The position numbers and the translations under genes were made by a program. A stretch of 40,749 nucleotides of DNA, taken from a virus. Lineage: Duplodnaviria; Caudoviricetes. Location of the stretch: the IMG/VR virus record IMGVR_UViG_3300033076_000803, positions 1-40,749 of that record. The stretch is one strand, 5' to 3'. Below are positions 1 to 40,749 of this stretch, piece after piece (position 1 is the stretch's first letter; each line of letters begins with the position of its first letter). The notes under the pieces were generated by a model that did not search any database, had not been told where the DNA came from, and saw only the letters and a list, made by a program, of their open reading frames with translations.

Positions 1-687
1 AAGGCTTCGTCTGCTACAGCCCTCACGTCAACGTTGACACGCTACACACACACAGCGGCCAACACGGGCGGGGGCACTGTTGCCAGAAACGCCCCATTCA
101 TCGGCATTCCAGTGACAGGCGGAGTTGCAATTGATCGCGTAATTAGGATTACGGCTTATCAGCTTTCGCAAGCCTCCTTCGCCCTGTCCCCAATCCTTAA
201 CGCCGCTGGCGTAACTTCATCCGCCACCACGCAGCCCGCCGATGTGGTGTATCTGCCGATCAGTGGGGTTGGGCTGGAATATACGATTTACGCACAGACA
301 GCCGTTTTGGCGAGCCATGTGTCGAGCGGTGCCTTGATCGAAGCTTGGGCGTCGTCTTCTGACCGTATTCGGCCAAATATCAGCCAAGCAACGCAGGGCG
401 GTTCGGTCACGAGCGGCGGTTCATCGCGAAGCATCGCGGCCTTCACTGCGGGCTCCGGCGCGGCGCGAAAGGTTGCAATGCGCGTGCAGGGCGGCAACAT
501 CATCGTTTCATGCAATGGCAGCCTTGGCACTGCTGATACAGGGGCAGCCCCAACGGTTGCGCCGTCGCGGCTTTATTTTGGGTCTGGCGCGGGCGGGACG
601 GCTGCGTTCCTCAATGACGAGTTGCTGCGAGGGGCAATTATCCCCCGCGCCTTGTCTGACGCTGAACTGCAAACGTTGACGACCTGA
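1..687 (+). CDS. C-terminal part of head spike/fibre protein (LamG/ConA-like C-terminus); continues from 40165-40749 across the origin, 423 aa in total
   Basis: Frame 1 open from base 1 (KASSATALTSTLTRYTH...); ends ...GAIIPRALSDAELQTLTT, a typical LamG-like terminal motif. Confidence 0.75.
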   Translation, partial: KASSATALTSTLTRYTHTAANTGGGTVARNAPFIGIPVTGGVAIDRVIRITAYQLSQASFALSPILNAAGVTSSATTQPADVVYLPISGVGLEYTIYAQTAVLASHVSSGALIEAWASSSDRIRPNISQATQGGSVTSGGSSRSIAAFTAGSGAARKVAMRVQGGNIIVSCNGSLGTADTGAAPTVAPSRLYFGSGAGGTAAFLNDELLRGAIIPRALSDAELQTLTT

Positions 688-691
688 GAGG

Positions 692-1096
692 ATGCCAATG
701 CTTGATCAGCTTCACCGCTTTGCTTCGGCATACGAAGCAGAGAACGCCTTCCCGCGCCCGCTGGATGATGATGGTCAGCAGATCAATGCGCCCTGCTGGA
801 TGGCTGGTACGGCAACCGTGATGCCTGTCACAGTGTTCGTCATGGACAACGGCGCGGTGCGGCCCTCGGTTGAGGTCTGGTATGGCGTTTCTGTGCCAGA
901 CGAAGACGCCAATATGTTTTGGGATATGGCATCGGCAGCGGTAGAATTGCGGCCTCCCGGCGGCTCGGCATTCTGGACTGATCAAGTCACGCGCGCTCGC
1001 ATTGATGCCGCAACGGCTTCGGCAGTCATGGGCGTTTCACCAACGTTCGCCGGGCGTGGCTACACCTTCCCTGAGTGGCCTGCTGCTGATGCCTAA
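692..1096 (+). CDS. Hypothetical protein (possible fibre-associated chaperone)
   Basis: 134 aa ORF with GAGG just upstream, directly after the head fibre gene. Confidence 0.6.
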   Translation: MPMLDQLHRFASAYEAENAFPRPLDDDGQQINAPCWMAGTATVMPVTVFVMDNGAVRPSVEVWYGVSVPDEDANMFWDMASAAVELRPPGGSAFWTDQVTRARIDAATASAVMGVSPTFAGRGYTFPEWPAADA

Positions 1097-1382
1097 GTTT
1101 GTCTTTCGGGACGGCCATTGGCGGGACCCTGAGAGCGGGAAGCAAATGGACCTGCCGGAACGCGACGGGCTTTGCCTGCCGATGCTCATTCCTGATGTGC
1201 GCGAGTATGTTAGCCCGATTGACGGGAAGCCCATCACTAGCCGCTCGACGGAACGCGAAGAACTGAAGCGCCACGGTTGCGTAATTGTGCCGCCGAAAAA
1301 GCGCGAATTCAAAAACCCGCATTTCATGAAGAAGCGCGGGATTGCCCCTGATGGCCGGAAAGACCCTTCCCGCCACGCCTAA
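1089..1382 (+). CDS. Hypothetical head-module protein upstream of scaffold
   Basis: ATG 1089 overlaps the previous gene end; MPKFVFRDGHW...YVSPIDGKPITSRSTEREELKRHGC; position between portal region and scaffold. Confidence 0.65.
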   Translation: MPKFVFRDGHWRDPESGKQMDLPERDGLCLPMLIPDVREYVSPIDGKPITSRSTEREELKRHGCVIVPPKKREFKNPHFMKKRGIAPDGRKDPSRHA

Positions 1383-1397
1383 CCAAGGATCGTTTTG

Positions 1398-2402
1398 ATG
1401 GAAGTCGAAAACGTCGCCACAAGCGGCGCGGATACTGCTGCGCCTGTTGCAACCGATGCCGTTGTTTCACAGGCAGAGCCATCATTTGACAACATTGACA
1501 GCGATTTGCGCGCGGTTTGGGACAAATCGCATGCGCCCCGCGATGAAAGCGGGAAATTCGCGTCACCAGATGCCCCGACAGGGGATAAACCCGCCGAAAA
1601 TCCGGCAACGCCTGAGCAGAAACCCGCGACAACGCGAGAAATGCCAGCGAGTTGGAAATCTCGGCAATTCGAAACGCATTGGCAGACCCTTTCGCCGGAT
1701 GCCCAAGACGCAATCTTGGCGCGCGAACAGGAAATGACTGCCGGTGTGCAGAAACTTCAGGAACGGTTCAAGCCTCTTGAGCCCATCCAGAATGTCATTA
1801 ACCAGCATGCCGAACGTCTCCAATCGAACGGGCTTGACCCGGCAACGGCGATACAACGCCTATTCGAAGCAGAGCGGCGGCTAGCAACCGACCCGGTTAA
1901 TTCCATCATCTGGCTGGCCAAGTCATACGGTGTTGACCCTTCAAAACTGGCGCTTGCCTCCCAAGGCCAGCCCACGACGAACAGCGACCCGCTTGTCCAA
2001 AGCCTCGTGGCCGAACTCAATCAGGTCAAAGCCCTGGTTCAGCAGCAGCAGTCACAAACTGTCCAGCAGCAAGAAGCCGCCATGATGGCCGAAATCGACG
2101 CATTCAAGAAGAATGCCGAACATTTTGAAGACCTCCGCGATGACATGGCCAAATTGCTGACCGCAGGCGTGGCCTCAACGCTTCAAGAAGCGTATCAGCT
2201 TGCCCAATTAAGCAACCAGACCGTGCGCGACAAGGTGCTTGCCGCCGAAGTCGAAAAGCGCATTGCAGCGCAGCGTGAGGAAGCCGCCAAAGCGGCCAAA
2301 GCCGGGAAAGTCAACGTCAAGGGCGGTCCTGCGAGCGGTGCCGCGTCGCAAACCATTGATGACACGCTGAGCGCCATCGCGCGCAAGGCTTACGCTTCAT
2401 AA
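1398..2402 (+). CDS. Capsid scaffolding protein
   Basis: AAGGA RBS; acidic disordered N-terminus with RDESGKFA motif, helical Q/A-rich body, directly upstream of the capsid gene. Confidence 0.85.
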   Translation: MEVENVATSGADTAAPVATDAVVSQAEPSFDNIDSDLRAVWDKSHAPRDESGKFASPDAPTGDKPAENPATPEQKPATTREMPASWKSRQFETHWQTLSPDAQDAILAREQEMTAGVQKLQERFKPLEPIQNVINQHAERLQSNGLDPATAIQRLFEAERRLATDPVNSIIWLAKSYGVDPSKLALASQGQPTTNSDPLVQSLVAELNQVKALVQQQQSQTVQQQEAAMMAEIDAFKKNAEHFEDLRDDMAKLLTAGVASTLQEAYQLAQLSNQTVRDKVLAAEVEKRIAAQREEAAKAAKAGKVNVKGGPASGAASQTIDDTLSAIARKAYAS

Positions 2403-2414
2403 GGAACTCACAAA

Positions 2415-3380
2415 ATGCCTTCTCCGAATAGCGTTTTCACCGAAATGGTGACGACGACCCTTCGCAATCACGCGAAGACGGTCGTGGACAACGTGTCCAA
2501 GCACAACGCGCTGCTTTCCCGCATGAAGGATCGCGGCAACATCAAAACCAAGTCTGGCGGTTACGAAATCGTTCTGCCGGTCGAATACGCCGAAAACGGC
2601 ACCTACCAGCGCTACAGCGGTTATGACACGCTGAACATCGCTGCGTCTGACGTGCTGACCGCTGCCAAGTATGACTGGGCGCAGGTTGCCATCAACGTCA
2701 CGGCTTCAGGCCGCGAACTGAAGATGAACAACGGCCCTGAGCAGATGATTGATCTGGTCAAGGCGCGCATCAAGAACGCCACGAATACGGCTGCCAACAA
2801 TATGTCGGTGGACCTGTATTCTGACGGCGCTCTGACAAACCAAGTCGGCGGTCTGGCTCTGATTATCCAGAACAACGGACAGGGGACTGTTGGCGGCATC
2901 AACTCCGCTACCTACACCTTCTGGCGTAACAAGTTCCGCGAAATCAGCGGGACCAACACTTGGTCGGCTACCACGATCCAGGGTGAGTTCAACAACCTCT
3001 GGTATTCGCTGAACCGTGGCGCGGACAAGCCGGACCTGATCGTGTCGTCGCACGATTTCTATGCTGCTTATGAAGCCTCGCTTCAGACGCAGCAGCGCTG
3101 GTCTTCGGCGGACAAGGCCTCGGCGGGCTTTGACAGCCTGAAATACAAGTCGGCGGATATCATTTTCGACGACAACACCAACTTCGGGACCACGGCTGAA
3201 AAAGCCTACTTCCTGAACACCAAGTATCTCTACCTGATCCAGCATTCCGAGGCGCAGTGGACGCAGGACGACGAGAAAAAGCCGATCAATCAGGATGCTG
3301 TTGTCATTCCGATGTATTGGATGGGCAACCTCGTTTGTTCCAACCGCTCGCTTCAGGGCGTGCTGATCGACGCATCGTAA
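2415..3380 (+). CDS. Major capsid protein
   Basis: 321 aa, AAGGA RBS; TTTLRNHAKTVVDNV, YSGYDTL, GTVGGINSATYTFWRN, WMGNLVCSNRSLQGVL resemble podoviral HK97-fold coat proteins; follows scaffold. Confidence 0.9.
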   Translation: MPSPNSVFTEMVTTTLRNHAKTVVDNVSKHNALLSRMKDRGNIKTKSGGYEIVLPVEYAENGTYQRYSGYDTLNIAASDVLTAAKYDWAQVAINVTASGRELKMNNGPEQMIDLVKARIKNATNTAANNMSVDLYSDGALTNQVGGLALIIQNNGQGTVGGINSATYTFWRNKFREISGTNTWSATTIQGEFNNLWYSLNRGADKPDLIVSSHDFYAAYEASLQTQQRWSSADKASAGFDSLKYKSADIIFDDNTNFGTTAEKAYFLNTKYLYLIQHSEAQWTQDDEKKPINQDAVVIPMYWMGNLVCSNRSLQGVLIDAS

Positions 3381-3392
3381 ATGGGGGCTATC

Positions 3393-3878
3393 ATGCATCT
3401 TGTTGGGACTAACTTCACGGATAGCTTCACGGCCTCCGAACTTCTGACGCTTGGCCGGGGCTTCAGCGTGGGTGACCGCGCTGTTGACCACAACGGGAAC
3501 GAATATCTGTTCGTTCTTGCGGGTGCCGGTGGCTTCACTGGCGACGGCTACGTTGTCATCGTTGATGAAGTCTACGGCGGTGTTCAGCTTTCGACCTCGA
3601 ACGATGCGCGCGGTGATATCGTGGGCGTTGCCAAGGCGGCGGTTGCGGCCTCGTCTTACGGCTGGGTTCAGGTCAAGGGTGTTGCGAACGTCCAGGTTGC
3701 CGCCTCGTGCGCTGCCAACGTTCGCTTGAACACCACGGCGACGGCTGGCCAGATCGACGATGACGGCACCACGGGCGCGATGCAGGTGCAGGGCATCTAC
3801 CTGACCACGGCTCGCGCGGCTTCGGCTGGCACGGCTCCTGGCGTGCTGAACTATCCGTATGTTGACGTCACGCTTTGA
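3393..3878 (+). CDS. Capsid decoration/cement protein
   Basis: Small G/A/T/V-rich beta protein after the capsid gene with YGWVQVKG motif; GGGGG RBS before ATG 3393. Confidence 0.7.
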   Translation: MHLVGTNFTDSFTASELLTLGRGFSVGDRAVDHNGNEYLFVLAGAGGFTGDGYVVIVDEVYGGVQLSTSNDARGDIVGVAKAAVAASSYGWVQVKGVANVQVAASCAANVRLNTTATAGQIDDDGTTGAMQVQGIYLTTARAASAGTAPGVLNYPYVDVTL

Positions 3879-3884
3879 TAACTG

Positions 3885-3910
3885 AGGGGGGCTCCGGCCC
3901 CCCTTTCCCT
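3885..3910 (+). terminator. Hairpin, probable weak intrinsic terminator after capsid/decoration genes
   Basis: AGGGGGGC-TCCG-GCCCCCCT stem followed by pyrimidine run TTCCCTTCC. Confidence 0.65.
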
Positions 3911-3934
3911 TCCTCCAGCCCACAAGGCGAAATC

Positions 3935-4555
3935 ATGTCTGTTGCACCTACCATCCACGTCAAACGCTTCTTTACCGAATACAAGCAGGTTCCCGTTGGT
4001 GGCGAAATGACCACGGTTGAACGCGATATGTGCGAATATGGCCCTCTCGGCTCGCTGGACCGCACAAGCATCGTCGCTTCCATTTCCAGCCTTTCGAAAT
4101 TGATTGACGATCCTGATAACCCGGCTGCCTTCCTCGCTCGCATGCGATGGGAGCAGATCAAGCCGCGTTACGAGGATTGGAAAGCCGGGCGCGAAACGCC
4201 GAAGGATGGCACGCCGTTGGCCGCTTGGCCGGGCCTTAGCCATGAGCAGGCCGAACATCTTCGGATGATGCGCGTAACCACGGTGGAAGAACTCTCGCAG
4301 CTTACCGACACGCACATTTCACGGCTGAACTTGCCGAACATGCGCTCGATTGTTGAGCAGGCCAAGATTTATGTTTCGAACAAGGGCAGCGCGGCTCTCG
4401 CGTCCGTAGTTGAGCGGATGCAGGCTGAAATCGAAGCCCTCAAGGAAGAAAACGCCATCGCCCGCAAGGCCTTGCTTGCTGACGAAGACACGACCGATGC
4501 GCCCAAGCGCCGTGGTCGCCCGCCCAAAGCCGCTGAAGCTGAGGAAGTCGCCTAA
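3935..4555 (+). CDS. Hypothetical head-module protein (helix-hairpin-helix-like core, basic KRRGRPPK tail)
   Basis: GTPLAAWPGLS...VTTVEELSQLTD segment; AAGG upstream; TAATG overlap with the next gene. Confidence 0.65.
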   Translation: MSVAPTIHVKRFFTEYKQVPVGGEMTTVERDMCEYGPLGSLDRTSIVASISSLSKLIDDPDNPAAFLARMRWEQIKPRYEDWKAGRETPKDGTPLAAWPGLSHEQAEHLRMMRVTTVEELSQLTDTHISRLNLPNMRSIVEQAKIYVSNKGSAALASVVERMQAEIEALKEENAIARKALLADEDTTDAPKRRGRPPKAAEAEEVA

Positions 4556-5259
4556 TGTCATTGCTCACCATCATCCAATCCGCAGCGCAGCAATTGAGCC
4601 TTGCGGTTCCTGCTACGGTGGTGGGCAATACGGCGGATACTCAGGTGCATCTGCTGCGGCTGGCACAAGAGGAAGGCCGCGCACTGGCTGAACGCCATAT
4701 GTGGCAAGCATTGATGCGTGAACACACATTCACGACCGATGCCGCAGAAGCGCAGTCAACCGGCCTTCCGTCCGACATTGACCGAGACCGCATTGTGCCG
4801 TCAACGCTGTTCAACCGCACGCAGCGGCGGCGCGTTGTTGGCCCGATGAGCCCCGAAGAATGGCAGCACCACAAAAGCCAGCTTATTACGCGGGTTAATC
4901 CGGCCTATCGCATCCGGCAAAGCACGTTCTACTTGCTGCCAATCCCGCCCGCTGGCGAAACAATCGCTTATGAGTATATCACCAAGAACTGGTGTGCCTC
5001 GTCTGGTGGCACGGCTCAAAGCGCGTGGGCTGCCGATACTGACACGGCGGTTCTTGACGAAAAGCTTATCACTCTTGGCATCGTGTGGCGCTTTAAGCAG
5101 GCCAAGGGGATGGATTATCAGGCTGACGCGGAATTGTATAATCGCTCGGTCATGGATGCTATTTTGCGCGACGGTACGCGCCCTGTCATCACGCTTGATA
5201 ACATGGGCTATGACCGCAAGCCCTATGCGCCGCAGACCCCGGAAACGCTGGTGTTCTGA
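4555..5259 (+). CDS. Head-tail adaptor (tail tubular protein A-like)
   Basis: 234 aa; MSLLTII..., LITLGIVWRFKQAKGMDY; synteny before the nozzle gene. Confidence 0.75.
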   Translation: MSLLTIIQSAAQQLSLAVPATVVGNTADTQVHLLRLAQEEGRALAERHMWQALMREHTFTTDAAEAQSTGLPSDIDRDRIVPSTLFNRTQRRRVVGPMSPEEWQHHKSQLITRVNPAYRIRQSTFYLLPIPPAGETIAYEYITKNWCASSGGTAQSAWAADTDTAVLDEKLITLGIVWRFKQAKGMDYQADAELYNRSVMDAILRDGTRPVITLDNMGYDRKPYAPQTPETLVF

Positions 5260-6788
5260 TGGCGCGACGGCAGATTGCACGCCAAGCCACGCTACCGGCT
5301 CCTATCGGTGGCCTGAATACGCGCGACCCGGTTCAATCGGTTCCGAATACGGACGCGCTGCGGCTGGAAAACTGGGTTGTCAAGCCAGGCAAGATTGCAA
5401 CTAGACGCGGTTACGAATTGCTGGCTACCGGTCTTGGTGCCGAAGTCGAAACCCTGATGGAATATTCGCCACAGTCTGGTGATGCGAAGCTGTTCGCAAT
5501 CTCTGATGGCGAGATTTGGCGGGTTGACGACGCTGACGTTGCGGATGGCTCGCTTACTGGTTCGGCGGCGGTTACAGGTCTTACGAACAGCCGCTGGCAG
5601 CATACCATGTTTGGCACGGCGGCAGGGGCATTCCTCGTGCTCTGCAATGGTGCTGACGCGGTTCGCAATTACAACGGTTCGACATGGACGAGCCCGACGA
5701 TTACGGGCGCAACGTCTGCCAATCTGATCAATGTATGCGCTCACAAGGGGCGGCTTTGGTTTGTCGAAAAGGACACGCTAAAGGCGTGGTATCTTGGCAC
5801 GGCCTCGATTAGCGGCACGGCGACCGAGTTTAATATGTCTTCGTTGTTCCGCAAGGGCGGCAAGCTTCTCGCAATTGGCACATGGACGCGAGATGGCGGC
5901 GCTGGGCCTGATGACAATTGGGTTGCCGTGAGCAGCCAAGGTGAAGCAATTATCTATGCTGGAACGGACCCGTCTAGCGCCTCTACATGGTCACTTGTGG
6001 GGGTGTACAGCATCCCCAAGCCAATCGGCTATCGGTGCCTCTATCGCGCGGGTTCTGACCTTGCCATCCTGACCGAACGCGGGCTTGTCTCGCTTTCGGA
6101 GGTTGTGTCTGTGTCGGAAGGCACGCAGGCTGCAACCGCGCTGACCAATAAGGTGTCTTCCTCGTTTGAGGAAAAGTCGCGCTTTTATCGCGATAACACC
6201 GGCTGGCAGGTTATCGAGTATCCGCTGGAAAACCTCGTTTTGGTCAATGTGCCGGACGATGGCGGAAGCACGCAATTTGCGTTTCAGATCGAAACGCGGG
6301 CTTGGTCCTATTTCACCGGCATCAATGCGCTGTGCTGGTCGATGTTCGACACGGGCCTGTATTTTGGCGATCGGGCAGGCAAAGTGTGGCGTTACGGCGA
6401 GGCAAGTAGCGACAACCTAGCGGGCATTACGGCAACCGTACAAACCTCTTTCGGCCGCATGAGCGCAAATGGTCAGAAGCGGTTTTTGATGTGCCGCCCG
6501 TCAATGACCGCGCCCAATTCTCTTGTCCCGCAAGTCACTGTTTTGACAGATTACGACATGACCGGGAACACGTTCATTAACGTGGTGCAATTTGAAGATA
6601 GCGGCGCGCTTTGGGATGTCGCCGAATGGGATGTCGCGCCTTGGTCTGTGCAGATCGTGCCGAACAGCCGGTGGCATGCGGTCAACGGTTACGGCCATAC
6701 CGCAGCTTTAGCTTTCTCTGTCACGACCGATACAGAGATCGAAGTCCATGGCTTTGACCTGCTGTTCGAGGCAGGCGGGCCGGTATGA
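5259..6788 (+). CDS. Tail nozzle / packaged-DNA stabilisation protein (P22 gp10 / tubular protein B-like)
   Basis: 509 aa beta-rich; PAPIGGLNTRD N-terminus, WDVAEWDVAPW repeat; synteny. Confidence 0.8.
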   Translation: MARRQIARQATLPAPIGGLNTRDPVQSVPNTDALRLENWVVKPGKIATRRGYELLATGLGAEVETLMEYSPQSGDAKLFAISDGEIWRVDDADVADGSLTGSAAVTGLTNSRWQHTMFGTAAGAFLVLCNGADAVRNYNGSTWTSPTITGATSANLINVCAHKGRLWFVEKDTLKAWYLGTASISGTATEFNMSSLFRKGGKLLAIGTWTRDGGAGPDDNWVAVSSQGEAIIYAGTDPSSASTWSLVGVYSIPKPIGYRCLYRAGSDLAILTERGLVSLSEVVSVSEGTQAATALTNKVSSSFEEKSRFYRDNTGWQVIEYPLENLVLVNVPDDGGSTQFAFQIETRAWSYFTGINALCWSMFDTGLYFGDRAGKVWRYGEASSDNLAGITATVQTSFGRMSANGQKRFLMCRPSMTAPNSLVPQVTVLTDYDMTGNTFINVVQFEDSGALWDVAEWDVAPWSVQIVPNSRWHAVNGYGHTAALAFSVTTDTEIEVHGFDLLFEAGGPV

Positions 6789-7246
6789 GGCAGATTGTCG
6801 GGCGCGTTCTCTATGGCGCTGACGAGGAAGTGGCGGCGTTTGTCCGGACAAGAATGCCGGTGGAAGCACAGCGCCTTGGCGGCTTTCCCGAAGGCGGGAC
6901 AATCGCGCTCGGCATCGTCAACGCCGATGGAAAGCTGGTGGCCGGTGTTGTCGGGTTCCATTTCCGCAAGCACGAATGCGCGGGCGCGGTTGCCAGTGAT
7001 GACGCCAGCGTTTGGACGCCTGCCGTTCTTCGGCGGCTGTTCCGGTATCCGTTCGTGCAGAAGGGTTATCGCCGTCTGACGGCTTATACGGGCGCAACGA
7101 ATATTCGCATGCAACGCCTGTTGCGCGGCGTTGGGTTCAAGCTTGAAGGGCGCTTGCGCCACGGCTTGGACGGCCAGGAAGATTTGCTTGTTTTCGGCCT
7201 TCTGAAAGAAGAATGCCGGTTTTTACCGAAGGAATGCCGCCCATGA
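6785..7246 (+). CDS. GNAT-fold protein (DUF2824/RimJ-like)
   Basis: LFRYPFVQKG...NIRMQRLLRGVGFKLEGRLR motif; such genes commonly lie between nozzle and ejection genes in podoviruses. Confidence 0.8.
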   Translation: MRQIVGRVLYGADEEVAAFVRTRMPVEAQRLGGFPEGGTIALGIVNADGKLVAGVVGFHFRKHECAGAVASDDASVWTPAVLRRLFRYPFVQKGYRRLTAYTGATNIRMQRLLRGVGFKLEGRLRHGLDGQEDLLVFGLLKEECRFLPKECRP

Positions 7247-9102
7247 TGGACGCACCCGATCCGCCCGAAACACCGAACCCGTATGCTTCGGCTGCGGCAC
7301 AGACGGGCGCGAACGTCAACACCGCGATTGCTAACACCAAGATGCAAAACGCGAATGTGTATGGCCCGACGGGTTCAAGCGAATTTACACAGACCGGCAC
7401 GCACCAGATCAAGGAAGCCCGTAAGAACAAAGACGGGACCGTGATGACGCAGAAGGTCTGGAAGCCGGATGACCCGGAAGCCGCTGCGCAATATCGCCGT
7501 GAGGTTGAAGGCACGCCAACGAAGACTTGGATTGCCACCGGGGGTGATGAAGGGCAGGGCGGCTATTATCAGGAAACCGGGGGCGGCAAGCGCTACATCG
7601 ACACCCGCACCGGCAAGGACTGGGTCGACGGTGGCCAGTGGGTCGATGAAATCCAGTATGACACCTATGACGTGCCGACTTACAGGCAGGATATCAAACT
7701 CTCTGAAAACCAGCAGCGCCTGTTAAACTATCAGGAAGGCGCTGGCATCGAGCTTGGCCAGCTTGGCCTTGACCAAATCCGCAAGCTGCAAGGCGTCCTC
7801 GGGGACAATTTCAGCCTTGATAAGGTTCAAGGTCTGCAAAACCGGCAGACGACAGTTAATCAGCCGAATATGGACAATGTGAATCTATCGGAGATCGACC
7901 GCTTGAAGCGGATCGAGCTTGATCGCATTGCCCTTGACCGCATCGGCGACGGGCCTCAACTACAGGAAAACATCAACGCGCGCAATCTGCGCGAAATGCA
8001 GGCTTATCGCGGCCAAGTGGCGGGAACGACTTACGACGCCAACGGGATGCCCGACTTTTCAGGCGACCGTCGCCGCGTTGAGGAAGCCATCTATTCGCGC
8101 CTTAATCCAGAGCTTGAGCGCGAAAAGGCGGCGCTTGACAATAAGCTGGTAAATGAGGGGTTCCAGCGCGGGACTGAAGCATACAACCGCGCCATGGATG
8201 AATATGCTCGACAGGCAAATGATGCGCGCATGCAGGCGATTCTTGCTGGCGGGCAAGAACAAAGCCGCATGTTTGGCGATGCCTTGGCCGCGTCCAATTT
8301 CCAGAATCAGGCGGCGCAGCTTTCCAACTCAACCGAATTGCAGGCACAGAACCAGTTGTTCGGGCAGGCCCAAGCCCGGCAGCAGGCGCTTAACGAAGCG
8401 CGTCAGCAAATGTATGGAAACGAGGTCAACAGGATCAACCTTAACAACCAATTTACCGGTGCCGAGGCTGGTTTTAACAACGCGGCCACGGTCACCGAGG
8501 CGCAGTTTAACAACGCTGCGGACGTCTCGGAATTGCAATTCAACAACGACGCCAGAATGCAGCAGGCCGGGTTCAACAACCAGGCTCGGCAATTCGATTT
8601 CGCAAATCAGATGGCGGCGGCGCAGTTTGGCAATGCTCAGAGGGAAGCCCAGATACAAGAGGCGCTTATGCAGCGCCAGATTCCGATTAACGAAATCTCG
8701 GCGCTGATGAGTGGGTCTCAGGTTCAGATGCCGCAGTTTGCCGGGTTCCAAGCCGCCAACATTCCGACGACGCCGGTTGGCGATTATATCTACCGGACCG
8801 CCGAACTTGATCAGCGCAACTATCAGGCGGAACTCGCCGCGCAACAGGCTTCCATGTCTGGCCTGTTCGGGCTTGGCTCTAGCTTGATCGGCGGCATGTT
8901 CAAGCTTTCGGATCGCCGAGTGAAAACTGACATTGAATGGGTCGGCACTGAAAGGGGCCTTGGCGTTTATCGGTTCCGCTACATCGCGGGCGGGCCTCCG
9001 CAAATCGGCTACATGGCAGACGAGGTTAAGGCGCTTTATCCGCATGCAGTCATCACCGAAGGCGGGATTGACCGCGTGAATTATGAAAGGATTGCGGCAT
9101 GA
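7243..9102 (+). CDS. Internal virion/ejection-type protein with C-terminal Peptidase_S74-like intramolecular chaperone
   Basis: ATGA overlap; Q/N/A-rich helical body; C-terminal SDRRVKTDI...GYMADEV...RVNY. Confidence 0.75.
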   Translation: MMDAPDPPETPNPYASAAAQTGANVNTAIANTKMQNANVYGPTGSSEFTQTGTHQIKEARKNKDGTVMTQKVWKPDDPEAAAQYRREVEGTPTKTWIATGGDEGQGGYYQETGGGKRYIDTRTGKDWVDGGQWVDEIQYDTYDVPTYRQDIKLSENQQRLLNYQEGAGIELGQLGLDQIRKLQGVLGDNFSLDKVQGLQNRQTTVNQPNMDNVNLSEIDRLKRIELDRIALDRIGDGPQLQENINARNLREMQAYRGQVAGTTYDANGMPDFSGDRRRVEEAIYSRLNPELEREKAALDNKLVNEGFQRGTEAYNRAMDEYARQANDARMQAILAGGQEQSRMFGDALAASNFQNQAAQLSNSTELQAQNQLFGQAQARQQALNEARQQMYGNEVNRINLNNQFTGAEAGFNNAATVTEAQFNNAADVSELQFNNDARMQQAGFNNQARQFDFANQMAAAQFGNAQREAQIQEALMQRQIPINEISALMSGSQVQMPQFAGFQAANIPTTPVGDYIYRTAELDQRNYQAELAAQQASMSGLFGLGSSLIGGMFKLSDRRVKTDIEWVGTERGLGVYRFRYIAGGPPQIGYMADEVKALYPHAVITEGGIDRVNYERIAA

Positions 9103-9386
9103 TGGGCGGCGGCGGGTTTAATCCACAAATGCTGGCTGCCATGTTGCAGCGCAGGCAGGGCGGCGCGCCTCCGATGCCGGGCGCTGGCGGCATGAAACAA
9201 AATCCGGGACCGGGGGATTTTTCTGCCCAGATGATGGCCGAACGGGCTGCAATGCCCGCGATGGTTCCCGACGGCAGCCCTGACATGGTGGCGATGATGC
9301 GCAATCGTGGCCCGGCGCGTGCCGTCACGAACGGCATGGGCCAGCCAATGGGCGGCTTGATGGGCCTTGGTGCAAGGAAAATCTGA
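9099..9386 (+). CDS. Small M/G/P-rich hypothetical protein of the ejection module
   Basis: 95 aa, ATGA coupling to the upstream gene. Confidence 0.55.
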   Translation: MMGGGGFNPQMLAAMLQRRQGGAPPMPGAGGMKQNPGPGDFSAQMMAERAAMPAMVPDGSPDMVAMMRNRGPARAVTNGMGQPMGGLMGLGARKI

Positions 9387-9387
9387 G

Positions 9388-10161
9388 ATGCAAGATCGTC
9401 AGAAAATGGCCGAAATGCTTCGGCGCGGCATTAAGGACACGGCAACGTCCCTCGGGATCAGCCCGGTTGATCTTGCCACGGCCATTTCCTACGAAACCGC
9501 TGGCACCTTCGATCCGACCAAGCGCGGCCCAACAACGCAATGGGGCCAACATCGCGGCTTGATCCAGTTTGGACAGCCACAAGCGCAGAAATACGGGGTT
9601 GACTGGTCGCGCCCATTGGAAAGCCAACTTGGCCCTGAAGGTGCTGTTGCACGTTATCTGCGCGACACTGGCGTTAAGCCGGGCATGGGCTTGCTTGATA
9701 TTTATTCCGCGATCAATGCCGGGGGTGTTGGCCGTTACAACCGTTCGGACGCCAACAATGGTGGCGCGCCGGGGACCGTTCGCGATAAGGTTGAACGTCA
9801 GATGGACGAACACCGCGCCAAAGCAGCGGCATTGCTTGGTGTGGCTGATGCTCCCGGCGCGTTTGTCGCCGCCGAACGTCAGAAGCAGCCGCAAGACCCC
9901 GGCATGTATGCTGAAGCGCCTCCGCAGGCCATGGGCATGCCTTCGCCCCGCTCCATCCCCCCGCAGGCATCACCCGCCGCGCCGCAGCCCATGCAAGGGC
10001 CTGATGGCAGCCAAGTTTACAAAGTTGGCACGCTTCGCGATCCAGCGGGCGGCGGCACGATTGATAACATTGCTACGCAGCCAAACCCGACCGGCATCAT
10101 GCAGGGCATGGCTCGCGATGCTCAACTAAACGACCTCTACAACAAGCTTTTCGGAGGCTGA
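9388..10161 (+). CDS. Virion-associated lysozyme-like/lytic transglycosylase ejection protein
   Basis: LATAISYETAGTFDP (putative catalytic Glu) and HRGLIQF motifs; P/Q-rich tail; AAGGA RBS. Confidence 0.75.
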   Translation: MQDRQKMAEMLRRGIKDTATSLGISPVDLATAISYETAGTFDPTKRGPTTQWGQHRGLIQFGQPQAQKYGVDWSRPLESQLGPEGAVARYLRDTGVKPGMGLLDIYSAINAGGVGRYNRSDANNGGAPGTVRDKVERQMDEHRAKAAALLGVADAPGAFVAAERQKQPQDPGMYAEAPPQAMGMPSPRSIPPQASPAAPQPMQGPDGSQVYKVGTLRDPAGGGTIDNIATQPNPTGIMQGMARDAQLNDLYNKLFGG

Positions 10162-10162
10162 T

Positions 10163-11548
10163 TTGTTCGCTCCCAATATCCAGAATGTGGCGGTCACGAC
10201 AGACGCCACGCCGGACGCGCAACGCCAGCGGCTTCTTGCGGCGGCTCTCGCCCGCAAGAAGATGGCCGAAGCCGATACGACAACCGGGCGCGGGCGTCAG
10301 CAGCAGCAGGGCTTTGCGCCTCGCAATGGCGGGCAGATGGCGGCGGGCCTTGGCATGGTCGCTATGGGCGAACTGCTGAACAAAATCGCCACGGATCGCG
10401 AAACCGAGAAGGCTAAAGAAGGCGCGATGGCGCAAGCTGACGCCATGGTGACAGCAGTGCAAAGCCTCGGTGGCCCTTTCGCCAACATTAACGCAAATGC
10501 TCTCAAGGGCGCGTTCTTGACCAATCCAGAATTGGCCAGCCAAGTGGTCAAGATGGGCATGGAAAACATGCTGAAGCCTCAAGAGCGGTTCGAAACCATC
10601 ACCCTGCCCGATGGCCGTCAGGCACAGCGCTCGACCATCAGCGGCAAGATCGACGTTATGCCGGAAGGGCGTGGCCCGATGGCTGTTGCACCGGGAACTT
10701 CGCTTATTGACCCGAACACAAAACAGCCTGTTTACACGGCCCCGGCAAAGCCGGAAGCGCCAACGACGCGCACCATTAAGCAGGCGGACGGCAGCGAAGT
10801 GGCAGTTCAATGGGACCCGCAAAAGCAGGTGTGGGGGCCGCTCTCTGCGCCTGAAGGCGGAAACGCTGTTGGCGTCAAACCGACAAATCCCTACGCATTG
10901 CCCGGCAGACCGACCGAAGAACAGGGCAAGGCGGCGGGTTTTGCCACAAGGATGGTGCAGGGCCACAATATTATCAACGAACTTGAAGCCGCTGCAATTG
11001 ATGGGTGGGAAGCTGTCAAGGCGCGCGTTCCAGGTGGGGCAAACTTTATCATCAGCGAACAAAAGCAGCGGCTTGAGCAGGGCAAGAGGAACTATATTAA
11101 CGCCATCCTTCGTCGGGAGAGTGGCGCTGTTATTTCGCCTGAAGAATTTGCGAACGCAGACAAACAGTATTTCCCACAGCCCGGTGATAGCCCTGCCGTT
11201 ATTGCCCAAAAGCGCGCCAACCGTGAAATTGCTATTGAAGGCGTTATGGGTTCCGCAGGGCCTGGCTTTAAAGTTCCAGAAGAGTATAAACCAACACGGC
11301 AGCAAGAGCAGGAAGCGCAACGGCAGCGGCAGCAACAGCAACAGCCCGGCAACCTTCAGCCTGCCGCACCCGTCCAAGGGCCTCCGATGCCGCAGGAAGG
11401 GCCCATGCAGCCGCCCATGCCGCAAGCCGCTCCGCAGCCCGCTCCCGCCCCGCAAGGCTTGCCGCCGCTTGACCTGATCGAACAGGAAATCCTGCGCCGC
11501 CAGCAGCAGCAGATGCAGCAACAGCCCTCTATGCCAATGGTGCCTTAA
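10163..11548 (+). CDS. DNA ejection (internal virion) protein
   Basis: 461 aa; INAILRRESGAVISPEEF...YFPQPGDS motif; synteny; TTG start uncertain. Confidence 0.7.
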   Translation: MFAPNIQNVAVTTDATPDAQRQRLLAAALARKKMAEADTTTGRGRQQQQGFAPRNGGQMAAGLGMVAMGELLNKIATDRETEKAKEGAMAQADAMVTAVQSLGGPFANINANALKGAFLTNPELASQVVKMGMENMLKPQERFETITLPDGRQAQRSTISGKIDVMPEGRGPMAVAPGTSLIDPNTKQPVYTAPAKPEAPTTRTIKQADGSEVAVQWDPQKQVWGPLSAPEGGNAVGVKPTNPYALPGRPTEEQGKAAGFATRMVQGHNIINELEAAAIDGWEAVKARVPGGANFIISEQKQRLEQGKRNYINAILRRESGAVISPEEFANADKQYFPQPGDSPAVIAQKRANREIAIEGVMGSAGPGFKVPEEYKPTRQQEQEAQRQRQQQQQPGNLQPAAPVQGPPMPQEGPMQPPMPQAAPQPAPAPQGLPPLDLIEQEILRRQQQQMQQQPSMPMVP

Positions 11549-13692
11549 TGGACCTTTCCAACGTTCCCATTGAAGAACTGATGCGCTTGCGGGAAGCGGC
11601 ACGCGCGCAATCCGCTCCACAGCCATCGTTTGACCTTGGCAAAATGTCGCTTGATGACCTTGTGGCGTTGCGTGACCGGGTGCGCGGCCAGCAAGCGCCC
11701 GCTGATGATTACCAGATGCCCGCGCCGCCCCCCGGTGCTGTGATCCATGGCGGCGACGGGAAAACCTATGTCGCTGGGCAGCCGGGGCTTACGATTGATC
11801 GTAAGGGCGTCCAAGGCACGCCTGACGAAGAAATCATGCTGGAAGCTCAAAAGCGCCGCATGCAGGGCGGGCTTGATGGCACGCGGCGGCTCATGCCGGT
11901 TGCTCAGGGTGTCGGCATTAGTGCAACCGATGAACTTGCATCGGGCATTGCTGCCGTGCCGAATGCTATGCGCAGCGGAAACACGGTTGGCCAAGAATAC
12001 GCCATTGGGCAGGAAATGCAGCGACAGGCGCTTGAACGCCAGCGGCAAGAGCGGCCAGTCGAAAGCTTCATTGGTGAATTGGCGGGCGGTGTTGTGACAG
12101 GCATTGGCGCTGCGGGGGCGGGGGCTACAACGGCGCGCATGCTTGGACCAAATGCAGGCCTTGGCGCTCGTATGCTTTCCGGTGCCGCCGATGGCCTCGT
12201 TTACGGCGGCGTGAGCGGGTTCAATTCCGGTTCTGGTGTTGACGACCGCGCCAAGCGCGCGGCGCAAGGCATGGCGGCGGGTGGCGTTGCTGGTGGCGTT
12301 GTCCCCGCTGCTGGTGCTTTTGTGGATCGCGTCACGCGCCCGGCGCAGAACGCGCGTGTTGCCAGAACCAACCCGGAAGCCTTTGCGCAACGTCAGATCA
12401 TCGCCACAATGCGCGATGCGGGCAAAACGCCACAAGAAATTGAGCAGGCGCTACGGCTCGCGGCGGCTGAGGGGCAGGGGGTTTATACCGCCGCTGACGC
12501 TCTTGGTGATGCGGGCGCTCGGCAGCTTGGCGTAGCGTATCGCGGACCGGGTGAAGCAGGACCGCGCATTAGCGAGGCGTTGCAGTCACGCCAAGAAGGG
12601 CAGGCGCGGCGGCTGATCAATCAACTGGAAGACGGCTTCCAAGCTCCGCAAACGCGGGCGCAACTTGAGGCGGCGCAGACAGCGGCGCGGCGGGCTGAAG
12701 CAAATGCGCTTTATGGCCAAGCGCGACAGCAGGCAGGCGCTGTTGACGCTTCTGGGGCTATTGGAGAGGCAGACAAAATCCTCACGCCGGGCGCTTCTCG
12801 GCTGCTTAATCCCGGCAGCGGTATTCAGCCGGGGGAACGTGTAAGCGCTGTTGCGCGGGCGCGGTCATACCTGACGGATGGAAAATCTATTCTTTCGGAT
12901 TTTGATGGCGCGCTTGCTGCAAAGCAGGAAATTGACGCCATGATTGACGGCGCGTCGCCGAAGGTTATGGAGGCGCTAATTCCAATTCGGAACGCACTTG
13001 ATGATGCCCTGGCGAATGCCTCCGGGCCATATGCTACGGCGCGTGATGCATACCGCACCGCGTCCAAGGGCATCGAGGCCATCGAAACCGGCAGCAAGGC
13101 GGCGGCACGGGGTCGAACAGACGATACGATTGCATCGTTTCGCGGCATGCAGGGCAACGAGCAGTCTGGGTTTCGAACCGGTTATGCCGACAAGCTGATT
13201 GCCGATATTGAGGGCTTGCCCGCCACGTCTGACAAGTCTCGCATGTTCACCAGCGAAGCGCTAAAGCGGGAAATCCCCGAATTTGCGGTGCCGTCAAGGG
13301 CTGAAATGCTGGGGCGGCAGCTTCAGCGCGAACAGCAAATGGCCGAAACCGCCCGGAAGGCGGTCGGGGGCTCTCCGACGCAGATGCGCGCCCAAGATGA
13401 CGCAGGAATGGCAATCGGACCCGAAGCCGTCACAAGCATGGCGCGCGGTAACTTTTTGCAACCGCTCTTGCAGGCGGTCAGCGCTCGCGGTCTTGGCGGC
13501 AATACGCCAGAAGCGCGGGCGAAAATGGCTGAAATCCTGTTGTCAACAGGTGGGCAGGCCGGGCCGACTATGCAGGCTTTGGCGCAGCGTCAAATGACGG
13601 ATGCTGAGCGGGCGCGCATGCTGGCAATCCTGCTTTCTGGTGCCACCAATGCGGTTACGGCCACAAGTATGGCAAATACCGGACAAAAGTGA
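11548..13692 (+). CDS. Large DNA ejection protein (P22 gp16 position)
   Basis: 714 aa A/G-rich with a glycine-zipper hydrophobic segment; last of the ejection genes. Confidence 0.7.
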   Translation: MDLSNVPIEELMRLREAARAQSAPQPSFDLGKMSLDDLVALRDRVRGQQAPADDYQMPAPPPGAVIHGGDGKTYVAGQPGLTIDRKGVQGTPDEEIMLEAQKRRMQGGLDGTRRLMPVAQGVGISATDELASGIAAVPNAMRSGNTVGQEYAIGQEMQRQALERQRQERPVESFIGELAGGVVTGIGAAGAGATTARMLGPNAGLGARMLSGAADGLVYGGVSGFNSGSGVDDRAKRAAQGMAAGGVAGGVVPAAGAFVDRVTRPAQNARVARTNPEAFAQRQIIATMRDAGKTPQEIEQALRLAAAEGQGVYTAADALGDAGARQLGVAYRGPGEAGPRISEALQSRQEGQARRLINQLEDGFQAPQTRAQLEAAQTAARRAEANALYGQARQQAGAVDASGAIGEADKILTPGASRLLNPGSGIQPGERVSAVARARSYLTDGKSILSDFDGALAAKQEIDAMIDGASPKVMEALIPIRNALDDALANASGPYATARDAYRTASKGIEAIETGSKAAARGRTDDTIASFRGMQGNEQSGFRTGYADKLIADIEGLPATSDKSRMFTSEALKREIPEFAVPSRAEMLGRQLQREQQMAETARKAVGGSPTQMRAQDDAGMAIGPEAVTSMARGNFLQPLLQAVSARGLGGNTPEARAKMAEILLSTGGQAGPTMQALAQRQMTDAERARMLAILLSGATNAVTATSMANTGQK

Positions 13693-13852
13693 CGATTGCG
13701 ACAGTAACGAAAATGCCAATCACGACCTCTTTCGTGACGGGCGGCGGACCGTAGTCGGTCAAGCCAAACCATAGCTTGCGCGGGTATTTGCTACCCGCCA
13801 CCCGATAATCTCCGGGCTCAAGGTCAATCACCTTGGGCTCTTTTTCGTTCAT
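13655..13852 (-). CDS. Small antisense membrane protein, candidate superinfection exclusion factor
   Basis: 65 aa [16 protein letters not shown]... with one TM helix ([18 protein letters not shown]); fills the gap between the ejection gene and tail fibre. Confidence 0.6.
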
Positions 13853-13861
13853 GGGGGCCAC

Positions 13862-15340
13862 ATGCCTTTCTCTTCTGGCACATTCACCAGGCTATATAAA
13901 TGGGTCACTGACCGAAACAACGGCGTCAAGATTCAGGCACTTCGGATGGACGCCGAATTTGATGGCATCGCGACCGCTTTGTCTACTGCCATTTTGAAAG
14001 ATGGCACGCAGACGATCACGCAAAACATTCCTTTCAATGACAAGCGGATCACCGGGCTGGGCGATGCGGCAGCGTTGACGGATGCGCTTTCCAAGAAAGG
14101 GTTTGAGAAAGTCATCACGACGACCGGCACGTCAACGGCCTATATCGCGGCGAGCGCTTATGCCCTCACCAATGCGAACGTGCAGAACGGGACCCTAGTT
14201 TTCATCCGCCCGCATACGACGAGCGGCGCAACGCCGACTGTTGCCGTTGATACGATGACGGCGCGGACGATTGTCCGGGCCGATGGAAATTCTCTCGAAG
14301 CGAATGAACTTGTATCGGGGGGCATCTATGCGCTGTCTTACGACAGTGCGAACACCCGCTGGCAGGTTCTCAATATCCCGAACAAATCGGGGGCCTCGTT
14401 CCAGGAATTCACATCATCTGGGACATGGACAAAGCCAGGCGCGGCCAATTTTGTCATGGTCGAAATTCTTGGCGGCGGCGGCGGCGGTGGCTCTGGGCGG
14501 CGCGGCGCATCTTCCACCACGCGCGGCGGCGGCTCTGGTGGTGGCGGCGGGCAGTTTGACACTCGTGTCTTTCTTGCTTCCGAACTGACCTCAACCGTCG
14601 CTGTTACCATTGGCGCAGGTGGGTCAGGCGGAACAGCAATTACCGCAGATAATACCAGCGGCAACAACGGTTCGGCGGGCGGAACAACGTCTTTCGGTTC
14701 ATACCTGCAAGCGCAGGGCGGCGGCGGCGGAGTTGGTGGCGGAACTTCTGATTATGCAGGCCAGTCCATAGCAGGCGGCACGGGTGGTTCGGTTGGACAG
14801 CGCATTTCAAGCTTGTCAAATGGCGTTCCACTTTCGGGGGGCAATGGCGGCGGCTCGACGGTTGGCGCGCAAAACGGCATTGCGGGTGGCTATGGCGGCG
14901 GCGGTGGTGCCGCGACCATGGGGGATACGACAACCAGCACATCGAGCGGCGGTGGCGGGTGCTCTGTCTATGGCGGCGCGGGTGGTGGCGCTGGTGGCGC
15001 GCTGGCGTCTAACAACTTCCCACGTCATCCAACGCGCGGCGGCACAATTTTGCTTGACGCCACGCAAAGCGCCGATGGCGGGGGCGGCGCTGTAGGAACC
15101 AACCCAAACATTGGTGTTTCAGGCACCGGCACAGATAGCGGCACAGCAGGCGGGGCTGGCACGGCTCGTCAGGGCGGTGGTGGCGGCGCGCCCGGCTCTG
15201 GTGGCGGCGGCACCGGTGGCGCTGGGGGTGCTGGCGGAACGGCGGGTGGCGGCGGCGGCGGCGGCGCATCGCTTAATGGCAACAATTCGGGCGCGGGTGG
15301 CGCTGGCGGCAATGGCCGCGTGCGCGTTTATACTTGGTGA
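13862..15340 (+). CDS. Tail fibre with glycine-rich C-terminal domain
   Basis: N-terminal anchor ([14 protein letters not shown]...KDGTQT); [12 protein letters not shown]...[11 protein letters not shown] glycine-rich domain ending GRVRVYTW. Confidence 0.85.
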
Positions 15341-15349
15341 GGGCTGATC

Positions 15350-15730
15350 ATGCGCTATGCAATCGTGGAAAATGGCGTTGTCACAAATGCTGTGGTTGCC
15401 GACGAGCCTTTAGGCGCAAACTGGATTGAGGCGGAATACGCTGGCCCTGGGTGGGTCTATAGTGGCGGTTCGTTTTCACCGCCCCCCGTTCCTCCGGTGC
15501 CGGTTCCCGAACGGGTAACAGCCCGCCAAGCGCGCTTGGCTTTGAATGCGGCGGGCCTTCTTGATGACGTTGACGCGGCGATTGCGGCCAGCTCTCGCGA
15601 AGTCCAACTTACTTGGGAATATGCAACCGAGATCGAGCGGAGCCACCCAATCCTAGCGCAGGTCGCGACTGGCCTTGGCATGACATCAAACCAGATGGAT
15701 GACCTGTTCCGGCAGGCGGCAACGCTCTGA
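15350..15730 (+). CDS. Tail fibre assembly/chaperone-like protein
   Basis: MRYAIVENGVVTN...GWVYSGGSFSPP; VTARQARLAL...WEYATEIER...DDLFRQA; follows the fibre gene. Confidence 0.7.
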   Translation: MRYAIVENGVVTNAVVADEPLGANWIEAEYAGPGWVYSGGSFSPPPVPPVPVPERVTARQARLALNAAGLLDDVDAAIAASSREVQLTWEYATEIERSHPILAQVATGLGMTSNQMDDLFRQAATL

Positions 15731-15975
15731 TGCGCTGGTATCTGGCACAGATAGGCCGCGCATCATCGCGCATGTTGAATGCTGTTCTCGGTGGCGAAGG
15801 CGACACCACCTTTAGCGCCTATAGCTATCATCTAGCCATGAACGGCAGGCGTCCAATCTCGCGCGCCTATGGCCGTGCTCGCGTGGCAATCGTGGATGGC
15901 TTGCTCGGCCTCGGCCACTGCTTTGAGGCGTGGTCTTGGCACCACGAACGCGGGCTTTTTGAAATCGAAAAATGA
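15730..15975 (+). CDS. Hypothetical protein
   Basis: 81 aa, TGATG coupling; NAVLGG...TFSA...HC pattern. Confidence 0.6.
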   Translation: MRWYLAQIGRASSRMLNAVLGGEGDTTFSAYSYHLAMNGRRPISRAYGRARVAIVDGLLGLGHCFEAWSWHHERGLFEIEK

Positions 15976-15982
15976 GGCGCGC

Positions 15983-16297
15983 ATGACGCGGATGCTTGTG
16001 TTTTTGCTATGCCTTTTGGGCGTGGCGCTTATCGGCATGGTCAAGGCCAGCGCGCATAGCTTCTACCCGTGGGAGTGTTGCTCCGATGTGGATTGCTACC
16101 CGATCCCGGTTGAGGATGTGAGGGCCACGCCTTCCGGGTGGTGGATCGCAAAAGAGCGCGTCACCATCCCTTACGAGAGCGCCCGTCCTTCACCGGATGG
16201 GCGTTTTCATATCTGCCGCAATGAACTCGGCAAGGGAACGCTGATTACCCCGTCCGGCAAGCCGCCCTGTTTTTGGGCTCCTGAAGGTGCATCATGA
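15983..16297 (+). CDS. Secreted Cys-rich protein
   Basis: GAGG RBS; signal peptide ending ASA-H; ECCSDVDC, SPDGRFHIC and CFWAP motifs. Confidence 0.7.
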   Translation: MTRMLVFLLCLLGVALIGMVKASAHSFYPWECCSDVDCYPIPVEDVRATPSGWWIAKERVTIPYESARPSPDGRFHICRNELGKGTLITPSGKPPCFWAPEGAS

Positions 16298-17016
16298 AAA
16301 ACACGTTTGAGACGTATTTCCCCGAACTCGTGAAGCACGAGGGCGGCTATGTTGACCATCCGCAAGACCCTGGTGGGGCAACAAAATACGGCATTACGCT
16401 CGCCACGCTTCAGGCCTTTCGCGGGCCTCCTGTCACTAAGCTTGATGTGCGCAACCTGACGCTTTCCGAAGCGCAGGTGATCTATCGCCAGCGCTACTGG
16501 AATGTGATCAACGCGGATGCCTTGCCCGCTGGGGTGGATGCGGTGGCGTTCGATATTGCCGTAAATCACGGCATTGGCCGCTGGCGTCAATGGGCTCCAA
16601 TTATCGACGGATTGGCACCTGATGATGCCATTCGCGCCCTTTGTGAACGCAGACGGCGTTTTTACCGATCTTTGAAGACGTTTTCGACCTTCGGCAAGGG
16701 CTGGATGCGCCGCGCAAACGAGGTTGAAGCCTGGGCTCTTCGTTGGGCTGAGAAGAACGGGGCTGTTGATGGCGCATCGAAAGCGAAGCCAAAAACCATC
16801 GTCACGAGCAAAACCGCCAATGCCTCGGTTATTGCAGCCACGGCAGGCGCTATTGCTCCGGTCACTGAGGCCGTCAATCAAGCGAAGGCTGCGGCGGATG
16901 GTGTATCGGCAATCATGGCTGCCGGGCCTTGGGTTCTGCTGGCGCTCGTCGTGATCGGTGCGGCTGCATTCATCTATTACGAACGTAAGAAGAAACTGGA
17001 TCAGCACGGTATCTGA
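16294..17016 (+). CDS. Endolysin, glycoside hydrolase family 108, with C-terminal membrane segment
   Basis: HEGGYVDHPQDPGGATKYGIT signature; FGKGWMRR; hydrophobic C-terminal helix followed by ERKKK. Confidence 0.9.
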   Translation: MKNTFETYFPELVKHEGGYVDHPQDPGGATKYGITLATLQAFRGPPVTKLDVRNLTLSEAQVIYRQRYWNVINADALPAGVDAVAFDIAVNHGIGRWRQWAPIIDGLAPDDAIRALCERRRRFYRSLKTFSTFGKGWMRRANEVEAWALRWAEKNGAVDGASKAKPKTIVTSKTANASVIAATAGAIAPVTEAVNQAKAAADGVSAIMAAGPWVLLALVVIGAAAFIYYERKKKLDQHGI

Positions 17017-17017
17017 C

Positions 17018-17272
17018 ATGCTGAGCGCTCTCCCTTTTCTCATCCGCTTTTGGAGGCCGCTGGCAATCGCTGGCGTGCTTGCGGCTGGCTACGGCTGGCA
17101 CTGGAACGAAGTCCGTAAGGCCCGGAATGAGGGCTTTGCGATGTGTGAGGCGCAAGCGCGCGCCGATGTTGATCGGAGGATCAAAAATGCCCTGGAAGCT
17201 GAGCGCGGTGTTATTTTCGGCAATGATGCTGACCGCATGCGCGACGACGGCTTCAAGCGAAAAGACCAATAG
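17018..17272 (+). CDS. i-spanin (Rz-like)
   Basis: N-terminal TM then helical domain; directly after endolysin; overlaps a lipoprotein ORF. Confidence 0.75.
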   Translation: MLSALPFLIRFWRPLAIAGVLAAGYGWHWNEVRKARNEGFAMCEAQARADVDRRIKNALEAERGVIFGNDADRMRDDGFKRKDQ

Positions 17273-17381
17273 CGCCGTCTGCACTGTCTGGCGACCAATC
17301 TCATGGAGCGCGAAGGACACAGAGCGCACCGTGATTGAAGTCAAAGCGAACAACGCGCGGCGCGGGGGCTACTGCAAATGA
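17187..17381 (+). CDS. o-spanin lipoprotein (Rz1-like)
   Basis: GGAGGA RBS at 17175; signal peptide with lipobox LTAC; overlaps Rz in the +1 frame. Confidence 0.8.
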   Translation: MPWKLSAVLFSAMMLTACATTASSEKTNSAVCTVWRPISWSAKDTERTVIEVKANNARRGGYCK

Positions 17382-17668
17382 CCGAAAACGTGATCAGCTT
17401 CAACACTCGCAAGCCCGCCGCCGCCGAAGAACTGCATGACCCCGATGGCGTAGCGCCTGAATTGCAAGAGACATTCCGTGAAGCGATCAAATCGTTCTCG
17501 GCTGTCATTGATAAGGGTGAGACAACCTCGCTGGCCATCGCGGCGCTGAATATCCACGGCGGGGCAACGATGTTCATTCTTGGCGAAACCGGCCCTGAAA
17601 TGATCGGCCTATCAGCCATGCTTCACCACCACACAATGCGCCTGATGGACGCTGCCGCCGATGAATGA
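17378..17668 (+). CDS. Hypothetical protein
   Basis: 96 aa, ATGA coupled. Confidence 0.6.
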   Translation: MTENVISFNTRKPAAAEELHDPDGVAPELQETFREAIKSFSAVIDKGETTSLAIAALNIHGGATMFILGETGPEMIGLSAMLHHHTMRLMDAAADE

Positions 17669-17876
17669 GCCAATCGAAGTGACCGCCATCAACCTTGATG
17701 AGCGCGCGGCCACATTCAACGACCAATCGACCGGCCACATCTTAGACATGTTCGATATCGACGGCGAAGACACGACAGACCCCGAAAGCGCTGTTGCCGT
17801 TATCGTCGTCCATCCCAAAGCAGGGCGTCTCTTTGTTGAACTTCCTGACGAATTCATTCCGGGGCTGGTTCAATGA
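17661..17876 (+). CDS. Acidic hypothetical protein
   Basis: 71 aa, FDIDGEDTTDPESAVA motif; overlaps both neighbours. Confidence 0.6.
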   Translation: MNEPIEVTAINLDERAATFNDQSTGHILDMFDIDGEDTTDPESAVAVIVVHPKAGRLFVELPDEFIPGLVQ

Positions 17877-18103
17877 CCGACGACACGAGAGACATAGCCA
17901 TCGCCACCAGATCAGATGTGCAGCACCTTTCGAAAGAGGTTGCCAAGCTGACTGAGACTGTAAGCGGCTTGAAAGAAGCGATGGTTGAGCGGCGCGGGGC
18001 TGAGAAAGTCGCGCGTTGGATTATCGGCGGCACGGCAGGCGGCGTAGGGGCTCTGATTACGAAATTCGGGACAGCCCTCCTGAACACGCCTTTGCCCAAA
18101 TAA
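17873..18103 (+). CDS. Coiled-coil plus C-terminal TM protein, holin-like candidate
   Basis: 76 aa; heptad N-terminal half, hydrophobic WIIGGTAGGVGALI segment. Confidence 0.55.
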   Translation: MTDDTRDIAIATRSDVQHLSKEVAKLTETVSGLKEAMVERRGAEKVARWIIGGTAGGVGALITKFGTALLNTPLPK

Positions 18104-18112
18104 CGGTGATTG

Positions 18113-19201
18113 ATGCACGAGACCGGGCGACCAAAAACATCTGCTGATGTGGAACGGCTGGTGATCAGCCTCTACAATCAAAACATTCCGAAACGCCGGA
18201 TTTCCATCCAAACAGGCGTTCCACGCACAACCGTCCAAGAAATTATCAAGCGGGGCGGTTCAATCCTGTCAGAGACAGACAAGCCGTTCTCGGTTCCTGA
18301 TCTCCCCTCCGAAGACCTGCCGATTAACGAACTGCTAGACCGGATCACGCATCAGGCGAAGCTTACGCAGGCAGCGGCCAAAGCGCGGGCTATGATCCGG
18401 GTGCCAATCAAGACACGCGGGCCGATTGGCCTGATGGTATGGGGCGATCCTCACTTGGATGACCCCGGCTGCGACTTCCCCTTGCTGCGCTCGCATGTTG
18501 AAATTGCCGCCGCGCCGCATCGCCGTGATTATCTCCTATCCGGCAACATTGGCGACCTACAGAATAACTGGGTTGGCAGGCTTACCCGGCTTTATGCCAA
18601 ACAGGAAGTGAGCGCCAAGAACGCATGGCGGCTTGTTGAATGGCTCATGCGCGATAGCGGCGTAAATTGGCTGTTCCTCATCCGGGGCAACCACGATGCA
18701 TGGTCGGGCTCTGGCGACCCTCTCAACTGGATCATGCGCGGGGCGAATGTCGTTGATCAGGCGCACGGTGCCAGGATTGCACTAGGCCATCCTTGCGGCG
18801 TTGAAACCCGCATCCATGCCCGGCATGATTTCCAAGGCCATAGCCAATACAACAGCCTTCACGGCCTGAAGCGCGAACTCTTGTTCGGTGAGCGCGACCA
18901 TATCATGGTCGCTGGCCATCGCCACATCGGCGGGGACGCATGCGATGTTATCGGCGGAATGTGTGTGCAGATGGTCAGGGTCAGCGGCTACAAGCGCGTT
19001 GACGACTACGCAGACGCAGGCGGTTATCAAAAAAAGCAAATTCACCCATCAGCGCTACTCGTCATTGATCCATCAAAAGCAGATGACAATCGCTCGCGCG
19101 TCTGGTGTGCTCCTTCTGTGGAGGAAGGTGTAGAATATCTGGATTGGCTGCGCTTCCGGTTCACTGGTGTCAAGCCTCGTGTTACTGTGAGGTCATCATG
19201 A
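18113..19201 (+). CDS. N-terminal HTH fused to calcineurin-like metallophosphoesterase
   Basis: HTH (KRRISIQTGVPRTTVQEII); GDPH, GD, GNHD, H and GHRH metal-binding motifs. Confidence 0.85.
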   Translation: MHETGRPKTSADVERLVISLYNQNIPKRRISIQTGVPRTTVQEIIKRGGSILSETDKPFSVPDLPSEDLPINELLDRITHQAKLTQAAAKARAMIRVPIKTRGPIGLMVWGDPHLDDPGCDFPLLRSHVEIAAAPHRRDYLLSGNIGDLQNNWVGRLTRLYAKQEVSAKNAWRLVEWLMRDSGVNWLFLIRGNHDAWSGSGDPLNWIMRGANVVDQAHGARIALGHPCGVETRIHARHDFQGHSQYNSLHGLKRELLFGERDHIMVAGHRHIGGDACDVIGGMCVQMVRVSGYKRVDDYADAGGYQKKQIHPSALLVIDPSKADDNRSRVWCAPSVEEGVEYLDWLRFRFTGVKPRVTVRSS

Positions 19202-19527
19202 GAGCGGTGTTTGTCTCTTCCCCCTATCGTGGCGACACAGACCGTAACCTAGCCTATCTCGCATGCGCTCTTGGCGATTGTCTCGCGCGAGGTGAAAGCC
19301 CGTATGCACCACACGATAGCCTGCCAAAGCTGCTAGACGATAGCGACCCTGAACAGCGGCGTAGGGGCATGGAAGCCGCGCTCTCGTGGCTCAAGAAGGC
19401 TGATTGTCTTGTTGCCTATACGGATTTCGGGTGGACACCAGGAATGCAGACAGAACGGCTTTTCGCTGAGCAGTGGGGCATTCACATTGAGGAACGAACC
19501 CTAGGCATGCCATGGGCCGAAGCATGA
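19198..19527 (+). CDS. DUF4406-like / nucleoside deoxyribosyltransferase-fold protein
   Basis: VFVSSPYRGD...SPYAPH...GWTPGMQTE motif; ATGA coupled. Confidence 0.7.
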   Translation: MRAVFVSSPYRGDTDRNLAYLACALGDCLARGESPYAPHDSLPKLLDDSDPEQRRRGMEAALSWLKKADCLVAYTDFGWTPGMQTERLFAEQWGIHIEERTLGMPWAEA

Positions 19528-19817
19528 GCAGCATTTCGCCAGACCACTACAAGAACGGCTCATGGGAAGCCATTGAGGTTATCGAGGCGGTTGTTGTCCA
19601 GATGATCCGCAGCGGGAGCCCGCCTGATGCTGCCTACAATGTTGGGGCATCGCTGAAATACCTTCTCCGCACGGGCCGCAAGGGTGACGCGCTAGAACAG
19701 GTCCAAAAGGCCGAATGGCATATCCGCCGTGCCGTCAATGTCCTGATCAGCCATAACAAGCCGGTTGAAATTGCTGGCGTGGATTATGCCGAAACGCCTG
19801 ACCTAGACGGTTCATGA
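19524..19817 (+). CDS. DUF3310 (SaV-like / T7 gp1.7-like) protein
   Basis: PDHYKNGSWEAIEVI...KYLLRTGRKG...KAEWHI signature. Confidence 0.8.
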   Translation: MSSISPDHYKNGSWEAIEVIEAVVVQMIRSGSPPDAAYNVGASLKYLLRTGRKGDALEQVQKAEWHIRRAVNVLISHNKPVEIAGVDYAETPDLDGS

Positions 19818-19818
19818 A

Positions 19819-20091
19819 ATGCTGAAAATCACGCCAGCGGATAAGGCCTCAATTGATGCGATTGTTCAAAATCGGCGGAAACCGGGCGTTTACGGTGGCC
19901 TAACGGCGCACCTTCGCAAGCTTAGAATTGGCGCTGGCGTCTGGATCGAAGTTCCTGAGAATGTATCAATTTCCCGCCATCAGCAGCACGTCGCGGCTAT
20001 CGGCCAATCCCTATACATACATCAGGGTATTCGCTTTATGACCCGCCGCGATACCGCAAACAATCGCGTTGCCATCATTCGGGTTGAGTGA
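19819..20091 (+). CDS. Hypothetical protein (possible small DNA-binding protein)
   Basis: 90 aa basic ORF closing the + strand block. Confidence 0.55.
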   Translation: MLKITPADKASIDAIVQNRRKPGVYGGLTAHLRKLRIGAGVWIEVPENVSISRHQQHVAAIGQSLYIHQGIRFMTRRDTANNRVAIIRVE

Positions 20092-20096
20092 TGGCG

Positions 20097-20118
20097 GCAT
20101 GGCGTGCAAAGCCCATGC
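20097..20118. terminator. Hairpin at the convergence of late and early transcription
   Basis: GCATGG...CCATGC inverted repeat in the short gap between convergent stops; no clear U tract. Confidence 0.35.
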
Positions 20119-20123
20119 AATAG

Positions 20124-20456
20124 CTATGGCTTGGCATTGTGCTTTTCCATGTGAGCGCGGGCGGCTGCAATATGGCCAATGTGCGGGTCTCCTGTGAACG
20201 CCCTAACAATCTCCTCCGCACTTTCCAGCCGCTCTATAAGCGCTAGGATGGTGGCGGGGTTGGCGAGGGCTATATGCGCAGCGTCTTCCTCGGAAACTGC
20301 CGTTGGATAATACGGTTCATCGCAGCAGACGCGCTCACCACCCGCATCGCGAACGACGATGATGCTGCCGATTGTGCCGTCCTCGTGGCAAAGCCTCCAC
20401 GGCCCTCGTGAAGCCTTCTCCGCAGCCTCTTTCAGTTTGGCTAGGTCAAGGGTCAT
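20124..20456 (-). CDS. Ead/Ea22-like protein
   Basis: LAKLKEAAEKASRGPW...DAAHIALANPATILALIERLE signature. Confidence 0.8.
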   Translation of the reverse strand: MTLDLAKLKEAAEKASRGPWRLCHEDGTIGSIIVVRDAGGERVCCDEPYYPTAVSEEDAAHIALANPATILALIERLESAEEIVRAFTGDPHIGHIAAARAHMEKHNAKP

Positions 20457-20695
20457 GGGGCAGACCTCCAAAGCGGGAAAATGTAGCGTTCAAGAAGGAT
20501 GCCTGCGACCACGCCGTAACTCAGCATGGACAATCGACCGCTGATGCCTTCGACAACCCCGGACCAGAACGCTTTTGCATATCGCTTCCACCATGGGTCG
20601 AGTGGCAACCCAGATGTGATGCGTCGCATTTCCTCGTCGGACAGCGCGCGGTCAAAGACTACAACGCGGCGAATGTGGTCGCCTGGCTTTTCCAT
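20453..20695 (-). CDS. Hypothetical membrane protein
   Basis: 80 aa, GGAG RBS, C-terminal hydrophobic segment. Confidence 0.55.
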   Translation of the reverse strand: MEKPGDHIRRVVVFDRALSDEEMRRITSGLPLDPWWKRYAKAFWSGVVEGISGRLSMLSYGVVAGILLERYIFPLWRSAP

Positions 20696-20696
20696 C

Positions 20697-20966
20697 TCAC
20701 TCTCCCTTCAACGGGCTGGCATCAAGCATGGCTTGCCACCATTCAACATGGCAATCATCGGCTCCCCTGTGCGCCGCTTCGTTCCATCCCGCCATTGTCC
20801 CAGCGGTCGTAAGCTGGTCTGGCGTCGGCTCTCTCATCGCTTCATATATTGCCGCGATGGCAGCTTTAGACCGCCTCATGTAAAACAGTCTGGCTTGGTC
20901 AAAATGGTCGTTGGCGTCTTCGGCCATCGCCCTCGCCACCTTCTCTACAAGCTGTTCGTGGGTCAT
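20697..20966 (-). CDS. Hypothetical early protein
   Basis: LVEKVARAM...AAIAAIYEAMREPT motif; ATGA coupled. Confidence 0.65.
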   Translation of the reverse strand: MTHEQLVEKVARAMAEDANDHFDQARLFYMRRSKAAIAAIYEAMREPTPDQLTTAGTMAGWNEAAHRGADDCHVEWWQAMLDASPLKGE

Positions 20967-21319
20967 TTGGGCCTCGCTTCGATCATGGCGCGGTAGGCAT
21001 CTTCAAAGCACCATTCTTTCCCCGAAATGGCCATTTCTTGCGCGGCCTCAATCATCGCCTCGGTCGGCTCAACCGGCACGATAACATGCGTTCCCGCCAA
21101 GAGCCCCGCAAAGCCGGGGAATTCTTTCTCTAAGAGCACATGCATGGTGCCGTCAGCAATACCGCGCGGCGCGAAGTAGGCCTTACCGCTGATCACGTCA
21201 GCAAGGCCGGGGATGGCTGTTTCGAGGGCGGTGAGGGCGGCTGCCATCCACTTTTCAGGGCTGCCGCTTTCTTGCGACCATGCCCGAAACATCGCCTCAA
21301 TAATGTCATCACGGTTCAT
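20963..21319 (-). CDS. Hypothetical early protein
   Basis: VIVPVEPTEAMIEAA...YRAMIEA motif; coupled. Confidence 0.65.
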   Translation of the reverse strand: MNRDDIIEAMFRAWSQESGSPEKWMAAALTALETAIPGLADVISGKAYFAPRGIADGTMHVLLEKEFPGFAGLLAGTHVIVPVEPTEAMIEAAQEMAISGKEWCFEDAYRAMIEARPK

Positions 21320-21624
21320 GTCGTTTCCTTCGGAGGTTGGGGTATCAGTCGAAACAAATCAGCTTTTGGGTAATTCATTGGAACACCGTGCTCGTCTGTC
21401 ATGTCCTCGTGATACCAACGATAAGCGGCGACTGTTCCGGATCGTGGCTGAATTCCCGACACGATCACGCGCTCTAAGCTGGGCGCGCTCTCGATTGCCT
21501 CCCACGCCGCAGCTTCGGCGGCTTCAAGCACCTGCCGCATGCGCTCTTTGCTTGGGGTGTAACTATCGCCTATCCAGCGCTTCCACTCGCGAAGCGCCGC
21601 CTCTACCTGCTTATCCGTTGCCAT
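21316..21624 (-). CDS. Hypothetical early protein (DUF551-like C-terminal half)
   Basis: WEAIESAP...IPQPPK; AAGGAG RBS. Confidence 0.6.
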   Translation of the reverse strand: MATDKQVEAALREWKRWIGDSYTPSKERMRQVLEAAEAAAWEAIESAPSLERVIVSGIQPRSGTVAAYRWYHEDMTDEHGVPMNYPKADLFRLIPQPPKETT

Positions 21625-21801
21625 GGCTGGGCTCCTTGGGCTGGCGTTCTTTAAGCCGGGCTATTGCATTCTCCCGCACGCACTGTGCGGCCTCGTCAAT
21701 GGCCACCGCAATCCGTCTAGCCGCCGTTGAGGGCAGGCCAATTTTTGCGGCTATTTGCAGCGCAATTTGCAAGGCCTCGTCAGAAATCCGGTTCATACTC
21801 A
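21611..21801 (-). CDS. Hypothetical protein
   Basis: Short ORF in a coupled chain; start uncertain (approximate). Confidence 0.45.
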
Positions 21802-21968
21802 TACCCAAGCCTCTCGTATTCACTGAGATACGCGATGCGGTGATTGGTGCGGTCTATCTCCGCAAGCAGCTTTTCGCGTGCTGTTTCGTCTATGGCTGCG
21901 GCCTTCCATTCCAGATCAGCCGCATGCTGGCGAAGGGTGGCTAGTTCTGCTTTGACGGTGGGTGTCAT
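21780..21968 (-). CDS. Hypothetical coiled-coil protein
   Basis: MTPTVKAELATLRQ...; ATGA overlap with the DUF551-like gene. Confidence 0.55.
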   Translation of the reverse strand: MTPTVKAELATLRQHAADLEWKAAAIDETAREKLLAEIDRTNHRIAYLSEYERLGYEYEPDF

Positions 21969-22291
21969 TTGGGCGGCTCCGGTAGCGGCATCCAAAACCT
22001 TGCGTTGCAGACGCGCGGATAATCGTCGTTTTCCTTGCAAAACCACATTCCGGGGAGCCAATACCCATTCCCGTATTCGTCTTCGGTCTCAAACTCGGGG
22101 TCAAACCACTTGGCAATGCAGATGCCATTCCCGTTCATGCAACCGCTGGATTCTGCCCACGCTGCGTAATCCGTAAGCCGGCCAGTGGCTTTGTCTTCGA
22201 CATACGGATCGGCGTCGTGATCATACCAAACAAGCACATCTTGTTCTTTTGGCGCGGTCTCAATCGGTTGCCATTCCATCATCATCTCCAT
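21965..22291 (-). CDS. DUF551-like protein
   Basis: EWQPIETAPK...FWMPLPEPPK signature; start within the M-E-M-M-M run. Confidence 0.7.
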   Translation of the reverse strand: MEMMMEWQPIETAPKEQDVLVWYDHDADPYVEDKATGRLTDYAAWAESSGCMNGNGICIAKWFDPEFETEDEYGNGYWLPGMWFCKENDDYPRVCNARFWMPLPEPPK

Positions 22292-22623
22292 CAGAACGCC
22301 GGCTTCGGGCAAAATTGAACAACGTTGCCGCTGTCAGATAGCGGCGCAATGCCATCCCAAAGCAGCACAACGTCAGTTAGATTGCTGTCAAAATCGGGTT
22401 CCATGCCAAGCGCTCGCTCGGCATGCTCAGGCCAATCTGCTTTTTGCATTTCCAGCGCTTCGGCAATCGGCCCAACCATAAGCAGTGCTACGCCGTCAGA
22501 CGCGCGGAAGCCCTCGTTTTCAACCGCAGCCTTGATCAGCTTGCGGTAACGGTTTGGAGCCTGCATTGCCTGCGCTCCGTAATATGGCCGGGTCTTGATA
22601 GGCGTTGACACGTTATTCTCCAT
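22291..22623 (-). CDS. Hypothetical protein adjacent to attP
   Basis: MENNVSTPIK..., 110 aa, bracketed by a 16-bp direct repeat. Confidence 0.55.
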   Translation of the reverse strand: MENNVSTPIKTRPYYGAQAMQAPNRYRKLIKAAVENEGFRASDGVALLMVGPIAEALEMQKADWPEHAERALGMEPDFDSNLTDVVLLWDGIAPLSDSGNVVQFCPKPAF

Positions 22624-22646
22624 CAGAACGCCCCATGAACATGCCA

Positions 22647-22893
22647 TCGGGACTTGTTCGGGACTTTGTGTTCGTATATGTCCCTCTCTCGTCGCGTTTG
22701 TTCCGGTTCTGATTTCATCGCTCTTCGGCAATGATAAATTCCGCAACAAAAACAACGATGTTCGGACACGGGGTATAGCGCAGTCTGGTAGCGCGGTAGT
22801 TTTGGGTGCTGCTGCGCTTGACGACATAACCCATTGTTAGCGCGATACTATTTGCTCTTTCCCGATTGGCGTTCGGGACTTTTGTCGGGACTT
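22647..22893. other. attP: attP region: tRNA-derived core, four integrase arm-type repeats and an IHF-like site
   Basis: TCGGGACTT at 22647, 22658, 22873 and 22885; tRNA-Pro fragment at 22769; TAACCCATTGTTA (22827-22839) is one mismatch from YAANNNNTTGATW; lies downstream of int. Confidence 0.85.
22769..22812 (+). tRNA. Partial tRNA-Pro(TGG), 5' half only (att core; not a functional tRNA here)
   Basis: CGGGGTA-TA-GCGC-AGTCTGGTA-GCGC-G-GTAGT-TTTGGGT-GCTGC gives acceptor 5' strand, D arm and anticodon arm; no T arm (GGTTCGAATCC) or CCA follows. Confidence 0.85.
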
Positions 22894-23030
22894 CTGGCGA
22901 CGGCCAACAATGTCAGCCGCACCCATGACGACAACGAAAGCCCCATGCGCTGGGCTGCTTCGTTCATGACGCGCTTTTCCGCCTCGCTGACAAGGACGTG
23001 AATGCGCTCGGTTTTTGTAAGCTTTTCCAT
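22848..23030 (-). CDS. Ribbon-helix-helix DNA-binding protein (MobC/DUF1778-like)
   Basis: TERIHVLVSEAEKRVMNEAAQRMGLSLSSWVRLTLL pattern. Confidence 0.75.
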   Translation of the reverse strand: MEKLTKTERIHVLVSEAEKRVMNEAAQRMGLSLSSWVRLTLLAVARSPDKSPERQSGKSK

Positions 23031-23036
23031 GACTCA

Positions 23037-23066
23037 ATTATGCGCATGTTTTGCGCATGAGTGCAA
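23037..23066 (-). promoter_or_regulatory. Sigma70-type promoter with tandem operator for the RHH gene (probably leaderless mRNA)
   Basis: - strand TTGCAC-18 bp-CATAAT ending 6 bp before the ATG at 23030; TGCGCATG twice (23041, 23052) in the spacer. Confidence 0.65.
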
Positions 23067-23069
23067 GCG

Positions 23070-23288
23070 TTATTTGGGGGCGATAACGGCTCTCGGGGCA
23101 TACCTTGCATCAATGTCCGCAAGCCGCTTGATGATCGGCTCAGCTTGTTTCCTGTAGGAATCTTGCAGTCTTGCGAGATACTCTAAAAGCTGCTTCCGAT
23201 ATTCTTGGTCAACATCGCTGTATTGAGGCGGCAGGATAACAACGTCAAAGCCGCTATCGTTAAGGATAAATTCGTTGGCGTCAGTCAT
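23070..23288 (-). CDS. Hypothetical protein downstream of int
   Basis: 72 aa MTDANEFILND...; start overlaps the int stop. Confidence 0.55.
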   Translation of the reverse strand: MTDANEFILNDSGFDVVILPPQYSDVDQEYRKQLLEYLARLQDSYRKQAEPIIKRLADIDARYAPRAVIAPK

Positions 23289-24354
23289 TTTGTGCTGCCT
23301 TTCTCTCTGGCGCGCTTGCCGCATCCATCGCGGCGGACACTTCCTCGTCCATGACGTGGGCATATCGGGTGGTTGTTTCAATCCTGGTATGTCGCAATAG
23401 CTTCTGCACCAGTTTTAGGTTGCCCGTTGCCCGCAATACCCGCGTGGCCGTGGTGTGGCGTAGGTCATGGAAGCGCAGCCCCGCGACAGGATCAGCCTTG
23501 CTCGATTGAATGCCAGCCTTGGCACGGGCGCGGCGGAATGCAGACGATAGGCCGCTGTATGTGATCGGCAGCCATGCATCATTCGCCCGATAGCAGAACA
23601 CAGCCTTGTCATGACGGCCCTGCAATGGCCATAGAACGGCACGCAGGCCAGCGGAGAGTGGGATGGTGGCAATGCCCGTCTTGCCGCTAATCGTGATCCT
23701 ACGGTTCCCCCAGTCCACGGCTGACCATTCCAGCGTGACAACCTCATTCAATCGGCAGCCTGATAACAGCGCGAACCTGACTGGGTGTAGGTAGTCCTCA
23801 CCAAGCCTAGCGAATATTGCCTCTTGTTCGGTGATGGACAATTCCCGAACGCGCTCGGCTGGTTCTCTCAGGATATGCTGTGACCATTGAACCTTGGCCG
23901 TTTCAACCTCCCAAACCTCGCCAGCGCGGCGGATGATCTTTCGCAATGGCTCGGTCACGCTGCGGTTCACGGTGGATGGTGAAATGCCTTCGTTCCGTCG
24001 CTTGGCCACGATGCGCGCGACCATGTCGCCAGTGATCCTAGTTAGCGGCGTATTCATGCCAATTTCGCGTTGCAGGCGGGCAAGGTTCGTCATCACGGTA
24101 TCATTGCGCTTTAGATGCTGCCCAACCTCCTGCCACCAGCGTGACGATGCCGCGCCAAAGGTCATGACGGATGCTGGTTCCTTGTCGATACTGGCTAGGG
24201 CTTCGGCCTTTCGCGCCCTGACGAATGCTTCGGCTTCCCGGCGTTCCGTGCAGCCCGTAGTGCCGTGAAATCTGTGACCGCAAAGCCAGAAATCGTATTG
24301 ATAGACCTCGGCTCCCGCTCGCTTGAACAGGCCTGTTTCTTTCTTTCTTGCCAC
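23281..24354 (-). CDS. int: Tyrosine recombinase (phage integrase)
   Basis: SGCRLNE (R), SGKTG (K), FHDLRHT (HxxR), LRHTRIETTTRYAH (H, Y); N-terminal arm-binding domain. Confidence 0.95.
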   Translation of the reverse strand: MARKKETGLFKRAGAEVYQYDFWLCGHRFHGTTGCTERREAEAFVRARKAEALASIDKEPASVMTFGAASSRWWQEVGQHLKRNDTVMTNLARLQREIGMNTPLTRITGDMVARIVAKRRNEGISPSTVNRSVTEPLRKIIRRAGEVWEVETAKVQWSQHILREPAERVRELSITEQEAIFARLGEDYLHPVRFALLSGCRLNEVVTLEWSAVDWGNRRITISGKTGIATIPLSAGLRAVLWPLQGRHDKAVFCYRANDAWLPITYSGLSSAFRRARAKAGIQSSKADPVAGLRFHDLRHTTATRVLRATGNLKLVQKLLRHTRIETTTRYAHVMDEEVSAAMDAASAPERKAAQND

Positions 24355-24530
24355 GCCAGCCGCTCCCCGATGAATGCGTCTAGATCGTCAGGCCGAAACC
24401 GATACGCTGGCCTTTTCGCTCCCCTGCCAAGATTGACATAGGGGATAAGGCCATCTCTCACGAATTCGCGCAACTGGCGTTCACTGGTGGCGATGCGTTC
24501 GGCAGCTTGTTGGATGGTCAGGAGGGTCAT
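24195..24530 (-). CDS. xis: Excisionase (HTH_17/MerR-like)
   Basis: LLTIQQAAERIATSERQLREFVRDGLIPY...YRFRPDDLDAFI; directly upstream of and overlapping int. Confidence 0.85.
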   Translation of the reverse strand: MTLLTIQQAAERIATSERQLREFVRDGLIPYVNLGRGAKRPAYRFRPDDLDAFIGERLAWQERKKQACSSEREPRSINTISGFAVTDFTALRAARNAGKPKHSSGRERPKP

Positions 24531-24796
24531 TTGGGCGGCTCCGGCAACGGCATCCAATGGGTGGGCTGAACCGATGGCTCTTCGTCTTCGTTAGACGCCC
24601 AGCAAACCGCATCAGTCCAGCATGGCGGAGGCTCACCTTCGGCGTAGAACCACGCCCATGCTTCCAAGTCGTTGTCATCAATGACGGTAATCGCGCAGAT
24701 GCGATTTTCGTCTCCATAGCCAGGAATGCGCGCTTTAATCAAAGTTCCATCAAGCGGCGCGGTTTCAATCGGCATCCATTCGGGCTTCGTGCTCAT
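24527..24796 (-). CDS. DUF551-like protein (second copy)
   Basis: EWMPIETAPLDG...PTHWMPLPEPPK. Confidence 0.7.
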   Translation of the reverse strand: MSTKPEWMPIETAPLDGTLIKARIPGYGDENRICAITVIDDNDLEAWAWFYAEGEPPPCWTDAVCWASNEDEEPSVQPTHWMPLPEPPK

Positions 24797-24827
24797 TCGC
24801 TTGCATCCCTTCTGACAACTTCGCTGG

Positions 24828-25100
24828 TCATTCAATTACCCGCAATTTGGGCTTTGACGGCGGCAAGCGCGGCTCCGGATCTTCATCATCCAATGTCAGC
24901 AAGCCGTCACGCTTATGGCCGATGTGAACGCCGCCAAGGCTTTCTTGGACGTGATGAACCCCAACCTTGTGGAGGTCTGTCAAAAGGTAGGCTCGATCGC
25001 GCGGACAATGGCGGGCAACCACAAAGATTTCCGCTGGCCCATCACTGCAAACAGCATCCAATTCGCCGCGCTCGTTTAGTTCAATTGTCACCCTCATCAT
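24828..25100 (-). CDS. Hypothetical protein
   Basis: 90 aa, coupled to the HNH gene. Confidence 0.55.
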   Translation of the reverse strand: MMRVTIELNERGELDAVCSDGPAEIFVVARHCPRDRAYLLTDLHKVGVHHVQESLGGVHIGHKRDGLLTLDDEDPEPRLPPSKPKLRVIE

Positions 25101-25477
25101 CGTTTCTCCACTGTTCCATCCATGCGCTTCCGCAGGCCGCTCGCCTTGCTACCGGGCATAGGCCGCGATTTTCGCCGCTCTATCCCCGCATGTTTCGCTG
25201 CAAGCCTTCGCGCTTTGGCTAATGCTGCAACGTCCTGTTTTGTCTTCTCGCGGTGGGCTGTTGACAGGACTAGCTGCAAATTCCCTTCGCGGTGTTCCCC
25301 GCCCATTGCCAGCGGGATAATGTGATCGAACTCATACTTGTCCTTGAGCCCGTCGATTTTCAGGCCGGTAAGCTGGCAGCGGCCTTGATCGCGCTCCCAT
25401 ATTCGCATCTTGACGCGAGCGGGTATCGCGGCATCGGGTGTTGAGCCCTGCCATTCTGGAACGGTGCGGCCTGTCAT
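25097..25477 (-). CDS. HNH endonuclease
   Basis: RDQGRCQ...EFDHIIPLAMGGEH..NLQ..H.EKT. Confidence 0.9.
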   Translation of the reverse strand: MTGRTVPEWQGSTPDAAIPARVKMRIWERDQGRCQLTGLKIDGLKDKYEFDHIIPLAMGGEHREGNLQLVLSTAHREKTKQDVAALAKARRLAAKHAGIERRKSRPMPGSKASGLRKRMDGTVEKR

Positions 25478-25797
25478 GTCCGCACCATTTTCATTTCTTG
25501 CCGCTGCGTTGCGTCATGCGCGATGAACTCGCTAAACCGCATCCGCATGAACTCCATTTCGATCTTGGCTAGGTTCGCCTGCTCTCGCGCCTTGACCATC
25601 TTGCGAATGTAATCAGCCCAGTCGGGTGATGACTTGATCGCCAGTTCAGCCTTGCTCACGGCCATGTCGCCAAGAGCGGCCATGCGTTGTGAGAGGTAGG
25701 CGCTCTTGCCTTCCTCAAGCATGTCAGCGGCGGCATTGAGGCTTGCCCACTTTTCGCCAGCGCGGCGGAATTGTTCGGAGGCGGGTAGGTTGCTCAT
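25474..25797 (-). CDS. Helical protein, possibly a UvsY-like recombination mediator
   Basis: 107 aa all-helical (AVSKAELAIKSSPDW); in the recombination region; family assignment is inference. Confidence 0.5.
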   Translation of the reverse strand: MSNLPASEQFRRAGEKWASLNAAADMLEEGKSAYLSQRMAALGDMAVSKAELAIKSSPDWADYIRKMVKAREQANLAKIEMEFMRMRFSEFIAHDATQRQEMKMVRT

Positions 25798-26162
25798 GTT
25801 CCCGCCTTTCCCGCCAAAGCGGCGCGGGCGCTTGGTGTCCCGCCTGCATGCTTCCAATACAGCGCCAACTCGTCGGAAAGCTTGGTTAGTTGGATGCCTG
25901 AGCATCCCGCATGCGTCCGCTCCACATCGACAAGTTTTTGGGCAGCTATGGCCAGATAGTCCGCGCGCCAGACGCAATTTTGCAACCGCGCATTCTCGGC
26001 CTCAAGCGCTTCAACATGCTCAGCCACGGCATCCAGAGCAGCGCCAAGCTTTTCATCTTCGTCTGCTGTCATGCGGCCTTCCTCAAACATGGCTAGAATG
26101 CTTGGGCGAACCACATTCAGGGCTTGAACCATATTGAGCTTTGTGATCACGGCATCACTCAT
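25794..26162 (-). CDS. Hypothetical early protein
   Basis: LEAENARL...ARAALAGKA modules shared with the neighbouring gene. Confidence 0.6.
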   Translation of the reverse strand: MSDAVITKLNMVQALNVVRPSILAMFEEGRMTADEDEKLGAALDAVAEHVEALEAENARLQNCVWRADYLAIAAQKLVDVERTHAGCSGIQLTKLSDELALYWKHAGGTPSARAALAGKAGT

Positions 26163-26466
26163 GGCTGACTGCCTTTCCCGCCAAGGCGGCGCGGGCGTGC
26201 GCCAGCATCCCCTCTGCGACGATGACCCCGGCAGCTAAGCCCGCGCTTTCCAGCATTGTTCGAAGAACGGGCAATGCTTTGAGTGCGTCGTCTGCGACTT
26301 CCCGCAGCCGCGCATTCTCGGCCTCAAGCTGTTCGATGTGGTTTGCGGCTTCTTGGTTAGCTGTGCATATGCCGTATTTCGGGCATGTCTTTCGGATTTT
26401 TTCCAGATCACCTCCGCATCCGCATTCAGGCGACCATGCCCGCAACCGCTTCACCAGATCACTCAT
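26155..26466 (-). CDS. Hypothetical early protein (MSDLVKRLR type, Cys-rich)
   Basis: GGAGG RBS; MSDLVKRLR...EAANHIEQLEAENARL. Confidence 0.65.
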   Translation of the reverse strand: MSDLVKRLRAWSPECGCGGDLEKIRKTCPKYGICTANQEAANHIEQLEAENARLREVADDALKALPVLRTMLESAGLAAGVIVAEGMLAHARAALAGKAVSHE

Positions 26467-26803
26467 GGCTACCTCCACGGATGGCGTTGCGCGTCTCACG
26501 CATAATGCAGAGGGAGATTGGCGGGTTTGCTGATGCACAGTCTCCACCACAATCAGGGCACCCGTATCCCTCCCATTGGCGCAGAAGACCGTCTTGCGCC
26601 TTTAGTTTTTCCAGCAAGATGCTGTTGCCAAAACGACAAAGCTCTAGTTCCGCCGAAACCGCGCCAAGCTCAGATGCTGCGCGCTCACGTTCTTCAGCCA
26701 ACGCAGCAGCGATGGCCTCGACGTTTTCGCGGTAGCCAAGACCAAGATTGCTCAGGTGTATCAAGTTGGCTTTTTCCATGGCCCATTCCGGCAACTTACT
26801 CAT
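26459..26803 (-). CDS. Hypothetical protein with Cys cluster
   Basis: GGAG RBS; GCPDCGGDCASANPP..C motif. Confidence 0.6.
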   Translation of the reverse strand: MSKLPEWAMEKANLIHLSNLGLGYRENVEAIAAALAEERERAASELGAVSAELELCRFGNSILLEKLKAQDGLLRQWEGYGCPDCGGDCASANPPISLCIMRETRNAIRGGSHE

Positions 26804-27101
26804 GGTCGCCGCTCCTAATTGCAACAGCGATTTCCCGCGCGGCATGAGACATTCCAGCGGCACACGCGGCGGCAAGCTCAAGATTGTTTTCACCCTGCAG
26901 CGCCCGCAGCACGCGAAGATCAAACTTACCGTCAGCCGTGGTCATGATTTCATCCGCCACCTTCGCGCATCGCTCACGCTCGGCAAGGATGGCGCGGGCT
27001 ATCCGCTCACAATCCGCGTCTGCGCTATCAATGTCCCATTGCAGGGTATCCAGCAGCTTTCGCGCCGCCTGCATAATGTCGTCGGGAATGGTGGTCATCA
27101 C
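26796..27101 (-). CDS. Hypothetical early protein
   Basis: IPDDIMQAA...IARAILAERERCAK...IAVAIR motif. Confidence 0.65.
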   Translation of the reverse strand: MMTTIPDDIMQAARKLLDTLQWDIDSADADCERIARAILAERERCAKVADEIMTTADGKFDLRVLRALQGENNLELAAACAAGMSHAAREIAVAIRSGDHE

Positions 27102-27835
27102 GGCACCCCCGCCACTTGTGCAGCTTCATTCTGCATGCCCAGTTCCTCAATTCTGTCTTTCCGCAACCCGATAAGCGTCTGGCCAGCTTCGCTATCAGGC
27201 GTGATGCCAAGCTTCTTGCGCTCTTCGGCCTGTTCAGCCCAGAGCGTCAGGACTTCGCTTGGATAGTCGCAACGGCCAAGCGCAAACTTGAATGTCTCGA
27301 CATAGGCAGCGATAGCTTTAGCGCTTGTGGCGGCGGGCTTCGGTGCATTATCCTGGCGTGGTGGGGCGGGTTGCGATTTAGCTTCGCGCTCCTCGGCTTT
27401 CAATTCGCTGACATACTTGCTGTCATCGTATCGGCCCATGAAAATATCACCCGCAAAGCCAATCATCGAAAGCGCCTTAACCAGCGCATCCGTCACGGAC
27501 TTTTTCGGCGCATCCTCATCCGTGAATGCCTGCCCGCTCTTGCGCGTGCCGCTGAATTGCGTGCCGCCGATATGCTCGACCTCGCCGCGCTTGCCGTTCC
27601 ATTCATACCAGACCTTCACGCGGGCAATGGACAAGCGTTCGCCGCCAGCGCCTTCCTCAATGCGCTCGTCAAGCACCGTGAAGCCCCAGCCAATGCCACA
27701 AGGGCCAAAGACCTCGGTTGCCTTCTGGATCAGGTAATACGGCTTCGGTGATGTGCCGCTGTAACTCTTGCCGGTAATAGCTTTCGTGTGTTCTGTAGGG
27801 GTCTTGCTGACCTTGTTCCAGATTTCCATGTTCAT
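27098..27835 (-). CDS. Single-strand annealing recombinase (Rad52/Sak-like)
   Basis: TEVFGPCGIGWG...DEDAPKKSVTDALVKALSMIGFAGDIFMG pattern. Confidence 0.75.
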   Translation of the reverse strand: MNMEIWNKVSKTPTEHTKAITGKSYSGTSPKPYYLIQKATEVFGPCGIGWGFTVLDERIEEGAGGERLSIARVKVWYEWNGKRGEVEHIGGTQFSGTRKSGQAFTDEDAPKKSVTDALVKALSMIGFAGDIFMGRYDDSKYVSELKAEEREAKSQPAPPRQDNAPKPAATSAKAIAAYVETFKFALGRCDYPSEVLTLWAEQAEERKKLGITPDSEAGQTLIGLRKDRIEELGMQNEAAQVAGVP

Positions 27836-28089
27836 GCTGCTTGTTCCTTCTTAGCTTTCCGCGCCTTAGCTTCGGCACGCGCTTGTGCAGCAGCGGCAAG
27901 CTTGGCGTGGCGTTCTGGCGTGTTGAGAGCGCTGTTAGCCCACTGCCGCGCTTCGGTTTCTGCTTCGGCATGGGTGTTGCCGGGAAACACAAGGCGCGAT
28001 TTGCCATCTTCTAGGACGACGCACTGGAAAGCCGGGCCATCGTCATTGTTGGCCTTGGCATAGACTGGAAAGCTGTATGTGGGTTCCAT
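27832..28089 (-). CDS. Hypothetical protein
   Basis: 85 aa, coupled to both neighbours. Confidence 0.55.
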   Translation of the reverse strand: MEPTYSFPVYAKANNDDGPAFQCVVLEDGKSRLVFPGNTHAEAETEARQWANSALNTPERHAKLAAAAQARAEAKARKAKKEQAA

Positions 28090-28592
28090 TACCTGACACT
28101 CACGATTTTCTGGCCAATAACGATGTTAGCGCCGGGGATTTCGTCGCCACGCTGCAACGCCTCAAGGATCGCCTTTTTGTCGGGCTCAACCTTGACCCGC
28201 TGGTATCCTTGGGGCGGGGTAAAATCCTCTGCCAAGTGCAGCGATTGCTTGCCGTCTGTGATGCTGATGGTCGCCTCCGGCAGCTTGCGGGAACGTAGCC
28301 CCGCCTCGGTCATGAGCAGCGTCATGATTGACTTGGCTGCATCCTGACGGCGCTCTGCTGACGTGATACGTGTCGCGTATCGGGCTTCAGCCTCAGCCTT
28401 TGCCGCCCGCGCGCCTGCCTCATCAAACTGCGCAACGCGGTAAGCCTTCACGACATGACGCAACAGCCCGTCCATGTCTGTTTCGGCTTCAAGCATATCT
28501 GCACGCAGGATTTCATCTGCGTCATGGTCGCCAAGCTGTTCACGGAGCAATTCGATTTGGGCGAGGATGCCTTTGATGATGGCGGGGTTCAT
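28089..28592 (-). CDS. Siphovirus Gp157-family protein
   Basis: Coiled coil then LPEATISI...KVEPDKKAILEALQRGDEIPGA; upstream of the recombinase. Confidence 0.85.
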   Translation of the reverse strand: MNPAIIKGILAQIELLREQLGDHDADEILRADMLEAETDMDGLLRHVVKAYRVAQFDEAGARAAKAEAEARYATRITSAERRQDAAKSIMTLLMTEAGLRSRKLPEATISITDGKQSLHLAEDFTPPQGYQRVKVEPDKKAILEALQRGDEIPGANIVIGQKIVSVR

Positions 28593-28798
28593 GTGGTTCC
28601 CTTACGTTCGGCTCGCTGGCGCAAAATTTCAGCCATGTTCGCAAAATCCCGACGCCTCCATCGGGCTATTGGCGCGCCAAATCTGCGGAAAACGATCCAA
28701 CCATGCTCATAAGTTACGTCATCGGTGTGTGGGGTTCCGTTGGCGGCAAGATATTGCGCCGCCCAATAGTCAATTTCCTTTTGAATTTCCGGGTTCAT
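28589..28798 (-). CDS. Hypothetical protein
   Basis: 69 aa, ATGA chain. Confidence 0.55.
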   Translation of the reverse strand: MNPEIQKEIDYWAAQYLAANGTPHTDDVTYEHGWIVFRRFGAPIARWRRRDFANMAEILRQRAERKGTT

Positions 28799-29019
28799 TG
28801 GCTCACCTTCGCAATCCGGCCAACGATGGCAGCCGCAGCAAAGCCAAACTCAGGAATACGACGGCGGAACTCGTCATCAGACAGCGTAAGAATATCAATC
28901 GCCGCATCTGTGAACGTATGCGTTGCAAGGTCTGTTTCGACCTCACGCGATGGTGAGAGCGCTGCAACGTTCAGTGGGTTGCGTGCGAATGCCAGCACGT
29001 CTTTGCGAGAGTATGTCAT
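28795..29019 (-). CDS. Hypothetical protein
   Basis: 74 aa, GAGG RBS, ATGA chain. Confidence 0.55.
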   Translation of the reverse strand: MTYSRKDVLAFARNPLNVAALSPSREVETDLATHTFTDAAIDILTLSDDEFRRRIPEFGFAAAAIVGRIAKVSQ

Positions 29020-29369
29020 GGCTTGGCCTCGTCCAATTTCACGCAGTAGGCGACGATTTGCGCCCCATCGGAACGCTCCCGCCAGTAGAAGCCGCTTGCT
29101 GTGCCGCCTGATATGCCGCCGCGAAATGTCTTCTCATCCCTGTCTCGTGCAGAAAGGATAAAGACCACTTCGCCAACGCGCGGACCCTCGTCCCCCGGCC
29201 TGTATTCAATCCACGGTCCAAATCCTTCTTGTTGCGGCGGATACCAAGGCTCATGCTGTTTGATGAAGTCGCGGAGGCGGTAATAGGCGCTGACCTTCGC
29301 TGAATCGTTGTCAGAAGTGAGCGGCAAAGTTGTAGTTGCCACTAGGTTCAAGTCATCCATCAGTCCCAT
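29016..29369 (-). CDS. Hypothetical protein
   Basis: 117 aa; GPWIEY...W...IVAY motif. Confidence 0.6.
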   Translation of the reverse strand: MGLMDDLNLVATTTLPLTSDNDSAKVSAYYRLRDFIKQHEPWYPPQQEGFGPWIEYRPGDEGPRVGEVVFILSARDRDEKTFRGGISGGTASGFYWRERSDGAQIVAYCVKLDEAKP

Positions 29370-29518
29370 TAGATCACCATCCTAGCCGCATCTTCTGCGG
29401 TCTCTGGCCGCGTATTGCGGCGGTTGATTTCACTGTGCTTTCCGCGTGTGTAGCCAAGTTCATATCCGGCCCACGAGGCTAGACAGAGGGCTACCGTGAG
29501 CATGATCAGTTCACTCAT
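29369..29518 (-). CDS. Small membrane protein (49 aa; not in the ORF track)
   Basis: MSELIMLTVALCLASWAGYELGYTRG...; ATGA and TAATG coupling. Confidence 0.6.
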   Translation of the reverse strand: MSELIMLTVALCLASWAGYELGYTRGKHSEINRRNTRPETAEDAARMVI

Positions 29519-29601
29519 GGCGTCACACTAATGATTGCAACCGCAACCGCGAGAAACAGGGTGAATACAAGCGTTTCCTTGGCGAATTGAAGGACGCTCA
29601 T
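29515..29601 (-). CDS. 28-aa single-TM peptide (not in the ORF track)
   Basis: MSVLQFAKETLVFTLFLAVAVAIISVTP; AAGGA upstream; ATGA overlaps at both ends. Confidence 0.55.
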   Translation of the reverse strand: MSVLQFAKETLVFTLFLAVAVAIISVTP

Positions 29602-29903
29602 GCTGCTGCATCCTTCATCAAGTCATAGCGGTAATCGGTGTCCACGATCATCTCGCGCCAATCGTCCGGCAGCAGTTCTTCGCTATCGGCCACGTTGACG
29701 ATGTATTCCGCGATGATCGGCCAAAGCGGGTGCGTTTCCGGCAGCGGCGCATCTTGGTAATGGCCGTGGATTGCCTCGACAGCGAGAATTTCGCCGTCCT
29801 CGTCAATCTCTACGTCTGCCTGCAAATCGTTCAGCTCAACCCACAAGCGCCCATTGGCTGACGTGATTGGGTAGTGGAAGTGTTGCGTGGTGATGACTGG
29901 CAT
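29598..29903 (-). CDS. Acidic hypothetical protein
   Basis: GGAGG RBS, MPVITTQHF... Confidence 0.6.
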   Translation of the reverse strand: MPVITTQHFHYPITSANGRLWVELNDLQADVEIDEDGEILAVEAIHGHYQDAPLPETHPLWPIIAEYIVNVADSEELLPDDWREMIVDTDYRYDLMKDAAA

Positions 29904-29904
29904 G

Positions 29905-30273
29905 TTAGCGGCCCTCCGCTTTCGCGATGGCGGCACTGGCGATTGCATCCACTTTTCGAATGTGGTCAAGAAAATGGCTTAGAACTTCTAATGCCTGCGC
30001 TGCGTCTTTCACGGCATAGCCGGAAATAGGGCTTCTGCATTCGCGCAGCGCCGCCAGCATGTCAGGCGCGGCGGCGATCAGGTGGGCGTTGGCCTGAAAC
30101 TCGCCCCAGTTCTCATTCATGAAGCAAATCGCCGATGGGCATTCTTCAGCCGCTAACGACTGGTCCAAATCGCTGACCGCGTAGATGCCGAAGCCCTCAA
30201 CGTCGATCATTTCGGCAACATCGTCGCAGTTCTTAACGACCCATGGTCCCGCTGTGTGCTTTGTCTGTTTCAT
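29905..30273 (-). CDS. First pL-operon protein (KHTxGPW...ANAHLIAAAPDML type)
   Basis: GGAG RBS; motif common in phage early proteins. Confidence 0.7.
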   Translation of the reverse strand: MKQTKHTAGPWVVKNCDDVAEMIDVEGFGIYAVSDLDQSLAAEECPSAICFMNENWGEFQANAHLIAAAPDMLAALRECRSPISGYAVKDAAQALEVLSHFLDHIRKVDAIASAAIAKAEGR

Positions 30274-30296
30274 GTCTGTCTCCGTGGTGTGGAGAC

Positions 30297-30348
30297 ATAT
30301 TACCCGTATTGGACAATTTGTCCAGCAGAGATTTGCCAATTTGTCCAA
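30297..30348 (-). promoter_or_regulatory. pL/oL: leftward early promoter with two repressor operators
   Basis: Perfect palindrome TGGACAATTTGTCCA (30310-30324), variant TTGCCAATTTGTCCA (30333-30347), candidate -10 TAATAT (30302-30297). Confidence 0.75.
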
Positions 30349-30362
30349 AAAAATTTGCGCAC

Positions 30363-30389
30363 AAAAAACCCCGCTCGCGGCGGGGCTTT
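30363..30389 (-). terminator. Intrinsic terminator of the cI-lipoprotein transcript
   Basis: - strand CCCCGC-CGCGA-GCGGGG-TTTTTT. Confidence 0.85.
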
Positions 30390-30410
30390 AATGATCCTGG
30401 CTAATTTATG

Positions 30411-30692
30411 TCACCAACAACTAGTCACGGTGCCGAATGTCTGGCAAGTGACGGACGCGGCTGCGGCTTCTCGTCGCCGTCTGGCGCTCTCACGCAACGA
30501 TATTTCCCGGCGCGCCTCGGACAGAACGCATGTCTTGTGCTCCTCGGTGCCGAATGGCAGGCCATACCCGACGCAGCGTTGCGAGATTTCCTGCGCTAGT
30601 TTTTTCTGGTCAGGATACGACATTTCATCAACCGTCTGCTGGCACCCGACAAGCAGGCCGCAAGCGGCAATCGCCATCATAACAGGCTTCAT
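30411..30692 (-). CDS. Lipoprotein co-transcribed with the repressor (candidate superinfection exclusion)
   Basis: MKPVMMAIAACGLLVGC lipobox; ATGA overlap with the repressor stop; C-terminal VTCQTFGTVTSCW. Confidence 0.75.
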   Translation of the reverse strand: MKPVMMAIAACGLLVGCQQTVDEMSYPDQKKLAQEISQRCVGYGLPFGTEEHKTCVLSEARREISLRESARRRREAAAASVTCQTFGTVTSCW

Positions 30693-30967
30693 GATGCCTT
30701 CTTTTGCTCGGCAGCCGGATATTTTACGCCGGGTGGCCGCCGTTTCCCCGTCACCATATAAAATATGTCTTCGTCGGCAATGATGCACAATCGCTCGACA
30801 AGATAGAGCGGCATCGGAGAGCGGACTTCATATTTCCGGTATCGGTCAGCGGGAATGCCAAGGGCGGTAGCCATTTGCTCAGCCGTCCAGCCCTTGCGCT
30901 CCCGTGCAGCACGCACGCGGGCGCAATACTCGTTGTTGAACAGCATTTCCTCGTTTGAATCGGCCAT
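30689..30967 (-). CDS. XRE-family HTH repressor (cI position; no S24 peptidase domain)
   Basis: RVRAARERKGWTAEQMATALGIPADRYRKYE; divergent from the cro-like gene. Confidence 0.85.
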   Translation of the reverse strand: MADSNEEMLFNNEYCARVRAARERKGWTAEQMATALGIPADRYRKYEVRSPMPLYLVERLCIIADEDIFYMVTGKRRPPGVKYPAAEQKKAS

Positions 30968-31015
30968 GCCAATTTTTTAACCGATGCCCCTCGCATTTTC
31001 ATTCGACATGATGGG

Positions 31016-31044
31016 TTGACAAAATTGGACAAATCGTCCAATTA
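31016..31044 (+). promoter_or_regulatory. pR/oR: rightward promoter with operator
   Basis: TTGACA at 31016; ATTGGAC-AAATC-GTCCAAT (31024-31042) shares half-sites with oL; spacing puts +1 near the ATG at 31051 and no RBS is present. Confidence 0.75.
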
Positions 31045-31050
31045 TAGGTC

Positions 31051-31272
31051 ATGGAAAACTCGTCGATCAAATGGGAAGCGGTGCTGCCGGTAGCTGAGAA
31101 GCTAGGCGTTGGCGTTTGGGCTCGGATCAAATGGCGGCAACGGGGTGCTATTCCTCCCCGCTGGCATCTGCCTTTGCTTGAAGCTTCGAACGGCACGCTA
31201 ACGGCTCGTGACATTCTGCCTGCGCCGGAAAGCAAGCTTCCCGCATGTTGGTCATCGCAAGGCGCTGACTGA
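31051..31272 (+). CDS. Cro-like HTH protein
   Basis: VAEKLGV.....KWRQRGAIPPRW...GTLT pattern; divergent from the repressor. Confidence 0.8.
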   Translation: MENSSIKWEAVLPVAEKLGVGVWARIKWRQRGAIPPRWHLPLLEASNGTLTARDILPAPESKLPACWSSQGAD

Positions 31273-31352
31273 TGTTTACCGTTCCTCCCTCCGCGTCACT
31301 CGTTGGCAACTTGACGCCCGTCGGTTTGCGCGTATCCCAAGCGCGGACGCCT

Positions 31353-31394
31353 AGCCCCTTGCTTTGCTCCGGTGGAGCAGGGGGCTTTTTTATT
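31353..31394 (+). terminator. tR1-like intrinsic terminator
   Basis: AGCCCCT...GCTCC-GGT-GGAGC-AGGGGGCT followed by TTTTTTATT. Confidence 0.75.
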
Positions 31395-31594
31395 CAGCTT
31401 GCAGGGCACGCCATGGCCCGATCCGCTGGTCTGACCGTCGCCAGTGCAAGAAAGACGGTCATTCAATTCTCGCAACACCAGTTCCGCCCATTCATGGAGC
31501 GGCTTGGTGGTGCTCTCGCATTCTTGCGCATCGCTCATGTTCCCTCGGTTGCAGTCTCGTCGCTGATGACAGGCAACCATAAGGGGCAGTCACG

Positions 31595-31987
31595 ATGCGT
31601 GACGAAATCGGAACAAAAGAAGACGGACAGGAAAAAATCGTGAGTATCGCACCGAGTATCAGCGCCCGCGATCTAGCGCGCGAATTCATCCACCAAGACG
31701 CGGCTTCCTGCGGCGGTGTGGAGCCTGCTAAGCGGGCTCTTGCTCGTCGGCTAGGGGTAGCGCCCGGCACGATCAAAAACATGGCTGGCGGTCGTTTAAA
31801 GCGCATCTGCGCTGACGTTTTTGCCCGCATGAAGGCTGAGCAAATCCGCCGTCTGAACATCTCGCTACAGAAGGCAGAGCATGAGCTTCAAGTTTCTCGC
31901 GCGTGTGGTGTGGACCCGCGTTCAATTGAGTTTCTGGCGTTGGAAGCTGCGGTTGAAGCGGCTCGCAAAGTGAGGGAAGGCGCATGA
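31595..31987 (+). CDS. HTH regulator at the cII position
   Basis: ALARRLGVAPGTIKNMAGGRLK; downstream of cro and tR1. Confidence 0.7.
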   Translation: MRDEIGTKEDGQEKIVSIAPSISARDLAREFIHQDAASCGGVEPAKRALARRLGVAPGTIKNMAGGRLKRICADVFARMKAEQIRRLNISLQKAEHELQVSRACGVDPRSIEFLALEAAVEAARKVREGA

Positions 31988-32613
31988 CCTGGGGTATCGC
32001 TACACAAGAACCAACAAGCGGCCACGAGGCATTGCAGCGTGTCTATGCTAATCACGCCAAGCGCCGGGCCATGTTTGCTTATAGGCCTGAACCAGTAGAG
32101 CCGCCACGGCCAAGCCGTGAACAGCTTTACGCTGATTATGTGGCCGAACAGCAGCGCCGCGACCGTGAAGCATGGGCGGCGTATATGTCGAAATGCATCG
32201 CCAAAGCGCGGGAAGACAAGGCCAAGGCGCAAGAGATTGTCATCGAACAGCCGCCGCTGTCATTCGATGATGAGCCAATCATCTTCGGCCCGCTGGATCA
32301 CATCAAGCTTCGCAAGCCATTACCCCGCGAAATGACAGCGCCCGGTTATCTGCGGCGCATTGTGGCATGGGTTGCAGACAGATACGGCTTCACGCCGGAA
32401 GAAATCTACGGCAAGCGCCGTTCGCCCGACATTGTTCGCGCTCGCCATCTGGCTATCCAGATGATTGCGCACTCGAAGCGCCTCAAGTGCATGTCGCTGC
32501 CTGAAATCGGCAGGCGCATGGGTGGCCGCGACCACACGACAATCCTTCACGCAGCGCGCAAGGCTCCGTCATATCGCAACGCTCGGAAGCCGAACCCATG
32601 GCAATGCCGATGA
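31984..32613 (+). CDS. Protein with DnaA C-terminal (domain IV, Bac_DnaA_C) DNA-binding domain
   Basis: EEIYGKRRSPDIVRARHLAI...SLPEIGRRMGGRDHTTILHA signature; no AAA+ motifs. Confidence 0.9.
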   Translation: MTWGIATQEPTSGHEALQRVYANHAKRRAMFAYRPEPVEPPRPSREQLYADYVAEQQRRDREAWAAYMSKCIAKAREDKAKAQEIVIEQPPLSFDDEPIIFGPLDHIKLRKPLPREMTAPGYLRRIVAWVADRYGFTPEEIYGKRRSPDIVRARHLAIQMIAHSKRLKCMSLPEIGRRMGGRDHTTILHAARKAPSYRNARKPNPWQCR

Positions 32614-32954
32614 AGCTGCCTGAAGCCTCCGAAATTCAAATCCAAGCCACCATCGTCGAATGGCTGCGGCGCTGTGTGAATTGCCGTGTTGCTGCCATTC
32701 CGAACGGCATGCGCACCAGCATCAGCGGGGCGATGAAAGCCCGCCGCGAAGGCATGTCAGCAGGCGCACCTGATCTAGTTGTGGCCTATTGTCATGAAGG
32801 TGAACCGCGCACGCTTTGGATCGAAGTGAAGGCAAAGCGCGGCACGCTCACAGAAGAACAGCAGCGCTGGCGTGAGGATTTGCTTGCGCTTGGCCATGAC
32901 CATCTCGTGGCGCGGTCTCTGGATTGTGTGATCAGCTATTTCGGTGACGCATGA
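32610..32954 (+). CDS. VRR-NUC domain nuclease
   Basis: SEIQIQ...AIPNG...GAPDL...IEVKAKRGTLTEEQ. Confidence 0.85.
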   Translation: MKLPEASEIQIQATIVEWLRRCVNCRVAAIPNGMRTSISGAMKARREGMSAGAPDLVVAYCHEGEPRTLWIEVKAKRGTLTEEQQRWREDLLALGHDHLVARSLDCVISYFGDA

Positions 32955-33661
32955 GCATCGCGGCGCTGGTTGAAACCCTCCTCTCGGCTGGTGTTGACCA
33001 CGCAACAATTGTTGCGGCGGTTAAGGCTGTTGAGCCAAGCGTTTCGGTTCCAGCGCGGTCATCTGCTGCTGAGCGTCAGGCTCGGTATCGTGAGCGGAAA
33101 GCGTCACAAAGCGTAACGGTGACGTCACAGGCGTCACAAAGCGTAACGCAAAAAGAAGGTTCCCAAACCCTCCAAGAAAAAAACCCCACTATCCCCAAAA
33201 ATACCCCTAAAGGGGTACAAAAAGGGGTTTCTCCCCGCAGTTTCGATCCTCGAAAAGCCCTTGCTGACCTCGGCTGTGAGGAAAAGCACATCACCGGCTG
33301 GCTTGAGGTTCGGAAAGCCAAGCGCGCCCCGCTGACCGAGGCTGCCCTTGATAGCCTGAAGCGGGAAGCCGACAGGGCCAACATTTCGGTTGCCTACGCC
33401 GTGCAGGTTTGCGCCGCCAAAGGCTGGCAATCGTTCGATGCAAACTGGAAATTTGAGCGGCCACCACCGGATGCGAATGCGACAGCCGGGCCAAAGCTGG
33501 TCTTCGTGATCGAAGGCAGCGAGCAATGGCAAGCGTGGTGTGATTACCGGCGCAAGATAGGGGCAAACCGGCCCTTCGTGACAGAAAACCGCGAGAACGG
33601 ATTTAAGCGCGGCAACTGGTTTCCAACAGAATATCCACCGAAAGAAGGGCTGAGGGTATGA
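32951..33661 (+). CDS. Putative replication initiator
   Basis: AERQARYRERK, internal repeats, W..VRKAKRAPLT...KGWQSF C-terminal domain; lambda O-like position. Confidence 0.7.
   Translation: MSIAALVETLLSAGVDHATIVAAVKAVEPSVSVPARSSAAERQARYRERKASQSVTVTSQASQSVTQKEGSQTLQEKNPTIPKNTPKGVQKGVSPRSFDPRKALADLGCEEKHITGWLEVRKAKRAPLTEAALDSLKREADRANISVAYAVQVCAAKGWQSFDANWKFERPPPDANATAGPKLVFVIEGSEQWQAWCDYRRKIGANRPFVTENRENGFKRGNWFPTEYPPKEGLRV
33101..33235 (+). repeat. Candidate replication origin: iteron-like repeats and an A-tract region
   Basis: GCGTCACAAAGCGTAACG at 33101 and 33131, partial CGTCACA at 33123, then A-runs and inverted repeat TACCCCT-AA-AGGGGTA (33202-33217). Confidence 0.55.
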
Positions 33662-33900
33662 CCCGCTACGATATCAAGACATGGCGCAAGAGCGCTTCCG
33701 GCAAGGCCTACACGATCCGCATTGGCTCGACGTGGACGGACAAGAACGGCGTGACGCGGCTGAATTTCGATGCGCTGCCGTTGCCGGACGAGAAGGGGCA
33801 GGTGTCGTGTTTTCTGGAAGCCCCCCGTGAGCGTGGCGATGATGCGCCAAAGCAAGGCGCTGCCAAGCATGACGACATTGACGACGATATCCCATTTTGA
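33658..33900 (+). CDS. Small SSB-like protein
   Basis: Compact beta domain (RIGSTW...LNFDALP) with acidic DDIDDDIPF tail. Confidence 0.7.
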   Translation: MTRYDIKTWRKSASGKAYTIRIGSTWTDKNGVTRLNFDALPLPDEKGQVSCFLEAPRERGDDAPKQGAAKHDDIDDDIPF

Positions 33901-33910
33901 GGGCTAAGCC

Positions 33911-34081
33911 ATGACAGACCGCAAGCCTGATTACGTGTTCGTCGTCTTTGCAAAAGACCCGTCGGCTCATCTAGAGCGGTTGCCGTGGAAAGCCAGCGCT
34001 TGGAGAATGGCAAACCAGCTTGTAAGGCGCGACCATCAAGTCACCCATCGAATTCGCGTGTTCATGAAGGATAAGCGCTAA
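33911..34081 (+). CDS. Hypothetical protein (56 aa; not in the ORF track)
   Basis: GAGGG RBS; MTDRKPDYVFVVF...; TAATG coupling. Confidence 0.55.
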   Translation: MTDRKPDYVFVVFAKDPSAHLERLPWKASAWRMANQLVRRDHQVTHRIRVFMKDKR

Positions 34082-34260
34082 TGGCTGCCATCGTTGCGGG
34101 GATAGTTCTTTTTTGCATGGGCATCATCGGCGTTTTTGTTTCTGGTAGCCTCGTGGGAGCGGCGATGCGGGAAGATAATCGCAGGGCAGGATATCAAGCC
34201 ATATACTGGGGTCTGTTTTTTACCGCCCTCGTCGTCTTGGCTCACTGGGTGGCAAAATGA
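34081..34260 (+). CDS. Two-TM small membrane protein (59 aa; not in the ORF track)
   Basis: MAAIVAGIVLFCMGIIGVFVSG...AIYWGLFFTALVVLAHW; coupled at both ends. Confidence 0.6.
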   Translation: MAAIVAGIVLFCMGIIGVFVSGSLVGAAMREDNRRAGYQAIYWGLFFTALVVLAHWVAK

Positions 34261-34784
34261 CAGTCATCACCATCCTGCCACCACGCCGCGAACGCAACGG
34301 ACGCAAACAACGGCCAACAACCAAGGCTGATATTGAAGCTGCCCAACGCGCTCGTGAGGAAGCCGAAAAGGCTACCGTGCTTGCACAACCTCACCGCAGG
34401 GGCAACACTGACCAGCGCTGTGAGAACAACGCTGGTCGCTACATGATGCACCTACAGCAGCATTCTTCATGGCAGCCGCAATGCCAGGATGCCTATGACG
34501 AGTTGCGGGGCATCGTGCGACGGTGGCGCAATCTCAAGGGGCTCCCCGATCCTGAGACAAGCCGGTATCGTGAGGGCGGGGCTGGTGATGTTGACGAGGC
34601 TTTGCTGAACCGTCTGCATGGCCGCTGGCAAGATGCGATCCATCATGTGTTCAACATGGCGGGTGATCAGGAGGGGACAATCGTGCAGTCATTGTGCGAG
34701 AACTACAAAGCCCCGCCTCCGCATAATGAACGCAAGGCAATTCGCGGGCTTGTGAGTTTGGCAAGACATTTCGGAATGTTGTGA
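34257..34784 (+). CDS. Putative late-gene regulator (Q position)
   Basis: Last early-right gene before the late non-coding region; RERNGRKQR...VLAQPHRRG...GLVSLARHFG; function from synteny only. Confidence 0.55.
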   Translation: MTVITILPPRRERNGRKQRPTTKADIEAAQRAREEAEKATVLAQPHRRGNTDQRCENNAGRYMMHLQQHSSWQPQCQDAYDELRGIVRRWRNLKGLPDPETSRYREGGAGDVDEALLNRLHGRWQDAIHHVFNMAGDQEGTIVQSLCENYKAPPPHNERKAIRGLVSLARHFGML

Positions 34785-34800
34785 ATAACTGGCATGACGC

Positions 34801-34829
34801 TTGCAACGCGCGAGAGAGTGTGATTGATT
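34801..34829 (+). promoter_or_regulatory. Candidate late promoter
   Basis: TTGCAA-17 bp-TTGATT just after the Q-position gene; weak -10. Confidence 0.4.
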
Positions 34830-34839
34830 GTCAGTTAGC

Positions 34840-35350
34840 AACGGTGGTGATTTGCGCCGTGATGTAGGTTTTGCCCGAATGGGCTGGATTACCCACCTGT
34901 CGCGTGTCGGCAGGCCCTAGCCAAACGGCTAGCGTATAGCCCCGGCCTCTGGTGGATCGCCCGTGAGGGAAGCAGGATCGCTACGCCTCACGCGGTTACG
35001 CGGAAGCGCTTGCCAGCCTAGGACAATGGCGAGCGTCGGGGCAAGAAATTCGCCAGCAATGGCGTGCAAGTTGGGGACGACGACCGCCGTTAACCCGAGC
35101 GAGGCGCGATTTTGCAAGAGCGCCGCGAGGTTCCGAAGCGGAAGCGTAATACACGGGCGAGGGCCGTGGCCCCTTGAGTTTCGCCAGTGATGGCATAAAA
35201 GTTAGCGCAGTGCGTGCAGCGTGAGCGGCGCAAGACCAGTCGAAAGACGAACAGCCAAGGTGTCGGCCCAAGCTGCGCTAAACTCAACATGACAGAGGCC
35301 TCTGGCAACCGCTACGCCTCTGTCTTCGTCTTCCCTGCCATGTGTAGGGC
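34840..35350 (+). ncRNA. Large highly structured non-coding RNA candidate, family unassigned
   Basis: No credible ORF; at least 12 hairpins, several with GNRA loops on the + strand; nested long-range helices; duplicated internal motif (see findings). Confidence 0.7.
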
Positions 35351-35550
35351 TAGCATTCGTCCTCGGTCCTAGGATCGCGGACAGCTTTCACAAGCTTGAT
35401 AAGCCGCAACAGTAGCGCAAGTGTGGATGGATCGGGGTTTCGCCCTTGCTCCCAATGTGAGTAGGTCCGCAGCGAAACACCTAGCGTAGCAGCGGCTACA
35501 GCTTGTGAGGCTGTGCCGCGCCATGCTTTGAGAGTTTGGGCGAGGGTCAT
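35350..35550 (-). CDS. XRE/HigA-like HTH protein
   Basis: LKAWRGTASQAVAAATLGVSLRTYSHWEQGRNP. Confidence 0.85.
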   Translation of the reverse strand: MTLAQTLKAWRGTASQAVAAATLGVSLRTYSHWEQGRNPDPSTLALLLRLIKLVKAVRDPRTEDEC

Positions 35551-35717
35551 TGGCCGGTAGCCTTGGCGGGATGAGGCAAGTGCAATTGAATTGCAAAATA
35601 TACGCTGCCGTCTGGCTCTTGCTCCATGACAGTATAACCGCTTACTTGTTTCCAGCCGCGAAAATGGAGCATGATTAGGTTAAAGATAAGACGGGCGGTT
35701 GAAACACTTCCCCTCAT
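35547..35717 (-). CDS. Hypothetical protein (56 aa; not in the ORF track)
   Basis: AGGAG RBS in the end of the upstream gene; MRGSVSTARLIFNLIML...; ATGA overlap with the HTH gene. Confidence 0.6.
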   Translation of the reverse strand: MRGSVSTARLIFNLIMLHFRGWKQVSGYTVMEQEPDGSVYFAIQLHLPHPAKATGQ

Positions 35718-35720
35718 CGT

Positions 35721-35942
35721 TTACTCCTGTGGCTTAAAAAAGCTGGTTGTGAAAGATTTTACACCGATATCCTTGTGGGCATCATCAACATGCACACGAA
35801 CGATGTCAGCCCCGCGAACGTCTTTGGCGGCTCGCCGCGCAAACTTTATGGCGTCAGCCTTGTTTCCAGTGAAGTGATACGGTTCTTCAAGCGTGCCGTC
35901 GGCAGTCTCAAACCGAAGGGCGTAGCGGGCTGCGTTGTTCAT
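35721..35942 (-). CDS. Hypothetical protein, first gene of an antisense cassette
   Basis: 73 aa, GGAG RBS, promoter upstream. Confidence 0.7.
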   Translation of the reverse strand: MNNAARYALRFETADGTLEEPYHFTGNKADAIKFARRAAKDVRGADIVRVHVDDAHKDIGVKSFTTSFFKPQE

Positions 35943-35969
35943 CTGCGTTCTCCGTTGCTGATGAACATA

Positions 35970-35998
35970 GGTATATACCCGTGACGGGTAGTTTGCAA
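35970..35998 (-). promoter_or_regulatory. Sigma70 promoter with palindromic operator
   Basis: TTGCAA-17 bp-TATACC; perfect palindrome TACCCGT-G-ACGGGTA (35976-35990) in the spacer. Confidence 0.75.
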
Positions 35999-36171
35999 CA
36001 ACAATCTGCGCAACAAAATTGCGTTTTGTTCAACATCACAGACAAGCGTTGAGCATGACATTCATCGCAGGCTTCATTGCTGGCGTGTTTAGCTGCGCTT
36101 GCATCCTCATTATCAGCTTTCAATGTCTATCGCGGGAGTTGTCCCGCTAACACTCCACAAGGGTGAAGGTG

Positions 36172-36483
36172 ATGGCGACTAGCAATAAAGAATTGCCGAT
36201 TGCTGCAAAGCGCAAGCCGCCAGCGGCGGGCATGGGTAGGCCGAAGGGAACGCCGAACAAAACTACGGCATTGCTCAAGGATGCCATTCTGCGCGCTGCT
36301 GACGAGGCGGGCGGGGCTGAGGGGCTTGTTGGTTATCTCCGGGTGCAGGCGGTCGAAAATCCCGGCCCGTTCATGACGCTGCTTGGCAAAGTGCTGCCCA
36401 TGCAAGTGACGGGCGCGAACGATGGCCCGCTACAGATCGTAATCAAGAAATTCGAAATTGCCTCAGATCGTCCTGCCGAATAA
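36172..36483 (+). CDS. terS: Terminase small subunit
   Basis: GRPKGTPNKTT...FMTLLGKVLPMQVTG motif; overlaps the terL start. Confidence 0.85.
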   Translation: MATSNKELPIAAKRKPPAAGMGRPKGTPNKTTALLKDAILRAADEAGGAEGLVGYLRVQAVENPGPFMTLLGKVLPMQVTGANDGPLQIVIKKFEIASDRPAE

Positions 36484-37852
36484 CTGGCAGCCGCGCTGGT
36501 ATCAGTTGCCGCTGTGGCGCGGCTTGGAAACAAAAAGGCGCGTAATCGAGATTGCCCATCGGCGCTGGGGCAAAGACGATGTGATGCTGCACAACGCGGC
36601 AATCAAAGGACTAGAGCGCCCGGCCACATATTGGCATTGCTTGCCAGAATATGAGCAAGCCCGCCGCGCGATTTGGAACGCTGTTAACCCGCATACGGGG
36701 AAGCGGCGCATTGATGAAGCGTTCCCTCGTGAGATTGTCTCGCGGCGGAATGACAACGAAATGCTTATCGAGCTTGTCAGCGGTTCGACATGGCAAGTTA
36801 TCGGGTCAGACCGATACGATAGCCTAGTTGGCGCTGGCGTTGCTGGTGTGACGTTCTCTGAGTGGGCTTTGGCCAATCCTTCAGCGTGGGGCTACATCAA
36901 GCCCATGGTGGAGGAAAACAACGGCTGGGCTGCATTCATCACGACGCCTCGTGGCAAGAACCACGCCAAATCCATGTTGGATATGGCGCTAAAGAACGAT
37001 GATTGGTTTGCTGAAGTCTCGCCAATCTCGGTTACGAAAGCGCTATCACAAAAGCAACTTGATGAAGCGCTGCTAGAGTATCAAGCGCTGTTTGGCCACG
37101 ACGCAGGCCAAGCGCTGTTTGATCAGGAATATTATTGCTCGTTCGATGCCGCTATTCCAGGCGCATACTATGGCCGCGAAATGGCGCTGGCCACATCGAC
37201 CGGCAGGATTTGCGATGTCCCGGTTGTTTCGGGTGTTCCGGTCCATACCGTATGGGACTTGGGCAAAGGCCAGAACATGGCCATCTGGTGCTTTCAGGTT
37301 ATCGGCGAGTGGGTTCACCTTGTCGATTATCTGTCTGGTCAGGCGGCGTATATTCCGGACTATGTGAAGCTGCTGGACGAGCGCGGTTATCGCGGTGTTG
37401 ATATTGTGCCGCACGACGCAAGAGTTGCAGAACTTGGGACCGGCAGAACCCGCGTTGAAACGCTTGTAAGCCTTGGCAGGCACCCGATTGTCTGCCCGAT
37501 GCATAAGGTCGATGACGGCATTAACGCGGTGCGCATGACGCTCCCGCATTGCAGGTTTGATATTGTCAAGACTGCCGCTGGTGTTGAAGCCCTTCGCCAA
37601 TACGAGCGCGAATGGGACGACAAAGCGAAGATGTTCAAGGATGTGCCAAGGCACAATTGGGCATCGCACCCCGCAGACGCATTCCGCTATCTCGCCATGT
37701 CTTGGCGAAAGGTTGTGGCCAAAGAACCGCCGCCGCCGCCAAAGAACGAACTGATTTTCGAAGCTGACGAACTCGGCAGGGTAAAGGGCAACCTTTCCAT
37801 TCGTGAGATTGTCGCATTGAAGGAAAAGCGCCGCAAAAATGGAAGCTATTGA
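36458..37852 (+). CDS. terL: Terminase large subunit
   Basis: Walker A-like HRRWGKD, Walker B-like VTFSEWA, TTPRGKN, nuclease motifs WDLG and HPADAFRY. Confidence 0.95.
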   Translation: MPQIVLPNNWQPRWYQLPLWRGLETKRRVIEIAHRRWGKDDVMLHNAAIKGLERPATYWHCLPEYEQARRAIWNAVNPHTGKRRIDEAFPREIVSRRNDNEMLIELVSGSTWQVIGSDRYDSLVGAGVAGVTFSEWALANPSAWGYIKPMVEENNGWAAFITTPRGKNHAKSMLDMALKNDDWFAEVSPISVTKALSQKQLDEALLEYQALFGHDAGQALFDQEYYCSFDAAIPGAYYGREMALATSTGRICDVPVVSGVPVHTVWDLGKGQNMAIWCFQVIGEWVHLVDYLSGQAAYIPDYVKLLDERGYRGVDIVPHDARVAELGTGRTRVETLVSLGRHPIVCPMHKVDDGINAVRMTLPHCRFDIVKTAAGVEALRQYEREWDDKAKMFKDVPRHNWASHPADAFRYLAMSWRKVVAKEPPPPPKNELIFEADELGRVKGNLSIREIVALKEKRRKNGSY

Positions 37853-39866
37853 ACCGCAATCGCCGGATGCCTTTGTCATGCAATGGTGTCAAGCGATTGA
37901 TGCCGCATGTCATGAAGAGAAAGACTGGCATGAGCAGGCGGAAGCGGCTTTCTGTGCGTTCCGTGGCGAAAAGAAAGAGCAGCATTTCAACCTGTTCCAT
38001 TCGAACATCGAAACGATTGTCCCGGCGATTTATAACAGCCCTCCGGTTCCCGACATTCGCCGCCGCTTTGGCGATAAGGGCATTGTAGAAAAGACCGTCG
38101 CTGACATGATCGAACGCGCCCTGCAATACGGGGGCGATATTTACGACTTGGACGGTCATTTGCGGGCTGGCGTTTATGACATGGCTTTGGCTGGCCGTGG
38201 CGTTCTTCGCGTTCGCTACATGCCGAAGCTTGCGGATGATGGCCAATCCATCGCTGGCCAGTCCGTGCTGTGTGAGCATGTGCCTTGGCAGTCTTTCAAG
38301 CGTGGCGCTGCCAAGGCTTGGGAAGACGTGCCGTGGATTGCGTTCGAGCATTTCCTGACCCGCAAGCAGGTGGCGCAGCTTAATCCTGAGTTTGTGAGCG
38401 AAACAGCGTTTGTGCATTCCGCATCGACGCTTGACGCTGACGAGGATGACAAGGGCAGCAAGGGACCGGATCGGTTCAAGTGCGCCCGCGTTTGGGAGAT
38501 TTGGGACAAGGCTACAAAGACGGTCATTTTCCTTTCGCCGGATGCGAAGGAACAGCCGATCCTTGTTGAGCCTGACCCGCTTCAGTTGGAAGGGTTCTTC
38601 CCAGTGCCCCGCCCGCTTCAGTGGGTGGATATGCCGGGCTCGCTTGTGCCTGTCTGCCCGCATGCAATCTATGAACGGCTGATGGACGACCTGAACAAGG
38701 TCTCTATTCGCATTGCGAAGTTGGTGAAGCAGGTTCGGCCACGCGGTGCGTATATCGGTGACTATCCAGATTTGAAGTCCATTGCCGAAGCAGAAGATGG
38801 TGAACTGGTGCCATTGTCTGGCATTGATCAGATGATGGTGGCGGGCGGTGGCGGCATCGACAAGGCCATCACGTGGTTCCCGCTTGAGCCGACCATTCTT
38901 GCCATTCGCGAGTTGGTTGCCCATCGCGAGATGATCAAGCAGCAGATTTACGAAGTGACGGGCATCAGCGATATCATTCGCGGCGCTTCGAAGGCTTCGG
39001 AAACGGCGACAGCGCAGAACATCAAGGCGTCGTTCGCCAACCAGCGCATGACGAAATGGCAAAGCGAAGTTGCCCGGTTCGCGCGTGACCTGTTCCGCCT
39101 CAAGGCTGAAATCATGTGCCAGGTTTTCCAGCCTGAGACATGGTTTGAAATGACAGGGATTGAACTACTGACCGAAGCGCAGAAGGCGCAGATTGGTCAG
39201 ATGCAGGAAGCCAGCCCCGAACAGGCTGAAGCCCTCGCAAAGCAGCAGCCTAAGCTTCTGGAAGCGTTCAAGCGGCCCTCGGTTGAAAAGGTCATGGAAA
39301 TCATGAAGTCGGACGCGCGGCGTTCGTATCGGATTGACATTGAGACAGACAGCACGGTCCGTTCGGACGTGCAGCGCTTCCAGCAGCAGAGCGCGCAATT
39401 CCTGCAAGGCACTACGGCTTATATCCAGGCCATGGGGCCGCTGGTTCAGCAGGGTGTGTTGCCGCCTGAGACTGCCATCGAAATCTTCCTTGCGTTCGCC
39501 CGTCAGTTCAAGCTGGGCAAGACCACGGAAGACGCGCTCGAACAGCTTCGCAATCAAGCCGCTGAAGTTGGTCCTGAGATGATGCGTAAGGCTCAAGAAG
39601 CGCAGCAGGCCAAGGAAGGCGGCAAGGGCGCTGACCCGCAAGCTGAGCAAATGAAGGCACAGGCTGAACAGGCCAAGGTGCAGCAGATGCAAGCCAAGCT
39701 TCAGATTGAAGCGCAGAAGGCACAAGCCGAAGTGCAGCTTGGGCAGCAACGCCTGATGCTCGACAAGTATGAAATCGACAACAAGTTGGCCTTGGAGGCG
39801 CAGAAAGCGCAAATGAGCCAAGTCGCCAAGATGCAGCGCCCGGTGCGCTTGGAGGATAGCCGATGA
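37839..39866 (+). CDS. Portal protein (P22-like, long C-terminal helical region)
   Basis: 675 aa after terL; FFPVPRPL, IYEVTGISDIIRG...ETATAQ; Q/A-rich coiled C-terminus. Confidence 0.9.
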   Translation: MEAIEPQSPDAFVMQWCQAIDAACHEEKDWHEQAEAAFCAFRGEKKEQHFNLFHSNIETIVPAIYNSPPVPDIRRRFGDKGIVEKTVADMIERALQYGGDIYDLDGHLRAGVYDMALAGRGVLRVRYMPKLADDGQSIAGQSVLCEHVPWQSFKRGAAKAWEDVPWIAFEHFLTRKQVAQLNPEFVSETAFVHSASTLDADEDDKGSKGPDRFKCARVWEIWDKATKTVIFLSPDAKEQPILVEPDPLQLEGFFPVPRPLQWVDMPGSLVPVCPHAIYERLMDDLNKVSIRIAKLVKQVRPRGAYIGDYPDLKSIAEAEDGELVPLSGIDQMMVAGGGGIDKAITWFPLEPTILAIRELVAHREMIKQQIYEVTGISDIIRGASKASETATAQNIKASFANQRMTKWQSEVARFARDLFRLKAEIMCQVFQPETWFEMTGIELLTEAQKAQIGQMQEASPEQAEALAKQQPKLLEAFKRPSVEKVMEIMKSDARRSYRIDIETDSTVRSDVQRFQQQSAQFLQGTTAYIQAMGPLVQQGVLPPETAIEIFLAFARQFKLGKTTEDALEQLRNQAAEVGPEMMRKAQEAQQAKEGGKGADPQAEQMKAQAEQAKVQQMQAKLQIEAQKAQAEVQLGQQRLMLDKYEIDNKLALEAQKAQMSQVAKMQRPVRLEDSR

Positions 39867-40168
39867 ACAGCGTATTTACGCCGGTTGGCGCTACCGTCAA
39901 CATTGCGGCAGCGACGACGACCGCCAGTGTCGCGCGCACGTCTCTTGACTTGCGGGAAGGCGCACAGGTCCGGGTGTGCAATGCGGGCTCAGTGGTTGCC
40001 TTTGTGGCATTCGGCGACTCTGGTGCCACGGCAACGACCACGGCAAGCATGCCGATCCTTCCGAATACGGTTGAGGTTTTCACGGTCAATCCGACGCAAA
40101 CGCATATGGCGGCCATCACTGCCAGCGGTTCGACCACGCTTTATCTGACCACAGGGGTTGGCCAATGA
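39863..40168 (+). CDS. Small beta-rich virion protein, candidate head spike base
   Basis: 101 aa A/T/V-rich, GGAGG RBS, ATGA-coupled to the head fibre gene. Confidence 0.6.
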   Translation: MNSVFTPVGATVNIAAATTTASVARTSLDLREGAQVRVCNAGSVVAFVAFGDSGATATTTASMPILPNTVEVFTVNPTQTHMAAITASGSTTLYLTTGVGQ

Positions 40169-40749
40169 GCCGTCTTCGCGCTTCGGCGGGCGGGCGCGGC
40201 TCCACGTCGCTTTCGCTCATTCACCCGGAAGCGATTTACGACATCAACTTTGCGTCTGGCCAATGGTTTGGTGCGCTCCCGTCTGACCTCGTTGTATCGC
40301 GTGCCAGCGAAGCGCTGACGCTGACGGCGGGCGGCACGTATGCCAATTTCGCCAGCAATACCGCGCGCATCACTGGCAACGGGCTGTTAATCGAGGAAGC
40401 GCGAACGAATAGCATTCGTAACCCGCGAGGGAGTGGTGCGGTTGCAGGATCGCCGGGGACGCTGCCGACGAATTGGCCAGCTTATTCATATGCTGGCTTG
40501 ACTGGTTTAACGTTCGAGGTTTCAAGCACTGGCACCGAGGGCGGGCTACCATACGTTGATTTTCGTCTTTTTGGCACGGCTTCAGGCAGTGGCAATGTTT
40601 ATATTTTCCCTGAAGATCGCGTGACCGCTGTATCTGCGACGGGTGAGACTTGGACCGCCAGCGTATTTGCAGGGCTGGTATCTGGAACCGCTGGCAATAT
40701 TTTTGTCGGATGGGATGAATGCACAGCGGCGGGGGTTTTTGTCGCGGCA
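40165..40749 (+). CDS. N-terminal part of head spike/fibre protein (continues at 1-687)
   Basis: 195 codons without a stop from ATG 40165; contains GLLIEEARTN motif; absent from the ORF track because it crosses the window end. Confidence 0.8.
   Translation, partial: MSRLRASAGGRGSTSLSLIHPEAIYDINFASGQWFGALPSDLVVSRASEALTLTAGGTYANFASNTARITGNGLLIEEARTNSIRNPRGSGAVAGSPGTLPTNWPAYSYAGLTGLTFEVSSTGTEGGLPYVDFRLFGTASGSGNVYIFPEDRVTAVSATGETWTASVFAGLVSGTAGNIFVGWDECTAAGVFVAA

What the first reader, a model, noticed from the sequence alone, without database searches (positions are those of the whole stretch)
34840..35350. ~500-nt ornate structured ncRNA candidate at the start of the late (packaging) operon
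Seen: a 565-bp gap without a credible ORF in an otherwise gene-dense genome, almost wholly foldable on the + strand. Hairpins: ACGGTG/CGCCGT (34841-60), GCCC-GAAT-GGGC (34873-84), CCTGTCG/CGGCAGG (34896-914), CTAGCC-AAAC-GGCTAG (34917-32), CCC-GTGA-GGG (34960-69), CGCG-GTTA-CGCG (34991-35002), CGCTTGCCA/TGGCGAGCG (35007-35), CGCCA-GCAA-TGGCG (35051-64), GGCGC..GCAA..GCGCC (35103-24), GCCA-GTGA-TGGC (35183-94), GC-GTGA-GC (35219-26), GTC-GAAA-GAC (35239-48), GACAGAGGC/GCCTCTGTC (35291-324). Enclosing helices: GCCCCG/CGGGGC (34939/35037), GGGGACGA/TCGTCTTC (35073/35326), TTGAGTTT/AAACTCAA (35174/35280), TAGCGCAG/CTGCGCTA (35203/35273). GNRA loops and G-U pairs work on the + strand, pointing to selection on RNA. 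Known: phages carry large ncRNAs (GOLLD, ROOL, circularly permuted group II RNAs, phi29 pRNA, HK022 put). Inference: a late-expressed RNA that I cannot assign to a family; possible roles are antitermination, packaging, scaffold/decoy or ribozyme.
Basis: partly seen in the sequence, partly recalled or inferred. Interest (0 to 1): 0.92.

Follow-up and report, generated by a model that had tools for sequence, protein, structure and literature searches.

The report
New modular ornate phage late-promoter RNA
A gene-free 550-base stretch of this phage is conserved in related environmental viruses in a pattern that keeps its predicted RNA hairpins, matches no Rfam family, and is likely a stable RNA of swappable folded domains made from the late promoter; its function is untested.

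Summary
All 17 listed helices are present. GNRA-capped hairpins number 8 against 1.15 in shuffles, with none on the minus strand. Folding energy is not significant (z -1.5 to -1.7).

New support comes from natural variants. The core 34889-35063 is 96-99% identical in 8 of 8 metagenome runs laid (runs were chosen for holding it). None of 14 listed substitutions breaks a first-reader helix or GNRA loop (null 3.15, P 0.018), and helices persist while their inserts are swapped.

This is a chain of self-contained domains, including an imperfect ~132-nt tandem repeat, rather than one RNA closed end to end. It likely runs 34836 to ~35388, and an oppositely oriented gene cassette separates it from terS. 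It follows a promoter layout shared with 11 of 19 relatives; 7 carry a plain terminator there and 3 carry tRNAs or a known RNA motif.

There is no Rfam hit. Expression and deep covariation are untested. Best reading (0.4): an expanded pR'-tR'-type stable RNA acting as a protein-binding decoy or scaffold. Earlier scan notes report similar modular leaders on other DNA, not this sequence.

The parts
34257..34784 (+). 175-aa putative late-gene regulator (DUF6456-related lead; Q/AlpA/GafZ-like role inferred)
   Evidence: 23 hits incl. itself. Atlas neighbours include a DUF6456 cluster (feature score 0.94, 46% of members). Weak VIA-align matches span nearly all of AlpA (Z 4.6, rmsd 3.3, 81 aligned) and Q21 (Z 4.3, rmsd 3.8, 86 aligned), below the trust level. 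No Pfam, PHROG, PDB-sequence or Foldseek hit.
34801..34829 (+). Predicted sigma70-type late promoter: -35 at 34801-06, 17-nt spacer, -10 at 34824-29; inferred start ~34836
   Evidence: Read from sequence; not called by the simple scan. A -35 plus downstream TGCGCC-type motif occurs in 11 of 19 regulator loci vs 8.9% background, with the rule derived from those loci. Relatives with a different upstream sequence have a 5-of-6 TATAAT match at the same spacing (loose ends).
34844..34893 (+). Domain 0: first hairpin (34844-49/34855-60, holding the conserved TGCGCC at 34853-58) and hairpin 34873-84; replaceable
   Evidence: Conservation starts at 34844 in X2, X3 and X8, and their different upstream letters extend this hairpin to 10 pairs. 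Other contigs (X3, X9, X13, X19) carry a different 5' module up to 34889.
34896..34932 (+). Two stable hairpins (34896-914, 34917-32)
   Evidence: Pair probabilities 0.91 and 0.99. The only listed variant is in a loop (34926).
34939..35072 (+). Unit 1 (conserved core): multibranch domain closed by 34939-44/35037-42, GNRA hairpin 34960-69, hairpin 35007-35 with palindromic loop 35017-22, then GYRA hairpin 35051-64
   Evidence: 34889-35063 is 96-99% identical in 8 of 8 runs laid. Loop changes keep GNRA; 35014 becomes a G-U pair.
35073..35203 (+). Unit 2 (optional imperfect repeat of unit 1): domain closed by 35073-76/35170-73 with palindromic loop 35112-17, then GYRA hairpin 35183-94
   Evidence: Aligns to unit 1 with score 84 vs 51.8 +/- 5.4, 0 of 1000 shuffles. 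Forms lacking it are seen in 6 of 8 runs. An X8 contig holds exactly 35073-35173 in another context. Local closure probability 0.87-0.99.
35203..35287 (+). Domain closed by helix 35203-10/35273-80 with a swappable interior
   Evidence: The interior is a 2-4-nt loop in X6 and one X13 contig, and different sequence in X11, X13 and X19. 35243 keeps GNRA.
35291..35324 (+). 9-bp hairpin whose flanking motif repeats 34944-52 and 34979-89
   Evidence: Pair probability 1.0; exact 11-nt repeat. An X13 contig has three A-to-G changes in the 5' arm that still pair with the window's 3' arm, and a GNRA-capped inner hairpin.
35334..35388 (+). Probable 3' end: hairpins 35334-51 and 35359-82 and a short U run; apex 35366-73 complements loop 35017-24; overlaps the end of the minus-strand HTH gene
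   Evidence: 35325-35385 is kept in an X3 contig that then diverges, and one X2 contig joins 35385 to 36025 (letters between unknown). Folding and 8-nt complement.
35350..35550 (-). XRE/HTH_3 gene, convergent; not part of the RNA apart from the overlap
   Evidence: Pfam HTH_31 E 2.5e-8 and HTH_3 E 8.3e-8; PHROG hits.
35721..35942 (-). 73-aa ORF heading the reverse cassette; not part of the RNA
   Evidence: 5 homologs at 56-69% identity.
36163..37852 (+). Putative terS (36163-36483, by position) and terminase large subunit (36458-37852)
   Evidence: PHROG 11043 (unknown function) and PHROG 2 terminase large subunit.

Best explanation
This is a conserved, non-coding chain of predicted RNA domains that is likely transcribed from the phage's predicted late promoter as a discrete ~550-nt RNA (about 34836 to 35388) and likely acts as a stable protein-binding decoy or scaffold. 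Shown: no conserved reading frame, plus-strand GNRA enrichment, structure-keeping variation, domain swapping, an internal ~132-nt repeat and a shared promoter layout. Inferred steps: (1) The promoter works like lambda pR', firing without the regulator and giving a short transcript, while the upstream Q/AlpA/GafZ-like protein lets polymerase read on into terS-terL-portal. (2) The short transcript ends near 35388 or at the hairpin-U-run at 36008-32. (3) Each ~130-nt unit (junction domain plus GYRA hairpin) folds compactly by GYRA-loop docking into C-G helices (own knowledge of group I/II introns and RNase P). (4) Units are interchangeable and additive, as expected for repeated binding sites that titrate a host or rival-phage protein; palindromic loops may dimerise it.
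For: 0 of 14 listed substitutions break a first-reader pair or GNRA loop (null 3.15, P 0.018), and 5 fall in GNRA loops and keep GNRA (null 0.28). The displayed RNA pieces differ by 2.4% against 7.9% and 8.5% for the adjacent gene cassette. The upstream regulator gene had no cover in the four runs, and contigs run on into other sequence at 34844. Helices are kept while their interiors change. Contigs carry unit 1 alone (6 of 8 runs), unit 2 without unit 1 in front (X3, X8), or both (window, X2, X9). The same slot holds stable RNA cargo in 3 of 19 regulator loci: tRNAs in L021 and L024, DUF3800-VII RNA in L016. The element is far more elaborate than the terminator that 7 of 19 relatives use there.
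Against: No expression data and no partner identified. The MFE z-score is not significant. No double-sided compensatory change was counted, because homologs are too close and exist only as Logan contigs. Runs were selected for sharing words with the element, which inflates its conservation relative to neighbours. Variants come from related phages and are not independent. The tables were cut (15 substitution rows and 80 pieces not shown; two X9 transversions unplaced). An automatically filled-in model has 3 of 14 disruptive changes (null 4.28, P 0.29), and 35134 C>G breaks a predicted pair. There is no strong intrinsic terminator at the proposed 3' end. The regulator's Q-like identity is weak (Z under 5).
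Confidence: 0.4

Rival explanations
1. Cis-acting gate in the nascent late transcript: the units act as a non-canonical terminator or attenuator that the upstream regulator overrides (like Caulobacter terGTA), or as a put-like antiterminator that modifies RNA polymerase.
For: It occupies the position where 7 of 19 relatives have an intrinsic terminator starting at the shared TGCGCC motif. No plus-strand terminator-like site lies between 34823 and 36007. Precedent: three 150-bp GC-rich repeats terminate transcription and are bypassed by GafZ (PMC11150451, section 13). Units occur in 1-2 copies right after the promoter.
Against: The terGTA repeats are unrelated by eye. Near-invariant sequence and GNRA loops exceed what a terminator needs (inference). 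A hairpin-U-run at 36008-32 could supply termination. A Q-type protein would make an RNA antiterminator redundant (inference).
Confidence: 0.3
2. A patchwork of independent small RNA modules collected behind a strong promoter and spread by recombination, processed separately, with no function as one RNA.
For: Domains are self-contained, rearranged and replaced among relatives. No end-to-end closing helix survives. The neighbouring cassette is mosaic too.
Against: Order is conserved in most contigs. Units 1 and 2 are paralogous, and one motif recurs twice. A candidate 8-bp contact links the core to the 3' end (P about 0.12).
Confidence: 0.15
3. A new ribozyme class (self-cleaving or ligating) that processes the late transcript.
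For: High sequence conservation, GYRA loops and multibranch junctions are typical of tertiary-folded RNAs (own knowledge).
Against: No Rfam ribozyme match at E up to 10. Recalled core motifs of hammerhead, group I, group II D5, HDV-like and RNase P are absent from the plus strand.
Confidence: 0.06
4. A structural RNA of the virion or packaging motor (phi29 pRNA-like).
For: Predicted late expression upstream of terS-terL-portal, and self-complementary loops.
Against: The phage has a standard large terminase. None of the other loci searched, including four with related terminases, matched the core model. Flanking genes vary while the RNA is kept.
Confidence: 0.04
5. Not a functional RNA: recently exchanged DNA whose hairpins are incidental or act at the DNA level.
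For: Non-significant folding z. High identity could reflect recent transfer and run selection.
Against: GNRA hairpins 8 vs 1.15, plus strand only. Changes concentrate in GNRA loops and keep them; wobble-keeping changes; inserts swapped inside kept helices.
Confidence: 0.05

Closest known systems
GOLLD and ROOL RNAs (PMC12286853, passages read)
   Same: Large, helix-rich, phage- or prophage-encoded RNAs of unknown function, often near tRNA genes. GOLLD has variable and conserved halves. Both assemble through kissing loops and A-minor contacts.
   Different: No Rfam match at E up to 10. No tRNA in this genome. Here the conserved part is central, the architecture is a chain of swappable units, and no pseudoknot is established.
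Lambdoid pR'-tR' late leader with Q, and AlpA (PMC9371919 and PMC6266700, passages; the 194-nt lambda 6S transcript is recalled, not read)
   Same: Regulator gene, then promoter, then a short untranslated transcript, then packaging genes; a terminator fills this slot in 7 of 19 relatives.
   Different: Here the leader is ~550 nt, highly conserved and GNRA-rich, with no strong intrinsic terminator. The regulator's Q identity is only weakly supported.
Caulobacter GTA terGTA bypassed by GafZ (PMC11150451; passages, section 13 and supplement passages)
   Same: Alphaproteobacterial packaging operon with GC-rich direct repeats of about 130-150 nt near its start and an antiterminator-type regulator.
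   Different: terGTA repeats are near-identical, lie after the first gene, and are unrelated in sequence by eye; here the units are diverged and GNRA-capped.
HK022 put RNA (recalled; no paper read)
   Same: Structured RNA right after a phage promoter.
   Different: put is about 70 nt with two hairpins (recalled); this element is far larger, with no Rfam match.
Circularly permuted group II RNAs (PMC8637638, passages)
   Same: Large structured bacterial RNA.
   Different: No D5-like motif by my regex. The word 'phage' does not occur in that paper's main text.

Membership tests
GOLLD / ROOL | Match to the Rfam covariance model | tested here: not met
   No hit at gathering score or at E up to 10.
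GOLLD / ROOL | Frequent location near tRNA islands | tested here: not met
   0 tRNA or tmRNA genes in the window.
GOLLD / ROOL | RNA-only homo-oligomer via kissing loops | not testable with these tools
   Palindromic loops at 35017-22 and 35112-17 are only candidates.
Group II / circularly permuted group II RNA | Domain 5 hairpin with catalytic triad | tested here: not met
   No Rfam hit; recalled D5 motifs absent.
Group I intron | P7 core motifs and an interrupted host gene | tested here: not met
   Motifs absent; intergenic; no Rfam hit.
Small self-cleaving ribozymes (hammerhead, HDV-like/theta, twister, pistol) | Catalytic core nucleotides in the right topology | tested here: inconclusive
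   Hammerhead and HDV core words are absent on the plus strand. Single loose twister and pistol words appear on both strands and their topology was not tested. No Rfam hit.
RNase P, tmRNA, SRP, 6S RNA | Match to family model or ARAGORN call | tested here: not met
Q-dependent pR'-tR' late leader | Q-type antiterminator gene directly upstream | tested here: inconclusive
   DUF6456 lead. AlpA Z 4.6 and Q21 Z 4.3 over most of each chain, below the trust level. No match.
Q-dependent pR'-tR' late leader | Sigma70 promoter right after the regulator gene with a conserved downstream element | tested here: met
   Layout shared with 11 of 19 loci vs 8.9% background; rule post hoc; one hit (L014) is at another offset.
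Q-dependent pR'-tR' late leader | Intrinsic terminator ending the short transcript | tested here: inconclusive
   None near the promoter; a weak U run at ~35386-88; hairpin plus U run at 36008-32.
terGTA-type repeat terminator | Blocks transcription in a reporter and is bypassed by the regulator | not testable with these tools
   Needs a reporter assay as in PMC11150451.
Protein-coding gene | Conserved reading frame with homologs | tested here: not met
   No homologs for 2 of 4 overlapping ORFs searched; frameshifting indels in relatives.

The most novel reading that the evidence does not exclude
A new class of phage RNA machine built from interchangeable ~130-nt domains. It is made constantly from the late promoter, even in the lysogen, and self-assembles through palindromic kissing loops and GYRA docking into an RNA-only multimer that traps a host or defence protein, with avidity tuned by domain copy number.
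Probability: 0.15. Interest if true: 0.88.

Novelty: new variant of a known kind. Interest (0 to 1): 0.62.

Why it matters
Large ornate phage RNAs (GOLLD, ROOL) are among the few abundant bacterial RNA classes with no known function. This one offers two handles they lack. Natural variants with one unit, the other unit, or both define the functional module. It also sits in a defined regulatory slot where relatives have a plain terminator or tRNAs, so cis versus trans action can be decided with simple reporters and complementation. If it is cis-acting, it would be a new kind of transcription gate for alphaproteobacterial phages. If it is trans-acting, it would be a modular RNA decoy or scaffold.

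Tried and rejected
Homolog searches that found nothing. blastn in INPHARED phages: none. Plasmids: 2 chance 30-nt hits outside the RNA. IMG/VR patterns: 0, 4 loci and 53 loci, all judged chance. JGI metagenomes: 0. GTDB genomes: 0. Whole records of five related phages: only short chance matches. The tools note that very near records may be left out. Bacterial genomes could not be searched by taxon because a virus record has no relatives drawn.

Single-sequence covariance models. R1 had off-by-one helices and was rebuilt as R2; neither found a homolog (73 and 26 other loci). The constrained fold ignored the constraints and that was infeasible; one search is the valid one.

Expression. No RNA holder listed; X19 is labelled probably DNA.

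Rejected structures. The 35073/35326 helix. The MFE pairing 34963-68 with 34986-91, which the common 34965 G>A variant would break. Extending the RNA to 35568, because that block is the HTH gene. Resemblances to SRP helix 8, RNase P loops and group I elements were recalled from memory and are not supported by Rfam.

Literature. Nine searches showed no description of this RNA. The catalogue of over ten thousand viral RNA candidates (PMC10690425; listing and abstract start seen) could be searched only in 4 of 6 listed supplement files, with no hit. Its two zip archives and three large files were unreadable, so a prior listing there is not excluded.

Full report
Context. The window is a 40.7-kb virus record rated complete. 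It has integrase, terminase, portal and major head genes. The closest terminases are from Rhizobium, Bradyrhizobium and Acetobacter phages (58, 54.5 and 52% identity), and the closest plasmid-borne integrase is from Rhizobium. A temperate phage of Alphaproteobacteria is therefore inferred.

Observation. GNRA-capped hairpins are strongly enriched on the plus strand only: 8 vs 1.15 in shuffles, and 0 on the minus strand. This is the top count in the genome. Thermodynamic stability is unremarkable, with z of -1.46, -1.70 and -1.41; only the sub-region 35174-35330 reaches -2.8. Rfam has no match at gathering score or at E up to 10 other than two weak minus-strand snoRNA hits, and ARAGORN finds nothing.

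Relatives. Annotated phages, plasmids, IMG/VR, JGI and GTDB gave no homolog. Logan contigs did: 20 of 22 listed runs, from 13 studies, hold part of the stretch. I laid 8 of them, from 7 studies. All 8 hold the core 34889-35063 at 96-99% identity. In one search the upstream regulator gene had no cover and contigs ran on into other sequence at 34844 or 34889. Among the displayed pieces, the RNA differs by 2.4% against 7.9% and 8.5% for the neighbouring cassette. The runs were selected by words of the RNA, so this contrast is biased in its favour.

Selection on structure. None of the 14 listed substitutions breaks one of those pairs or a GNRA loop (null mean 3.15, P 0.018). Five fall in GNRA loops and all keep GNRA (null 0.28). 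Against this: an automatically filled-in model has 3 broken pairs (P 0.29); the variants are phylogenetically dependent; one search cut 15 substitution rows; and no double-sided compensatory change was counted. Stronger evidence is architectural. The helix 35203/35273 is kept while its interior is a 2-4-nt loop or other sequence. The 35291/35316 helix tolerates three A-to-G changes and gains a GNRA inner hairpin. The first hairpin, in the register 34844-49/34855-60, is extended to 10 pairs by unrelated upstream letters (loose ends, read by eye). One-base indels and loss of the GTG start argue against coding, and the two ORFs searched have no homologs.

Architecture. The element is a chain of self-contained domains. 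The stretches 34939-35072 and 35073-35203 are an imperfect tandem repeat (score 84 vs 51.8 +/- 5.4, 0 of 1000 shuffles; without the shared terminal hairpin 57 vs 44, 15 of 1000). Each is a junction domain followed by the same GYRA hairpin. Six of 8 runs show forms lacking unit 2. X3 (a 27-letter side, weak) and X8 show unit 2 without unit 1 in front. X2 and X9 show both, as in the window. Each unit has a palindromic loop. The unit-1 loop has its only 8-nt complement on the plus strand of the genome at 35366-73; the chance that any of six loops has such a complement is about 0.12. The hexamer occurs 3 times in the genome, twice in the element, and CTAG is enriched (5 vs 0.67 expected, noticed post hoc).

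Boundaries and setting. A -35/-10 pair at 34801-34829 and a TGCGCC motif 52 nt after the -35 match a layout seen after the same regulator gene in 11 of 19 IMG/VR loci (background 8.9%; rule derived from these loci). In 7 of 19 the motif runs into an intrinsic terminator; an eighth hit lies upstream of the gene end. In 3 of 19 the slot carries tRNAs or a DUF3800-VII RNA (one search covered 18 of the 19; all 19). The regulator is a DUF6456 lead. GafA homologs carry that annotation (PMC9638019, passages), and GafZ is homologous to the GafA C-terminal part and is an antiterminator (PMC11150451). Structural matches to AlpA and Q21 span most of those chains but are weak, and three other searches gave nothing. 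Downstream, 35350-35550 is an HTH gene and 35721-35942 a second small gene on the minus strand. The stretch 35325-35385 stays with the RNA in contigs that diverge or jump to 36025 afterwards, so the 3' end likely lies near 35385-35388.

Mechanism. I favour an expanded pR'-tR'-type transcript that is a stable RNA acting in trans as a protein-binding decoy or scaffold (0.4). The slot hosts stable RNA cargo in relatives, the units are additive and interchangeable, and the conservation exceeds what termination needs. The main rival is a cis-acting gate like terGTA or put (0.3; PMC11150451 section 13; repeat sequences unrelated by eye). A patchwork (0.15), a new ribozyme (0.06), a packaging RNA (0.04) and no RNA function (0.05) follow. 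Transcription, ends, folding and partners are all inferred, not shown.

Novelty. It is not a member of any Rfam 15 family, and nine literature searches did not show it. Alignments in PMC10690425 could not be read, so a prior listing is possible. Earlier notes of this scan describe modular structured leaders in other phages, but none matches this sequence. I file it as a new variant of the large structured phage RNA kind, interest 0.62: well supported as an RNA motif, with shallow homolog depth and no functional data.

Noticed in passing
L010:3370-3900 (Rhizobium phage RHph_I3_18, MN988542 ~42370-42900): An unannotated gap before terS in this cultured phage also folds richly (z -2.29, a ~160-nt enclosed domain). 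It has no Rfam hit and no match to the window's RNA. It is a testable analogue in an isolated phage.
   Followed up: partly
L012-L016, L022, L029, just after the regulator gene: A conserved promoter, TGCGCC-type motif and GCCCGG/CCGGGC terminator form a lambda pR'/tR'-like late switch for an unannotated DUF6456-related regulator family.
   Followed up: partly
window 35350-36057: A reverse-oriented cassette (73-aa ORF, possible 56-aa ORF, XRE HTH gene) with its own promoter-like site and a palindrome at 36008-24. It is ~90% conserved in several metagenomes and apparently absent from one contig; moron-, immunity- or toxin-antitoxin-like.
   Followed up: partly
L016:1831-2550, L018:3498-4000, L021:960-1690, L008:3173-3723: Other long, mostly gene-free gaps in the same slot; L016 holds a DUF3800-VII RNA and extra GNRA hairpins, and L021 a tRNA-Arg.
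   Followed up: partly
window 34944-34989 and 35297-35320: The same two-part motif flanks different inner hairpins twice in the RNA and is kept in a relative with a new inner hairpin; a candidate protein site or tertiary receptor.
   Followed up: partly
window 34917-34941: 34927-31 can pair with either 34918-22 or 34937-41; the second pairing would open the helix closing unit 1, a possible switch (read from sequence).
   Followed up: no
L024:4255-4326: ARAGORN calls a tRNA-His with anticodon ATG, unusual for bacteria.
   Followed up: no
window 31984-32613: A 209-aa protein with a DnaA C-terminal HTH (PF08299, E 1.6e-18) in the replication region.
   Followed up: no
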